DNA from: Escherichia coli
GTDB taxonomy: Bacteria > Pseudomonadota > Gammaproteobacteria > Enterobacterales > Enterobacteriaceae
Reading direction: 5' to 3' (one strand)
Length of the DNA stretch: 64,000 nucleotides
NCBI RefSeq assembly: GCF_022846255.1
Contig: NZ_AP025682.1
Part shown: positions 1 to 64,000 of the stretch, in pieces
Layout of the letters: each line of letters begins with the position of its first letter
Position numbering within the stretch: the stretch's first letter is position 1
The notes under the pieces: model-generated
What the model saw: only the letters and a program-made list of their open reading frames with translations
Told to the model about the DNA's origin: nothing
The model's database searches: none
Translations under genes and position numbers: made by a program

Positions 1-159
1 CTCACCGCTGCCAATCAGTGCTCCCAGCCCCGCCATCAGCACCGTACCGGGTAGAATCAAACCGACCAGCGCCAGCGACTCCAGAAAGGCCACCAATAAC
101 ACCGCCATCAATGAATACACGGTAGATTGGGTAATAAAGTGTTCCAGCAATGCTTGCAT
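1..159 (-). CDS. yabI: YabI (DedA-family inner membrane protein), 5' portion only; gene continues beyond window start
   Basis: Minus-strand reading from ATG (rc of cat at 157-159) gives MQALLEHFITQSTVYSLMAVLLVAFLESLALVGLILPG..., matching recalled E. coli YabI N-terminus; 85 bp from native araC stop as in K-12. Confidence 0.85.
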   Translation of the reverse strand, partial: MQALLEHFITQSTVYSLMAVLLVAFLESLALVGLILPGTVLMAGLGALIGSGE

Positions 160-244
160 AATGTGCCTGTCAAATGGACGAAGCAGGGATTCTGCAAACC
201 CTATGCTACTCCGTCAAGCCGTCAATTATCTGATTCGTTACCAA

Positions 245-294
245 TTATGACAACTTGACGGCTACATCATTCACTTTTTCTTCACAACCGGCAC
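245..294 (-). pseudogene. araC: Displaced araC 3' remnant: last codons (..AGCEEKVNDVAVKLS) plus native TAA stop, separated from the araC body by an insertion
   Basis: rc of 245-294 = gtgccggttgtgaagaaaaagtgaatgatgtagccgtcaagttgtcataa, identical to the araC 3' end as recalled from K-12/pBAD; no upstream in-frame continuation. Confidence 0.8.
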
Positions 295-313
295 AAAAGA
301 CACCCTCTGCCTA

Positions 314-736
314 TCATTCGATAGTCTCAAAATATTCCACCTGCAGAGAATCACGGTGCTCAATGATGCAATAACGCTGGAAATTATTTGCATAATCACT
401 TTTATCATGAAAAAACCATATACAATCGTTTTGTAGACTCGGTCCCATTCTTTTCAAAAAATCTATTAGCTTTGCTTTCTGAAGAAAAATGTTATCTATA
501 TTTCGCCATGTAACAATCACTCTTGTTTGCATATCATCAACATTATAGTAATAGCTATACTCGGCTACGTTTGATATGTTTGGCAAATTTCGCAAACTCT
601 CTGGCGTATAAAGGAAAAATGGGGAAAGTTCATGCTGTGTATAGTGATGTTCCTTTGACATCAATGAGATATAAGCATAGAAAAATATAAAGAATAAAAC
701 TAAAAATGATAATAAAATATAAATATATTTTGACAT
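314..736 (-). CDS. Hypothetical protein, 140 aa, with N-terminal hydrophobic transmembrane/signal-anchor segment; candidate immunity or accessory membrane protein
   Basis: ORF track; N-terminus MSKYIYILLSFLVLFFIFFYAYISL is a clear hydrophobic helix; ATG lies 6 bp after stop of upstream ORF (operon-like); no homolog recognised. Confidence 0.6.
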   Translation of the reverse strand: MSKYIYILLSFLVLFFIFFYAYISLMSKEHHYTQHELSPFFLYTPESLRNLPNISNVAEYSYYYNVDDMQTRVIVTWRNIDNIFLQKAKLIDFLKRMGPSLQNDCIWFFHDKSDYANNFQRYCIIEHRDSLQVEYFETIE

Positions 737-742
737 CTCTAC

Positions 743-1594
743 TCACGACCTGTGCGGATAATGAGGGTTTAAGAAAAGAAAAAGCGGTCTTTCAAAGGGA
801 GATTCTGAAAACTTTATAGCTCCCGAACTTGATAATGAACTATACAACTCATGATTTATTCTGTTTTTATCTTTATAATAATTAGTAACAGGTCTATTAT
901 TATATTGATTATATAACAATGTTGAAAAAGACTCATCTAATGGCTTTATATAATTTAACCATTCTGGAAGCTTCTTTTTTATTAGTTGATTTTTTTTAAA
1001 AGGAGGATGGGTTGTAAATAAGAATGGCGTAAACTCAGTATTTTTAAAATTCCCTGGCGCTCCATATGTATCCCATATTTGTAAGGCTTTTGTGTAAGAT
1101 AAAGGTTTTGCCAATAAAAGTGGATCGGGGCCTGTTCCAAATACACGATAAAAACCAATCAAGTCTGAGACTAAATCTTCTGCACTAAATCCGCTATCAG
1201 TATACCAGTTAAAAATAAATGAGTTTTGCCATGCTTCAAACCTCTTCGCAGTTCCATACATTAACGTTAAGGCAACTCTTGCTTTAAGAGTGGGTGAAAG
1301 ACATGAACGAACCATAACCTTCGTATAAACACCGGTATGAAATGTAAGATCTACTCCTAATATTTTTTTCCGAATTCCCATTTCCTGATGATAATCAACA
1401 GGAAAATACCAATCATGAAATTCATCGTAATATGTTGAAAAATGTTCTTGCTCCAATTTTCTTTTTAATATTCTGGCATCTTGTCCCTGAGCATGCCCCA
1501 AATCGATCCAACCTAACTCTTCGGTATAAACTAATCCATACTTTTTCGTTGTTGCAAATATTCCATCAGTAATATCGTTACGTTTTCTCATCAC
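743..1594 (-). CDS. Hypothetical protein ~282 aa (likely true start ATG at 1591 preceded by GAGGGGAG Shine-Dalgarno); no signal peptide; family not recognised
   Basis: ORF track (283 aa from GTG at 1594, ATG one codon downstream); rc upstream reads ...ttgaggggagattgtgatgaga; AT-rich codon usage atypical for E. coli core genes. Confidence 0.6.
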   Translation of the reverse strand: MMRKRNDITDGIFATTKKYGLVYTEELGWIDLGHAQGQDARILKRKLEQEHFSTYYDEFHDWYFPVDYHQEMGIRKKILGVDLTFHTGVYTKVMVRSCLSPTLKARVALTLMYGTAKRFEAWQNSFIFNWYTDSGFSAEDLVSDLIGFYRVFGTGPDPLLLAKPLSYTKALQIWDTYGAPGNFKNTEFTPFLFTTHPPFKKNQLIKKKLPEWLNYIKPLDESFSTLLYNQYNNRPVTNYYKDKNRINHELYSSLSSSGAIKFSESPFERPLFLFLNPHYPHRS

Positions 1595-2071
1595 AATCTC
1601 CCCTCAAAAAAAACGTATAGCAAATAATATCAATAAGGAAAAATATTATTTTTCAATATTTTTTTGTATACAATTCATTTTATGAATGAATTTACAAAGA
1701 TAGCTGCGCCTGATGCCGCTACACTTTTGCCAGACCATGTTCTCCTCTGAGGGAGTAACTGGCGTTTTTCATAGAATGCCGTACTTTTTTCAACAACTGC
1801 CACATCGAACGGCATTTATGGTGGCGTGAAGTGCCTGCCATAACCGCTCAATGTGGTGTTCCTACGATGAACAAACCGCTTGATATATTCTCCTGATGCA
1901 ACCGGACAATATGTTCATGATGGGTATCCCGATACATAAGCCTTCGTTTTATTTTTACAAAAAGAAATCGTTGTCGATATTTTATCAAGAAAAAAAATAA
2001 TTCAGGTAAAACGATTCAACTAAAAATAACTAAAATTAATCCCCCGTGAAATATATAAATAACGTCAGATG

Positions 2072-2104
2072 AAGAAAGCAAGGGGGTTCCCCCCCTTCTT
2101 TCTT
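2072..2104 (-). terminator. GC-rich imperfect inverted repeat (aagaaag..ggggg tt ccccccc..ctttctt) immediately 3' of the new araC stop; possible bidirectional terminator or insertion end structure
   Basis: Seen in sequence: gaagaaagcaagggggttcccccccttctttctt; flanked by T-rich tracts. Confidence 0.35.
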
Positions 2105-2105
2105 A

Positions 2106-2951
2106 TTATTCACAACCTGCCCTAAACTCGCTCGGACTCGCCCCGGTGCATTTTTTAAATACTCGCGAGAAATAGAGTTGATCATCAAAACCGACATTGC
2201 GACCGACGGTGGCGATAGGCATCCGGGTGGTGCTCAAAAGCAGCTTCGCCTGACTGATGCGCTGGTCCTCGCGCCAGCTTAATACGCTAATCCCTAACTG
2301 CTGGCGGAACAAATGCGACAGACGCGACGGCGACAGGCAGACATGCTGTGCGACGCTGGCGATATCAAAATTACTGTCTGCCAGGTGATCGCTGATGTAC
2401 TGACAAGCCTCGCGTACCCGATTATCCATCGGTGGATGGAGCGACTCGTTAATCGCTTCCATGCGCCGCAGTAACAATTGCTCAAGCAGATTTATCGCCA
2501 GCAATTCCGAATAGCGCCCTTCCCCTTGTCCGGCATTAATGATTTGCCCAAACAGGTCGCTGAAATGCGGCTGGTGCGCTTCATCCGGGCGAAAGAAACC
2601 GGTATTGGCAAATATCGACGGCCAGTTAAGCCATTCATGCCAGTAGGCGCGCGGACGAAAGTAAACCCACTGGTGATACCATTCGTGAGCCTCCGGATGA
2701 CGACCGTAGTGATGAATCTCTCCAGGCGGGAACAGCAAAATATCACCCGGTCGGCAGACAAATTCTCGTCCCTGATTTTTCACCACCCCCTGGCCGCGTA
2801 TGGTGAGATTGAGAATATAACCTTTCATTCCCAGCGGTCGGTCGATAAAAAAATCGAGATAACCGTTGGCCTCAATCGGCGTTAAACCCGCCACCAGATG
2901 GGCGTTAAACGAGTATCCCGGCAGCAGGGGATCATTTTGCGCTTCAGCCAT
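2106..2951 (-). CDS. araC: AraC arabinose regulator, C-terminally truncated (281 aa; ends ..[12 protein letters not shown] instead of ..AGCEEKVNDVAVKLS)
   Basis: ORF track translation from [23 protein letters not shown]... matches AraC; stop TAA at 2106-2108 is supplied by the inserted sequence. Confidence 0.93.
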
Positions 2952-4990
<2,039 letters not shown>

Positions 4991-5000
4991 GGACACGACA

Positions 5001-6503
5001 ATGACGATTTTTGATAATTATGAAGTGTGGTTTGTAATTGGCAGCCAGCATCTTTACGGCCCGGAGACTCTGCGCCAGGTGACGCAACATGCGGAACACG
5101 TTGTTAATGCACTGAATACAGAAGCGAAGTTGCCCTGCAAACTGGTGCTGAAACCGCTGGGCACCACGCCGGATGAAATCACCGCTATTTGCCGCGACGC
5201 GAATTACGACGATCGTTGCGCCGGGCTGGTAGTGTGGCTGCACACTTTCTCCCCGGCCAAAATGTGGATCAACGGCCTGACCATGCTCAACAAACCGTTG
5301 CTGCAATTCCACACCCAGTTCAACGCGGCGCTGCCGTGGGACAGCATCGACATGGACTTTATGAACCTGAACCAGACCGCGCATGGCGGTCGCGAGTTCG
5401 GCTTCATCGGCGCGCGTATGCGTCAACAACATGCCGTCGTTACCGGTCACTGGCAGGATAAACAAGCACATGAGCGTATCGGCTCCTGGATGCGTCAGGC
5501 GGTCTCTAAACAGGATACCCGTCATCTGAAAGTCTGCCGTTTTGGCGATAACATGCGTGAAGTAGCGGTCACCGATGGCGATAAAGTTGCCGCACAGATC
5601 AAGTTCGGTTTCTCCGTCAATACCTGGGCGGTTGGCGATCTGGTGCAGGTGGTGAACTCCATCAGCGACGGCGATGTTAACGCGCTGGTCGATGAGTACG
5701 AAAGCTGCTACACCATGACACCTGCCACACAAATCCACGGCGAAAAACGACAGAACGTGCTGGAAGCGGCGCGTATTGAGCTGGGGATGAAGCGTTTCCT
5801 GGAACAAGGTGGCTTCCACGCTTTCACTACTACCTTTGAAGATTTGCACGGCCTGAAACAGCTTCCGGGTCTGGCCGTACAGCGTCTGATGCAGCAGGGC
5901 TACGGCTTTGCGGGCGAAGGCGACTGGAAAACTGCCGCCCTGCTTCGCATCATGAAGGTGATGTCAACCGGTCTGCAGGGCGGCACCTCCTTTATGGAGG
6001 ACTACACCTATCACTTCGAGAAAGGTAATGACCTGGTACTCGGCTCCCATATGCTGGAAGTCTGTCCGTCGATCGCTGTGGAAGAGAAACCGATCCTCGA
6101 CGTTCAGCATCTCGGTATTGGCGGTAAAGACGATCCTGCCCGCCTGATCTTCAACACTCAAACCGGTCCAGCCATTGTCGCCAGCCTGATTGATCTCGGC
6201 GATCGTTACCGTCTGCTGGTTAACTGCATCGACACGGTGAAAACACCGCACTCCCTGCCGAAACTGCCGGTGGCGAATGCGCTGTGGAAAGCGCAACCGG
6301 ATCTACCAACCGCTTCCGAAGCGTGGATCCTTGCTGGTGGCGCGCACCATACCGTCTTCAGCCATGCGCTGAACCTCAACGATATGCGCCAGTTTGCCGA
6401 GATGCACGACATTGAAATCACGGTGATTGATAACGACACCCGCCTGCCAGCGTTTAAAGACGCGCTGCGCTGGAACGAAGTGTATTACGGGTTTCGTCGC
6501 TAA
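5001..6503 (+). CDS. araA: L-arabinose isomerase
   Basis: 500 aa [30 protein letters not shown]..., matches AraA. Confidence 0.96.
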
Positions 6504-6509
6504 GTAGCC

Positions 6510-6695
6510 GCATCAGGTATGTAACGCCTGATGCGACGCTGACGCGTCTTATCAGGCCTACACGCTGCGATTTTGTAGGCCGGATAAGCAAAGCGCATCC
6601 GGCATTCACCGCCTGATGCGACGCCGACGCGTCTTATCAGGCCTACACGCTGCGATTTTGTAGGCCGGATAAGCAAAGCGCATCCGGCACGAAGG
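6510..6695. repeat. REP/BIME cluster (two tandem copies of ~75-bp unit with gccggatgcg-type palindromes)
   Basis: Direct repeat of tgatgcgacgc(t/c)gacgcgtcttatcaggcctacacgctgcgattttgtaggccggataagcaaagcgcatccggca seen twice. Confidence 0.85.
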
Positions 6696-6702
6696 AGTCA
6701 AC

Positions 6703-7398
6703 ATGTTAGAAGATCTCAAACGCCAGGTATTAGAAGCCAACCTGGCGCTGCCAAAACACAACCTGGTCACGCTCACCTGGGGCAATGTCAGCGCCGTTGA
6801 TCGCGGGCGCGGCGTCCTGGTGATCAAACCTTCCGGCGTCGACTACAGCATCATGACCGCTGACGATATGGTCGTGGTCAGCATCGAAACCGGTGAAGTG
6901 GTTGAAGGTACGAAAAAGCCCTCCTCCGACACGCCAACTCACCGGCTGCTCTATCAGGCATTCCCGTCTATTGGCGGCATTGTGCACACACACTCGCGCC
7001 ACGCCACCATCTGGGCGCAGGCGGGTCAGTCGATTCCAGCAACCGGTACCACCCACGCCGACTATTTCTACGGCACCATTCCCTGCACCCGCAAAATGAC
7101 CGACGCAGAAATCAACGGTGAATATGAGTGGGAAACCGGTAACGTCATCGTAGAAACCTTCGAAAAACAGGGTATCGATGCAGCGCAAATGCCCGGCGTG
7201 CTGGTCCATTCTCACGGCCCGTTTGCATGGGGCAAAAATGCCGAAGATGCGGTGCACAACGCCATCGTGCTGGAAGAAGTCGCTTATATGGGGATTTTCT
7301 GCCGCCAGCTTGCTCCGCAGTTACCGGATATGCAGCAAACGTTGCTGGATAAGCACTATCTGCGTAAGCATGGCGCAAAAGCCTATTACGGCCAGTAA
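6703..7398 (+). CDS. araD: L-ribulose-5-phosphate 4-epimerase
   Basis: 231 aa [41 protein letters not shown]... Confidence 0.96.
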
Positions 7399-7401
7399 TG
7401 A

Positions 7402-7417
7402 CTGTATAAAACCACAG
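7402..7417 (+). promoter_or_regulatory. LexA (SOS) box CTGTATAAAACCACAG upstream of polB
   Basis: CTGT-N8-ACAG consensus seen directly; polB (dinA) is a known SOS gene. Confidence 0.7.
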
Positions 7418-7432
7418 CCAGTCAACCAAAAC

Positions 7433-7459
7433 CAGGCTATACTCAAGCCTGGTTTTTTA
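7433..7459 (+). terminator. Rho-independent terminator after araD (ccaggct..agcctgg + T-run)
   Basis: Hairpin ccaggctatactcaagcctgg followed by tttttt. Confidence 0.65.
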
Positions 7460-7472
7460 TTGGATTTTCAGC

Positions 7473-9824
7473 GTGGCGCAGGCAGGTTTTATCTTAACCC
7501 GACACTGGCGGGACACCCCACAAGGGACCGAAGTTTCCTTCTGGCTGGCAACAGACAACGGGCCGTTGCAGGTTACGCTTGCGCCGCAAGAGTCCGTGGC
7601 ATTTATTCCCGCCGATCATGTTCCCCGCGCTCAGCATATTTTGCAGGGTGAACAAGGCTTTCGCCTGACGCCGCTGGCGTTAAAAGATTTTCACCGCCAG
7701 CCGGTGTATGGCCTTTACTGTCGCGCCCATCGCCAGTTGATGAATTACGAAAAGCGCCTGCGTGAAGGTGGCGTTACCGTCTACGAGGCCGATGTGCGCC
7801 CGCCAGAACGCTATCTGATGGAGCGGTTTATCACCTCGCCAGTGTGGGTCGAGGGTGATATGCGCAACGGCGCTATCGTTAATGCCCGTCTGAAACCGCA
7901 TCCCGACTATCGTCCGCCGCTCAAGTGGGTTTCTATTGATATTGAAACCACCCGCCACGGTGAGCTGTACTGCATCGGCCTGGAAGGTTGCGGGCAGCGT
8001 ATCGTTTATATGCTGGGGCCAGAGAATGGCGACGCCTCCGCGCTCGATTTTGAACTGGAATACGTCGCCAGCCGCCCGCTGCTACTGGAAAAACTTAACG
8101 CCTGGTTTGCGACTCATGATCCTGATGTGATCATCGGTTGGAACGTGGTGCAGTTCGATCTGCGAATGCTGCAAAAACATGCCGAGCGTTACCGTATTCC
8201 GCTGCGTCTGGGGCGTGATAACAGCGAGCTGGAGTGGCGCGAGCACGGCTTTAAAAACGGCGTATTTTTTGCTCAGGCCAAAGGGCGACTGATTATCGAC
8301 GGTATCGAGGCGCTGAAATCCGCGTTCTGGAATTTCTCTTCATTCTCGCTGGAAACCGTCGCTCAGGAGTTATTAGGCGAAGGAAAATCTATCGATAACC
8401 CGTGGGATCGAATGGACGAAATTGACCGCCGTTTCGCCGAAGATAAGCCTGCGCTGGCAACTTATAACCTGAAAGATTGCGAGCTGGTGACGCAGATCTT
8501 CCACAAAACTGAAATCATGCCGTTTTTGCTCGAACGGGCGACGGTGAACGGCCTGCCGGTAGATCGACACGGCGGTTCGGTGGCAGCGTTTGGTCATCTC
8601 TATTTTCCCCGTATGCATCGCGCTGGTTATGTCGCGCCTAATCTCGGCGAAGTGCCGCCGCACGCCAGCCCTGGCGGCTACGTGATGGATTCGCGACCTG
8701 GGCTTTATGATTCGGTGCTGGTGCTGGACTACAAAAGCCTGTACCCGTCGATCATCCGCACCTTTCTGATTGATCCCGTCGGACTGGTGGAAGGCATGGC
8801 GCAGCCTGATCCAGAGCACAGTACCGAAGGTTTTCTCGATGCCTGGTTCTCACGGGAGAAACATTGCCTGCCGGAGATTGTGACTAACATCTGGCACGGG
8901 CGCGATGAAGCCAAACGTCAGAGTAATAAGCCGCTTTCGCAGGCGCTGAAGATCATTATGAATGCCTTTTATGGTGTGCTCGGCACCACCGCCTGCCGTT
9001 TCTTCGATCCACGCCTGGCATCGTCGATCACCATGCGTGGTCATCAGATCATGCGGCAAACCAAAACGTTGATTGAAGCGCAGGGCTATGATGTTATCTA
9101 CGGCGATACCGACTCAACGTTTGTCTGGCTGAAAGGTGCACATTCGGAAGAAGAAGCAGCGAAAATCGGTCGTGCACTGGTGCAGCACGTTAACGCCTGG
9201 TGGGCGGAAACGCTGCAAAAACAACGGCTGACCAGCGCACTGGAACTGGAGTATGAAACCCATTTCTGCCGTTTTCTGATGCCAACCATTCGCGGGGCCG
9301 ATACCGGCAGCAAAAAGCGCTACGCCGGACTGATTCAGGAGGGCGACAAACAGCGGATGGTGTTTAAAGGGCTGGAAACCGTGCGCACCGACTGGACGCC
9401 GCTGGCCCAGCAGTTTCAGCAGGAGCTGTACCTGCGTATCTTCCGCAACGAGCCATATCAGGAATACGTGCGCGAAACCATCGACAAGCTGATGGCGGGC
9501 GAACTGGACACGCAGCTGGTTTACCGTAAACGCCTTCGCCGTCCTCTGAGCGAATATCAGCGTAATGTTCCGCCTCATGTACGCGCCGCTCGCCTTGCCG
9601 ATGAAGAAAACCATAAGCGCGGTCGCCCCTTGCAATATCAGAACCGCGGCACCATTAAGTACGTATGGACCACCAACGGCCCGGAGCCGCTGGACTACCA
9701 ACGTTCACCACTGGATTACGAACACTATCTGACCCGCCAGCTACAACCCGTGGCGGAGGGAATACTCCCTTTTATTGAGGATAATTTTGCTACACTTATG
9801 ACCGGGCAACTTGGGCTATTTTGA
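7473..9824 (+). CDS. polB: DNA polymerase II (GTG start)
   Basis: 783 aa [39 protein letters not shown]..., length and sequence match PolB. Confidence 0.96.
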
Positions 9825-9988
9825 GCAAAAAAAAGAGTTCGCCAGATACCATTTTGATGCGTGACGAATGCTTTGCCATCCAGTACCATAGCGCCCTTTC
9901 CATTCCTGGACCTGAATAACACCACTACCTCATAAGCACGGTAGCGGGTGGTTATTGCCTGCAATTAAAGATATAGAGCCGAACACAT

Positions 9989-12895
9989 ATGCCTTTTACA
10001 CTTGGTCAACGCTGGATCAGCGATACAGAAAGCGAATTGGGACTTGGAACCGTTGTCGCGGTGGATGCGCGAACTGTCACTTTACTTTTCCCATCTACTG
10101 GTGAAAACCGTCTGTACGCACGCAGTGATTCCCCCGTGACCCGCGTGATGTTCAACCCTGGTGATACCATTACCAGCCATGACGGCTGGCAGATGCAAGT
10201 CGAAGAAGTAAAAGAAGAAAATGGCTTGCTGACCTATATCGGTACTCGCCTTGATACTGAAGAGTCCGGCGTAGCCCTGCGTGAAGTTTTCCTTGATAGC
10301 AAACTGGTGTTCAGCAAACCGCAGGACCGTCTGTTTGCCGGGCAGATTGACCGTATGGACCGCTTTGCGCTGCGTTATCGCGCGCGTAAGTATTCCAGCG
10401 AACAGTTCCGTATGCCGTACAGCGGCCTGCGCGGTCAGCGTACCAGCCTGATCCCGCACCAGCTCAACATCGCTCATGATGTTGGTCGCCGCCACGCGCC
10501 GCGCGTCCTGCTGGCTGACGAAGTGGGTTTAGGGAAAACCATTGAAGCCGGGATGATCCTGCATCAGCAACTGCTCTCTGGCGCTGCTGAACGTGTGCTG
10601 ATTATCGTCCCGGAAACCTTACAGCATCAGTGGCTGGTAGAAATGCTGCGCCGTTTCAACCTGCGCTTTGCTCTGTTTGATGATGAGCGTTATGCCGAAG
10701 CTCAGCACGATGCTTACAACCCGTTCGATACCGAACAGCTGGTTATTTGCTCGCTGGATTTTGCCCGTCGTAGCAAACAGCGTCTGGAACATCTCTGTGA
10801 AGCCGAGTGGGATCTACTGGTGGTCGATGAAGCGCATCACCTGGTGTGGAGCGAAGATGCGCCGAGCCGTGAATATCAGGCCATTGAACAACTGGCAGAG
10901 CACGTGCCCGGCGTTCTGCTGCTGACCGCAACCCCGGAACAACTGGGGATGGAAAGCCACTTCGCCCGTCTGCGTCTGCTGGACCCGAACCGTTTCCACG
11001 ATTTTGCGCAATTCGTTGAAGAGCAGAAAAATTATCGTCCGGTTGCGGACGCCGTTGCCATGCTGCTGGCTGGTAACAAACTCAGCAATGACGAACTGAA
11101 CATGCTCGGTGAGATGATCGGCGAGCAGGATATCGAGCCGCTGTTGCAAGCAGCAAACAGCGACAGCGAAGATGCCCAGAGCGCCCGTCAGGAACTGGTT
11201 TCGATGCTGATGGATCGCCACGGTACCAGCCGCGTGCTGTTCCGTAACACCCGTAACGGTGTGAAAGGCTTCCCGAAACGCGAGCTGCATACTATTAAGC
11301 TGCCACTGCCGACGCAGTATCAGACCGCTATTAAAGTCTCCGGCATTATGGGCGCACGTAAAAGTGCGGAAGATCGCGCTCGCGATATGCTCTACCCGGA
11401 GCGTATTTATCAGGAATTTGAAGGCGATAACGCCACCTGGTGGAACTTCGATCCGCGCGTTGAGTGGCTGATGGGCTACCTGACCAGCCATCGCTCTCAG
11501 AAAGTGCTGGTGATCTGCGCCAAAGCGGCCACTGCGCTGCAACTGGAGCAGGTACTGCGCGAACGTGAAGGTATTCGCGCCGCAGTGTTCCACGAAGGCA
11601 TGTCGATTATCGAACGTGACCGCGCTGCCGCCTGGTTTGCCGAAGAAGACACCGGCGCACAGGTACTGCTGTGCTCGGAAATCGGTTCTGAAGGACGTAA
11701 CTTCCAGTTCGCCAGCCACATGGTGATGTTTGACCTGCCATTCAACCCGGATCTGCTGGAGCAGCGTATTGGTCGTCTGGATCGTATCGGTCAGGCGCAC
11801 GATATTCAGATCCATGTGCCTTATCTGGAAAAAACGGCTCAGTCGGTGCTGGTGCGCTGGTATCACGAAGGTCTGGATGCATTCGAGCACACCTGCCCGA
11901 CCGGACGCACTATTTACGATAGCGTATACAACGATCTGATTAACTATCTGGCCTCGCCGGATGAGACCGAAGGCTTTGACGATCTGATCAAAAACTGCCG
12001 CGAGCAGCATGAAGCGCTGAAAGCACAACTGGAACAGGGGCGTGACCGCCTGTTGGAGATCCACTCCAACGGTGGCGAAAAAGCCCAGGCACTGGCAGAA
12101 AGCATTGAAGAGCAGGATGACGATACCAACCTGATCGCCTTCGCCATGAACCTGTTCGATATTATCGGTATCAATCAGGACGATCGCGGCGACAACATGA
12201 TCGTACTGACGCCGTCCGATCATATGCTGGTGCCGGACTTCCCTGGCCTGTCGGAAGACGGTATTACCATCACCTTTGATCGTGAAGTGGCGCTGGCGCG
12301 TGAAGATGCGCAGTTTATTACCTGGGAGCATCCGCTGATCCGCAACGGTCTGGATCTGATCCTTTCTGGCGATACCGGTAGCAGCACGATTTCACTGTTG
12401 AAAAACAAAGCGTTGCCGGTAGGTACGCTGTTGGTGGAACTGATTTATGTGGTTGAAGCCCAGGCTCCGAAGCAGTTGCAGCTCAACCGCTTCCTGCCAC
12501 CGACGCCGGTACGTATGCTGCTGGATAAAAACGGCAACAACCTGGCGGCGCAGGTAGAGTTTGAAACCTTTAACCGCCAGCTTAACGCGGTTAACCGTCA
12601 CACCGGCAGCAAGCTGGTTAACGCGGTGCAGCAGGATGTTCACGCTATCCTTCAGCTGGGGGAAGCGCAGATCGAGAAATCTGCCCGTGCATTGATTGAT
12701 GCAGCGCGTAACGAAGCCGACGAAAAACTGTCTGCCGAGCTGTCTCGTCTGGAAGCGCTGCGTGCAGTTAACCCGAACATTCGGGACGACGAACTGACCG
12801 CCATTGAGAGCAACCGTCAGCAGGTAATGGAAAGCCTGGATCAGGCAGGCTGGCGTCTGGATGCCCTGCGTTTGATCGTTGTGACGCATCAGTAA
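9989..12895 (+). CDS. rapA: RNA polymerase-associated Swi2/Snf2 ATPase RapA (HepA)
   Basis: 968 aa [33 protein letters not shown]...; helicase motifs GLGKT, DEAH. Confidence 0.96.
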
Positions 12896-12906
12896 CGGAG
12901 CCGAAG

Positions 12907-13566
12907 ATGGGGATGGAAAACTACAATCCGCCGCAGGACCCCTGGCTGATTGTCCTGTATCAGGATGACCATATTATGGTGGTCAACAAGCCGAGCGGTT
13001 TGTTGTCTGTGCCGGGGCGTCTGGAAGAGCACAAAGACAGCGTGATGACGCGCATTCAGCGTGATTATCCGCAGGCAGAATCGGTGCATCGTCTGGATAT
13101 GGCTACCAGCGGCGTGATTGTAGTGGCGCTGACCAAAGCCGCGGAGCGGGAGTTAAAACGCCAGTTCCGCGAGCGCGAGCCGAAAAAACAGTATGTGGCC
13201 CGCGTCTGGGGGCATCCATCCCCTGCGGAAGGTCTGGTGGATCTGCCGCTGATTTGCGACTGGCCAAACCGCCCGAAACAGAAAGTCTGTTACGAAACAG
13301 GTAAACCTGCGCAGACGGAGTATGAAGTGGTGGAATATGCGGCGGATAACACGGCAAGAGTGGTGTTAAAACCGATTACCGGGCGTTCGCATCAGCTGCG
13401 TGTGCATATGCTGGCGCTGGGCCATCCGATTCTCGGCGATCGTTTTTATGCATCACCAGAAGCGAGAGCAATAGCACCACGTTTGTTGCTACATGCAGAG
13501 ATGCTGACGATTACCCATCCGGCGTATGGCAATAGTATGACGTTTAAAGCACCAGCGGATTTTTAA
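12907..13566 (+). CDS. rluA: rRNA/tRNA pseudouridine synthase A
   Basis: 219 aa ORF MGMENYNPPQDPWLIVLYQDDHIMVVNKPSGLLSVPG... Confidence 0.95.
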   Translation: MGMENYNPPQDPWLIVLYQDDHIMVVNKPSGLLSVPGRLEEHKDSVMTRIQRDYPQAESVHRLDMATSGVIVVALTKAAERELKRQFREREPKKQYVARVWGHPSPAEGLVDLPLICDWPNRPKQKVCYETGKPAQTEYEVVEYAADNTARVVLKPITGRSHQLRVHMLALGHPILGDRFYASPEARAIAPRLLLHAEMLTITHPAYGNSMTFKAPADF

Positions 13567-13589
13567 TAGTCACGCTGGCGAAGTTCGAT

Positions 13590-13680
13590 AGGCCGGAGAA
13601 GGCGTTCACGCCGCATCCGGCAATTTTGCGCCGATTGCCTGATGCGACGCGGGCCGCGTCTTATCAGGCCTACACGTTGA
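13590..13680. repeat. REP element(s) between rluA and djlA
   Basis: gccgcatccggca...gcctgatgcgacgc...cttatcaggcctacacg palindromic units. Confidence 0.8.
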
Positions 13681-13683
13681 AAC

Positions 13684-14499
13684 TTATTTAAACCCTTTCT
13701 GCTGCTTTATCAGCTCATAGGCCTGCTGAATTTCCTGCGCTTTCTGCTTCGCCATCTCCATCATCTCTGGCGGCAAACCTTTCGCCACCAACTTATCGGG
13801 ATGGTGTTCACTCATCAGCTTACGGTAGGCACGTTTGATGGTGGTCGCATCATCCGTCGGCTTCACGCCCAGCACATTACAGGCATCTTCCAGCGTCGGG
13901 CCACGCTGCGCTTGCTGCCAGTTACCACCGCCAGATTGCTGCTGATAACCGCCGCCAAACTGTGCACCGCCCTGCATCATGCGCAAAAACTGGTCAAACT
14001 GGGCGCGGGAGATGCCTAACTCTTCGGCAATGACATACAGCACCGCCCGTTCATTCGGGTGCAGTGAACCATCAGCAAACGCCGCCTGAATCTGGATCTC
14101 CAGAAACATACGAATTAAGTCAAAACGACCAAAGCAGACACTGCGAAACTGGCGCATCTTTTCGCGCAGCGGGTAATTGTCTGATTTTCCCACCCGGAAT
14201 GCATTTTGCGCCGCAGTACGGGAAGCGCCATGCAGATTCATTCGGTCCATCAACTGACTGGCGATATGAATATCAGCCTCCGTGACGCGACCTTTGGATT
14301 TGGTTAAATGGCCCATCACTTCAAAAGTGGTGGCAAAAAACAGCGCCTGACGCTCACGCTGGTTGGCGAACCACGCCATTTTACGGCTACGGGCTTTATC
14401 AAACATATGGCCAATTAACAGGCCCAATACTACGCCCCAAAAGCCGCCGCCCATTATTAAGGCCACGGCCACGCCAATGATTTTTCCCCAATACTGCAT
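13684..14499 (-). CDS. djlA: DnaJ-like co-chaperone DjlA (271 aa; ORF track extends N-terminally)
   Basis: Protein from [38 protein letters not shown]... to J-domain (HPDK) at C-terminus. Confidence 0.93.
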
Positions 14500-14753
14500 A
14501 TATTCCCCAAATCGACACACGGATATCAGGGCTATCTCCCACAATATAAAGGCGCTTTTACCCATTTCTGGCTGCGGTCTATTGTGAGACATCGCCTATA
14601 ATTTGCATTATCATACCTGTCATTCAATGCCGTGCCTAACACCACAGACGCTATTCGGACAGGATTAACACTAGCGTAGAGATGACGAGTACGTTAGTCT
14701 CTGACCGTTTGTCACGCGCAACGTTACCGATGATGGAACAATAAAATCAACGT

Positions 14754-17108
14754 ATGAAAAAACGTATCCCCACTCTCCTGGCCACCATGATTGCCACCGC
14801 CCTTTATAGTCAACAGGGACTGGCAGCCGACCTCGCCTCACAGTGCATGTTGGGCGTGCCAAGCTATGACCGTCCTCTGGTACAGGGCGATACCAATGAC
14901 TTACCCGTGACTATCAATGCTGACCACGCGAAAGGGGACTACCCGGATGACGCCGTGTTTACTGGCAGCGTGGATATCATGCAGGGTAACAGCCGTCTGC
15001 AGGCCGACGAAGTGCAGCTTCATCAAAAAGAGGCACCAGGACAACCGGAGCCGGTACGTACCGTTGATGCGCTCGGTAATGTCCATTACGACGATAACCA
15101 GGTGATCCTCAAAGGGCCGAAAGGCTGGGCGAATCTGAACACCAAAGATACCAACGTCTGGGAGGGTGATTACCAGATGGTGGGTCGCCAGGGTCGCGGT
15201 AAAGCGGACCTGATGAAACAACGTGGCGAAAACCGCTATACCATTCTGGATAACGGTAGCTTTACCTCCTGTCTGCCGGGTTCTGACACCTGGAGCGTGG
15301 TAGGTAGCGAAATTATTCATGACCGCGAAGAACAAGTTGCGGAGATCTGGAACGCCCGCTTTAAGGTGGGTCCGGTACCGATCTTTTATAGCCCGTATTT
15401 GCAGTTGCCGGTGGGTGACAAACGTCGCTCTGGTTTCTTGATCCCGAACGCCAAGTACACCACCACCAACTACTTTGAGTTCTACCTGCCATATTACTGG
15501 AACATCGCGCCAAATATGGATGCCACCATCACGCCGCATTATATGCATCGTCGTGGCAACATCATGTGGGAGAACGAATTCCGCTACCTCTCCCAGGCGG
15601 GCGCTGGCTTGATGGAACTGGACTATCTGCCTTCAGATAAAGTCTATAAAGATGAACACCCGAACGATGACAGTTCACGTCGTTGGTTGTTCTACTGGAA
15701 ACACTCCGGGGTCATGGATCAGGTGTGGCGTTTCAACGTCGACTACACCAAAGTCAGCGATCCTAGCTACTTCAATGACTTCGATAACAAATACGGTTCC
15801 AGTACCGACGGCTACGCAACGCAAAAATTCAGCATTGGTTATGCGGTGCAAAACTTCAATGCCACCGTTTCAACCAAGCAGTTCCAGGTCTTCAGCGAGC
15901 AGAACACCAGTAGCTACTCGGCAGAACCGCAGTTAGACGTTAACTACTATCAAAACGATGTCGGTCCTTTCGATACGCGAATTTACGGCCAGGCGGTGCA
16001 CTTTGTTAACACCAGAGATGACATGCCAGAGGCGACTCGTGTTCACCTGGAACCGACCATCAATCTGCCGCTCTCTAATAACTGGGGCAGCATCAATACT
16101 GAAGCGAAGTTGCTGGCAACCCATTATCAGCAAACCAATCTTGACTGGTATAACTCCAGAAACACGACCAGGCTGGCAGAGTCCGCTAACCGTGTAATGC
16201 CGCAGTTCAAGGTAGACGGTAGAATGGTCTTCGAGCGTGATATGGAAATGCTGGCGCCGGGCTATACCCAGACACTGGAACCACGCGCGCAGTATCTGTA
16301 TGTGCCATATCGCGATCAGAGCAAAATCTATAACTACGACTCGTCTCTGCTGCAATCTGACTACTCCGGCCTGTTCCGGGACCGGACTTACGGCGGTCTT
16401 GACCGTATTGCCTCCGCTAACCAGGTGACGACCGGTGTCACATCTCGCATATATGATGATGCTGCCGTTGAACGTTTTAATATTTCCGTTGGTCAAATCT
16501 ACTATTTCACGGAGTCTCGCACTGGCGATGACAACATAACATGGGAGAATGACGACAAAACGGGCTCACTGGTATGGGCAGGCGATACTTACTGGCGCAT
16601 CTCTGATCGTTGGGGATTGCGTGGCGGGATTCAGTACGATACACGTCTGGATAACGTAGCGACCAGTAACTCCAGCATTGAATACCGTCGGGATGAAGAC
16701 CGTCTGGTACAGCTGAATTACCGTTACGCCAGCCCGGAATATATTCAGGCAACGCTGCCTAAGTACTATTCCACTGCTGAGCAATATAAGAATGGTATTT
16801 CGCAGGTAGGTGCCGTCGCCAGCTGGCCAATTGCCGATCGTTGGTCCATTGTTGGGGCCTACTACTACGACACCAATGCGAACAAGCAAGCCGACTCTAT
16901 GTTAGGTGTGCAATACAGCTCCTGCTGCTATGCGATTCGCGTCGGTTACGAGCGGAAGCTGAACGGTTGGGATAACGATAAACAACATGCGGTATATGAC
17001 AACGCAATCGGCTTTAACATCGAACTTCGCGGCCTGAGCTCCAACTACGGTCTGGGTACGCAAGAGATGCTGCGTTCGAACATTCTGCCGTATCAAAACA
17101 CTTTGTGA
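14754..17108 (+). CDS. lptD: LPS-assembly outer membrane protein LptD (Imp/OstA)
   Basis: 784 aa [39 protein letters not shown]... Confidence 0.96.
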
Positions 17109-17160
17109 TTTGTTGATTTACCACGTAATCCGCAGTGCGGTTAATTGAAATGGAAAAAGT

Positions 17161-20254
<3,094 letters not shown>

Positions 20255-20256
20255 CG

Positions 20257-20634
20257 ATGATCAATTCGCCCCGAGTGTGTATTCAGGTTCAAAGCGTCTA
20301 CATTGAGGCCCAATCTTCACCTGATAATGAACGTTACGTTTTTGCTTATACCGTAACCATACGCAATCTGGGGCGAGCGCCAGTGCAGTTGTTGGGGCGT
20401 TACTGGCTGATCACCAATGGCAATGGCCGTGAAACCGAAGTCCAGGGCGAAGGAGTGGTTGGCGTCCAGCCACTTATCGCGCCTGGCGAAGAGTACCAGT
20501 ACACCAGCGGTGCAATCATTGAAACCCCGCTGGGCACCATGCAGGGTCACTACGAAATGATCGATGAAAATGGCGTCCCTTTCAGCATCGACATTCCCGT
20601 ATTCCGACTCGCCGTTCCCACACTCATTCATTAA
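20257..20634 (+). CDS. apaG: ApaG (125 aa; ORF track extends upstream)
   Basis: [39 protein letters not shown]... Confidence 0.93.
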
Positions 20635-20640
20635 AAGAAT

Positions 20641-21489
20641 ATGGCGACATACCTTATTGGCGACGTTCATGGTTGTTACGATGAACTGATCGCATTGCTG
20701 CATAAAGTAGAATTTACCCCTGGGAAAGATACCCTCTGGCTGACGGGCGATCTGGTCGCGCGCGGCCCGGGTTCGCTGGATGTTCTGCGCTATGTGAAAT
20801 CCTTAGGCGACAGCGTACGTCTGGTGCTGGGTAATCACGATCTGCATCTGCTGGCGGTATTTGCCGGGATCAGCCGCAATAAACCGAAAGATCGCCTGAC
20901 ACCGCTGCTGGAAGCGCCGGATGCCGACGAGCTGCTTAACTGGCTGCGTCGCCAGCCTTTGCTGCAAATCGACGAAGAGAAAAAGTTGGTGATGGCCCAC
21001 GCAGGGATCACGCCGCAGTGGGATCTGCAGACCGCCAAAGAGTGCGCGCGCGATGTAGAAGCGGTGCTGTCGAGTGACTCCTATCCCTTCTTCCTTGATG
21101 CCATGTACGGCGATATGCCAAATAACTGGTCACCGGAATTGCGGGGGCTGGGAAGACTGCGTTTTATCACCAACGCCTTTACCCGTATGCGTTTTTGCTT
21201 CCCGAACGGTCAACTGGATATGTACAGCAAAGAATCGCCGGAAGAGGCCCCTGCCCCACTGAAACCGTGGTTTGCGATTCCTGGCCCCGTTGCTGAAGAG
21301 TACAACATCGCCTTTGGTCACTGGGCATCGCTGGAAGGCAAAGGTACGCCGGAAGGTATTTACGCGCTGGATACCGGCTGCTGCTGGGGTGGTACATTAA
21401 CCTGCCTGCGCTGGGAAGATAAACAGTATTTTGTCCAGCCGTCGAACCGGCATAAGGATTTGAGTGAGGGAGAGGCGGTAGCGTCTTAA
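20641..21489 (+). CDS. apaH: Bis(5'-nucleosyl)-tetraphosphatase (symmetrical) ApaH
   Basis: 282 aa [46 protein letters not shown]... (metallophosphoesterase motifs GDVHG, GDLVARG, GNHD). Confidence 0.95.
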
Positions 21490-21800
21490 ATCCCGTCGAG
21501 CATAAAATCTAATGCTCCTTTAATCAACGTTCGGTGCGCGCTGGCATCGCAAAATTTCGTTCCCAGCGCGTTAACTGGAACAGTTGCAGTCTCATGCGTC
21601 ATGAGCACATATTCTTTGCCGTCTACCAGTAAAAGGATTGGGTTAAGCCGTTCTGGTGGGCGAATACGGCTAAATCGTTCAATAGGTGTTAATGGAATAA
21701 CGATACGGCGATTAATCTCACCAATAATGTCGCTGGTAACATCAATAACAAAGGGAAACGCGGCGTTCCTGCCGCGACTGCGGTATACCGTAAATTGCAT
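21486..21800 (-). CDS. ccdB: CcdB-family toxin (gyrase poison), chromosomal copy
   Basis: 104 aa [37 protein letters not shown]... aligns with F-plasmid CcdB ([33 protein letters not shown]); immediately downstream of ccdA. Confidence 0.85.
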
Positions 21801-21802
21801 CG

Positions 21803-22036
21803 CTAGAAGCTCCGGTACTCATCAGAGAAACATCCGGTTTCATCAGCCAATTGATTTAACGCAGCGATAGCTTCTGCGTTCTCTTCACGCCAACGTGTTG
21901 CTGCATGTTTTTTAAGTTCAGCATTGAGCGCAACCGTAAGGGTGGCGCTCATATTTAAGCCTGCATCACGAGCGCGATTGACTAACTCACGGTCGACGGT
22001 GACGGTCACACTTTGTGTGGTACGTTTTGCAGTCAT
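21803..22036 (-). CDS. ccdA: CcdA-family antitoxin
   Basis: 77 aa MTAKRTTQSVTVTVDRELVNRARDAGLNMSATLTVALNAELKK...; 2-bp gap to ccdB. Confidence 0.8.
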   Translation of the reverse strand: MTAKRTTQSVTVTVDRELVNRARDAGLNMSATLTVALNAELKKHAATRWREENAEAIAALNQLADETGCFSDEYRSF

Positions 22037-22121
22037 GATCTCGTGCTCCTGTACAATTTATACGTCTAGTATACACGGATATCTGCACGTATCAGTGATG
22101 CCGGAATTCTAATATACAAAA
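22037..22121 (-). promoter_or_regulatory. Putative ccdAB promoter/operator (short palindromes TGTACA, GTATAC)
   Basis: ctgtacaatttatacgtctagtatacacgg immediately upstream of ccdA start; exact operator not verified. Confidence 0.4.
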
Positions 22122-24647
<2,526 letters not shown>

Positions 24648-24655
<8 letters not shown>

Positions 24656-25178
24656 GATGTGCCTCCTGCCATTCCAGCAGACGTTGCTTATAGTGCCGCG
24701 CCTGCCCTTCGAGGGTTTCGTCGTCACAAATAAAGGTGCAGTGCATGGCAAACGGTGGCAGCCAGTTCAGCCCGCAGTAGATTGCCGTCGCCTGTAGCGG
24801 CTGCGACAGCACATCAAAGCCCGGATGCGCACCAATCTCAAAATGGCTTTCCCCGCCGCCGGTCGTCACCGCCCACAGCAAATGTTTGCCGTGCAGCGCC
24901 GTGCCGCCGTGACCGTAAGCCCATCCGTGCGAGAAAACTTTATCGATCCAAAGTTTGAGGAGCGGAGGAATGCTGTACCACTGCATCGGGTGCTGCCAGA
25001 CGATCAGATCGGCACGAGACAGCGCCTCCTGTTCGGCGGCAATGTCGATATTGAAGTCAGGATAGAGTTGATAAAGAGAGCGAATTTCGACGCCTTCCAG
25101 CGTCCTTGCCTGTTCAAGCATCCGTTTATTCGCATGGGAATGATGCGGATATGGATGCGCATAAATTATAAGAATCAT
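24648..25178 (-). CDS. kefF: KefC ancillary protein / quinone oxidoreductase KefF
   Basis: 176 aa [42 protein letters not shown]...; overlaps kefC start. Confidence 0.94.
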
Positions 25179-25285
25179 AGGTAGCCCGCGTGATTACGCC
25201 TTTGTTTTCCCACAAAGTGTAGTCATATATTCACGCAGCTTATAGTCAATAATATTGATTCAGAAAAGAGAGAAATCTGAACAAA

Positions 25286-26617
25286 TTACCCCATTCTCTG
25301 CCCGCGGATCGTCATATTGCTGGTCTGCGCCAGTGACATCCCTCGAGTCTCCGGGGCAAACGCTACGGAAATCAACAAGCCAAACAGCGAGATACCCGCC
25401 CCCATTAGCATCGTGTTACTGATACCGTAATTATTGATAAAGATCGGCAGTGCCCAGGTCGATACAATAGTGCCAATACGGCTTAAGGACATAATCACGC
25501 CCACGGCAGAGGCGCGGATATCCGTCGGGAAGAGTTCATTAGGATAGAGCCACTGCAAATTACCCGGCCCACCAGAGAAAAAGGCATACACCGCAAAGGC
25601 CATCACTACCAGCCAGATCCCCATATCCGGGATCAGCCCCAAAACCGCCAGCGCCAGCGTCATCATGGCAAAGCTGCCAATCAACAATGGACGCCGTCCG
25701 GCAGTGTTTAGCCACAGCATCGGCGGAATACAGCCGAGCATAAAGAACAGACTAATCACCACGTTCCCCAGCGCCGCGTTTTTGCCAACCCCCAATCCTA
25801 ACAAACCAACGATTTGCGGGCCAAAGGTGTAAATGGCGAACATTGGGATCACCTGGCAGGTCCAGATGGCGGCAACAAACAGAACAAAAGGAAAATGGCG
25901 GCGATTAAACAGATCGCGAAAACGGGTTTGCTGCGGCTGCTCTTCCTCGAAAGCCACCGGTTCGCCAAACAGTTTTATCATCATCTCTTCGCACTCTTTT
26001 ACTCGCCCTTTGCGTAACAACCAGCGGGGAGATTCAGGCAGTTCGAATCGACCAATCAAAATCAATAAACAGGGAATCGCTGCGCTACCCAGCATCCAGC
26101 GCCAGCCGCCTTCCACATCATAAAGCCAATAGCCGACCAAATCGGCGCAGGTCGCGCCGACATACCACATCGCGGCGATAAAGCTGATGGAAAACGCCCG
26201 CTGACGGGTACTGGAGAACTCGGTGATCATTGAGGTGGCGATGGGATAATCCGCACCGATAACAATGCCGATAAGTACCCGCATCACCAACAGTTCGACG
26301 GGGGATGAGACAAACATCGTCGCCACCGATATCACGCCGATGGCGATGATATCAATGAGGAACATTTTGCGCCGTCCGACTTTATCGGAGATATAGCCAA
26401 ACAGCGATGTGCCAACGAACAGCCCGGCGAGCGTTCCCGCGCCCAGCAAGCCAATCCAGTCAGCGTCCAGTTTCAGCGCCGGAGTCAGTTGCTCCAGCGC
26501 CACGCCAATCATTACCAGTACATAACCATCCAGAAACGGACCACCGCTTCCCCACAGCAAAATGCGGCGGTGAATAGAGGAGAATTTAAGATCATCAAAG
26601 TTTCTGGACGGTTGCAT
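25286..26617 (-). CDS. yaaU: Putative MFS sugar/metabolite transporter YaaU
   Basis: 443 aa, 12 predicted TM segments, MFS motifs (..GRRKMF..), position downstream of fixX as in K-12. Confidence 0.85.
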   Translation of the reverse strand: MQPSRNFDDLKFSSIHRRILLWGSGGPFLDGYVLVMIGVALEQLTPALKLDADWIGLLGAGTLAGLFVGTSLFGYISDKVGRRKMFLIDIIAIGVISVATMFVSSPVELLVMRVLIGIVIGADYPIATSMITEFSSTRQRAFSISFIAAMWYVGATCADLVGYWLYDVEGGWRWMLGSAAIPCLLILIGRFELPESPRWLLRKGRVKECEEMMIKLFGEPVAFEEEQPQQTRFRDLFNRRHFPFVLFVAAIWTCQVIPMFAIYTFGPQIVGLLGLGVGKNAALGNVVISLFFMLGCIPPMLWLNTAGRRPLLIGSFAMMTLALAVLGLIPDMGIWLVVMAFAVYAFFSGGPGNLQWLYPNELFPTDIRASAVGVIMSLSRIGTIVSTWALPIFINNYGISNTMLMGAGISLFGLLISVAFAPETRGMSLAQTSNMTIRGQRMG

Positions 26618-26675
26618 GGGTTATTCCTGTTTTTTTGCAATGAGAGTCAGTACGGCATTACGTATCAAACCAACA

Positions 26676-26963
26676 TCAGCCGTAACGGAACTCCACACCA
26701 AAGGTGCCGCGCGGGTATTCCCACTGTTCCAGCGCCGACCCCAGCCCCAGAATGCGACAGGTGCCGCACTCCAGACATCCGGCGTAATCGAAGCGCACAC
26801 TGCCGTCATCCTGCTTCTTGTACAGACCTGCGGGGCACGCTTTCACCAGCAGCTCCAGGGCCTGTTTATCGGCATCGGCCTTCATAACAATGTGCGGATG
26901 CTCTTCATCGACATTGAATTTATTGACGCCCAGTTTGACGTCCACATTGACGGGAGAAGTCAT
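26676..26963 (-). CDS. fixX: Ferredoxin-like protein FixX
   Basis: 95 aa with Cys cluster (..AGCLECGTCRILG..). Confidence 0.9.
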   Translation of the reverse strand: MTSPVNVDVKLGVNKFNVDEEHPHIVMKADADKQALELLVKACPAGLYKKQDDGSVRFDYAGCLECGTCRILGLGSALEQWEYPRGTFGVEFRYG

Positions 26964-28246
26964 AAAACGGTCACTCCTTTCATGCCATCCTTGATCAGAT
27001 TGATGAAGCCCACTTTCTTGCCGTGGCGGAGGATTTTCTTGCGCATCAGTTCCGGCGCACTGCCGTCAATGGTGAACAGGTCACGCGCCACGCCCACCGC
27101 CAGTTCCGGGTAGCCGCTAAACATGCGTGGGTTATCAAGGAACGCCGGTAGTTTCTGGTACATGCGCATATCGCGCAGCGGGCCACTCTCAAGATGCTGA
27201 CGATATTCCGCGAGTTTTTGCTTACTGAAATCGTCGCTTTTCATCGCTGAAAGCACAGTTTTTGCTGCTGCTTCCCCGGCGGCAATCGCCAGATCCATAC
27301 CGCGAATGGTAAAACCGAGGTTCATACACATTCCGGCAGCATCACCGGCAATCAATACGCCGTCACCAACCAACTCCGGCAGCATGTTGATACCTGCTTC
27401 CGGCACTACGTGAGCGGAATATTCCACCAGCTTGCCGCCCGCGATCAGCGGTGCAACGGCCGGATGTTGTTTGAAATCTTCCAGCATTTGCGGCACCGAT
27501 TTTTTTGCGTCATGCAGATGATGCAAACCACAAACCAGCCCCAGCGACAGGGTATTTTCATTGGTATAAAGGAAGCCACCGCCCATCAGGCCATCGGTGG
27601 GTGATCCCGCAAACAGGCAAGCCGCGCCCTGATTACCCTGCAACTGAAAACGGTCTTCGATAACCGACTTCGGTAACTCGATCAGTTCCTTCACGCCAAC
27701 CGCCACATCCGTCGGTTTAACGCGTTTTGCCATCCCCAGCTTTTCGGCAAGGATGGAATTCACCCCATCAGCAAGGATCACCGTTTTCGCTTCAATCACA
27801 TCGCCATCGGCTTCTACACCGACGACTTTGCCATCGCGCTGTACGAGGTTATCGACGCGGATCCCGGTAATTAACTGCGCGCCCGCTTCTTCGGCCTGCT
27901 CCATCAGCCAGGCATCAAATTTACTGCGCAAAACGGAGTAAGAACGCTGGGATGGCGAGGTTTCGTCGCCGTTGCAGTAGTCCATAGTCATCGCTGACTT
28001 CTCCGTCATAAACGCAAGTTTTTCATGGGTGATCAGGCGTTCTACGGGGGCGGAGTCAGCGAAACCAGGAATAATGTGTTCCAGACTGTGGGCATAGAGA
28101 CGCCCGCCGGTGACGTTCTTGGCACCTGCGGAATTGCCTCGCTCGATAACTAACACTTGCGCACCTTCGCGGGCGAGCACCAGTGCGGCAACCGAACCGG
28201 CAAGCCCTGCACCGACGATGATGGCGTCAAAGATATCTTCGGACAT
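26960..28246 (-). CDS. fixC: Electron-transfer flavoprotein-quinone oxidoreductase FixC
   Basis: 428 aa MSEDIFDAIIVGAGLAGSVAALVLAREGAQVLVIERG... (FAD-binding GxGxxG). Confidence 0.94.
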   Translation of the reverse strand: MSEDIFDAIIVGAGLAGSVAALVLAREGAQVLVIERGNSAGAKNVTGGRLYAHSLEHIIPGFADSAPVERLITHEKLAFMTEKSAMTMDYCNGDETSPSQRSYSVLRSKFDAWLMEQAEEAGAQLITGIRVDNLVQRDGKVVGVEADGDVIEAKTVILADGVNSILAEKLGMAKRVKPTDVAVGVKELIELPKSVIEDRFQLQGNQGAACLFAGSPTDGLMGGGFLYTNENTLSLGLVCGLHHLHDAKKSVPQMLEDFKQHPAVAPLIAGGKLVEYSAHVVPEAGINMLPELVGDGVLIAGDAAGMCMNLGFTIRGMDLAIAAGEAAAKTVLSAMKSDDFSKQKLAEYRQHLESGPLRDMRMYQKLPAFLDNPRMFSGYPELAVGVARDLFTIDGSAPELMRKKILRHGKKVGFINLIKDGMKGVTVL

Positions 28247-28296
28247 AAGAGCTCCCTGTCAGCGGCAGGGCCAAAATGCAGCCCTACCAGAGTGGA

Positions 28297-29238
28297 TCAA
28301 CGCGCTAAAGCTGCGGTCAGTGCCGGAAGGATCTTCACGGCGTCGCCAACAATGCCGTAATCCGCGAACTGGAAGATCGGCGCATTTTTATCTTTGTTGA
28401 TGGCGAAAATGGTTTGCGACGCATTAGCGCCAACCATGTGCTGGATCTGCCCGGAGATCCCCACCGCCAGGTACAGTTCAGGTTTCAGCATCAGGTTGGA
28501 GATACCGACATAGCGTTCGTGCTCCATCCATTTTTCGTTTTCCGCCACCGGACGAGAACAGGCCAACTCCGCACCTATCGCCTTGCAAAGCTGTTCTGCC
28601 AGCGCAATGTTCTCTTTGCTGCCAATACCGCGACCAACGCTGACCACCAGGCGGGCTTTGTCGAGATCGACGCTGTTGCTCTGACGCGCCTGGGTTGCCG
28701 TGCGGGTAATCGCCACAGCCGGAGCCTGCCACTCCACGGTGTGCGTTTCGCCAGTGCGTGACGCGTCTGGCTGAGCCGCATCGAACGTGCCGCTGCTGAT
28801 GGTCAGTACCGCATACGGCGTGGCAATGCGTTCTTCGCCAATCGCCAGACCGCCGTAAACCATGTGTTTCACTGTCGCTTTACCGTCCTGCACGCTAACA
28901 GCGCTGGCATCGTTAGACACCGCCGCGTTAAGGCGGTAACCCAGTTTCGCCGCCAGTAATTTGCCGCGACGGGTGTTTGGCAACAGCACCAGACCGTCTG
29001 CGCCGTGCTGGCGAATAGTGTCAGCCATGACACCGGCGTAATCTTCGATCATCCGCTCGTCCGGTTTGCCGCTTAATTTCCAGACATGATTAGCGCCGAG
29101 CTGGATTGCCTGTGTGCCGTCGGCATCATTGAGGACGAACGTGTTGATTTGATTAGCTAAAGCCTGCACACCGTTCATCAGTTCCGGCAGACGAGAAGGG
29201 GTATCGCTGAATACCCAGACTTGAGAAAACGTGTTCAT
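28297..29238 (-). CDS. fixB: Electron transfer flavoprotein alpha subunit FixB
   Basis: 313 aa [30 protein letters not shown]... Confidence 0.94.
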
Positions 29239-29252
29239 AGCATCCCCTGTAA

Positions 29253-30023
29253 TTAAATGACTTTGCGAAGATTTTCAGCAAATGCGGCGATCTGTTCTTC
29301 GCCGTCGCCTTCAATCACGATGCGCTGACGCTCGCGCTGTTTCGGCGCGGCAACCTGTTGTTCTGACCAGGCTGCCTCTGCGTTAAAACCGATATCCGCC
29401 GCCGACCATACCTGGACTGGCTTTTTCGCCGCGCCGAGAATGGCTTTCATCGAAGGAATTTGTGGGGAGTTGATATCAGTGGAAACAGCAACAACCGCAG
29501 GCAGCGGAATGCTTAACGTTTCTGTTTCATCTTCCAGTTCGCGCTCAACGGTGAGGGTATCTGCCGTCAGGGAGATAATTTTGCTGACGCCGTTAACTGC
29601 CGGAATATTGAGGATTTCGCCTACCAGCAAACCAACCTGCTGGGCATAAAGGTCGGAAGAACCATCGCCACAGAGGATCAAATCAAAGCCTGCTTTCTGG
29701 GCGGCTGCAGCCAGTGCGCTCGCCGTTTGTTGCGGCAGTGCCTGCTCGAACTGGTCATCAATCACCACAATCAGTTCATCCGGACCGCGCGATAGCACAT
29801 CTTTACGCCCTTTGGCGTTGGTCAGGGCTTTACCGCCCACACTTAAGGCCGTCACCTGCGCCTCTGCTGCCTGTTGCTTTAGCTGGCAAGCCGCTTCAAT
29901 AGCGTTGAGATCGTATTGGCTTATTTTGGCATCGGCTTTGCTGAAGTCTAACGAACCATCAGCATTATTGACCGCAATATCCTGTTCATCAGGCACGCAC
30001 TTATAGCAAGTAATAATCTTCAT
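29253..30023 (-). CDS. fixA: Electron transfer flavoprotein beta subunit FixA (256 aa)
   Basis: [33 protein letters not shown]... Confidence 0.94.
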
Positions 30024-30086
30024 TGCATCTCCAGAAATCATGAAGGAAACGTCGTTCATATCGGTGGTGTTAATTACAGATATCAC

Positions 30087-32010
<1,924 letters not shown>

Positions 32011-32040
32011 TTAACCCCCAAAATATCAAGAGGTTGAAAG

Positions 32041-33183
32041 ATGGATTTTAATTTAAATGATGAGCAGGAACTGTTTGTCGCCGGTATCCGCGAACTGATG
32101 GCCAGCGAAAACTGGGAAGCCTATTTTGCCGAGTGCGACCGTGACAGCGTCTACCCGGAACGTTTTGTCAAAGCCCTGGCGGATATGGGTATCGACAGTC
32201 TGCTGATCCCTGAAGAGCACGGTGGTCTGGACGCGGGGTTTGTTACTCTCGCCGCCGTGTGGATGGAACTGGGTCGTCTGGGAGCGCCAACTTACGTGCT
32301 GTATCAGTTACCGGGCGGGTTTAACACCTTCCTGCGTGAAGGTACGCAAGAGCAGATCGACAAGATCATGGCTTTCCGCGGCACCGGTAAGCAGATGTGG
32401 AACTCAGCGATTACCGAACCGGGCGCAGGCTCCGACGTGGGTAGCCTGAAAACGACTTATACCCGTAGAAATGGTAAGATTTATCTTAATGGTAGTAAGT
32501 GTTTTATTACCAGTAGCGCCTACACCCCGTACATCGTGGTGATGGCGCGCGACGGGGCTTCTCCGGACAAACCTGTCTACACCGAATGGTTTGTTGATAT
32601 GAGCAAACCGGGCATCAAAGTGACCAAACTTGAAAAGCTCGGTCTGCGTATGGATAGCTGCTGTGAAATCACTTTTGACGACGTGGAACTGGACGAGAAA
32701 GACATGTTCGGTCGGGAAGGTAACGGCTTTAACCGCGTCAAAGAAGAGTTCGACCATGAACGTTTCCTGGTAGCCCTGACCAACTACGGTACGGCGATGT
32801 GCGCCTTTGAAGATGCGGCGCGCTACGCCAACCAGCGCGTGCAGTTTGGCGAGGCTATTGGTCGTTTCCAGTTGATTCAGGAAAAATTCGCCCACATGGC
32901 GATCAAATTAAACTCCATGAAAAACATGCTGTATGAAGCAGCGTGGAAAGCAGACAACGGCACCATCACCTCTGGCGATGCAGCGATGTGCAAATACTTC
33001 TGCGCCAATGCGGCATTTGAAGTGGTGGATAGCGCAATGCAGGTGCTGGGCGGTGTCGGGATTGCGGGCAACCACCGCATCAGCCGCTTCTGGCGTGACC
33101 TGCGTGTAGACCGCGTTTCCGGAGGATCTGACGAAATGCAGATCCTGACGCTGGGTCGCGCGGTGCTGAAGCAATACCGTTAA
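32041..33183 (+). CDS. caiA: Crotonobetainyl-CoA reductase (acyl-CoA dehydrogenase family)
   Basis: 380 aa [35 protein letters not shown]... Confidence 0.95.
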
Positions 33184-33184
33184 G

Positions 33185-34528
<1,344 letters not shown>

Positions 34529-34600
34529 ACGCGTGGCGTCAGTCAACTTGCCTGACTAGCGCCCGCCCAATAACAAACGAACAAAATGGATAGAGGTGCA

Positions 34601-36154
34601 ATGGATATCATTGGCGGACAACATCTACGTCAAATGTGGGACGATCTGGCGGACGTTTACGGTCATAAAACGGCGCTGATTTGTGAATCCAGCGGCGGAG
34701 TCGTTAACCGGTATAGTTATCTTGAGTTAAATCAGGAAATTAACCGCACGGCAAACCTGTTTTATACGCTGGGGATTCGCAAAGGCGACAAGGTTGCTCT
34801 ACATCTCGACAACTGCCCGGAATTTATCTTTTGCTGGTTCGGGTTGGCAAAAATTGGCGCGATTATGGTGCCGATTAACGCCCGCCTGTTGCGCGAAGAA
34901 AGCACGTGGATCCTGCAAAATAGCCAGGCATGCCTGCTGGTGACCAGTGCGCAATTTTATCCTATGTATCAACAGATTCAGCAGGAAGATGCCACGCAGT
35001 TGCGGCACATTTGCCTGACAGATGTGGCACTTCCCGCTGATGATGGCGTGAGTTCGTTTACTCAACTGAAAAATCAACAACCTGCCACCTTGTGCTATGC
35101 ACCCCCGCTATCGACTGACGATACGGCGGAAATTCTCTTCACCTCCGGCACCACCTCCCGACCGAAAGGTGTGGTGATTACCCATTACAACCTGCGCTTC
35201 GCTGGATATTACTCCGCCTGGCAGTGCGCACTGCGTGACGATGACGTCTACCTGACGGTAATGCCTGCGTTTCATATTGACTGCCAGTGTACTGCGGCGA
35301 TGGCGGCGTTTTCTGCCGGGGCCACCTTTGTGCTGGTCGAGAAATACAGCGCCCGCGCCTTCTGGAAACAGGTACAGAAGTACCGTGCCACCGTCACCGA
35401 ATGTATTCCGATGATGATCCGTACGTTGATGGTGCAGCCGCCTTCTACGAACGATCGGCAACACTGTCTGCGGGAAGTGATGTTTTATCTCAACCTGTCG
35501 GAGCAGGAAAAAGACGCCTTTTGTGAACGCTTCGGCGTTCGCTTGCTGACGTCTTATGGGATGACGGAAACCATTGTTGGCATTATCGGCGATCGCCCCG
35601 GCGATAAGCGTCGCTGGCCGTCGATTGGTCGGGCGGGGTTTTGCTACGAAGCGGAGATCCGCGACGATCACAATCGCCCGCTCCCGGCAGGTGAAATCGG
35701 TGAAATCTGTATTAAAGGCGTACCAGGGAAAACCATCTTCAAAGAGTATTTTCTCAACCCGAAAGCCACTGCGAAAGTGCTGGAAGCCGATGGCTGGCTA
35801 CATACCGGCGATACCGGATACCGCGACGAAGAGGGCTTTTTTTATTTCGTCGATCGCCGCTGCAATATGATCAAACGCGGTGGCGAGAATGTCTCCTGCG
35901 TGGAGCTCGAAAATATCATCGCCACCCATCCCAAAATTCAGGATATCGTGGTTGTGGGTATTAAAGATTCGATTCGCGATGAAGCCATCAAAGCATTTGT
36001 GGTGCTGAATGAAGGTGAAACATTGAGCGAAGAGGAATTCTTCTGCTTCTGTGAACAGAATATGGCGAAATTTAAAGTGCCCTCTTATCTGGAGATCAGA
36101 AAAGATCTGCCACGTAATTGCTCGGGGAAAATAATTAGAAAGAATCTGAAATAA
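34601..36154 (+). CDS. caiC: Crotonobetaine/carnitine-CoA ligase (517 aa from [12 protein letters not shown] track starts 15 bp upstream)
   Basis: AMP-binding enzyme motifs ([10 protein letters not shown]), matches CaiC. Confidence 0.93.
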
Positions 36155-36262
36155 ATGAAACGGCAGGGAACTACCCTGCCAGCTAATAATCACGCTCTAA
36201 AACAATATGCATTTTTTGCAGGGATGTTGTCGTCCCTGAAAAAGCAAAAATGGAGAAAAGGA

Positions 36263-37048
36263 ATGAGTGAATCATTACATCTGACCCGCAATGGATCAAT
36301 TCTGGAAATTACCCTTGATCGTCCAAAAGCGAATGCTATTGATGCAAAAACCAGCTTTGAAATGGGCGAAGTATTTCTAAATTTCCGTGACGATCCGCAA
36401 TTACGTGTCGCCATTATTACCGGTGCCGGAGAGAAATTCTTTTCCGCGGGCTGGGATTTAAAAGCGGCAGCAGAAGGCGAAGCACCGGATGCTGACTTTG
36501 GCCCGGGAGGTTTTGCGGGATTAACCGAAATTTTCAATCTCGACAAACCGGTCATCGCCGCTGTGAACGGCTATGCCTTTGGCGGCGGCTTTGAACTGGC
36601 GCTGGCGGCAGATTTTATTGTTTGTGCCGATAACGCCAGCTTCGCCCTACCGGAAGCCAAACTGGGCATCGTTCCTGACAGCGGCGGCGTGCTGCGTCTG
36701 CCGAAGATCCTGCCGCCTGCCATCGTCAATGAAATGGTGATGACCGGCAGACGAATGGGCGCAGAAGAGGCGCTGCGTTGGGGGGTAGTCAACCGCGTGG
36801 TTAGCCAGGCGGAACTGATGGATAACGCCCGCGAACTGGCGCAGCAGCTGGTTAACAGCGCTCCGCTGGCGATTGCGGCGCTGAAAGAGATCTACCGCAC
36901 CACCAGTGAAATGCCGGTAGAAGAAGCGTATCGCTATATTCGCAGCGGCGTGTTGAAACACTATCCATCGGTTCTGCATTCGGAGGATGCCATTGAAGGG
37001 CCGCTGGCGTTTGCCGAGAAGCGCGATCCAGTGTGGAAAGGACGTTAA
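36263..37048 (+). CDS. caiD: Carnitinyl-CoA dehydratase (crotonase family, 261 aa from [11 protein letters not shown])
   Basis: ORF track 36155..37048; N-terminus trimmed to the recalled CaiD start. Confidence 0.93.
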
Positions 37049-37053
37049 CAACC

Positions 37054-37644
37054 GTGAGCTATTACGCCTTTGAGGGGTTAATTCCGGTTGTTCACCCGAC
37101 GGCGTTTGTCCATCCCAGTGCAGTATTGATTGGCGATGTGATTGTGGGAGCCGGTGTCTACATCGGCCCACTCGCCTCACTGCGTGGTGACTACGGGCGG
37201 TTGATCGTGCAAGCGGGAGCCAATATTCAGGATGGCTGCATTATGCATGGCTACTGCGACACTGACACCATCGTTGGGGAAAACGGTCATATCGGGCACG
37301 GAGCGATCCTGCATGGTTGTGTGATTGGTCGCGATGCACTGGTCGGGATGAACAGCGTGATTATGGATGGCGCGGTCATTGGCGAAGAGAGCATTGTTGC
37401 CGCTATGAGCTTTGTCAAAGCGGGCTTTCGCGGCGAGAAACGCCAGTTGTTGATGGGTACGCCAGCCCGCGCTGTACGCAGCGTGAGTGACGACGAGTTA
37501 CACTGGAAACGGTTGAATACCAAAGAGTATCAGGATCTTGTCGGGCGCTGTCATGCAGCGTTACATGAAACGCAGCCACTGAGGCAAATGGAGGAAAATC
37601 GCCCCCGTTTGCAGGGGACGACGGATGTGACGCCGAAACGGTGA
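37054..37644 (+). CDS. caiE: Carnitine operon protein CaiE (hexapeptide-repeat acetyltransferase-like; GTG start)
   Basis: ..[46 protein letters not shown]... Confidence 0.9.
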
Positions 37645-37647
37645 TCT

Positions 37648-37755
37648 TTCCGGATGCGGCGTAAACGCCTTATCCGACCTGGCTGGAAAGCAACCGTAGG
37701 CCGGATAAGATGCGCCATGAACTGCATCCGGCAACCAGGCTGCGTGGTATCAACG
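37648..37755. repeat. REP elements between caiE and caiF
   Basis: ccggatgcggcgtaaacgccttatccgacc...gtaggccggataagatgcgccatgaactgcatccggca. Confidence 0.8.
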
Positions 37756-37763
37756 AAATGACA

Positions 37764-38159
37764 TTAACGACGCATACTCTTTGACAACATCATCTGCCAC
37801 TTCTGCTCGCGGTTAAGTTCCGTGAGCGGAACGGCAGGAATACGCGGCGTCTTTCTTACGCCGACTAATTTATCCCGGCTGTTATTGCGCAGACGCGCGT
37901 AAATTTGCTCATCGATATCAACCACTTTTACCAGTCGCTGGCACTGGCATCCCCGCCCTTCCAGCTTATTAGGGATCATCTTAACTTCGCAGCTTATTTC
38001 TGTGACTTCCGACAGAATATAAGTCAGGGTATTAACCGCCTTGCTGTGTTCAATATCGAAATGAATAGAGATCTCTCTTGCTATCACCCACCGGTTTTCA
38101 GCCATCATCCATTCGGCGATTAACAAATAGAGTGGTTTTTCAACACATCCTTCACACAT
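37764..38159 (-). CDS. caiF: Transcriptional activator of cai/fix operons CaiF (131 aa from MCEGCVEKPLYLL)
   Basis: ORF track 37764..38264; trimmed to recalled CaiF start. Confidence 0.88.
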   Translation of the reverse strand: MCEGCVEKPLYLLIAEWMMAENRWVIAREISIHFDIEHSKAVNTLTYILSEVTEISCEVKMIPNKLEGRGCQCQRLVKVVDIDEQIYARLRNNSRDKLVGVRKTPRIPAVPLTELNREQKWQMMLSKSMRR

Positions 38160-38419
38160 ACGAACTCCAGTTTCACAAATTAAAAGACTGGCTATGACTC
38201 GTTTTGCAGCAATTAAACAAGGCCATATTAAAATTGTGGATATATCGATAGTATGCAACTTCACCGTCGATAAGTGTGAGCTAAATCCTGCTTATGTCAT
38301 CAAAAATATCGATTCCCCAAAAGATTTACTTAATGGGCAAAAAAAACGGTCCTCATCAGAGAACCGTATTAGTTATTCGATCAAATTAGCGGATGAAAAA
38401 TATCCGCCATGACACGCTA

Positions 38420-41400
38420 TTATTTGATCTGCGCGTGCATTTCCTGCACCGAAATTACTTTTTCGGTCGCATCGGCATTCAGCGCCATCGCGGTGGCAAA
38501 GCCGCCGTTCAGGGTGGTGTCGTAATGCACTTTATATTGCAGCGCACTGCGACGGATCACGCGGGAGTCTTCAATCGCACGACGACCTGAGGTGGTGTTG
38601 ATGATGTAGGTATATTCGCCATTCTTAATACGGTCCTGAATGTGCGGACGGCCTTCATGCACCTTGTTCACCAGACGCGGATTGATACCCGCTTCGCCCA
38701 GCACAATCGCCGTGCCGTGAGTCGCATCCAGCTCGAAGCCCTGTTTCAGCAGTTTTGCCGCCAGGTCCACCACGCGTTCTTTATCGCCTTCGCGCACGGA
38801 AAGCAGCGCACGACCGTGTTTCTTCATGGTGGAGTTGCTGCCCAGCTGCGCTTTGGCAAACGCTTCAGCGAAGGTGCGGCCCACGCCCATTACTTCCCCG
38901 GTAGAGCGCATTTCTGGCCCTAACAGCGGGTCAACGCCCGGGAATTTATTGAACGGCAGCACCACTTCTTTCACCGAGTAGTACGGCGGGATAACTTCTT
39001 TGGTTACGCCCTGCTCAGCCAGCGATTTGCCAGCCATCACACGCGCCGCCACTTTTGCCAGCGGTACGCCGGTGGCTTTGGAGACGAACGGAACGGTACG
39101 CGCCGCACGCGGGTTAACTTCAATCAGGTAGACTTCGTTGTTTTTCACCGCAAACTGCACGTTCATCAGGCCGCGCACCTGCAATTCGAAGGCCAGTTTC
39201 TGCACCTGCTGGCGCATCACATCCTGAATTTCCTGACTTAAGGTGTAGGCTGGCAGCGAACATGCGGAGTCACCGGAGTGCACGCCCGCCTGCTCAATAT
39301 GCTCCATGATGCCGCCAATCAGCACCACTTCGCCGTCGCAGATGGCATCCACGTCAACTTCTACTGCGTCATCAAGGAAGTGGTCCAGCAACACTGGCGC
39401 ATCGTTAGATACGCTGACCGCTGTCTGGAAGTAGCGACGCAGGTCAGCTTCGTCATAGACGATTTCCATCGCCCGACCGCCGAGAACGTAAGACGGACGC
39501 ACCACCAGCGGGTAGCCAATCTCTTTCGCTTTCTCAACCGCCATTTCGATGGTGGTAACGGTGGCGTTCGCCGGTTGTTTCAGTTTCAGACGCTCAACCG
39601 CATGCTGGAAGCGTTCACGGTCTTCCGCACGGTCGATGGCATCCGGGCTGGTACCGATAACCGGTACGCCAGCAGCTTCCAGCGCGCGCGCCAGTTTCAG
39701 CGGGGTCTGACCGCCGTACTGAACGATAACGCCTTTCGGCTTCTCAATACGCACAATTTCCAGCACGTCTTCCAGCGTTACCGGTTCGAAGTAGAGGCGG
39801 TCGGAGGTGTCGTAGTCGGTGGAGACGGTTTCCGGGTTACAGTTAACCATAATGGTTTCGTAACCGTCTTCACGCAGCGCCAGCGAGGCGTGTACACAGC
39901 AGTAGTCGAATTCGATACCCTGACCGATACGGTTCGGGCCGCCGCCGAGCACCATGATTTTTTCACGGTCGGTAGACGGATTCGCTTCGCACTCTTCTTC
40001 ATAAGTGGAGTACATGTAAGCGGTGTCGGTGGCGAACTCTGCCGCACAGGTATCCACGCGCTTATAAACCGGGTGCAGGTCATACTGGTCGCGCAGCTTG
40101 CGGATTTCTGCTTCACGCACGCCCGCGAGTTTTGCCAGACGCGCATCGGCAAAGCCTTTGCGTTTCAGCTGGCGCAGGAAGTCAGCGTTCAGGCCAGTGA
40201 TACCCACTTCCGCCACTTTCTCTTCCAGACGCACCAGTTCTTCAATTTGTACCAGGAACCAGCGGTCAATATTGGTCAGGTTAAAGACGCCGTCTACAGA
40301 CAAGCCCGCACGGAAGGCATCGGCGATGTACCAGATACGCTCAGCGCCTGCATCTTTCAGTTCGCGGCGGATTTTGGTCAGGGCTTCCGGGTCGTCGAGG
40401 CTCACTTTCGGGTCGAAGCCAGTCGCGCCCACTTCGAGGCCGCGCAGGGCTTTTTGCAGAGATTCCTGCTGCGTGCGTCCAATCGCCATCACTTCGCCAA
40501 CCGATTTCATCTGGGTGGTCAGACGGTCGTTCGCACCGACGAATTTCTCGAAGTTAAAGCGAGGAATTTTGGTGACCACATAGTCGATGGACGGTTCGAA
40601 GGAGGCCGGAGTACGCCCGCCGGTGATGTCGTTCATCAGCTCGTCGAGGGTGTAACCCACCGCCAGTTTCGCCGCCACTTTGGCAATCGGGAAGCCGGTG
40701 GCTTTCGACGCCAGCGCCGAAGAACGCGACACACGCGGGTTCATTTCGATAACAATCAGGCGACCGTTCTTCGGGTTCACCGCAAACTGGACGTTAGAAC
40801 CACCGGTTTCAACGCCGATTTCACGCAGTACCGCCATCGAGGCGTTACGCATGATTTGGTATTCTTTGTCGGTCAGTGTTTGCGCTGGCGCTACAGTAAT
40901 AGAGTCACCGGTGTGGATACCCATCGCGTCGAAGTTTTCGATAGAGCAAACGATGATGCAGTTGTCGTTTTTATCACGCACCACTTCCATCTCGTACTCT
41001 TTCCAGCCGATCAGCGACTCATCAATCAGCAGCTCTTTGGTCGGGGAGAGATCCAAACCGCGGGCGCAAATTTCTTCAAATTCTTCACGGTTATAAGCGA
41101 TACCGCCACCGCTACCGCCCATGGTAAAGGATGGGCGAATAATGCACGGGAAGCCAACTTCAGCGGCAACCGCCAGCGCTTCTTCCATTGAATGAGCGAT
41201 ACCGGAACGCGCAGTTTCCAGACCGATTTTCTTCATCGCTACGTCGAAACGGCGGCGGTCTTCGGCTTTATCAATCGCATCGGCAGTGGCACCAATCATG
41301 GTGACGCCGAACTCTTCCAGCACGCCCTGACGCTCAAGCTCCAGCGCACAGTTCAGCGCCGTCTGCCCCCCCATGGTTGGCAGCACCGCGTCCGGGCGCT

Positions 41401-41641
41401 CTTTTTCAATAATCTTGCGTACCACTTCCCAGTGAATCGGCTCGATGTAGGTTGCATCAGCCATTTCCGGGTCGGTCATGATAGTCGCCGGGTTGGAGTT
41501 CACCAGAATGACGCGGTAACCCTCTTCACGCAGGGCTTTACACGCTTGCGCGCCAGAGTAGTCAAACTCACACGCCTGACCGATAACAATCGGGCCCGCA
41601 CCCAGAATCAGGATACTTTTTATATCTGTACGTTTTGGCAT
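38420..41641 (-). CDS. carB: Carbamoyl-phosphate synthase large subunit
   Basis: 1073 aa [57 protein letters not shown]... Confidence 0.97.
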
Positions 41642-41658
41642 GGCTCTTTTACTCCTGA

Positions 41659-42807
41659 TTACTTAGCGGTTTTACGGTACTGCTCAATTAACGCGATAAA
41701 GTGGTCAAACAACGGCGCGGCGTCGTGTGGACCAGGGCTGGCTTCCGGGTGTCCCTGGAAGCTGAACGCCGGTTTATCGGTACGATGAATGCCCTGTAAC
41801 GTACCGTCGAACAGGGATTTATGTGTGACACGCAGGTTTGCAGGTAATGTTGCTTCATCCACCGCAAAACCGTGGTTCTGGGCGGTGATCATCACCACAT
41901 TTTTCTCAACATCTTTAACCGGATGGTTGCCGCCGTGGTGACCAAATTTCATTTTGACAGTCTTCGCACCGCTCGCCAGCGCCAGCAGCTGATGACCGAG
42001 GCAGATGCCGAATACCGGAATATCAGTTTCGAGGAATTTCTGGATAGCGGTAATGGCGTAATCGCACGGGGCCGGGTCGCCAGGACCGTTGGAGAGGAAG
42101 ATGCCGTCCGGATTCATTTTCAGCACATCTTCCGCAGAAGTTTGCGCCGGAACGATGGTCAGGCGACAGCCTCTATCCACCAGCATACGCAGGATGTTGC
42201 GCTTGGCACCGAAATCGTAGGCCACGACGTGGTACGGCAGCTCGTCTTCTTTTTTCGCTTCTGGCAGGCCGCCGGTCAGTGTCCAGCTCCCTTGTGTCCA
42301 GCTATAGGGTTCTGCGGTGGTTACTTCTTTTGCCAGATCCATGCCGTTCAGACCTGGGAACGCGCGGGCTTTTTCTAACGCCAGCGCCGCATCCGGGTTG
42401 TCACCCGCAATAATGCAGCCATTCTGAGCACCTTTCTCACGCAGTAAACGCGTCAGCTTACGGGTATCGATATCGGCAATCGCCACGATGTTATGGCGCT
42501 TCAGGTAAGAAGAGAGGTCTTCGGTATTACGGAAGTTGCTGGCAATCAGCGGCAGGTCGCGAATCACCAGACCTTGGGCATGTACCTGAGAAGATTCTTC
42601 ATCGGCGTCATTAGTGCCGACATTGCCAATATGGGGATAAGTAAGAGTAACGATTTGACGAGAATAGGAAGGATCAGTGAGGATTTCTTGATAACCGGTC
42701 ATTGAAGTATTGAAAACGACTTCCCCAACCGCCGAACCTGTTGCCCCTATGGCCCGACCGTGAAACTGGGTTCCGTCTTCCAGAACCAATAGCGCTGACT
42801 TAATCAA
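41659..42807 (-). CDS. carA: Carbamoyl-phosphate synthase small subunit (likely TTG start at [12 protein letters not shown], 382 aa; ORF track extends to 42834)
   Basis: Glutamine amidotransferase motifs (GICLGHQLL), matches CarA. Confidence 0.94.
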
Positions 42808-42834
42808 AACACCCTCCAGAGAATATTCACTCAC

Positions 42835-43163
42835 TTTATTTGCATATTAATTCACAATGATGACGTAAATCAATGCAAATCTGCTTACCGACGAATTTCT
42901 GGCAAACGGCGGCATTCTGGAGATATGGGCGCTAAAAGTCAACTTAATGGCGGGATTTTTTATATTATTTTGTGGCTCATGCATGTTTTACAGGCATTAA
43001 GCGACAAAAAGATCATATAACATGTTCTGGAAAACGCTTGCGCAGCAAGAAGATTGCATGAAATCAAAATGAGCAGAAAAAAGTGGACCAAATGGTCAAA
43101 ATTTACATTAAAACAACAAAAACAGAATGCAAAACATATAATTTTCAGCATTTGCATTAAATT
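42835..43163 (-). promoter_or_regulatory. carAB upstream control region (AT-rich, tandem P1/P2 promoters regulated by pyrimidines/arginine per established knowledge)
   Basis: 329-bp AT-rich non-coding tract upstream of carA; individual operator boxes not mapped here. Confidence 0.5.
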
Positions 43164-43210
43164 TAAAAGCATAAAACCAAAAATAAAAGGGCCAAAAATT
43201 AAAGCCCTTT
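43164..43210 (-). terminator. Rho-independent terminator of dapB
   Basis: Minus-strand hairpin aaagggctttaatttttggcccttt followed by tatttttggtttt. Confidence 0.6.
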
Positions 43211-43262
43211 ATATTCAATGCATTAAATGTGTTATTTTTGCATCACTATAAATATTTTGTGG

Positions 43263-44099
<837 letters not shown>

Positions 44100-44250
44100 T
44101 TAATTTGCATAGACCGTTTTCAGAGTAACCAGCGCATCGCTACGCCGCCAGCCAAAAACGCTGATAATTAGAAATTAATGATAAACAGGGAGGGATATCA
44201 GTGAAAGGCATGAGTCGATGAATGACTGCATGCCGATAACATGTGACAGG

Positions 44251-45165
44251 TTACGGCACCAGAGCCAGCACCTCAGCTACCCACTGCTGGAAGCCTTTTA
44301 CATTCAGATCCAATGCCACCTGTACATTGGCTGGTTTGCCCAGGCAACCGTCGATATCAACTACCGTCGTGCCTGAGGTAAATTCGCCTTGAGTTTCTAC
44401 CGCGACAAAACACGGCTTGAGGGTGAATAAGTCCGGGCGCACCAGCCAGGCGATGGCGCAGAGATCGTGCATACGTAGTCCACTTTGCATACTGCCGCTA
44501 CGGTAGTGGCTAAACAGGGCGTGGAGCATTTTTCCGGTGCGATTCAACTCCGGCAAAGTAGCGAGATAGTCAGGGGTTAATATTGCCTGATTGGTGACAT
44601 CCAGACCGCACATGACAATTTCGATTCCGCTACGGAAGACACAGGCAGCCGCTTCTGGATCGGCGGCGATATTAAACTCGGCATTTGGTGTACAGTTACC
44701 GCGACCAGCAGAACCGCCCATGATCACCAGACGACGAATATACTGTTTACATTCCGGGCATTGTGAAAGTAACAGCGCAATATTGGTTAACGGGCCAATG
44801 GCTACCAGCGTAACAGGCTCTGGTGCACGCAGCAGGGCATCACGAATCGCCAGAAACGCTGGTATCTCGAGTGGCTTTCGGTTGTGCTCAACAAAGTCGT
44901 AGCCAGCCATTCCCGATTCACCGTGCACAGATGCCGCATCACGCGGTGCGCGTACCAGCGGTACGGCTGCGCCCTGGGCAAGCGGAATCTCCGCATTCCA
45001 GAAATGCAGCAGTTGCAGGGCGTTGCGGGTCGTTTTCTCAACCGAGACATTACCCGCGACGGTGGTCATCAGTTGCAGGTCGAGTTCGGGGGCAAAAATC
45101 GCGGCGGCAATGGCAACGGCATCGTCAATGCCGGGGTCTGTATCGAGGAAGATAGGTAAACGCAT
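44251..45165 (-). CDS. rihC: Non-specific ribonucleoside hydrolase RihC
   Basis: 304 aa [39 protein letters not shown]... (DTDPGIDD nucleoside hydrolase motif). Confidence 0.94.
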
Positions 45166-45230
45166 GTTTTCTCCATAAAAAATGCCGGTAACAAGACCGG
45201 CATTTTCGCATAACTTAGGCTGCTAATGAC

Positions 45231-46181
45231 TTAATCGACTTCACGAATATCGACACGCAGCTCTTTCGGCACTTCGAAAACAATGTTTTCTTCACGACCT
45301 TCCAGCGGAATGGCTTCGCCACCGCCCAGCTGCTGTAAACGTGCGACTACGTTCTGTACCAGAATATCCGGAGCTGATGCGCCAGCAGTCACGCCGACGC
45401 ATTTCGCCTCTTTCACCCACTCTTCCTGGATATCTGTCGCATCGTCAATCAAAAACGCGCGTTTGCCCATACGCTGGGCCAGCTCCGCCAGACGGTTGGA
45501 GTTGGAGGAGTTTTTCGAACCGACCACCAACACCACTTCCGCCTGTTCTGCCAGGGCGCGTACCGCTTCCTGACGGTTAGTCGTGGCGTAGCAGATGTCA
45601 TCTTTGCGCGGACCGACAATTTTCGGGAAGCGTTTACGCAGCGCGTCGATCACATCAGACGTGTCATCCACCGACAGCGTGGTTTGGGTCATAAAGGAGA
45701 GCTTCTCTTCGTTTTTGACCGTCAGTTTCCACACATCGTCTGGCGATTCGACCAGATACATTCCCCCTTCCGGGTTGCTGTACTGACCCATTGTCCCTTC
45801 CACTTCCGGGTGACCGGCGTGGCCGATGAGAATAGATTCTTCGCCACGGCGACTGGCGCGGGCGACTTCCATATGCACTTTGGTCACCAGCGGACAGGTG
45901 GCGTCGAATACCGTCAAATCACGGCTTTTCGCTTCGTTACGTACCGCCTGAGAAACACCGTGTGCGGAGAAAATCAGGATCGCGCCGTCCGGTACTTCGC
46001 TAATCTGCTCAATAAAGATAGCCCCACGCTCGCGCAGGCTATCGACCACATAGCGGTTATGCACCACTTCATGACGGACATATATCGGTGCGCCGTAAAT
46101 GGCCAGCGCGTTTTCAACAATGCTGATAGCGCGGTCTACCCCGGCACAAAAACCACGCGGGTTGGCCAACAGGATCTGCAT
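45231..46181 (-). CDS. ispH: 4-hydroxy-3-methylbut-2-enyl diphosphate reductase (316 aa from [15 protein letters not shown])
   Basis: ORF track 45231..46265; trimmed to IspH start. Confidence 0.94.
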
Positions 46182-46182
46182 G

Positions 46183-46632
46183 TTACGCCTCCAGTGCCGG
46201 ATCGATTTCCAGCACTTCAATATCAAAATGAACGGTCTGCCCGGCCAGCGGATGGTTGAAATCAACGGTAATAGAGTCGCCGTTAATTTCGCGGATCACG
46301 CCAGGCATCTCACTGCCATCCATTGCGGTAAAAAGCATGATTGCGCCAATTTCTGGCTCGCCTGCATCCATAAATTCACGGCGGGAGAAGTACTGAATCA
46401 GGTCCGGTGACGGCACGCCAAACGCCGCATCTGGCTCCAGCGAGAAGGTGGTTTTATCGCCCACTTTCAGCCCCAGCAAGTGTTGCTCCAGCCCTTCAGA
46501 AAGAGAAGCATCACCCAGGCGGAACAGCGCCGGTTTACCGTTGTTGCGGGTAGACTCGGCAGTGGTGCCATCGTCGAGTTTTAGCGTGAAATGCACCAGG
46601 ACGGCGCTATTGCTCTGTACAGATTCAGACAT
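46183..46632 (-). CDS. fkpB: FKBP-type peptidyl-prolyl cis-trans isomerase FkpB (SlpA)
   Basis: 149 aa [41 protein letters not shown]... Confidence 0.94.
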
Positions 46633-46639
46633 GCAGGTT

Positions 46640-46738
46640 TGCTCTTATATTTTGAGGATTTTTGCCGGATGCGGCCTACGATTTCGCAGCAATCTGTAGG
46701 CCGGATAAGATGCGTCAGCATCGCATCCGGCAGGGTTT
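46640..46738. repeat. REP elements between fkpB and lspA
   Basis: tgccggatgcggcctacgatttcgcagcaatctgtaggccggataagatgcgtcagcatcgcatccggca. Confidence 0.8.
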
Positions 46739-46739
46739 A

Positions 46740-47234
46740 TTATTGTTTTTTCGCTTTAGAAGGTAAAAAACCTTCCAGCACAATCAGTGCCGCACCGACA
46801 CAAATGGCAGTATCGGCAAGGTTGAAGGTAGCGAAGTGCCAGTCGCCGACGTAGAAGTCGATCATATCGACAACGAAGCCGTGCCACAGGCGGTCGAACA
46901 GGTTGCCCAGCGCGCCGCCAATAATCAGCGCGTAAGCGATATTGTTTAGCTTCTGCGTGGCCTTCGAGCGATACATCATCACCATCAGGATCACGCTAAT
47001 ACCAATCGCAATACCGGCAAAGAACCAACGCTGCCAGCCACCGCTATCGGCAAGGAAACTAAACGCCGCGCCATAGTTACGCGCATAATGCAGATTAAGC
47101 GACGGGAACAGCGGGACCGTATCCCCCAGAGCAAAGTTCTGGAGGATCAGGTATTTGCTGCCCAGATCGATAATCAGCACGACTACCACCAGCCACAGCC
47201 AGCGTAGCCCTGTTGAACAGATCGATTGACTCAT
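46740..47234 (-). CDS. lspA: Lipoprotein signal peptidase II
   Basis: 164 aa [34 protein letters not shown]... Confidence 0.95.

Positions 47235-64000: not shown

Follow-up and report, generated by a model that had tools for sequence, protein, structure and literature searches.

Our analysis argues that the AT-rich DNA next to araC in this E. coli sequence is an established genomic islet and not recent damage to a regulator gene. In the window (the whole stretch of 64,000 nucleotides that was analysed), positions 295-2108 probably represent a fixed, lineage-specific composite islet, which occupies a conserved cargo-swapping spot just after codon 281 of araC. Many uropathogenic-type E. coli carry this islet, which is strain-variable DNA of an ordinary kind.

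Results

The segment 295-2108 was found in 486 of 5426 complete E. coli genomes, in one copy each and always at this site; carriers include UTI89, S88, 536 and ATCC 25922. An assembly artefact is ruled out by the occurrence of the 1.8 kb once per genome, at the same site and with at least 98.5% identity, in 486 complete genomes. A contiguous empty site is present in 4334 of the 5426 genomes, and 572-582 genomes (SE15, ST131) carry a 5.5 kb transporter/kinase island at the spot, with an AraC that also has 281 amino acids. The border on the araC side is exact: with each of three different cargos it falls no more than 1-5 nt from the stop codon. An earlier note on this DNA had proposed a survey of the junction and had regarded an insertion into a core regulator as unusual. 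The survey recovered the segment at the same site in all carriers, and the second view finds no support, since cargo swapping is recurrent here and at least four states are seen in Escherichia (empty, islet, transporter/kinase island and fimbrial operon), all of them lineage-fixed and without mobility genes. Literature searches for the araC-yabI islet, its protein accessions or “AraC 281 amino acids” returned no paper describing the locus.

In an alignment to an empty-site E. coli genome (L002), positions 1-298 and 2102-3300 are collinear at ~97% identity and 299-2101 are without counterpart, which is the single gap of ~1.8 kb that had been anticipated. The core flank consists of the 5' part of yabI (1-159, minus strand, ATG at 157-159 according to the RefSeq annotation of a 99.9% identical genome), which encodes a DedA-family protein and lies downstream of araC in all relatives compared. 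Next come the native araC-yabI spacer of 85 bp (160-244), of E. coli type and collinear with the empty-site genome, and the displaced native 3' end of araC (245-298, minus strand), which is now outside any gene. Two promoter-like matches on the minus strand (253-225 and 217-189) face yabI. Within the displaced end, 245-280 hold the stop and the 11 K-12-type codons EKVNDVAVKLS, and 281-298 correspond to codons ~276-281 of the E. coli 292-type allele. Spacer and orphaned tail had both been recognised before; the tail had been drawn to 294, and the BLAST match of 1-298 to the empty-site genome extends it to 298. The araC gene itself spans 2106-2951 on the minus strand (open reading frame, RefSeq start at 2951) and comprises 281 codons with complete sensor and DNA-binding domains. 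Its frame ends, as first described, with ..SEFRAGCE at a TAA (2106-2108). The G+C content is 33.8% in the insert versus 53% in araC, in agreement with the original description of an AT-rich insertion; the DNA between araC and its K-12-type 3' end is lineage-specific.

The window AraC is indeed 11 residues shorter than that of K-12, but it can hardly be called truncated. An AraC of 281 amino acids ending RAGCE-TAA is found in ~50 species representatives, among them Salmonella, the C. freundii complex, Klebsiella, Kluyvera, Raoultella, Kosakonia and others. GAA stands in place of this TAA in the empty sites of Escherichia and in the C. amalonaticus group; the sequence behind the TAA, AAAGTGAATGATG.., is homologous to K-12 araC from codon 283 on. 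From these alignments, 281 amino acids is the ancestral and majority AraC length across Enterobacteriaceae, and the 292-residue AraC of K-12 is the outcome of a TAA-to-GAA stop-loss that reads into the 3' UTR of other lineages. The solved AraC domains comprise residues 1-178 and 175-281 (DNA-binding, PDB 2K9S), residue 281 being the end. Over its whole length the window AraC can be aligned with AraC proteins from other genera (92-95% protein identity). Judged by its sequence, it keeps the complete arabinose-binding/dimerisation domain and the double helix-turn-helix domain, and its 281 amino acids are not a damaging truncation.

The repeat TTCACAACC, which represents the codons G-C-E, was confirmed at both junctions. 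In araC sense the yabI-side copy (281-289) is followed by GAA, the stop-loss allele, and the araC-side copy (2109-2117), where G-C-E are functional codons, by the TAA from the island side. The bases beside the two copies differ because the copies are two alleles of araC codons ~276-281. An exact 9-bp repeat is not above chance in these AT-rich 2.1 kb, which contain eight other exact repeats of 9-11 nt; the junction repeat is nonetheless real because it lies at both junctions, can be extended to 20 matches in 25 positions (274-298 versus 2102-2126) and recurs in other genera. Its length varies by lineage from 9 to 17 nt, and it is made of gene codons. The last 40 nt of araC show 5 differences from empty-type E. 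coli against a background of 2.7% (P=0.005). Terminal inverted repeats at 295 and 2108 were not found in a search of the window, the list of open reading frames contains no intact transposase or integrase in the insert, and neither an open reading frame nor a family match points to a tyrosine or serine recombinase gene beside the repeat. The insert thus shows none of the hallmarks of an insertion sequence or transposon (intact transposase, terminal inverted repeats, fixed-length target-site duplication). A simple transposon insertion was rejected on the missing inverted repeats and the recurrence of the codon repeat in other genera.

The view that one insertion of 1.8 kb duplicated 9 bp of its target is contradicted by the composite nature of the segment, which consists of an island remnant, an IS630 fragment and a cassette. 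Positions 1898-2105 (minus strand, ~208 bp) are the right-end remnant of a TctABC/DHDPS-like/PfkB-kinase island and hold intergenic DNA plus approximately the first 15 kinase codons (ATG at 1937). Identity to the island in genome L003 is 97% over 2021-2108 and 82% over 1900-1996; a three-way alignment of the remnant includes the island of Klebsiella spallanzanii, which occupies this site as well. The remnant supplies the TAA stop of araC and a terminator-like hairpin directly after it (2080-2097, terminator scan). Adjacent to it lies a fragment of an IS630-family (ISEc33-like) transposase gene (1700-1897, minus strand), a pseudogene in RefSeq with 72-80% identity to IS630-family genes of plasmids. 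The earlier note, which had reported no transposase, integrase or inverted repeats, was right about intact genes and terminal inverted repeats but missed this fragment. The target duplication of IS630 elements is TA. The cassette begins with an upstream region (1592-1699, minus strand) containing the conserved promoter-like block ..ATTTG..N..TATAAA..AGGAG..ATG, of which the proximal ~70 nt align in all cassette copies, araD-polB included. Two open reading frames on the minus strand follow, so the co-oriented two-gene module described before is present.

Citrobacter freundii (L086-L089), C. farmeri (L091), Citrobacter sp. (L096) and Salmonella (L090) have the same cassette in their araC-yabI interval, and it is also flanked there by a repeat of the last 5-6 codons of araC in host-specific sequence. 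Where the lineage is of the 292 type, TAA or TGA comes after the araC-side copy and GAA after the one on the yabI side. Because cassette and repeat recur in Citrobacter and Salmonella, the 9-bp repeat is an old junction feature and not a fresh target-site duplication. Further copies of the cassette lie at araD-polB (Trabulsiella and another enterobacterium), at ndh-ycfJ (Yersinia) and beside IS4 (Rahnella). No target duplication is evident at the araD-polB site, and conserved cassette ends or terminal motifs were not found among the copies.

The first cassette gene (743-1591, minus strand) encodes an intact protein of 282 amino acids, a predicted toxin/effector which, by its homologues and motifs, probably belongs to the CapCone-DUF4056 family of the Lipocone superfamily. 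G27 and H33 in GWIDLGH are invariant in 30 relatives, with the Gly six residues before the His of helix 2. The motif S133-G-F-S136-A-E-D139 (SGFSxEDLVS) is also invariant, and D139 starts helix 139-151 of the model; both motifs fit the published CapCone definition (eLife 2025, doi 10.7554/eLife.108061). In the AF2 model (pLDDT 83), going by secondary structure alone, strands 20-23 and 27-30 lead into helix 31-48 and a hairpin at 60-95 lies between helices 2 and 3, which corresponds to the beta-hairpin clasp into helix 2 and the cap over the active site. The window protein matches Pfam DUF4056 (PF13265) at E=0.46, below significance; 20 of the 30 relatives reach E<=0.1 and one E<=0.001, the best value being 1.8e-6. 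An hhalign comparison of the family alignment with the published CapCone-DUF4056 member WP_159450857 gave a probability of 87% (E 3.8e-6), and Foldseek matched AFDB entries named DUF4056 (E 1e-16 to 1e-42) as well as the C-terminal region of an RHS-repeat protein. The protein lacks a signal peptide, and no solved structure matches its model significantly. Nothing usable came from scanning the two cassette proteins against NCBIfam, PADLOC and PHROGs; a defence system was rejected, the PADLOC scan being without match. A T8 homopolymer within the gene (983-990, A8 in coding sense, window compared with L001) is T7 in other strains, which results in a frameshifted allele of 202 amino acids. The cluster of this allele (P0006) has 385 members versus 963 in that of the 282-aa protein (P0001). 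About a quarter to a third of the E. coli copies are frameshifted, so the toxin may be decaying.

The second gene (314-736, minus strand) encodes a predicted immunity-like protein of 140 amino acids, in which a transmembrane helix at the N-terminus (residues 2-26) is joined to an alpha/beta domain (AF2 pLDDT 87). Homologous partners are adjacent and co-oriented in the loci of E. coli, Salmonella, Citrobacter, Trabulsiella, Rahnella and Yersinia; homology to the neighbour of the Yersinia homologue was seen with hhalign (95.7%). Pfam gave no match for the 140-aa protein, a word-indexed homologue search returned near-identical E. coli copies only, and its orthologues were picked from neighbouring open reading frames. 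Ortholog identity is 38-45% for the partner versus 68-69% for the toxin-like protein. The partner evolves faster than the toxin-like protein and, from its predicted topology, would be exposed to the periplasm.

We infer that the two genes form a toxin/immunity pair. The 282-aa protein would act in the periplasm of competing cells, on lipid head groups or on envelope precursors that are lipid-linked, delivery would use a contact-dependent system such as type VI secretion, and the 140-aa protein would act as a periplasm-facing immunity factor. For a DUF4056 bicistron within a T6SS island of Salmonella, an effector role has been proposed (PMC11669294). Less likely, though of some weight, is that the pair is instead an endogenous envelope enzyme, which would modify lipids or peptidoglycan precursors, together with its membrane partner, or else a remnant in decay without a current role. 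Secretion genes, PAAR, VgrG or a delivery domain were not found near the cassette (window 1-3300 and related loci), nearly all of the best 150 relatives among 1.84 billion representatives are standalone proteins of 100-360 aa without delivery-domain fusions, the frameshifted allele is common, and many Lipocone families are housekeeping enzymes (doi 10.7554/eLife.108061). A housekeeping or roleless reading is at odds, however, with the heading of “biological conflict” under which Burroughs et al. (eLife 2025, doi 10.7554/eLife.108061) score the CapCone families, with a partner that changes much faster than the enzyme, with the patchy, strain-variable distribution at hotspots in many genera and with the fold relative on an RHS protein.

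Discussion

Read in the direction of araC, the locus is composed of a stop and hairpin on the island remnant, a dead IS630 fragment, a 1.4 kb cassette (own promoter, 282-aa protein and 140-aa membrane-anchored partner) and the displaced araC tail with its spacer. We infer the following order of events: a B2 ancestor would have carried the transporter island and undergone an IS630-associated rearrangement, in which the IS630-family fragment would have broken the island kinase gene at approximately codon 15. It speaks against this order that part of the surviving remnant reaches only 82% identity to the island of ST131 type. Homologous recombination through the core genes on either side would have maintained or moved the cassette, and conversion against empty alleles would keep each repeat copy host-like.

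Other histories were weighed. The cassette might be ancestral in Escherichia and the C. amalonaticus group, the orphan TAA having mutated to GAA before a deletion between the repeats created the 292-aa AraC. Exactly the two 292-aa clades have cassette members with an orphan GAA against a functional TAA or TGA, and recombination between the repeats would yield precisely the K-12 sequence. We still regard this history as unlikely. The site is empty and araC of the 292 type in the representatives of E. albertii and two other Escherichia species, and parsimony therefore favours an empty 292-type E. coli ancestor; a query with the synthetic hybrid junction expected from precise excision of the B2 allele found no such product in 5426 genomes (best full-length match 95.8%); a plain stop-loss in the empty site explains the same data; and the repeats, at 9-15 nt, are short for a deletion that depends on RecA.

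A shade less probable again is the idea that the last codons of araC serve as a reusable docking site, at which a dedicated or host mechanism inserts and removes the recombinase-less cassette and other cargo, duplicates ~15-18 nt and supplies the stop; in one of these cycles the orphan stop would have mutated ahead of excision, and the 292-residue AraC of K-12 would be the result. We give still less credit to the cassette as an integrase-less site-specific mobile unit, which would use a recombinase encoded elsewhere, integrate at the last araC codons and bring its own stop. The same boundary (~codon 276/277 to the stop) does recur in five lineages with repeat pairs that match host synonymous sites, the gene end is restored by the incoming side, and the cassette also occurs at araD-polB, ndh-ycfJ and IS4-adjacent sites. 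Yet the unit lacks a recombinase, conserved terminal motifs and inverted repeats, shows no evident target duplication at araD-polB, and the junction beside araC is, in E. coli, part of the other island and not of the cassette; conversion against empty alleles up to the homology border can explain the co-variation of the repeats.

A recent single event that brought in a foreign two-gene module, duplicated 9 bp of target and left a truncated, perhaps impaired regulator accounts for the exact repeat at both junctions and for AT-rich DNA between araC and a K-12-type tail, but is very improbable, given that the insert is composite, that the repeat is part of an imperfect codon duplication of 15-25 nt which is host-specific in three genera, that the stop after the araC-side copy cannot derive from a 292-type target, that 281 amino acids is the ancestral length, with the solved DNA-binding domain also ending at this residue, and that the islet is fixed in 486 genomes.

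The fixed composite islet therefore remains our preferred reading. It corrects a tempting mis-annotation, the AraC of B2-type E. coli being of ancestral length and by all appearances not damaged, and it makes the textbook AraC of K-12 the protein with a lineage-specific read-through tail of 11 residues outside the solved DNA-binding domain. It also reveals an uncharacterised, intact, predicted Lipocone toxin/immunity pair, fixed in major extraintestinal pathogenic lineages (UTI89, S88, 536 and ATCC 25922 types), as a concrete candidate for inter-strain competition; in ST131 a metabolic island takes the place of the gene pair. The araC-yabI spot may serve as a small and precise model locus for the exchange of integrase-less islets.

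Comparison with known systems

The 281-aa AraC of Salmonella and Citrobacter shares an identical C-terminus and 92-95% protein identity with the window AraC; unlike there, the post-stop sequence of the window is island DNA, and the E. coli read-through tail lies 1.8 kb away.

Periplasm-acting effector/immunity pairs are exemplified by the T6SS pairs Tae/Tai and Tle/Tli and by streptococcal TelC/TipC (a lipid II phosphatase). With orphan pairs of these kinds the cassette has in common a bicistron, an effector without signal peptide, a small, faster-evolving and (here predicted) extracytoplasmic partner and a strain-variable distribution. It differs in that no VgrG, PAAR, Hcp, adaptor or LXG/WXG element is nearby. 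With the CapCone-DUF4056 family (doi 10.7554/eLife.108061) the 282-aa protein shares the motifs G27/H33 and S133/S136/D139, the beta-hairpin into the His helix and a soluble protein. The enterobacterial clade adds a C-terminal region of ~80 residues, and the 140-aa membrane-anchored protein stands where published contexts mostly show an outer-membrane beta-barrel gene.

Islands at gene 3' ends, such as SGI1 at trmE and the dusA islands (PMC8409611), likewise have a last-codon direct repeat, an incoming stop and a displaced native end. In contrast to these, cassette and islet carry no integrase, excisionase or mobilisation genes and measure 1.4-1.8 kb instead of tens of kb. Direct repeats from the 3' end of the target gene, with the gene restored, are found at the araC junction as well, and the spread of the cassette is best explained by flanking homologous recombination, unlike that of SGI1-type islands. 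Hotspots in the E. coli pangenome hold alternative cargo between the same two core genes. The four alternative araC-yabI states conform to this pattern of core-gene-flanked hotspots, but the border on the araC side is unusually exact, and here a regulator differs in length according to which state the spot is in.

Results

The 1.8 kb islet between araC and yabI (window 295-2108) has a G+C content of 33.8%, versus 53% in araC. The elements which the earlier note had read at its borders were all borne out: araC (minus strand; start 2951, as annotated by RefSeq in a genome 99.9% identical) ends ..SEFRAGCE at TAA 2106-2108 after 281 aa, and the displaced K-12-type codons EKVNDVAVKLS plus stop are located at 245-280 on the minus strand, separated from the yabI ATG (157-159) by an 85-bp spacer. 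As had been expected, alignment to an empty-site E. coli (L002) gave collinear flanks (1-298 and 2102-3300, ~97% identity to the uninterrupted site) and one gap, 299-2101, without counterpart there. The reported 9-bp direct repeat is also present (TTCACAACC at both 281-289 and 2109-2117). Exact identity over 9 nt carries no significance by itself, since eight further exact 9-11-nt repeats share the same 2.1 kb; this one occupies both borders, and its longer match is 20/25.

The view that a core regulator had been truncated by the insertion is not supported. The araC loci of species representatives were retrieved and each gene was read to its stop. A 281-aa AraC ending RAGCE is found in Salmonella, the C. 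freundii complex, Klebsiella, Kluyvera, Raoultella, Kosakonia, Enterobacter and others, and in these species TAA precedes AAAGTGAATGATG.., the homologue of K-12 codons 283 onward. AraC of 292 aa occurs where the Escherichia site is empty (in E. coli, E. albertii and two further Escherichia species) and in the C. amalonaticus/sedlakii group. Codon 281 lies about 120 nt from yabI in both types. The 292-aa form is a stop loss (TAA to GAA) with 11 codons read into the former 3' UTR, which explains the 11-residue tail of K-12 AraC. The solved AraC DNA-binding domain (2K9S) spans exactly residues 175-281. We conclude from alignment and structure boundaries that the 281-aa AraC is complete in its folded domains and presumably active.

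A survey of other E. coli for the same junction recovered the islet in 486 of 5426 complete genomes (one copy each, only at this site, at least 98.5% identity), which rules out an assembly artefact or a private mutation. Carriers include UTI89, S88, 536, ATCC 25922 and avian O1/O2:K1 strains, which belong to the phylogroup B2 lineages ST95, ST127 and ST73. The contiguous empty site is found in 4334 genomes. A third state, in 572-582 genomes (SE15 and O25b:H4-ST131 among them), is a 5.5 kb island that encodes a TctABC transporter (TctA, TctB, TctC) together with a PfkB-family kinase and a protein of the dihydrodipicolinate-synthase family. It is probably a module for sugar-acid catabolism and reaches from the stop of araC to 8 nt short of the yabI ATG; araC there is 846 nt (281 aa). 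The island was located at 3505-9083 in two E. coli loci (L003/L004) and at 8847-14424 in locus L081; the Klebsiella spallanzanii copy, likewise between araC and yabI, has 81-89% protein identity. In a divergent genome labelled E. coli (SCPM-O-B-8794, L006; ~93% DNA identity to the window), a 281-aa araC ends at TAA and is followed by a Stf-like chaperone-usher fimbrial operon, and yabI was not found within 8 kb. This operon (8847-16764: major subunit, usher, two chaperones, minor subunits) begins directly after araC. The spot thus is a hotspot with four states in Escherichia. All three occupied states start 1-5 nt from the araC stop and each yields a 281-aa AraC.

An 8.4 kb contig of a Citrobacter MAG (HRGM_Genome_0066, L066) has 99-100% protein-level identity to the E. 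coli transporter/kinase island, although a separate contig of this MAG (L025) bears an araC locus of Citrobacter type; E. coli and Citrobacter sequences were probably binned together. In strain 1428_w1_hybrid (L005, 9081-10481) a deletion joins a 5'-truncated araC to a 5'-truncated araB and the ara regulatory region is gone; from its sequence the strain should be arabinose-negative. Contigs of ~6.5 kb from Photorhabdus namnaonensis and Xenorhabdus szentirmaii (L007/L008) carry a K-12-type 292-aa araC, identical in residues 1-281 to the window's AraC and without yabI downstream, and look like pBAD-type vector contamination. Between araA and araD (window 6525-6689) an 85-bp unit made up of REP/BIME-like palindromes is repeated 1.9 times at 98% identity; the window differs from L006 in its copy number.

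The islet is composite. Its araC-proximal part is 97% (2021-2108) and 82% (1900-1996) identical to the araC-proximal end of the island, and a three-way alignment with the Klebsiella spallanzanii island revealed that the intergenic region and the opening ~15 kinase codons (ATG 1937) are retained before giving way to an IS630-like fragment. The claim of the earlier note that the insert has no transposase fails for ~1700-1897, an IS630-family transposase gene fragment (RefSeq pseudogene; 72-80% identity to ISEc33-like genes). Beyond it come the ~100 nt that precede the 282-aa gene, then this gene, the 140-aa gene and, last, the native araC tail in its displaced position. Both a terminator-like hairpin (2080-2097) and the TAA of araC lie on the island remnant. 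Functional araC differs between islet and island strains at 11/843 positions, and the differences from empty-type E. coli araC are nearly all common to both. The final 40 nt of araC hold 5 differences from the empty type (2.7% background, P=0.005), an excess consistent with an imported 3' end.

The two-gene cassette is not confined to E. coli. Homologues of the 282-aa protein (~69% identity) were found in Citrobacter freundii/portucalensis, C. farmeri, another Citrobacter and Salmonella enterica, and in all those loci the gene pair lies between a 281-aa araC and yabI, with the last araC codons repeated at the yabI-side end. The araC-side and yabI-side copies read TTTAGGGCAGGTTGTGAA-TAA and TTTTGTGCCGGTTGTGAA-GAA in E. 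coli, CGCGCCGGTTGTGAA-TGA and CGCGCCGGTTGTGAA-GAA in C. farmeri, CGCGCCGGTTGTGAA-TAA and TGCGCCGGTTGTGAA-GAA in Citrobacter sp. ANG330, CGCTGGATGTGAA-TAA on both sides in C. freundii, and TGTGAA-TAA on both sides in Salmonella. The 9-bp repeat is thus the exactly matching core of a longer duplication, 15-25 nt from araC codons ~276-281; its two copies represent different alleles of these codons, which explains the differing bases beside them. Each pair has the synonymous sites of its host. Genomes with the cassette in either 292-type clade combine a 281-aa AraC with an orphan tail that reads GAA. Divergence is higher in the cassette than in its flanks (identity 69-79% for the toxin-like protein, 38-63% for its partner, 92-96% for AraC), and of the copies compared that of E. 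coli is the most distant.

The same cassette is found at araD-polB in Trabulsiella and another enterobacterium (L092 and L095, 4001-5285), where neither terminal repeats nor a duplicated target could be seen; more distant versions lie beside IS4 in Rahnella and at ndh-ycfJ in Yersinia. A ~70-nt promoter-like block 5' of the start codon moves with the cassette. The araD-polB end of the ara operon is variable too, with a DUF4751 gene in Citrobacter and Salmonella (L086, 2209-2592).

For the 282-aa protein, NCBIfam and PADLOC gave no match, PHROGs a non-significant one (function-unknown family, E 0.16) and Pfam a weak one to DUF4056 (E 0.46); 20/30 relatives match DUF4056 at E<=0.1. DUF4056 corresponds to the CapCone-DUF4056 family of the Lipocone superfamily study (eLife 2025, doi 10.7554/eLife.108061), whose CapCone signatures are a Gly six residues before the helix-2 His, S/GxxSxx before the helix-4 Asp, and a beta-hairpin clasp (doi 10.7554/eLife.108061). 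G27/H33 (GWIDLGH) and S133/S136/D139 (SGFSxEDLVS) are invariant in the family alignment, a hairpin leads into the His helix in the AlphaFold model (pLDDT 83), and hhalign against a published CapCone-DUF4056 member gave 87% probability (E 3.8e-6) with motifs in register. The model matched no solved structure; in AFDB it matched DUF4056 proteins as well as the C-terminal portion of an RHS-repeat protein. The gene is intact in the window and contains a T8 homopolymer (A8 in coding sense, 983-990); a 99.9% identical genome (L001) has T7 and a frameshifted 202-aa protein (RefSeq WP_001334072). Both alleles are common (963 cluster members for 282 aa, 385 for 202 aa); the variation could be slippage-driven on/off switching or plain decay. 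The 140-aa partner combines a transmembrane helix with a folded domain, adjoins the 282-aa gene in every cassette locus seen, has homology extending to Yersinia and evolves much faster than the 282-aa enzyme.

Discussion

The cassette boundary is identical in all lineages compared, which argues for one old junction or a site-specific process over independent random insertions, and the cassette and its junction predate E. coli B2. Its divergence is consistent with old vertical presence and repeated loss, without proving it. We propose that recombination and conversion with empty alleles, up to the homology border, made the repeat pairs host-like. A B2 ancestor probably carried the island, which an IS630-associated rearrangement would have turned into the islet.

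The TAA/GAA pattern would also be fitted if the orphan stop of a cassette-bearing ancestor had mutated before excision made the K-12 292-aa form. Such a history is less parsimonious: outgroups are empty yet 292-type, and the excision hybrid expected from a precise deletion across the repeat is absent among 5426 genomes. Docking at the araC end by a recombinase acting in trans draws its sole positive support from the shared boundary, and we regard it as improbable. A simple, recent insertion that duplicated a 9-bp target is contradicted by an AraC complete at 281 aa, a composite insert, and a junction older than E. coli B2 whose longer araC duplication recurs in Citrobacter and Salmonella.

Lipocone toxins are reported to have immunity proteins of the membrane or periplasm (doi 10.7554/eLife.108061), and a DUF4056 bicistron in a Salmonella T6SS island has been proposed as an effector (PMC11669294). 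We therefore lean slightly towards reading the gene pair as a putative toxin and immunity protein, with lipid-linked envelope substrates in a competitor's periplasm as the predicted target. Several points weigh against it: the cassette is linked to no delivery gene or domain, family representatives are nearly all standalone, published CapCone-DUF4056 contexts are mostly with outer-membrane barrels, and the 202-aa frameshifted allele (T7 instead of T8, 983-990) is common in E. coli. The predicted toxin pair is a testable candidate, fixed in major pathogenic lineages, and cargo at this precise multi-cargo spot sets the length of the regulator AraC. No paper on the araC-yabI islet locus was found in the literature. 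The islet is uncharacterised and of known kinds: a core-flanked hotspot islet with a predicted Lipocone toxin pair.

Follow-up and report, generated by a model that had tools for sequence, protein, structure and literature searches.

The Lipocone superfamily of Burroughs, Nicastro and Aravind (eLife 2025, PMC12419801) includes a family, CapCone-1, described with a four-helix cone core, a beta-hairpin clasp into H2 and a cap above the active site. Its published gene network counts 94 N-terminal RHS fusions, 8 cases of HCP upstream and 8 of HCP downstream (PMC12419801). Within the whole superfamily, experiments exist for TelC and PTDSS1/2 only (PMC12419801), and TelC is the only toxin to have been tested. 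TelC is a T7SS toxin of Streptococcus intermedius that acts as a lipid II phosphatase; its immunity protein, TipC, is membrane-anchored and extracytoplasmic. A sister family of CapCone-1, the Pfam family DUF4056, is called CapCone-DUF4056 in the paper (PMC12419801), and a Salmonella study has put forward a DUF4056 bicistron within the SPI-6 T6SS as a candidate effector.

We have analysed a two-gene module in a stretch of 64,000 nucleotides of Escherichia coli DNA (the window; contig NZ_AP025682.1), and suggest with moderate confidence that it is an orphan T6SS effector-immunity pair, made up of a Lipocone toxin and a membrane-anchored immunity protein. Two further kinds of system bear on this suggestion. 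The first is the hcp-linked cargo effector-immunity island, of which hcp-tae4-tai4 is an example. The second is the Eag chaperones (DUF1795), which are cytoplasmic and without membrane helices, are encoded upstream of their effectors, and bind the N-terminal transmembrane segments of those effectors.

Two genes at the araC/yabI site

Both genes lie on the minus strand. The larger (743..1591, 282 aa) starts with an ATG at 1591, which is also the RefSeq start, and an alternative in-frame GTG at 1594 would give an ORF of 283 aa (743-1594); its product, WP_000044501.1, is labelled 'hypothetical' in RefSeq. Six nucleotides 5' of the ATG is a strong Shine-Dalgarno sequence, GAGGGGAG (1598..1605, minus strand, read off the reverse complement). 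The smaller gene (314..736, 140 aa) encodes a signal-anchor helix and a MOG1/PsbP-like domain. Only 6 bp (737..742, minus strand) separate the stop codon of the large gene (743-745) from the ATG of the small one (734-736), and this tight spacing suggests translational coupling. An earlier, sequence-only reading of this DNA had given the same account of two closely spaced, co-oriented ORFs with a strong ribosome-binding site. It had also guessed at roughly 30% G+C, and the computed value for 314-1594 is 32.9%; araC has 53% and the window as a whole 50%. The genes are real ones. Measured against orthologues from Citrobacter, Salmonella and Trabulsiella, dN/dS is well below 1 for both, at 0.09-0.14 for the large gene and 0.16-0.20 for the small, with dS saturated, and the arrangement is found again in other species, where about 78 of 80 related loci have the small gene directly downstream of the large one and all of its copies belong to one family.

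The module had been described as lying inside an insertion in araC, which is true of the K-12-type gene but not of AraC as such. By blastn against K-12, positions 299-2101 split the K-12-type araC 3' end, and an imperfect 25-bp direct repeat lies on both sides. The left copy (2102..2126, minus strand), as seen by blastn against K-12 and by direct reading, is the functional araC 3' end (…F-R-A-G-C-E-stop); the right copy (274-298), together with the K-12-type araC tail EKVNDVAVKLS-stop (245..298, minus strand), is non-coding in this window. Positions 1-298 are 97.7% identical to K-12, with a 25-bp overlap with the left alignment. AraC is nonetheless intact here, and its ending, ...RAGCE*, is the common enterobacterial C-terminus, the K-12 version being the unusual one.

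A simple recent insertion into araC was considered and rejected: Citrobacter and Salmonella have the module at this very araC/yabI site, and downstream of it they carry non-coding DNA homologous to the K-12 AraC tail. Horizontal origin, which had been proposed from composition, remains plausible on that ground, but the shared position means that the module is no recent acquisition specific to E. coli. It may be ancestral and lost from most E. coli, or it may have been regained by some lineages. Between araC and the module lies an IS630-family transposase remnant, a pseudogene at 1719..1858 (minus strand; converted from 4520-4659 of the S88 locus in the RefSeq annotation), which is missing from the Citrobacter and Salmonella locus, where the spacers are about 165 bp.

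Right after the araC stop codon is a G+C-rich hairpin followed by a T run (2080..2097, minus strand). This is likely to be the araC terminator, which would imply that the module is transcribed from a promoter of its own. A promoter scan found no promoter-like site directly 5' of the large ORF, an Rfam search of window positions 1-3400 found no RNA family, and in this window there is no hcp, vgrG or PAAR gene beside the pair.

The large protein and the CapCone-1 family

The sequence-only reading could assign neither protein to a family and took the pair for an undescribed system, and on both counts it was mistaken. The source data of the 2025 eLife paper (CapCone-1.tsv, PMC12419801) contain CAR16209.1, which matches the large protein from residue 4 to residue 153 except at one of the 150 positions (A to V), and the same file holds close relatives from Rahnella, Xenorhabdus and others. 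The operon type is likewise in the paper. The family and the role it probably plays have been published already, as a computational description only; our searches of the literature, by accession and by locus as well as for T6SS effectors acting against lipid II or undecaprenyl precursors, brought up no experimental study. The sequence-only reading had said that homology to a characterised family would count against its proposal, and such homology is half present, in that the family has been described computationally and has no experimental characterisation.

The large protein has a polar N-terminus, with no hydrophobic segment and no signal peptide, and its AlphaFold2 model has a pLDDT of 87.5. 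The H2 motif is G27-W-I-D30-L-G-H33, with the Gly six residues and an xD four residues before the His, and conservation of G27, D30 and H33 is 90% or more across 52 sequences. The H4 motif, S133-G-F135-S136-A-E-D139, includes the F-S pair upstream of the Asp; S133, S136 and D139 are invariant in the 52 homologues, as is the H3 Glu, E119, which lies near the end of a modelled helix (100-122). Four residues after the H4 Asp the protein reads S142-D143; most members have Asp for Asn here and a few have Asn, the published clade being described as 'usually' having a small residue and Asn. H33, E119 and D139 are the predicted catalytic residues. The signature that the Lipocone paper gives for CapCone proteins has a Gly six residues and an xD or DK motif four residues before the H2 His, S/GxxSxx and an aromatic-Ser pair three to four residues ahead of the H4 Asp, and an acidic residue (Glu) on H3 (PMC12419801); the large protein shows all of these, and in the 52 homologues they vary little or not at all. 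The E. coli protein belongs to a subfamily, shared with Citrobacter, Rahnella and Buttiauxella, that has a C-terminal extension of about 50 residues relative to the 230-aa majority. We read it as a soluble, standalone CapCone-1 domain and, going by its sequence, as a predicted lipid-head-group phosphoesterase toxin. A Foldseek search of AFDB50 returned an RHS protein that bears the large-protein fold.

The sole Pfam family to match the large protein is DUF4056 (PF13265), and the match is weak (E = 0.46, 10.2 bits); five of the 52 family members reach E <= 0.001. An assignment to DUF4056/CapCone-DUF4056 was first taken from this weak match and was dropped because the source data put the exact sequence in CapCone-1. 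The two families have the G-x5-H and SxxSxxD motifs in common, and some relatives that are 40% identical carry the DUF4056 label. However, the linkage of canonical DUF4056 genes is to a gene for an outer-membrane beta-barrel (upstream in 151 cases), and not to hcp or a PsbP-like gene.

For both proteins, scans of NCBIfam, PADLOC and PHROGs gave nothing usable, and PDB sequence searches with single sequences and family profiles gave nothing meaningful. The sequence-only reading had offered a defence module alongside a toxin/immunity pair. As anti-phage defence, the module would combine a membrane sensor with a lipid-attacking abortive-infection effector; the Lipocone paper proposes a part in antiviral immunity for some families (PMC12419801), and an AT-rich two-gene island would suit such a role. 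Against this, no PADLOC family matches either protein at E <= 1, and the single PHROGs match (E = 0.16, to a family of unknown function) falls short of significance. Moreover, the neighbours of the pair are not defence islands, the linked gene, if there is one, is hcp, and the published CapCone-1 contexts are RHS, HCP and immunity genes (PMC12419801). We regard a defence function as hardly credible.

The small protein: immunity or adaptor

The small protein begins MSKYIYILLSFLVLFFIFFYAYISL; in its AlphaFold2 model, residues 2-26 make up one helix, in agreement with the single N-terminal hydrophobic helix that had been read from the sequence. Its soluble domain models as a MOG1/PsbP-like fold and is predicted to sit in the periplasm. 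A hydrophobic N-terminus is present in 80 of the 82 members of the family, the net charge around the helix (+2.1 before, -1.1 after) shows a positive-inside bias, and the soluble domain contains exactly two Cys in 52 of 80 small proteins. Divergence is faster than in the toxin, with 46% identity between the E. coli and Citrobacter small proteins against 70% for the large ones. At related loci the two genes usually overlap by 4 bp or lie no more than 10 bp apart, and at four of these loci two to four tandem copies of the small gene follow a single toxin gene. In E. coli, all four carriers with a frameshifted toxin gene have an intact small gene. We take the small protein to be, most likely, the immunity partner of the toxin, given its predicted periplasmic exposure, its tandem copies and the persistence of an intact gene beside decayed toxin genes.

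The published reading is a different one. It takes the large protein as a T6SS toxin and the small MOG1/PsbP-like protein as an adaptor or chaperone of the DUF1795/Eag-like kind that loads the toxin, with immunity encoded elsewhere or unneeded, and the small-protein family is labelled a T6SS 'transport-mediating' domain, not immunity (PMC12419801). The small protein does resemble the DUF1795/Eag chaperones SciW and EagT6 in its modelled fold. Yet it has no sequence similarity to them, or to the periplasmic proteins DcrB and LpqN, and it differs from Eag proteins in having a signal-anchor helix and in being encoded downstream of an effector that is without transmembrane segments. The helix with its positive-inside bias in nearly all partners, and the Cys pair in most, argue against an adaptor, and so do the downstream position of the partner gene throughout and the toxin's lack of a hydrophobic N-terminus. 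Tandem arrays and survival past toxin decay are habits of immunity genes, and in the two-gene islands we found no further candidate for an immunity gene. We therefore consider an adaptor unlikely and continue to favour immunity.

Secretion, carriage and known systems

In a survey of 80 loci from other species, hcp directly adjoined the pair in 16, spread over four or more different arrangements or clades, and 64 had no hcp, vgrG or PAAR gene within 10 kb. Buttiauxella and Rahnella, which carry the same long subfamily, have the gene order hcp, effector, small gene, and the pair is without a linked hcp in the window, in S88, in Citrobacter and in Salmonella. S88, the one carrier with an intact toxin gene that was examined in this respect, has a module 99.9% identical to ours and a complete T6SS at aspV (tssA-M, two hcp, vgrG). 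The 159-aa Hcp of S88 shares 40-51% identity with the products of module-linked hcp genes (48-51% for those of Rahnella, Buttiauxella, Xenorhabdus and Photorhabdus), and the second S88 Hcp only 28-34%. In clone D i14, in which the toxin gene is frameshifted, the T6SS cluster is missing at aspV, and a blastn search of E. coli genomes with the Buttiauxella hcp gave no match. Of the settings that had been asked about for homologues, T6SS and RHS associations are seen in some, as adjoining hcp genes and as published fusions, but defence islands are not. The proposal of a toxin and its immunity protein gains support from this hcp adjacency, from the CapCone-1 family prediction and from the immunity-like behaviour of the partner.

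The many loci with no T6SS gene nearby would also suit a pair that is no weapon at all. It might be a housekeeping or stress module for envelope lipids, formed by a cytoplasmic or membrane-peripheral head-group enzyme and a membrane partner. The Lipocone paper describes many families of the superfamily as metabolic, not toxic (PMC12419801), purifying selection acts on both genes, and the pair is found among core genes in Yersinia pseudotuberculosis and Serratia. Such a role is hard to square with the patchy spread of the module, which is carried by 486 of the 5426 complete E. coli genomes (9%), or with the several paralogous copies in some species (three each, for example, in Serratia plymuthica and Erwinia sp. 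198). The adjacency to hcp is well over any plausible background, RHS fusions occur within the family, and the partner diverges quickly and forms tandem arrays; in the four frameshifted carriers, the damage is in the enzyme gene and none was seen in the partner gene. A housekeeping role thus appears quite unlikely to us, and an orphan effector-immunity pair remains the reading we prefer.

Within E. coli, identity is 99% or more in 485 of the 486 carriers, and both ORFs are intact in most of them; the carriers include S88, IHE3034, APEC O18 and ABU 83972. In the Nissle 1917-derived genome EcN_Sk and in clone D i14 the toxin gene is frameshifted and the partner gene intact. Two carriers have an annotated toxin gene of 609 nt, and a 202-aa form of the protein ends in ...PPFKKSN where the intact protein has ...PPFKKNQLIKKK. 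A run of eight A on the coding strand (990..997, minus strand; T8 on the plus strand) is the probable frameshift site of these variants, because it is there that they change frame. Since the toxin gene is truncated in about 7 of 30 sampled E. coli carriers, the module may be decaying in this species. It could even be an inert, silenced relic in E. coli, whatever its relatives do. AT-rich DNA is typical of H-NS-silenced DNA. Besides this composition, the lack of a linked hcp and of a promoter-like site directly upstream, the frameshifted and 202-aa toxin genes, and the lack of a T6SS cluster at aspV in clone D i14 all point that way. The near-identity of the carriers and their mostly intact ORFs speak against a relic, as do the relative sizes of the sequence clusters (963 members for the full-length protein, 385 for the 202-aa form), the retention of every predicted catalytic residue and the complete T6SS of S88. 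We judge it very unlikely that the module is inert.

We have established here that the genes are real, the family and motifs of the large protein, the pairing, the modelled fold and predicted topology of the partner, the linkage to hcp in relatives and, for one carrier, the presence of a T6SS. That the large protein is toxic, what it acts on, how it is delivered and that its partner confers immunity we infer, and we suggest the following. The large protein would be exported by a T6SS encoded elsewhere on the chromosome (the aspV island in S88), most likely with the 159-aa Hcp as its partner. By analogy with TelC, it would reach the periplasm of a Gram-negative neighbour and there cleave a phosphate-linked lipid head group, that of lipid II, of another undecaprenyl-pyrophosphate-linked precursor or possibly of a phospholipid, through H33, E119 and D139. 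The small protein would be anchored in the inner membrane by its N-terminal helix, with its MOG1/PsbP-like domain in the periplasm, and would bind and neutralise toxin arriving from sister cells. At 282 aa (about 33 kDa), the large protein is big for cargo inside an Hcp ring, which counts against an Hcp-carried effector. The combined claim, that the MOG1/PsbP-like partner represents a new periplasmic immunity family, and not an adaptor, and that the E. coli pair is a working Hcp-aided T6SS weapon that destroys a lipid-linked precursor, is one that we offer tentatively, as a possibility that falls short of probable.

If it is true, a subset of E. coli bears a toxin, a Lipocone protein acting on lipid head groups, whose biochemical class has yet to be shown among T6SS toxins, and the lipid II phosphatase TelC would have its first Gram-negative and T6SS-delivered counterpart in extraintestinal pathogenic E. 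coli. The value of the finding is incremental, as the family and its probable role had been published before. Nevertheless, the pair is small and genetically tractable, which makes it a handy first experimental case for the CapCone-1 prediction, and it could decide between immunity protein and secretion adaptor for the MOG1/PsbP-like partner.

Among known systems, the locus is closest to the published CapCone-1 operons, in which a standalone CapCone-1 gene is found with a PsbP/MOG1-like gene and sometimes with HCP; the paper is silent on the E. coli locus, however, and annotates the partner as a transport domain (PMC12419801). With TelC, the large protein shares membership of the ClaspCone-CapCone-TelC clade of the Lipocone superfamily. 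The likeness to the hcp-linked cargo islands of Enterobacterales lies in homologous pairs that directly follow, or are convergent with, an orphan hcp far from core T6SS genes, and in a small gene immediately downstream whose product, periplasm-facing by prediction, would correspond to the immunity protein. The E. coli, Citrobacter and Salmonella islands differ from these in being without hcp, and the predicted target is a lipid head group in place of a peptidoglycan peptide.

The module at the ara locus

The module is best explained as an orphan T6SS effector-immunity pair, consisting of a CapCone-1 toxin and a membrane-anchored MOG1/PsbP-like immunity protein, for which we infer the delivery route, the substrate and the immunity role. 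By ORF calling, the window starts inside yabI (minus strand) and continues with araC (minus, 2106-3002) and araBAD (plus). The yabI-araC interval holds two ORFs on the minus strand, each labelled "hypothetical protein" in RefSeq: a large one at 743-1594, giving 282 aa from an ATG at 1591 (WP_000044501.1), and a small one at 314-736, giving 140 aa (WP_000049681.1). The sequence-only reading had described an AT-rich, co-oriented operon, and every detail was confirmed: the gap between the ORFs is 6 bp, the Shine-Dalgarno GAGGGGAG (reverse complement of 1598-1605, minus strand) stands 6 nt 5' of the large-ORF ATG, and the G+C content is 32.9% in the module versus 53% in araC. Relative to the Citrobacter portucalensis, Salmonella enterica and Trabulsiella orthologues, amino acid identity is 65-70% for the large protein and 43-46% for the small, with dN/dS of about 0.09-0.14 and 0.16-0.20, respectively, at saturated dS. 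Judged from these sequence comparisons, both ORFs are real genes. Scanning one genome per species gave 157 loci encoding a relative, of which 80 were retained. About 78 of the 80 have a 135-160-aa ORF directly 3' of the large gene, usually with a 4-bp overlap, and these small ORFs form one family (81 of 84 recovered by jackhmmer from the E. coli protein).

An imperfect 25-bp repeat of the 3' end of araC flanks segment 299-2101. AraC of the window ends in RAGCE, as it does in Citrobacter, Salmonella, Leclercia, Trabulsiella, Enterobacter and Buttiauxella; among the enterobacterial AraC proteins examined, the 11-residue tail EKVNDVAVKLS was found only in the K-12 type (L095) and appears to be peculiar to E. 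coli. DNA matching this tail directly follows the araC stop, non-coding, in genera without a module at araC/yabI, so that the K-12 tail is probably the product of a lost stop codon, which deletion of the module may have accompanied. In the window the tail DNA is also non-coding and lies beyond the module (245-298; araC end at 2102-2126). Citrobacter (locus L002) and Salmonella (locus L010) carry the same module at the same araC/yabI site, and in Salmonella the tail-homologous DNA is again non-coding and past the module. The Salmonella copy lies between perfect 9-bp direct repeats of TGTGAATAA (L010, around 9830 and 11320), which look like the target-site duplication of an old transposition; the flanking repeat has decayed in Citrobacter and is about 25 bp long in E. 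coli. The module may have been present in the E. coli ancestor and then deleted from most lineages, or some lineages may have re-acquired it. The same long subfamily lies downstream of araBAD in Leclercia, Trabulsiella, Enterobacter sp. ENT03 and Buttiauxella (loci L015, L016, L017, L018 and L020), with an hcp gene in between in Buttiauxella, so that the ara locus has two sites with which the module is associated. In E. coli, but not in Citrobacter or Salmonella, the interval between araC and the module holds the remnant of an IS630-family transposase pseudogene (1719-1858) and some 300 bp of additional AT-rich DNA. Directly after the araC stop, a strong hairpin (2080-2097), G+C-rich and with runs of T on each strand, is likely a bidirectional terminator insulating araC from the module.

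The window is 99.9-100% identical to E. coli S88, IHE3034, ATCC 11775 and ABU 83972, among others. The module occurs in 486 of 5426 complete E. coli genomes, always chromosomal and single-copy, at 99% identity or more in all but one (485/486). Of 30 carriers sampled evenly, about 7 have a module that is off by 1-2 nt in length, and a 202-aa truncated form of the toxin accounts for 385 member sequences, versus 963 in the full-length cluster. This common variant shifts frame at an A8 run on the toxin coding strand (990-997), a possible slippage site that would turn the C-terminal extension off. The toxin gene is fragmented and the small gene intact in the Nissle 1917-derived EcN_Sk (L097) and in clone D i14 (L098); the latter has another island, without a T6SS, at aspV (L098, L101), an anecdotal correlation.

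Family and predicted activity of the large protein

Searches of NCBIfam, PADLOC and PDB sequences with the large protein gave no matches, and PHROGs a single, non-significant one. Pfam returned DUF4056 alone, below threshold (E = 0.46), a family that 5 of 52 relatives reach at E ≤ 0.001. The Lipocone superfamily and its ClaspCone-CapCone-TelC clade were defined by Burroughs, Nicastro and Aravind (bioRxiv and eLife 2025; PMC12419801), whose CapCone-1 source data include the E. coli protein CAR16209.1, identical to window residues 4-153 but for one substitution. Thus the earlier failure to match any family no longer stands, and we rejected membership in the sister family CapCone-DUF4056. Moreover, since family, operon type and E. 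coli sequence all appear in that computational survey, the finding is of a known kind and the system is not, as had been proposed, an undescribed one. An alignment of 52 homologues conserves the CapCone signature (G27-x2-D30-x2-H33, E119 and S133-G-F-S136-A-E-D139); S142-D143 comes next, at a place where the clade usually has a small residue plus Asn and most of the aligned members have Asp instead. A confident AlphaFold2 model (pLDDT 87.5, pTM 0.86) shows a hairpin into the H33 helix, a long beta-hairpin and two more helices bearing E119 and D139. On sequence grounds, membership in CapCone-1 is secure. Among 1.84 billion representative proteins, a profile search retrieved 791 clusters at E ≤ 0.001, for the most part standalone and 200-350 aa long.

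Catalytically intact Lipocone domains are inferred to strip or swap phosphate-linked lipid head groups (PMC12419801). The tested examples are PTDSS1/2 and TelC, the latter a lipid II-cleaving enzyme whose activity is confined to sites outside the cytoplasm; we found no experimental test of any CapCone protein in the literature. CapCone-1 is counted among the families recruited as toxin tips, with 94 N-terminal RHS fusions, HCP upstream in 8 cases and downstream in 8, and PsbP/Mog1 (89 cases) or Imm-BamE (23) encoded downstream (PMC12419801). Independently, a Salmonella genomics paper proposed a DUF4056 bicistron within the SPI-6 T6SS as a candidate effector. A toxin role for the large protein is well supported by this context, and the effector would be a CapCone-1 Lipocone toxin with a lipid-linked head group in the periplasm as its predicted target.

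Linkage to hcp

Of the 80 species loci, 16 have an hcp gene directly adjoining the pair. This gene is immediately upstream in the same orientation in two species each of Buttiauxella and Pectobacterium, in Rahnella (at a second, paralogous pair), Vibrio ruber and Brenneria and, as a weaker case, in Pseudenterobacter; eight Xenorhabdus or Photorhabdus loci have it immediately downstream and convergent. No hcp stands beside the E. coli, Citrobacter and Salmonella pairs. Probing with S88 proteins found no vgrG or core T6SS gene within 10 kb at any locus, and the homologous pairs are therefore orphan islands. S88, which carries the module, has a complete T6SS at aspV, a cluster with a distinct hcp gene at each end. 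Of its two Hcps, the one of 159 aa shares 40-51% identity with the module-linked Hcps and the other 28-34%. In the same island (L096, 35607-37311), vgrG and a DUF2169 gene are followed by genes annotated as Cpe1/Cpi1, a cysteine-protease effector and its immunity protein.

Immunity or transport

The AlphaFold2 model of the small protein is very confident (pLDDT 94.5) and has one long N-terminal helix and, after it, an alpha/beta domain, in agreement with the published PsbP/Mog1 label (PMC12419801). We think that immunity is a better fit than the alternative, a role in transport. An N-terminal hydrophobic segment is present in 80 of 82 family members (median uncharged stretch, 24 residues), and the net charge of +2.1 before it and -1.1 after it predicts a soluble domain facing the periplasm; exactly two cysteines occur in that domain in 52 of 80 proteins. 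The small gene is always downstream, is the sole companion gene in the island, and its product diverges faster than the toxin. Two to four tandem, paralogous copies follow a single toxin gene in Pantoea sp. A4 (L041, 10683-12845), Pectobacterium carotovorum, Enterobacter sp. Ag1 and Photorhabdus khanii (L053, L056 and L076), the pattern expected for orphan immunity genes. In all four E. coli carriers with indels that we examined, the toxin gene is split or truncated and the small gene an intact 423 nt, from too few independent events for significance alone. Eag-type adaptors are cytoplasmic, are encoded upstream of their effectors and bind effector transmembrane segments, whereas the CapCone-1 toxin here has no such segments.

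What the first reader, a model, noticed from the sequence alone, without database searches (positions are those of the whole stretch)
1595..2105. About 500 bp non-coding leader inside the insertion with a compositionally distinct core and inverted repeats
Between the large ORF start and the araC junction there is no ORF of 60 aa or more on either strand. The segment ~1700-1945 is noticeably more GC-rich than the rest of the insert and contains an 8-bp inverted repeat (aatgccgt ... acggcatt, ~1787-1820). A GC-rich palindrome (2072-2104) sits right at the araC boundary. This could hold the module's promoter, a decayed gene remnant or a small RNA; the boundary hairpin could terminate araC transcription or be part of the element end.
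Basis: seen in the sequence. Interest (0 to 1): 0.35.

Follow-up and report, generated by a model that had tools for sequence, protein, structure and literature searches.

The report
Patchwork of gene remnants beside araC
The 511-base "leader" is not one functional unit but ordinary E. coli genomic scar tissue: a dead insertion-sequence end and a truncated sugar-kinase gene start with its upstream DNA, lying between the araC terminator hairpin and the short native upstream region of a two-gene module.

Summary
Window 1595-2105 has no ORF of 60 aa or more. Its core (1700-1945) is 47% GC between flanks of 19-25% GC, and a strong hairpin abuts araC.

It is a mosaic, not a leader:
- **1595-1698:** the module's own AT-rich upstream region. 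It carries a promoter-like block (TTGnnn-17-TATAA) conserved in 7 relatives and degraded in E. coli (TTTTCC-17-TATACG).
- **1699-1897:** the last 199 bp of an IS630-family element (ISEc33-like). It keeps one terminal repeat and the transposase C-terminus, frameshifted by a 13-bp deletion. RefSeq already annotates it as a pseudogene.
- **1898-1937:** the first 13 codons of a DeoR-PfkB kinase gene that is intact in 581 other E. coli genomes.
- **1938-2071:** that gene's upstream DNA.
- **2072-2104:** a hairpin of -21 kcal/mol one base past the araC stop codon, most likely the araC terminator.

The 8-bp inverted repeat lies inside the transposase remnant. It was partly created by the deletion and is within chance (P about 0.1). 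Rfam finds nothing.

Citrobacter and Salmonella carry the same module at the same site behind a leader of 97-167 bp with none of these inserts.

Verdict: ordinary and essentially already annotated. Interest is low.

The parts
1595..1698 (-). Native AT-rich (19% GC) upstream region of the two-gene module. It holds a Shine-Dalgarno sequence GAGGGGAG (1605-1598), a -10-like TATACG (1619-1614), a -35-like TTTTCC (1642-1637) and an A/T palindrome AATTCATT-N5-AATGAATT (1672-1692).
   Evidence: Aligns with the upstream regions of the homologous module in 7 other Enterobacterales. Those carry a conserved TTGnnn-17-TATAA(A/T) block 19-25 nt before the ATG. Salmonella's copy is flagged as a 10/12 sigma-70-like site. 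No site in E. coli 1595-1700 passes the scan.
1699..1897 (-). 3'-terminal 199 bp of an IS630-family insertion sequence (ISEc33-like). It comprises the terminal inverted repeat GATAGCTGCGCC (1699-1710), the transposase stop codon (1719-1721) and about the last 63 codons, with a 13-bp deletion and frameshift near 1815/1816.
   Evidence: RefSeq annotates an 'IS630 family transposase' pseudogene at window 1719-1858. Nucleotide identity is 72-80% to ISEc33 and other IS630-family elements. tblastn with the ISEc33 transposase C-terminus gives E = 2e-14. ISEc33 itself is a DDE_3 transposase.
1775..1816 (.).
   Evidence: Intact relatives have only ATGCCGT...ACGGCAC. The right arm ACGGCATT is completed by the 13-bp deletion junction. 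It is within chance with weak folding z-scores.
1898..1937 (-). 5' remnant of a DeoR-HTH/PfkB kinase gene (labelled RikA in one record): start codon at 1937-1935 and the first 13 codons. Fused to the IS remnant it forms a 29-codon chimeric ORF (1937-1848).
   Evidence: 51 bp are 90% identical to the start of the intact gene in strain 4/4. Ten of 13 residues are identical (MYRDTHHEHIVRL against MYRDTRREYIVRL). The intact protein has HTH_DeoR and PfkB domains.
1938..2071 (-). Upstream intergenic DNA of the truncated kinase gene (25% GC). It may retain that gene's promoter, pointing toward the module.
   Evidence: Aligns with the PfkB-araC intergenic region of strain 4/4 at 83% identity, with three deletions of 7, 26 and 23 bp.
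2072..2104 (.). GC-rich palindrome and hairpin one base downstream of the araC stop codon; a probable bidirectional intrinsic terminator of araC.
   Evidence: -21 kcal/mol with z = -4.2. Flagged as terminator-like on both strands. The strain E57 variant is a near-perfect palindrome at -25.6 kcal/mol. Unrelated hairpins sit at the same place after araC in Salmonella (-19.1, z = -3.2) and Citrobacter (-14.2).
2106..2951 (-). araC, the 281-aa form that ends ...FRAGCE.
   Evidence: RefSeq annotation. The gene is 96.7% identical to K-12 araC and 98.2% to strain 4/4.
743..1591 (-). First gene of the module, 282 aa: a DUF4056 / CapCone-like protein, probably a toxin or effector.
   Evidence: Weak Pfam DUF4056 hit. 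Homologues are annotated DUF4056 or carry PF13265. Invariant GWIDxGH and TDSGFSxED motifs match the family description in 10.1101/2025.01.14.632903.
314..736 (-). Second gene of the module, 140 aa with a hydrophobic N-terminus; probably the partner or immunity protein.
   Evidence: It follows the 283-aa-type gene in all nine loci inspected. It matches no family.
245..298 (-). Orphan copy of the araC 3' end plus the K-12-type 11-codon tail. Positions 281-298 form a direct repeat (15 of 18) with 2109-2126 at the real araC end.
   Evidence: Alignments with K-12, Salmonella and Citrobacter.

Best explanation
Window 1595-2105 is a composite scar, not a regulatory leader. Read in the direction of araC and the module (minus strand), the order is as follows. 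The araC stop codon comes first, followed by a strong hairpin (2104-2072) that most likely terminates araC transcription and insulates the convergent direction. Next is the orphaned upstream region (2071-1938) and the first 13 codons (1937-1898) of a DeoR-PfkB kinase gene. In 581 other E. coli genomes that gene heads a five-gene kinase/DHDPS-family/tricarboxylate-transporter island at this same site. It is joined directly to the last 199 bp of an IS630-family insertion sequence (1897-1699), which ends in its terminal inverted repeat. Last come the module's own 104-bp AT-rich upstream region (1698-1595) with a promoter-like block and a ribosome-binding site. The simplest history (inferred) is an ancestor with the order araC, kinase island, IS630 element, module, yabI. 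A single deletion from kinase codon 13 into the IS then removed the island and most of the IS. The GC-rich core is therefore dead coding DNA, and its 8-bp inverted repeat is an accident of that decay. Only the hairpin and the proximal 50-100 bp are likely to function. What is shown: the homologies, the junctions and the distribution. What is inferred: terminator activity, promoter activity and the order of events.
For: - **IS remnant.** PGAP annotates the pseudogene. The segment is 72-80% identical in nucleotides to intact IS630-family elements, up to their terminal repeat (T)AAATAGCTGCGCC. tblastn with the transposase C-terminus gives E = 2e-14, split across two frames by a 13-bp deletion.
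- **Kinase remnant and upstream DNA.** This part is collinear with strain 4/4 from PfkB codon 13 to the araC stop. The island occurs in 581 genomes.
- **An independent parallel.** In NZ_OZ038806.1 an IS1-associated deletion leaves 22 bp of the same kinase gene.
- **Related loci lack the core.** The same module lies between araC and yabI in Citrobacter portucalensis, C. farmeri and Salmonella, with leaders of 166, 97 and 167 bp. BLAST of the E. coli leader against four related module loci (L007, L010, L012, L013) finds no similarity to 1699-2071.
- **Promoter-like block.** It is conserved with an exact 17-bp spacer in 7 relatives.
- **Hairpin.** It is strong here, and non-homologous hairpins occupy the same position in other genera.
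- **No RNA family.** Nothing in Rfam scores better than E = 0.9.
Against: No transcript data were available, so terminator and promoter activity are untested. The hairpin's U-tract is interrupted (CUUUCUUCAU). The conserved -10-like box in relatives is TATAAA, which lacks the usual final T, and the E. coli copy (TATACG) is worse, so the native promoter may be inactive here. No genome with the proposed intermediate (island + intact IS + module) was found among 5426 E. coli genomes. The flank of the IS end is AA rather than the TA expected for IS630 insertion. The 477-nt region folds somewhat better than shuffles (z = -3.1 and -2.1), mostly because of A/T palindromes.
Confidence: 0.87

Rival explanations
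1. The orphaned kinase-gene promoter (1938-2071) still fires and reads through the remnants into the module. In that case 1595 to about 1950 acts as a long accidental 5' UTR that compensates for the module's degraded native promoter.
For: The kinase upstream region, its Shine-Dalgarno-like GAAGG and its ATG are retained and point toward the module. No terminator-like site on the minus strand lies between 2071 and 1595. The E. coli copy of the native promoter-like block has lost the conserved G of TTG and the AA of TATAA.
Against: The scan finds no minus-strand sigma-70-like site in 1938-2071. The remnant has three deletions and only 83% identity to the intact island's upstream region, so its promoter may be destroyed. 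There is no expression data.
Confidence: 0.12
2. The segment encodes a structured cis-regulatory leader or a small RNA.
For: It is non-coding, 98-100% conserved in 486 genomes, and folds with z = -3.1 on the minus strand.
Against: Nothing in Rfam reaches a gathering score; the best hit is E = 0.9. The core is demonstrably decayed protein-coding DNA from two unrelated genes. It is absent from homologous module loci. The conservation only reflects the recent common origin of the insert, which is 0.5-1% diverged where flanking core genes are 2.7-5.9% diverged.
Confidence: 0.03
3. The boundary palindrome is the end of a mobile element or a recombination site rather than a terminator.
For: It lies within about 5-35 bp of the right-hand junction of the insertion relative to K-12.
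Against: There is no second copy or inverted partner in the 64-kb window. Its right arm is shared with the module-less kinase island of strain 4/4. The junction is instead marked by an 18-bp direct repeat of the araC end. No recombinase gene is present.
Confidence: 0.03

Closest known systems
IS630-family insertion sequences (ISEc33 and relatives; DDE_3 transposase, terminal inverted repeats, TA target duplication)
   Same: 1699-1897 matches the transposase 3' end and the terminal repeat of ISEc33-like elements at 72-80% nucleotide identity. The conceptual C-terminus ...CRSMWQLLKKVRH...AKV* is conserved.
   Different: Only about 17% of the element is left. It has one end only, is frameshifted by a 13-bp deletion, has no close intact relative in the collections searched (best 80%), and is flanked by AA rather than TA. 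It cannot transpose.
DeoR-PfkB kinase / DHDPS-family / tripartite tricarboxylate transporter island between araC and yabI (strain 4/4 type; kinase labelled RikA in one record)
   Same: 1898-2105 is collinear with that island's kinase start, upstream region and junction with the 281-aa araC.
   Different: Only 13 codons of the kinase remain. The upstream region is 83% identical with three deletions, whereas 579 of the 581 island copies are at least 99% identical to the strain 4/4 copy used as query.
Rho-independent (intrinsic), bidirectional terminators at gene 3' ends
   Same: A GC-rich 14-15-bp stem one base after the araC stop, flanked by A-rich and T-rich arms. It is flagged on both strands.
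   Different: The U-tract is interrupted by C residues. Termination has not been measured.
IS-associated deletion scars in E. coli accessory loci
   Same: A truncated IS abuts a truncated gene at a flexible locus. An IS1-associated deletion in the same island provides a direct parallel.
   Different: Here the deletion endpoint lies inside the IS rather than at its end, so illegitimate recombination is more likely than transposase-mediated adjacent deletion.

Membership tests
IS630 family insertion sequence | Homology to an IS630-family (DDE_3) transposase | tested here: met
   tblastn with the ISEc33 transposase gives E = 2e-14 over the last ~30 codons in one frame, and HIERLWQALH matches in a second frame. 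Nucleotide identity is 72-80%. PGAP annotates a pseudogene. ISEc33 itself matches DDE_3 at E = 1.4e-24.
IS630 family insertion sequence | Terminal inverted repeats at both ends | tested here: not met
   One end is present (GATAGCTGCGCC at 1699-1710, 11 of 12 matching AATAGCTGCGCC of relatives). The other end is deleted. It is therefore a remnant, not an element.
IS630 family insertion sequence | TA target-site duplication | tested here: inconclusive
   The flank is AA (1697-1698) where three relatives have TA. Only one flank exists.
IS630 family insertion sequence | Intact transposase ORF with the DDE triad | tested here: not met
   Only about 63 C-terminal codons remain, frameshifted and with in-frame stops. 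Pfam finds no DDE_3 in the fragments.
Any Rfam RNA family (sRNA, riboswitch, leader) | Covariance-model score at or above the family's gathering threshold | tested here: not met
   The best hit within 1595-2105 is manA-II at 22.7 bits against a gathering score of 100, E = 0.9. All other hits have E of 1.7 or more.
Intrinsic (rho-independent) terminator | Stable GC-rich stem-loop immediately downstream of a stop codon | tested here: met
   -21 kcal/mol, z = -4.2, one base after the araC stop.
Intrinsic (rho-independent) terminator | U-rich tract directly after the stem | tested here: inconclusive
   The tails are GCUUUCUUCA (araC strand) and CUUUCUUAUU (other strand). They pass the scan's rule of 5 T in 8 but are interrupted.
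Intrinsic (rho-independent) terminator | Transcript 3' ends at the site | not testable with these tools
   This needs Term-seq or 3'-RACE.
Sigma-70 promoter of the module | -35 and -10 hexamers with a 16-18 bp spacer, conserved among orthologous loci | tested here: inconclusive
   Seven relatives have TTGnnn-17-TATAA(A/T), and Salmonella's copy scores 10/12. E. coli has TTTTCC-17-TATACG (3/6 and 4/6) and is not flagged.
DeoR-PfkB kinase gene | HTH_DeoR and PfkB domains | tested here: not met
   The intact homologue has both. The window keeps only codons 1-13, so it is a remnant, not a gene.

The most novel reading that the evidence does not exclude
The junk is co-opted. The orphaned kinase promoter transcribes through the kinase/IS630 remnants, creating a roughly 340-nt accidental 5' UTR that now drives, or regulates through its structure, the DUF4056-type toxin/immunity module, whose native promoter has decayed in E. 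coli. As a side product it may express a 29-aa chimeric micro-ORF (1937-1848).
Probability: 0.1. Interest if true: 0.3.

Novelty: already known. Interest (0 to 1): 0.1.

Why it matters
It matters little as a feature. The segment is a worked example of how a 'compositionally distinct non-coding core' can be explained by remnants of known genes, and the IS630 pseudogene is already in RefSeq annotation. The useful results are negative and contextual. There is no hidden RNA or novel regulatory element here. The module's real control region is at most about 100 bp. The araC-yabI gap is a flexible site that has held at least three states: empty (K-12), the kinase/transporter island, and the DUF4056 module. 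That context also suggests where K-12 AraC's 11 extra C-terminal residues came from.

Tried and rejected
- **Rfam.** An E-value scan of 1-3400 gave only chance-level hits.
- **Pfam on the core.** The conceptual frames gave no DDE_3 because the fragments are too short, plus one spurious weak hit.
- **NCBIfam and PADLOC on the two module proteins.** Nothing.
- **Promoter and terminator scan.** No minus-strand promoter-like site in 1595-2105. Only the boundary hairpin and a weak plus-strand site at 1760-1781 inside the IS remnant were flagged.
- **The 8-bp inverted repeat as a functional hairpin.** Rejected. It is within chance, folds weakly, is absent from intact IS relatives and is partly created by the deletion.
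- **The hairpin as a repeated element or terminal repeat.** Rejected. It is unique in the window.
- **A closer intact IS relative.** Searches of E. coli genomes and plasmids gave 80% identity at best.
- **An intermediate genome carrying both island and module.** None found. The module and the mosaic leader each occur as one full-length copy in the same number of genomes, 486.
- **Literature.** A search on araC + yabI found nothing on this locus.
- **A coordinate slip of my own.** I first placed the IS end at 1691. Re-indexing puts it at 1699.

Full report
**Setting**

The window is E. coli. Positions 1595-2105 are 100% identical to the type strain ATCC 11775 and to many human, animal and environmental isolates, including Nissle 1917.

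The local gene order on the plus strand is:
- the yabI start (to about 170);
- an orphan copy of the araC 3' end with a K-12-type tail (245-298);
- a 140-aa ORF (314-736, minus strand);
- a 282-aa ORF (743-1591, minus strand);
- the segment in question (1595-2105);
- araC (2106-2951, minus strand, 281 aa);
- araBAD and polB.

**Observation check**

All the descriptive claims hold.
- **ORFs.** None of 60 aa or more overlaps the segment.
- **Composition.** GC rises from 0.19 (1601-1700) to 0.48 (1701-1900) and falls back to 0.24 (1951-2050). By segment it is 19.2%, 47.7%, 45% and 25.4%.
- **Inverted repeat.** Simulations give at least one such repeat in 9-15% of sequences of the same composition, and the local fold is unremarkable (z = -1.7 and -1.3).
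- **Palindrome.** The 2072-2104 palindrome is strong (-21 kcal/mol, z = -4.2) and unique in the window.

**What the segment is made of**

*IS630-family remnant, 1699-1897.* RefSeq annotates an [quoted passage not shown] pseudogene at positions equal to window 1719-1858, in two independent assemblies.

I confirmed and extended this annotation.
- Positions 1699-1897 align at 72-80% identity with the 3' ends of ISEc33 and other IS630-family elements on E. coli, E. marmotae and E. fergusonii plasmids.
- The match runs right up to their terminal sequence TA|AATAGCTGCGCC. The window has AA|GATAGCTGCGCC.
- tblastn with the ISEc33 transposase matches its C-terminus (...CRSMWQLLKKVRH...AKV*, E = 2e-14).
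- A second frame carries HIERLWQALH. The two frames are separated by a 13-bp deletion near 1815/1816.
- ISEc33 itself is a DDE_3 transposase.

So the sharp left edge of the GC-rich core at about 1700 is the outer end of a dead IS.

*The inverted repeat.* It sits inside this transposase remnant. Intact relatives read ATGCCGT...ACGGCAC, and the deletion junction supplies the final TT that makes it 8 bp. It is an accident of decay.

*Kinase gene remnant and its upstream DNA, 1898-2105.* A sensitive BLAST of the core also hit the first 38 bp of a "PfkB family carbohydrate kinase" gene in other E. coli at 90% identity.

In strain 4/4 that gene encodes 410 aa with HTH_DeoR and PfkB domains. It heads a five-gene cluster of kinase, DHDPS-family enzyme and tripartite tricarboxylate transporter. 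The cluster fills the araC-yabI gap, again next to a 281-aa araC.

Window 1898-2105 is collinear with that strain from kinase codon 13, through the start codon (1937-1935) and the upstream region, to the araC stop. Identity is 83%, with deletions of 7, 26 and 23 bp. Ten of the 13 retained residues are identical.

The island is present in 581 of 5426 genomes, and 579 of the copies are at least 99% identical to the strain 4/4 query.

The IS/kinase junction lies at 1897|1898-1900.

*The module's own upstream region, 1595-1698.* Homologues of the 282-aa protein (61-70% identity) are always followed by a 140-aa partner. The pair lies:
- between araC (281 aa) and yabI in Citrobacter portucalensis, C. 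farmeri and Salmonella enterica, after leaders of 166, 97 and 167 bp;
- between araD and polB in two Trabulsiella species, in Enterobacter sp. ENT03 and in a further locus (L017) whose protein NCBI labels 'MULTISPECIES: Enterobacterales'.

BLAST of the E. coli leader against four of these loci (L007, L010, L012, L013) finds nothing resembling 1699-2071.

Aligning the roughly 110 bp upstream of the start codons shows a conserved block. It reads TTG(T/C)nn, exactly 17 nt, then TATAA(A/T), and ends 19-25 nt before the ATG, followed by a Shine-Dalgarno sequence. Salmonella's copy is flagged by the scan as a 10/12 sigma-70-like site.

In E. coli the aligned positions read TTTTCC (1642-1637) and TATACG (1619-1614). 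Both conserved cores are altered, and the scan flags nothing on the minus strand here.

The module's control region is therefore the proximal 50-100 bp, and it looks weakened in E. coli. That it is a promoter is an inference from conservation, not a demonstration.

*The hairpin, 2072-2104.*
- It begins one base after the araC stop and is flagged as terminator-like on both strands.
- Its right arm is shared with strain 4/4, where the homologous sequence folds poorly (-9.5 kcal/mol, z = -0.15).
- In strain E57, four clustered substitutions (2087, 2088, 2095, 2097) turn it into a near-perfect palindrome of -25.6 kcal/mol.
- Non-homologous hairpins occupy the same position after araC in Salmonella (-19.1, z = -3.2) and Citrobacter (-14.2).

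A position that is conserved while the sequence turns over is what one expects of a terminator. The U-tract is imperfect, and activity is untested. It has no inverted partner, so it is not an element terminus.

**Most likely history (inferred)**

On the minus strand the order is: araC, hairpin, kinase upstream DNA, kinase codons 1-13, IS internal sequence to its end, module.

The missing kinase codons and the rest of the island must once have lain between the kinase start and the IS. The missing IS 5' part must have lain on the same side.

A single deletion in an ancestor ordered araC, island, IS630 element, module, yabI therefore explains the junction. No such intermediate exists among the 5426 genomes. 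The module and the mosaic leader each occur once, at full length, in the same number of genomes, 486.

An IS1-associated deletion in the same island in NZ_OZ038806.1 leaves 22 bp of the kinase gene. This shows that such events recur at this locus.

Between the window and strain E57, the insert is only 0.5-1% diverged while flanking araC, araB and yabI are 2.7-5.9% diverged. The high conservation of the segment therefore reflects recent shared ancestry, not constraint.

**RNA hypotheses**

Rfam gives nothing better than E = 0.9. The 477-nt region without the hairpin folds with z = -3.1 (minus strand) and -2.1 (plus strand). This mild signal is largely due to short A/T palindromes in 1605-1692 (7 observed against 1 expected, P = 0.02).

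The core derives from two decayed protein-coding genes and is absent from related loci. I therefore give a dedicated RNA about 3%.

One non-exclusive alternative cannot be excluded without transcript data: the orphan kinase promoter may still read through into the module. I give this about 10-12%.

**Comparison with known systems, and novelty**

Each component belongs to a well-known kind: an IS630-family pseudogene (already annotated), a truncated accessory gene, an intrinsic-terminator-like hairpin and a short promoter region. As a remnant, the IS piece fails the tests for a functional element: it has one end only, no intact transposase and an unclear TA duplication. Nothing here is new in kind.

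**Side observations**

- **The module.** The 282-aa protein is a DUF4056 / "CapCone" Lipocone-type protein. Supporting this are a weak Pfam hit, DUF4056-annotated homologues and invariant GWIDxGH and TDSGFSxED motifs that match the published family signature. A DUF4056 bicistron was proposed as a T6SS effector candidate in Salmonella, and in Rahnella a module homologue lies about 2 kb from an Hcp gene. The pair is probably a toxin/immunity module.
- **The direct repeat and K-12 AraC.** The module is flanked by an 18-bp direct repeat of the araC end (281-298 against 2109-2126). The sequence after the left copy is the native araC-yabI spacer. K-12's 292-aa AraC continues into exactly this sequence, with GAA where Salmonella's orphan copy keeps TAA. 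This suggests that the K-12 form arose by repeat-mediated loss of the insert, or by stop-codon loss.

**Verdict**

The segment is an ordinary mosaic scar of low interest.

Noticed in passing
window 314-1591 (minus strand); related loci L007, L010, L012, L013, L015-L018: The two-gene module is a 282-aa DUF4056/CapCone-like protein with invariant GWIDxGH and TDSGFSxED motifs, followed by a 140-aa partner with a hydrophobic N-terminus. The pair is always together. It lies in the ara region at two different sites: araC-yabI in E. coli, Citrobacter and Salmonella, and araD-polB in Trabulsiella and Enterobacter. In Rahnella it lies about 2 kb from a T6SS Hcp gene. It is probably a toxin/immunity (effector) pair.
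   Followed up: partly
window 245-298 and 2109-2126; K-12 locus L006 1725-1870: The insertion is flanked by an 18-bp direct repeat of the araC 3' end (15 of 18 identical). The orphan left copy continues into the sequence that encodes K-12 AraC's extra 11 residues (EKVNDVAVKLS). Salmonella's orphan copy keeps TAA where E. coli has GAA. The 292-aa K-12 AraC therefore looks like a product of repeat-mediated loss of the insert and/or stop-codon loss from an ancestral 281-aa form.
   Followed up: partly
window 2087-2097 against L002 3487-3503 (strain E57): Four substitutions clustered within 11 bp convert the imperfect hairpin into a near-perfect 15-bp-stem palindrome (-25.6 kcal/mol), in a region otherwise about 1% diverged. 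This looks like a single templated (quasipalindrome-correcting) mutation rather than four independent changes.
   Followed up: partly
window 1614-1642 (minus strand): Seven relatives share TTGnnn-17-TATAA(A/T) upstream of the module. The E. coli copy reads TTTTCC-17-TATACG, so both conserved cores are mutated and the native promoter may be weakened or dead in E. coli.
   Followed up: partly
window 1672-1692: An A/T palindrome, AATTCATT-N5-AATGAATT, lies about 30 bp upstream of the -35-like box. An ATGAAT/CAAT-like motif is partly conserved at the aligned position in relatives and could be a regulator binding site.
   Followed up: no
L004 (strain 4/4) 683-6261; L014 (NZ_OZ038806.1): An alternative occupant of the araC-yabI gap is found in 581 of 5426 E. 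coli genomes (including ST131 and O127:H6 strains). It is a five-gene DeoR-PfkB kinase / DHDPS-family / tripartite tricarboxylate transporter island that replaces everything from the araC stop to the yabI start. One genome has an IS1-associated internal deletion of it.
   Followed up: partly
window 293 to about 1990 against the flanks: Between the window and strain E57, the insert is 0.5-1% diverged while flanking yabI, araC and araB are 2.7-5.9% diverged. This suggests that the insert spread among lineages by recombination more recently than the flanks diverged.
   Followed up: no
window 1848-1937 (minus strand): A 29-codon chimeric ORF (MYRDTHHEHIVRLHQENISSGLFIVGTPH*) is formed by fusion of the kinase start to out-of-frame IS sequence. 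It retains the kinase gene's start codon and Shine-Dalgarno-like GAAGG.
   Followed up: no

Follow-up and report, generated by a model that had tools for sequence, protein, structure and literature searches.

The 74-bp spacer between araD and polB in this Escherichia coli DNA very probably holds two overlapping signals, each intended for different transcripts: an intrinsic terminator for araBAD and a LexA-controlled promoter for polB, the two sharing some of the same bases. This explanation draws on sequence features, on conservation, and on transcription starts transferred from K-12 and Klebsiella, with SOS induction taken from the literature. The locus is the classic dinA/polB SOS promoter and is already known; LexA site, araD terminator and polB promoter interleaved in this way are the ordinary, long-known arrangement in E. 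coli.

Organization of the araD-polB spacer

The window, here meaning the whole stretch of 64,000 nucleotides that was analysed, contains araD followed on the same strand by polB (Table 1), with the araD stop codon TAA read directly at positions 7396-7398. The AraD protein scores 445 bits against NCBIfam TIGR00760 (cut-off 389) and the DNA polymerase II protein scores 1791 bits, over its full length, against NF004420 (cut-off 1435); both identities agree with the RefSeq annotation of E. coli genomes that are nearly identical. A GTG start for polB is common to Escherichia, Salmonella and Citrobacter. Direct reading and the profile matches thus bear out the gene names, the GTG at 7473 and the spacer length given in a preliminary description of this locus. 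Over 4.1 kb, the window shares 99.2% identity with strain Combat2C1 and 96.3% with K-12. An Rfam search of the spacer found no family matches, and a minus-strand hit to C0465 (E = 0.85; 18 bits, gathering score 40) was rejected as chance.

Table 1. Features of the araD-polB region (positions are those of the window)
Feature	Position	Strand	Description and basis
araD CDS	6703..7398	+	L-ribulose-5-phosphate 4-epimerase; last gene of araBAD; ORF list
LexA operator core CTGTATAAAACCACAG	7402..7417	.	sequence, pattern search, HI-like score, conservation
-35-like hexamer CAGCCA	7415..7420	+	3/6 to TTGACA, 17-bp spacer; inferred from the -10 and the mapped TSS
predicted araBAD intrinsic terminator	7428..7458	+	folds, chance scan, conservation
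terminator A-tract AAAA	7428-7431	+	direct reading
terminator 5′ arm CCAGGCT	7432-7438	+	direct reading
polB -10 hexamer TATACT	7438..7443	+	-12 to -7; sequence, TSS spacing
terminator loop ATACTCA	7439-7445	+	direct reading
terminator 3′ arm AGCCTGG	7446-7452	+	direct reading
polB TSS (+1)	7450	+	T of 3′ arm AGCCTGG; K-12 coordinate 65803
polB 5′ UTR UGGUUUUUUAUUGGAUUUUCAGC	7450..7472	+	23 nt; length from Kim et al. 2012
terminator T6 run	7453-7458	+	direct reading
polB (dinA) CDS	7473..9824	+	DNA polymerase II, GTG start, 783 aa; ORF list

The two signals very probably coexist as follows. Transcripts from PBAD that have crossed araD would fold the hairpin (7432-7452) and be released at the U-run (7453-7458), which would end araBAD. 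The polB gene has a weak promoter of its own, with the -10 element (7438-7443) in the hairpin loop and the start (7450) in the 3′ arm. Its mRNA begins with UGGUUUUUU... and, starting inside the 3′ arm, is without the 5′ arm and so unable to form the terminator; the hairpin would act on araBAD-derived transcripts only. A LexA dimer on the operator core, at -48 to -33 as counted from the mapped polB start, would overlap the -35 region and exclude RNA polymerase, a mode of repression that is probably steric, and DNA damage would derepress polB by way of RecA-stimulated self-cleavage of LexA. The preliminary description had called the order of LexA box, terminator and polB start unusual. That judgement does not hold, as the layout is a normal one of operator/-35, -10 and +1, with the terminator of the upstream operon superimposed on the -10 and +1.

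The polB promoter and its start site

Transcription starts of polB have been mapped in K-12 and in Klebsiella and were transferred onto the window by sequence, the K-12 conversion being window position = 73253 - K-12 coordinate, with a spacer that is without indels. SMRT-Cappable-seq in K-12 reports a monocistronic operon b0060 with its TSS at 65803 on the reverse strand, and an independent, likewise genome-wide study, the K-12 TSS table of Kim et al. 2012, gives the same polB TSS and a 5′ UTR of 23 nt, read counts for polB being low in both sets (2 reads in Kim et al. 2012). In a UV tiling array of K-12 the transcript start maps to about 7447, and the K. pneumoniae polB start is the equivalent G of CCTGG, which is also in the 3′ arm and likewise fits the spacing to the -10. 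The polB start falls on a T, and its position may be 1-2 nt off. Comparison with mapped starts, which the preliminary description had proposed, therefore places polB initiation at 7450 and not upstream of 7402.

TATACT lies in the terminator's hairpin loop, with its first T also forming the end of the 5′ arm, and the two bases before it are G (-14) and C (-13). No recognisable -35 element was found at 16-18 bp, the best candidate being CAGCCA, and a consensus promoter scan reported no promoter in the spacer because this candidate matches at only three of six positions. The poor -35 is consistent with a weak promoter, which sigma-S may help, given the C at -13 and the RpoS dependence of polB that is quoted in the same source as its LexA regulon listing. 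An RpoS SELEX peak near polB, at 63256, is downstream of the gene and was discarded as irrelevant. Within the leader, GGA at 7462-7464 could act as a weak, purine-rich Shine-Dalgarno-like site, and folding of the first 26 nt of the polB mRNA gives no structure.

The comparative set comprised 80 of the 593 polB loci found by genome scan. Among 54 Enterobacteriaceae loci the -10 column is invariantly TATAAT or TATACT, the CTGTA, A, A and CAG columns of the LexA box are likewise invariant, and box and -10 lie 20 bp apart in 53 loci and 21 bp apart in the remaining one. This module of box, 20 bp and -10 persists where araD is no longer adjacent.

The persistence of the module, a discrete capped 5′ end in two data sets, the calling of a monocistronic b0060 operon by SMRT-Cappable-seq, the matching Klebsiella start, the canonical and invariant -10 at -12 to -7, and the induction of polB by UV and ciprofloxacin in arabinose-free media together argue against a reading in which most polB expression comes from transcripts that read through the araD terminator, with the LexA box as a roadblock to elongating polymerase. 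Intrinsic terminators are seldom 100% efficient, the box does lie upstream of the hairpin and directly past araD, and transcripts from a minor TSS inside araD (K-12 65946, window 7307) would cross both box and hairpin; with these points counted in its favour, the read-through account is still very unlikely. The earlier expectation that polB transcripts must either read through the structure or initiate within it is thus borne out in its second part, with the -10 in the loop and the TSS in the 3′ arm, and not in its first.

The probable araBAD terminator

The hairpin consists of a 7-bp stem with five G-C pairs, a 7-nt loop and a run of six T residues, and lies on the araD strand, its stem beginning 34 nt past the stop codon. 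The preliminary description had placed hairpin and T-run at 7433-7459; both are present, at coordinates 1 bp lower (7432-7458). The core has a fold energy of -10.8 kcal/mol, or -15.3 kcal/mol with the A/U extension, and the fold reaches -16.3 kcal/mol with z = -4.2. A scan for structures of this type (stem of 7 bp without mismatch and with 5 or more G/C, loop of 3-8 nt, 5 or more T among the 6 nt that follow) found two in the 64 kb, both strands included, versus 0.03 in shuffles. The built-in terminator scan of the spacer missed the hairpin, probably because the stem runs into its A/T flanks and uses up the T tail; a scan without stem extension into the A/T runs does detect it, and the miss was not taken as evidence of absence. 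From its sequence, the hairpin is predicted to bring about actual termination of araBAD transcripts. A Term-seq set covering three media (LB or M63 glucose, arabinose in none) contains no araD 3′ end, for which the arabinose-free media are taken as the reason. A literature search with the hairpin sequence returned nothing but an unrelated phage-display paper.

Of 36 loci with araD directly beside polB, 34 retain hairpin and T-run, versus 6 of 15 in which an insertion of 0.7-1.5 kb separates the two genes, and the median fold energies are -15.8 and -9.3 kcal/mol, respectively, in statistics that count related lineages as independent. Two Cedecea-type loci (L041 and L069) have another stem, GTGGTC/G(G/A)CCAC, in the same place, with pairing and T-run kept; in this lineage three to four stem pairs have been replaced compensatorily. 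The alignment-wide covariation score is not above shuffles (152/500), a non-significance that follows from a stem that is almost invariant. A simpler rule, that the hairpin is retained beside any co-directional upstream gene, was tried and given up as not clean: in Phytobacter the upstream ORF is co-directional and the hairpin is absent, and in some Citrobacter a weakened hairpin persists though the inserted ORFs run in the other direction.

These Citrobacter loci would also suit a hairpin that is an element associated with the polB promoter (a cruciform, a protein site, or a pair of Dcm-methylated CCWGG sites) and a T-run that is incidental, as would two features of the arms, namely that both are CCWGG sites and that the 5′ arm AACCAGGC is nearly invariant even where the 3′ arm has been lost. 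Such an element is nevertheless highly improbable in view of the textbook terminator geometry just past the araD stop, the keeping of 3′ arm and T-run beside araD and their decay with insertion, and the Cedecea-type stems, in which the sequence differs and pairing and T-run are retained. An araBAD terminator remains the preferred reading of the hairpin.

The LexA operator

The operator core is an exact match to CTGT-N8-ACAG at the place given in the preliminary description, 3 nt past the araD stop, and shares its final 3 bp with the start of the -35 hexamer. The 20-mer around it, GACTGTATAAAACCACAGCC (7400-7419), is identical to the opening of the -50 to +1 promoter string in the K-12 polB TSS table. 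The exact pattern occurs twice in the window versus 0.52 expected. A heterology-index-like (HI-like) matrix, derived from 17 published SOS boxes other than that of polB, gives the polB box a score of 12.59, the second best in the window, with about 2.2 such sites expected per 64 kb by chance and 0.0025 per 74-bp spacer. A log-odds matrix with small pseudocounts gave only 6.2 bits, because three bases of the polB box were unseen in the 17 training sites, and was dropped for the heterology-index formulation. The motif scoring that had been suggested earlier thus favours the site in so far as 12.59 falls below the permissive heterology-index limit of about 15 (a threshold quoted from the literature), but neither score is significant across the whole window. 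Taken alone, the motif score of the polB box is weak.

What convinces is the position of the box, its conservation across genera and the published SOS induction. Outside Enterobacteriaceae, 28 loci were compared, and most of them, including those of Erwinia, Pantoea, Yersinia and Serratia, have a LexA-like box upstream of polB. In K-12, a MEME SOS motif lies upstream of UV-induced polB, 46 nt 5′ of the induced transcript on the UV tiling array, ciprofloxacin induces polB with a log2 fold change of up to 2.38, and polB is included in the LexA regulon table. That the match is a palindrome arisen by chance and without regulatory function has next to no probability: its score is near the limit and of a kind expected about twice per window, yet the expectation for the spacer itself is minute, the core is invariant, keeps a fixed spacing to the -10 and recurs beyond the family, and SOS induction of polB is published.

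Comparison with known systems

At polB of K-12, the LexA 20-mer, hairpin, -10, T-run and GTG are identical to those of the window, the genes run araB-araA-araD-polB-rapA in both, and the spacer is also 74 bp long. Five substitutions separate the two spacers, none inside the named elements; the interval between box and hairpin reads CCAGTCAACCAA in the window and CCAATCAAACGA in K-12, and the stretch past the T-run reads TTTATTGG and TTTGATGG, respectively. The flanking genes are about 4% diverged from K-12, with no functional difference. Iwasaki (1990/1991), Bonner (1990) and Chen (1990) reportedly described the polB -35 as covered by a LexA site and the -10 as covered by a hairpin, and LexA is said to have been placed at polB by DNase I footprinting (Iwasaki 1991) and by ChIP-chip (Wade 2005).

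With the operators of recA, umuDC, sulA and dinB the polB box shares the CTGT-N8-ACAG pattern, an AT-rich spacer and overlap with the core promoter. It differs in being among the weakest LexA matches (12.59 versus 0.8-8 for most of the 17 sites), in having G at position 1, C at 13 and C at 20, each unseen there in the 17 comparison sites, and in lying further upstream than canonical LexA operators. Other terminators that overlap the next promoter resemble the present one in their GC-rich stem, the U-run that follows directly, the location just past a stop codon, and an embedded promoter whose own RNA is without the 5′ arm. Here, by comparison, the -10 is exactly the loop and the +1 is in the 3′ arm, and the combined terminator/promoter module is stable across Enterobacteriaceae genera. 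In Erwiniaceae and Yersiniaceae, polB has a LexA-like box upstream (CTGTATAAATAnnCAT), as in Enterobacteriaceae, but the box abuts a -10-like hexamer at 2 nt as opposed to 20 nt, and there is no upstream araD, hairpin or T-run.

Implications

A wider reading, which we consider unlikely, is that the overlay is a selected coupling of araBAD to polB, with a relocated LexA box and a 5′ arm that has a second function. If so, heavy araBAD transcription would modulate DNA polymerase II through LexA-independent read-through or promoter occlusion; the LexA operator would have moved from beside the -10, where Erwinia, Pantoea and Yersinia have it, to over the -35, a shift that would have accompanied the building of a terminator around the -10 in the ancestor of Enterobacteriaceae; and the second function would account for the invariance of the 5′ arm after loss of the 3′ arm.

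For the preferred reading, in which an araBAD terminator and a LexA-controlled polB promoter share bases, the significance beyond correct annotation is small, the SOS promoter of DNA polymerase II being well studied. Placing the start site explains what appears to be a terminator in the 5′ leader of polB, and the locus indicates that terminator scanners may overlook hairpins flanked by A/T runs. It also provides a cross-genus example of two signals written on the same bases, of which the terminator half decays once the upstream operon moves off.

Identity of the locus

Both proteins, AraD and DNA polymerase II, exceed their curated NCBIfam cut-offs by a wide margin, and 301 bp around the spacer find matches in 5400 of 5426 complete E. 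coli genomes, with araD and polB annotated there. Because of these annotations and the identities to E. coli genomes (99.2% to Combat2C1 and 96.3% to a K-12 derivative, 4.1 kb compared), the window is identified by its sequence as E. coli chromosome, in the orientation opposite to that used for K-12. In K-12, araD occupies 65855-66550 and polB 63429-65780. The 74-bp spacer aligns to K-12 without indels, with the LexA box, hairpin, -10 hexamer, T-run and start codon identical, and coordinates are therefore transferable (window position = 73253 minus K-12 coordinate). The araD stop, LexA box, polB GTG and spacer length are all present on direct reading as the preliminary description had them; its hairpin and T-run are present as well, but at 7432-7458 rather than 7433-7459 (1 bp off), and 3 nt separate the araD stop from the LexA box.

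Elements of the araD-polB spacer and their positions relative to the polB start (+1 = 7450)
Feature	Position	Strand	Relative to +1	Basis or remark
araD stop, TAA	7396-7398	+		sequence reading of 7200-7700
LexA core, CTGTATAAAACCACAG	7402-7417		-48 to -33	sequence; 3 nt after araD stop
-35-like hexamer, CAGCCA	7415-7420	+	-35 to -30	3/6
A-tract flanking hairpin, AAAA	7428-7431	+		sequence
Hairpin 5′ arm, CCAGGCT	7432-7438	+	-18 to -12	sequence
-10 hexamer, TATACT	7438-7443	+	-12 to -7	C at -13
Hairpin loop, ATACTCA	between arms	+		sequence
Hairpin 3′ arm, AGCCTGG	7446-7452	+	-4 to +3	sequence
T-run, TTTTTT	7453-7458	+	+4 to +9	sequence
polB GTG (ORF of 783 codons)	7473	+	+24	ORF list

Transcription start of polB

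The same polB start is found in two independent genome-wide 5′-end maps of K-12: SMRT-Cappable-seq gives operon b0060 a TSS at 65803 on the reverse strand (PMC6131387), and Kim et al. give 65803 with a 5′ UTR of 23 nt and the -50 to +1 string GACTGTATAAAACCACAGCCAATCAAACGAAACCAGGCTATACTCAAGCCT (PMC3415461). This start converts to the T of the 3′ arm, so that the mapped transcript data to which the preliminary description had looked place polB initiation downstream of the LexA box. In Klebsiella pneumoniae polB starts one base further along this arm (...TATAATCAGGCCTG; 5′ UTR of 24 nt), and in a UV tiling array the induced polB transcript lies 46 nt downstream of the SOS motif, at about window 7447. 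A second, minor TSS assigned to polB (K-12 65946, window 7307; Kim et al. 2012, PMC3415461) lies inside araD, 166 nt upstream of the GTG, and its transcripts would run through LexA box and terminator alike.

Taking 7450 as +1 places the -10 hexamer in the terminator loop and the start of polB RNA inside the descending arm. This RNA has no 5′ arm with which to pair, which removes the paradox of a terminator ahead of polB; its first 26 nt are predicted by folding to be unstructured. Of the two routes envisaged in the preliminary description, initiation within the structure is thus upheld. Three observations contradict polB mRNA arising chiefly from araBAD read-through: in both K-12 and K. pneumoniae the start is discrete and capped, the -10 hexamer does not vary, and polB is SOS-induced in the absence of arabinose. 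Some leak-through past the terminator is possible.

The hairpin and its conservation

The hairpin folds at -16.3 kcal/mol (z = -4.2), and perfect 7-bp GC-rich stems followed by at least 5 T in 6 occur at 2 places in 64 kb against 0.03 in shuffles, clearly more than chance. A built-in consensus terminator scanner applied to 6700-8200 did not report it, although it is the strongest terminator-like hairpin in that region, probably owing to stem extension into the flanking A/T runs. The only other such hairpin in the 64 kb, at 45182-45203 (minus strand; ATGCCGGTCTTGTTACCGGCAT then TTTTT), is presumably another intrinsic terminator. Both arms of the araD-polB hairpin contain CCWGG (Dcm methylation) sites, CCAGG at 7432-7436 and CCTGG at 7448-7452, which flank the polB -10 hexamer and start.

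A scan with one genome per species yielded 80 polB loci, which range from Escherichia to Yersinia and Serratia. The distance from LexA core to -10 is 20 bp in all 54 Enterobacteriaceae sequences save one with 21, and none of them varies in the columns CTGTA, CAG and TATA(A/C)T. Of the 36 loci (window left out) in which araD ends at most 400 bp upstream of polB, 34 show a terminator-like hairpin that surrounds the -10 hexamer and runs into a T-run, all but Pluralibacter gergoviae and one further locus, whose T-run is shortened. Where 0.7-1.5 kb is inserted between araD and polB, the hairpin is kept in only 6 of the 15 loci concerned (L005, L009, L010, L012, L014, L015, L023, L024, L031, L033, L036, L042, L045, L049 and L050). 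Both this difference (Fisher p = 7e-5) and that in median fold energy (-15.8 against -9.3 kcal/mol) treat related lineages as independent and are indicative only. The insertions differ among Salmonella, several Citrobacter, Phytobacter, Kluyvera, Leclercia and others. Their ORFs lie in some cases on the opposite strand and are in others co-directional, the latter with a seemingly membrane-associated protein of about 208 aa. In L017, L022 and L040 (Enterobacter, Leclercia) a repeated GC-rich element (...CCCCTCTGGGGAGAGGGCCGGGGTGAGGGG...) separates araD from the LexA box. It resembles an inserted intergenic repeat, and the hairpin is kept downstream of it.

At two Cedecea-type loci the stem in this position is another one, GTGGTC/G(G/A)CCAC, again with a T-run, and 3-4 of its pairs have been replaced in a compensatory way. 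Over the alignment as a whole covariation does not reach significance, since the stem is nearly constant. The 5′ arm and -10 block, AAACCAGG(C/T)TATAAT, is almost invariant (columns 34-49 of alignment A2) even with the 3′ arm and T-run decayed, as in L005, L023, L024, L033 and L045, which points to a further constraint on this arm, and may reflect promoter-spacer constraints. That the 5′ arm AACCAGGC stays nearly unchanged even after loss of its 3′ partner would suit a hairpin with a role other than termination, a reading contradicted by loss of the hairpin where araD has moved away.

In Erwinia, Pantoea, Yersinia and Serratia, polB loci have neither an upstream araD nor the hairpin. In these genera and relatives (L052-L082) the LexA-like box, CTGTATAAATAnnCAT, ends in CAT rather than the CAG of Enterobacteriaceae and adjoins a -10-like hexamer 2 nt away instead of 20 nt, so that operator geometry differs for the same gene.

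The LexA box

Exact CTGT-N8-ACAG occurs twice in the window against 0.52 expected. With a heterology-index-like matrix built from 17 other SOS boxes listed in PMC3009722, the polB box scores 12.59, comparable to the dinG, dinB and ftsK boxes. It ranks second in the window, and about 2.2 such sites are expected by chance per 64 kb (0.0025 per 74 bp). By score alone it is less clear than the hairpin, and the case for LexA function rests on position, conservation and published induction; a chance motif is contradicted by its conservation. The better-scoring 20-mer, CGCTGGGAAGATAAACAGTA (21409-21428, minus strand; 8.3), is probably a chance match because it lies within a 282-aa ORF (20641-21489), as probably is the second exact match, CTGTGACTTCCGACAG (38000-38015), because its spacer is GC-rich, unlike SOS boxes. 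Fernandez de Henestrosa et al. 2000 reportedly list the polB box and give it a heterology index of about 12.

Regulation and significance

In the proposed arrangement araBAD transcripts would end at the hairpin and U-run; the one 3′-end data set searched contains no araD 3′ end, which is attributed to cultures in LB or M63 glucose, not arabinose. polB is transcribed from a weak promoter of its own, where LexA on its operator would overlap the -35 region; DNA damage lifts repression. polB is induced by UV and by ciprofloxacin (log2 fold change up to 2.38), and a review listing the LexA regulon includes it and states that RpoS is required for its full expression, with which the -10 region CTATACT appears compatible.

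The arrangement, in which the dinA/polB SOS promoter lies on top of the araBAD terminator, is a textbook one and already known. A LexA site over -35 and a hairpin over -10 are said to have been described by Iwasaki et al. 1990 and 1991, Bonner et al. 1990 and Chen et al. 1990. Only the cross-genus pattern is mildly new: a spacing fixed at 20 bp, a terminator half that decays once araD is separated, and an operator placed differently outside Enterobacteriaceae.

Follow-up and report, generated by a model that had tools for sequence, protein, structure and literature searches.

A ccdO157-type CcdA/CcdB pair, very probably an intact toxin-antitoxin operon, in the apaH-folA gap of a CFT073-like Escherichia coli chromosome

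What are the two small genes that lie between the core genes apaH and folA in this Escherichia coli chromosome, and what could be their role for the cell? We analyzed a stretch of 64,000 nucleotides, hereafter called the window, in which a preliminary description had pointed to two short open reading frames of 77 and 104 amino acids, both on the minus strand of the apaH-folA gap. Both are indeed present in the list of open reading frames and in the sequence. The upstream one, ccdA, encodes a CcdA-family antitoxin of 77 residues (21803..22036, minus strand; WP_000125566.1) and is followed by ccdB, which encodes a CcdB-family toxin of 104 residues (21486..21800, minus strand; allele G10/E28, WP_001160966.1). 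The ccdA stop codon is located 2 nt ahead of the ccdB ATG, the junction being TAGCGATG, and this order of antitoxin then toxin with a 2-nt spacing is canonical. On one side, folA (22122..22601, minus strand, 159 residues) lies upstream of ccdA on the same strand, 85 bp off. On the other side, apaH (20641..21489, plus strand) converges on the pair, and the stop codons of apaH and ccdB have in common the tetranucleotide TTAA at 21486..21489, in agreement with the convergent 4-bp overlap announced beforehand. The end coordinate 22121 given in the preliminary description includes the ccdA leader, an 85-bp segment running from the folA stop to the ccdA ATG (22037..22121, minus strand) and a candidate promoter/operator region.

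We then considered whether or not the two products belong to the CcdA and CcdB families. The 104-residue protein scores 110.2 bits against the Pfam CcdB family PF01845 (cut-off 28.6, E 6e-32), with residues 2-103 of 104 aligned to positions 1-101 of the 101-position profile. The 77-residue protein, which had been assigned to CcdA on account of its size and position, scores 93.1 bits against the CcdA family PF07362 (cut-off 22.4, E 1e-26) and is encoded directly upstream of ccdB, so that this assignment can be retained. Chance open reading frames are ruled out by these family scores. When the window CcdB was compared with the PDB using phmmer, the best-scoring protein was CcdB from Vibrio fischeri (E 5e-17), followed by CcdB from the F plasmid (E 1.2e-10). 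The window CcdA could be aligned with F CcdA (2adl) over residues 8-75 with an E value of 9e-6, and similarity to the F proteins is thereby found for both partners. The window toxin and F CcdB are identical at 37 of 101 positions (36.6%) in an alignment with a 1-residue gap; the likeness to F CcdB claimed earlier is therefore real, although the motif string quoted for it was slightly out of register.

Neither protein reaches the NCBIfam cut-offs for F-type equivalogs, the scores being 61.2 bits against 147 for CcdB (NF010262) and 38.6 against 100 for CcdA (NF010264). The window proteins should thus be regarded as members of the two families and not as orthologues of the F pair. The name given to the toxin in RefSeq, 'CcdB family protein', agrees with this non-orthology.

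The AlphaFold2 model of the toxin (pLDDT 84.6) displays a C-terminal helix from residue 87 to 102. A Foldseek comparison of this model with the PDB returned CcdB structures as the best 16 matches (TM 0.80-0.90, rmsd 1.8-2.7), MazF being first seen at rank 17. Superimposition of the model on the F and V. fischeri CcdB structures gave TM values of 0.86-0.90 and an rmsd of 1.8 Å. As modelled, the toxin is predicted to possess the CcdB fold.

The next point concerns the relation between this pair and the ccd systems already known from E. coli chromosomes. The window CcdA is 100% identical to CcdA from O157:H7, and CcdB is identical to its O157:H7 counterpart at 102 of 104 positions (98%), the window protein having G10 and E28 and that of O157 S10 and V28. 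The ccdO157 system (ECs0052/ECs0053) also shares with the window the folA-apaH gap, the order, lengths and spacing of the genes and the overlap with the apaH stop, and its upstream region is identical to that of the window with the exception of 1 nt. At this same locus, the pair is annotated in O157:H7 F1273, Sakai, CFT073, IAI39, Nissle 1917 and A20. In CFT073, Nissle 1917 and strain A20, both CcdA and CcdB are identical to the window proteins, and the ccdAB systems of the B2 strains CFT073, Nissle 1917 and AIEC NRG857c occupy the same locus without any difference from the window at the protein level (PMC7232551). Judged by its position and by these identities, the window pair is the already described chromosomal CcdA/CcdB system of the ccdO157 type, as had been suggested from the outset together with the remark that it would be known and not novel. 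The description of ccdO157 is reportedly due to Wilbaux and colleagues in 2007 and to Mine and colleagues in 2009. As a discovery the locus has thus little weight, since the description of the system dates from 2007-2009, RefSeq annotates it at this place, and exactly this pair of proteins has been studied in Nissle 1917.

The gap between apaH and folA had been described beforehand as empty in K-12, which turned out not to be the case. In a three-way alignment of the window, O157 and K-12, a ccd islet of 623 bp (21491..22113) stands in place of the REP-type sequence that fills a 77-bp gap in K-12, and a REP sequence has been reported in the K-12 apaH-folA gap (PMC7232551, PMC3184786). The DNA of the islet looks foreign in its composition: the GC content is 46.5% over 21490-22121, and GC3 is 0.43 for ccdB and 0.42 for ccdA versus 0.61 for both apaH and folA. 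A search for terminal direct or inverted repeats and for target-site duplications at the islet ends revealed none longer than 7 nt, and the islet thus bears no signature of mobility.

Does the islet tell us anything about the strain? A comparison of the window with four references across roughly 45 kb, none of them representing phylogroup D, gave identities of 99.10% for CFT073 (B2), 97.58% for IAI39, 97.12% for K-12 and 97.09% for O157 Sakai. In the genome collection, the top matches over 20 kb, among them A0 34/86, reach 99.5%. Together with the 99.1% observed with CFT073, this best match suggests a related but distinct strain. An O157 background for the strain is ruled out by the identity of the flanks (97.1% with O157 Sakai versus 99.1% with CFT073). 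Thus ccdO157 is hosted by O157, whereas the window pair has a CFT073-like host background and, as indicated by its flanking DNA, the strain is CFT073/Nissle-like and not EHEC. The idea that the islet marks the strain background consequently holds only in part. It can be used as a marker in so far as it excludes K-12-like (A/B1) backgrounds, but it is not a marker of EHEC or of the O157 lineage, since it is present in 2021 out of 5426 complete E. coli genomes and its flanks are here CFT073-like. Taken with these flanks, the islet points to a CFT073/Nissle-like B2 lineage with an intact toxin, unlike UTI89-type lineages.

These 2021 genomes, in which the full islet occupies the apaH-folA gap, amount to 37% of the set, the islet being missing from the other 63%, and some form of ccdB is found in 2024 of the 5426. 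To describe the allele classes we relied on BLAST identity bands and on 60 evenly spaced rows of the ranking, and the figures are thus estimates and not a full census: ccdB DNA 100% identical to that of the window was found in 14 of the 60 rows, a ccdB span of 302 bp instead of 315 in 7, all of them in the 90-95% identity band, a span of 316 bp in 4 and a ccdB fragment in 1. The 90-95% band, which corresponds to the 13-bp-deletion class, comprises 261 of the 2024 ccdB-positive genomes. In the 302-bp class, a 13-bp deletion in codons 61-65 brings a stop into frame, as in NMBU_W05E18 where the gene is annotated as 'frameshifted', and in the 316-bp class one T is added after codon 40, as in UTI89. 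In both cases (UTI89, NMBU_W05E18) ccdA is intact and identical. Frame-breaking indels in ccdB hence affect about 20% of the sampled carriers, which agrees with a preprint reporting truncated CcdB in 19 of 52 STs. The ccdB copy of the window is intact and has not yet decayed. Its exact sequence occurs on at least 1000 contigs, and likewise that of O157.

Being full length, could the window CcdB also be an active toxin? Saturation mutagenesis of F CcdB has assigned Q2, F3, Y6, S22, I24, N95, W99, G100 and I101 to the gyrase site (PMC5062330). The equivalent residues in the window protein are Q2, F3, Y6, S23, I25, D98, D102, G103 and I104, 7 of the 9 being identical. Both N95 and W99 are replaced by D; V. 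fischeri CcdB likewise has D at the first of these positions but T at the second, where the O157 allele has D as well. The C-terminal gyrase contacts are consequently conserved in part: the F triad W99-G100-I101 becomes D102-G103-I104, in which the glycine and the isoleucine are kept and the tryptophan is lost. The same D is found in the O157 allele and again in the plasmid-borne CcdB homologues of Hafnia alvei and of Klebsiella aerogenes, which end in DFMLDG(I/V), and we thus consider D102 as a trait of the subfamily and not as a sign of decay.

This substitution deserves attention because two papers on AIEC have invoked 'W99D' to question whether CFT073-type CcdB is toxic (PMC7232551, PMC11205521), the second of them, a review from 2024, considering that this protein is not established as a bona fide toxin. 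However, O157 CcdB carries the same D and is described in reviews as toxic and gyrase-targeting, with a gyrase affinity 5-fold lower than that of F CcdB (PMC5543033); according to reviews, resistance to the O157 allele is conferred by GyrA R462C (PMC10886550, PMC5543033). The W99D argument therefore does not single out the window allele. This could be a useful clarification for the field, as only two positions separate the CFT073-type protein from that of O157. The residues found there in the plasmid outgroups are G10 and D28, which the window states match or resemble, suggesting that G10/E28 is the ancestral-like combination and S10/V28 of O157 the derived one. Considering its residues, we find it probable that the window CcdB is active as a toxin.

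Comparison with better known relatives helps to place the pair. The prototype, CcdA/CcdB of the F plasmid, has in common with the window pair both protein families, the toxin fold (TM 0.86-0.90 to 1x75, 2vub and related entries), the operon order, a promoter-region GTATAC palindrome and the 7 identical gyrase-site residues. On the other hand, the window system is chromosomal, its proteins fall below the equivalog cut-offs, and its toxin shares only the 36.6% identity given above with F CcdB and has D in place of both N95 and W99. Reviews further distinguish chromosomal ccd from F ccd by the lack of post-segregational killing, a lower affinity for gyrase and a CcdA that does not neutralise F CcdB. 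Much closer are the plasmid-borne ccdO157-like pairs of H. alvei (NZ_CP015380.1) and of a K. aerogenes IncFII plasmid (NZ_CP139388.1). Like the window pair, they encode proteins of 77 and 104 residues with a 2-nt spacing, and they resemble it by a CcdB identity of 74% and 71%, respectively, by the DFMLDG(I/V) C-terminus and by the last 12 residues of CcdA (ETGCFSDEYRSF), which are the same as in the window. They differ from it by their location on plasmids and by an upstream operator with another palindrome (GTGTAAGTTACAC-type). As for the chromosomal CcdB of V. fischeri (2kmt, 4ely/4elz), it comes from another genus and is about 37% identical to the window toxin, but resembles it in lacking W99 and in having D at N95, and it is a gyrase poison for which GyrA14 complexes have been solved. 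Its genomic context is a superintegron.

The ccdA leader is conserved in O157, IAI39 and CFT073. It contains on the minus strand a sigma-70-like site with a 9/12 match, composed of a -35 element CTGATA (22095-22090), a 16-nt spacer and a -10 element TATACT (22073-22068); promoter-like sites are as numerous in this region as chance would predict, and this one was retained solely for its position and its overlap with a GTATAC motif. This motif, a perfect palindrome at 22069-22074, overlaps the predicted -10. It is followed 11 bp downstream by GTATAA (22063-22058), and then by TGTACA (22055-22050), which abuts the ribosome-binding site with its Shine-Dalgarno sequence AGGAG (22050-22046). In the 64-kb window GTATAC occurs 8 times for 8.0 expected, the expectation in 85 bp being about 0.01. 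In the F ccd operator this hexamer forms the core of the CcdA site and is present in one perfect and two imperfect copies; F CcdA alone binds weakly and with low sequence specificity, and CcdB increases both its affinity and its specificity (PMC5389731). The palindromes of the window leader are absent from the H. alvei and K. aerogenes homologues, which have their own different palindrome at the same place.

An intrinsic terminator scan found no terminator between folA and ccdA and none after apaH on the plus strand. Read-through from folA may therefore add to ccdAB transcription, and read-through from apaH would be antisense to ccdB. Three terminator-like matches fall within ccdB and on the same strand as this gene; their number is what chance would give, and they were not counted as features. 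The O157 operon is transcribed and its expression increases 5.3-fold on entry into stationary phase (PMC2241611), and the operon of AIEC NRG857c, which encodes identical proteins, is induced by bile salts, acid and macrophages (PMC7232551).

Altogether, these data make it very probable that the locus is an intact chromosomal type II toxin-antitoxin operon of the ccdO157 CcdA/CcdB type, carried by a horizontally acquired 623-bp islet present in about one third of E. coli. By analogy with characterized ccd systems, a CcdB dimer would bind GyrA and trap gyrase in a cleavage complex, and the C-terminal segment of CcdA would bind CcdB and thereby neutralise it. CcdA would itself be degraded by Lon, as reported for O157 CcdA, whose sequence is identical to that of the window protein (PMC5543033). 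The CcdA-CcdB complex could in turn repress the operon through the short palindromes of the leader, that is GTATAC over the -10 and, 11 bp further downstream, GTATAA. For the host, the islet would most likely be a weakly toxic, largely neutral selfish element that does not stabilise DNA and whose toxin is slowly lost in many lineages. The O157 system, for its part, has been described as devoid of post-segregational killing and as playing a role in persisters (PMC5543033), and elsewhere as unable to stabilise a plasmid and degenerating (PMC2654758).

One could wonder whether the module has already decayed, CcdB being no longer toxic and CcdA alone still working as an antitoxin or a repressor, so that the islet would be a harmless remnant. 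The frequent loss of the toxin with the antitoxin kept, seen in UTI89, in NMBU_W05E18 and in roughly a fifth of the sampled carriers, and the truncations in 19 of 52 STs of the preprint go in this direction, as does the D found instead of W99, a residue important for killing by F CcdB; the toxicity of the CFT073 allele is also left undecided in a review (PMC11205521). We nevertheless find this improbable for the window copy: its ccdB frame is full length, 7 of 9 active-site residues are those of F CcdB, D102 belongs as well to the O157 allele described as toxic and gyrase-targeting, G10 and E28 are outgroup-like states, and the allele is very widespread. A benefit for the host is a somewhat better candidate, even if in our opinion still rather unlikely. 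An intact ccd would then be kept for tolerance or persistence, for biofilm formation or because it shapes gyrase and topoisomerase IV alleles. In favor of it, drug tolerance and persisters are attributed to chromosomal ccd in work by Gupta from 2017 known through reviews (PMC5543033), and biofilm was reduced when ccdAB was silenced in Nissle 1917, whose two proteins are those of the window (PMC8230891). The induction of the operon in AIEC by bile salts, acid and macrophages, and in O157 in stationary phase, would fit as well, and a 2021 preprint associates the presence of ccdAB on the chromosome with non-QRDR mutations of the topoisomerases and with fewer mutations of the GyrA S83X kind, associations that its own authors consider as confounded by phylogeny. 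Yet a strong general benefit is difficult to reconcile with the frequent independent losses of ccdB and with the absence of the islet from 63% of the genomes, a degenerative process is attributed by a review to Mine 2009 (PMC2654758), and no feature of the window bears on such a benefit.

The selfish-islet reading should also be confronted with two defensive roles. Some type II toxin-antitoxin systems defend bacteria against phages, and this general precedent is what an anti-phage abortive-infection role for the window pair would rely on. Such a role seems extremely unlikely, as neither protein was matched in PADLOC-DB at E <= 0.01 and no defence genes are found alongside, the islet being alone between core genes. 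The other possibility, which we hold as very unlikely, is that chromosomal CcdA would act against addiction by guarding the cell from post-segregational killing by a plasmid ccd. Which antitoxin neutralises which toxin matters here, and Wilbaux and colleagues (2007) are said to agree with neutralisation of the chromosomal toxin by F CcdA, a direction that we follow over the opposite claim. Indeed, two reviews state that F CcdA is able to neutralise the chromosomal toxin but that chromosomal CcdA has no such effect on F CcdB (PMC7354431, PMC5543033), whereas according to a third one chromosomal CcdA neutralises F CcdB (PMC10886550). Plasmid homologues of the same subfamily do exist in H. alvei and K. 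aerogenes, with their identical CcdA C-terminus, and speak in favor of this role. However, matching plasmid systems are very rare: among 4498 ccdB-bearing PLSDB plasmids, 5 have a CcdB at 60-80% identity and the others are below 60%. As a tentative suggestion that we consider as quite doubtful, intact B2-type ccdAB may be kept by selection, either through an interplay with type II topoisomerase alleles by which quinolone resistance would be constrained in its evolution, as the 2021 preprint suggests, or through protection from the rare plasmid ccdO157-like systems, and read-through from apaH could serve as an antisense damper of the toxin.

Finally, the contents of the locus vary between strains. 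In other strains the apaH-folA gap contains a DUF4291 gene, a hypothetical gene and a 45-residue CcdA remnant. This plasticity of the locus, with the toxin as the first part to decay, matches the picture attributed to Mine and colleagues (2009), whose abstract reportedly gives 69% of active pairs and 29% of inactive toxins with an active antitoxin. Variants of ccdB are also found in Escherichia fergusonii.

ApaH is 282 residues long in the window and in every strain examined that bears either ccd or a DUF4291 gene in the apaH-folA gap, versus 280 residues in K-12. Its C-terminal stretch comprises 12 residues in the window, against HKDLGEAAAS in K-12. At the nucleotide level, the apaH 3' end (21456-21489) carries a 6-bp indel and several substitutions immediately upstream of the junction with the islet, the 623-bp ccdA-ccdB insert. 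From these differences, we infer that the 3' end of apaH was also remodelled by the event that filled the apaH-folA gap.

The stop codons of apaH and ccdB overlap, and a scan of the plus strand downstream of apaH (21486-21800) detected no terminator-like structure. Read-through transcripts from the surA-pdxA-rsmA-apaGH cluster would be antisense to ccdB. Within ccdB itself, a second perfect copy of GTATAC, the palindrome that overlaps the predicted -10 element of the ccdA leader, is found at 21783-21788, where it covers codons 5-6 (Val-Tyr). The islet thus holds two of the eight GTATAC copies of the 64-kb window. The copy within ccdB may be a mere consequence of the conserved Val-Tyr codons.

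Reviews contradict one another as to which CcdA neutralises the toxin of the other system when the F and chromosomal ccd pairs are compared. One reports that chromosomal CcdA is protective against F CcdB (PMC10886550), whereas according to others the chromosomal toxin is neutralised by F CcdA, and only in that direction (PMC7354431, PMC5543033). We also noticed, outside the window, an 834-kb E. coli "plasmid" entry in PLSDB (CP054241.1) with an apaH-ccdB arrangement and a CcdB identity of 98%; this record probably represents a chromosomal fragment rather than a case of plasmid-borne ccdO157.

Other segments of the window are also variable among E. coli strains. Between yabI and araC, the window has a segment of about 1.9 kb (160-2101) that is shared with CFT073 and missing from K-12 and O157 Sakai. 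It contains two minus-strand ORFs of 140 residues (314..736) and 283 residues (743..1594). The CFT073 annotation splits the longer ORF into two shorter CDSs and places an IS630 remnant next to the pair of ORFs. Pfam and PADLOC searches with both ORFs gave no match. In the polB-araD interval (7425-7429), the window is devoid of the IS200C copy present in CFT073; the flanks of this junction match CFT073 at 96.5% over 6509-7425, which is lower than the remainder. The djlA-rluA gap is another variable spot, occupied by yabPQ in K-12 and by espY1 in O157 Sakai, and window positions 13566-13686 in this gap are unaligned to both genomes. In the same gap, the Rfam model of the nucleoid-associated REP-type RNA naRNA4/CssrE has a match on the plus strand (13591-13670, 77 bits). 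Rfam also matched the ES003 sRNA over its full length at 42855-42907 on the minus strand (87 bits).
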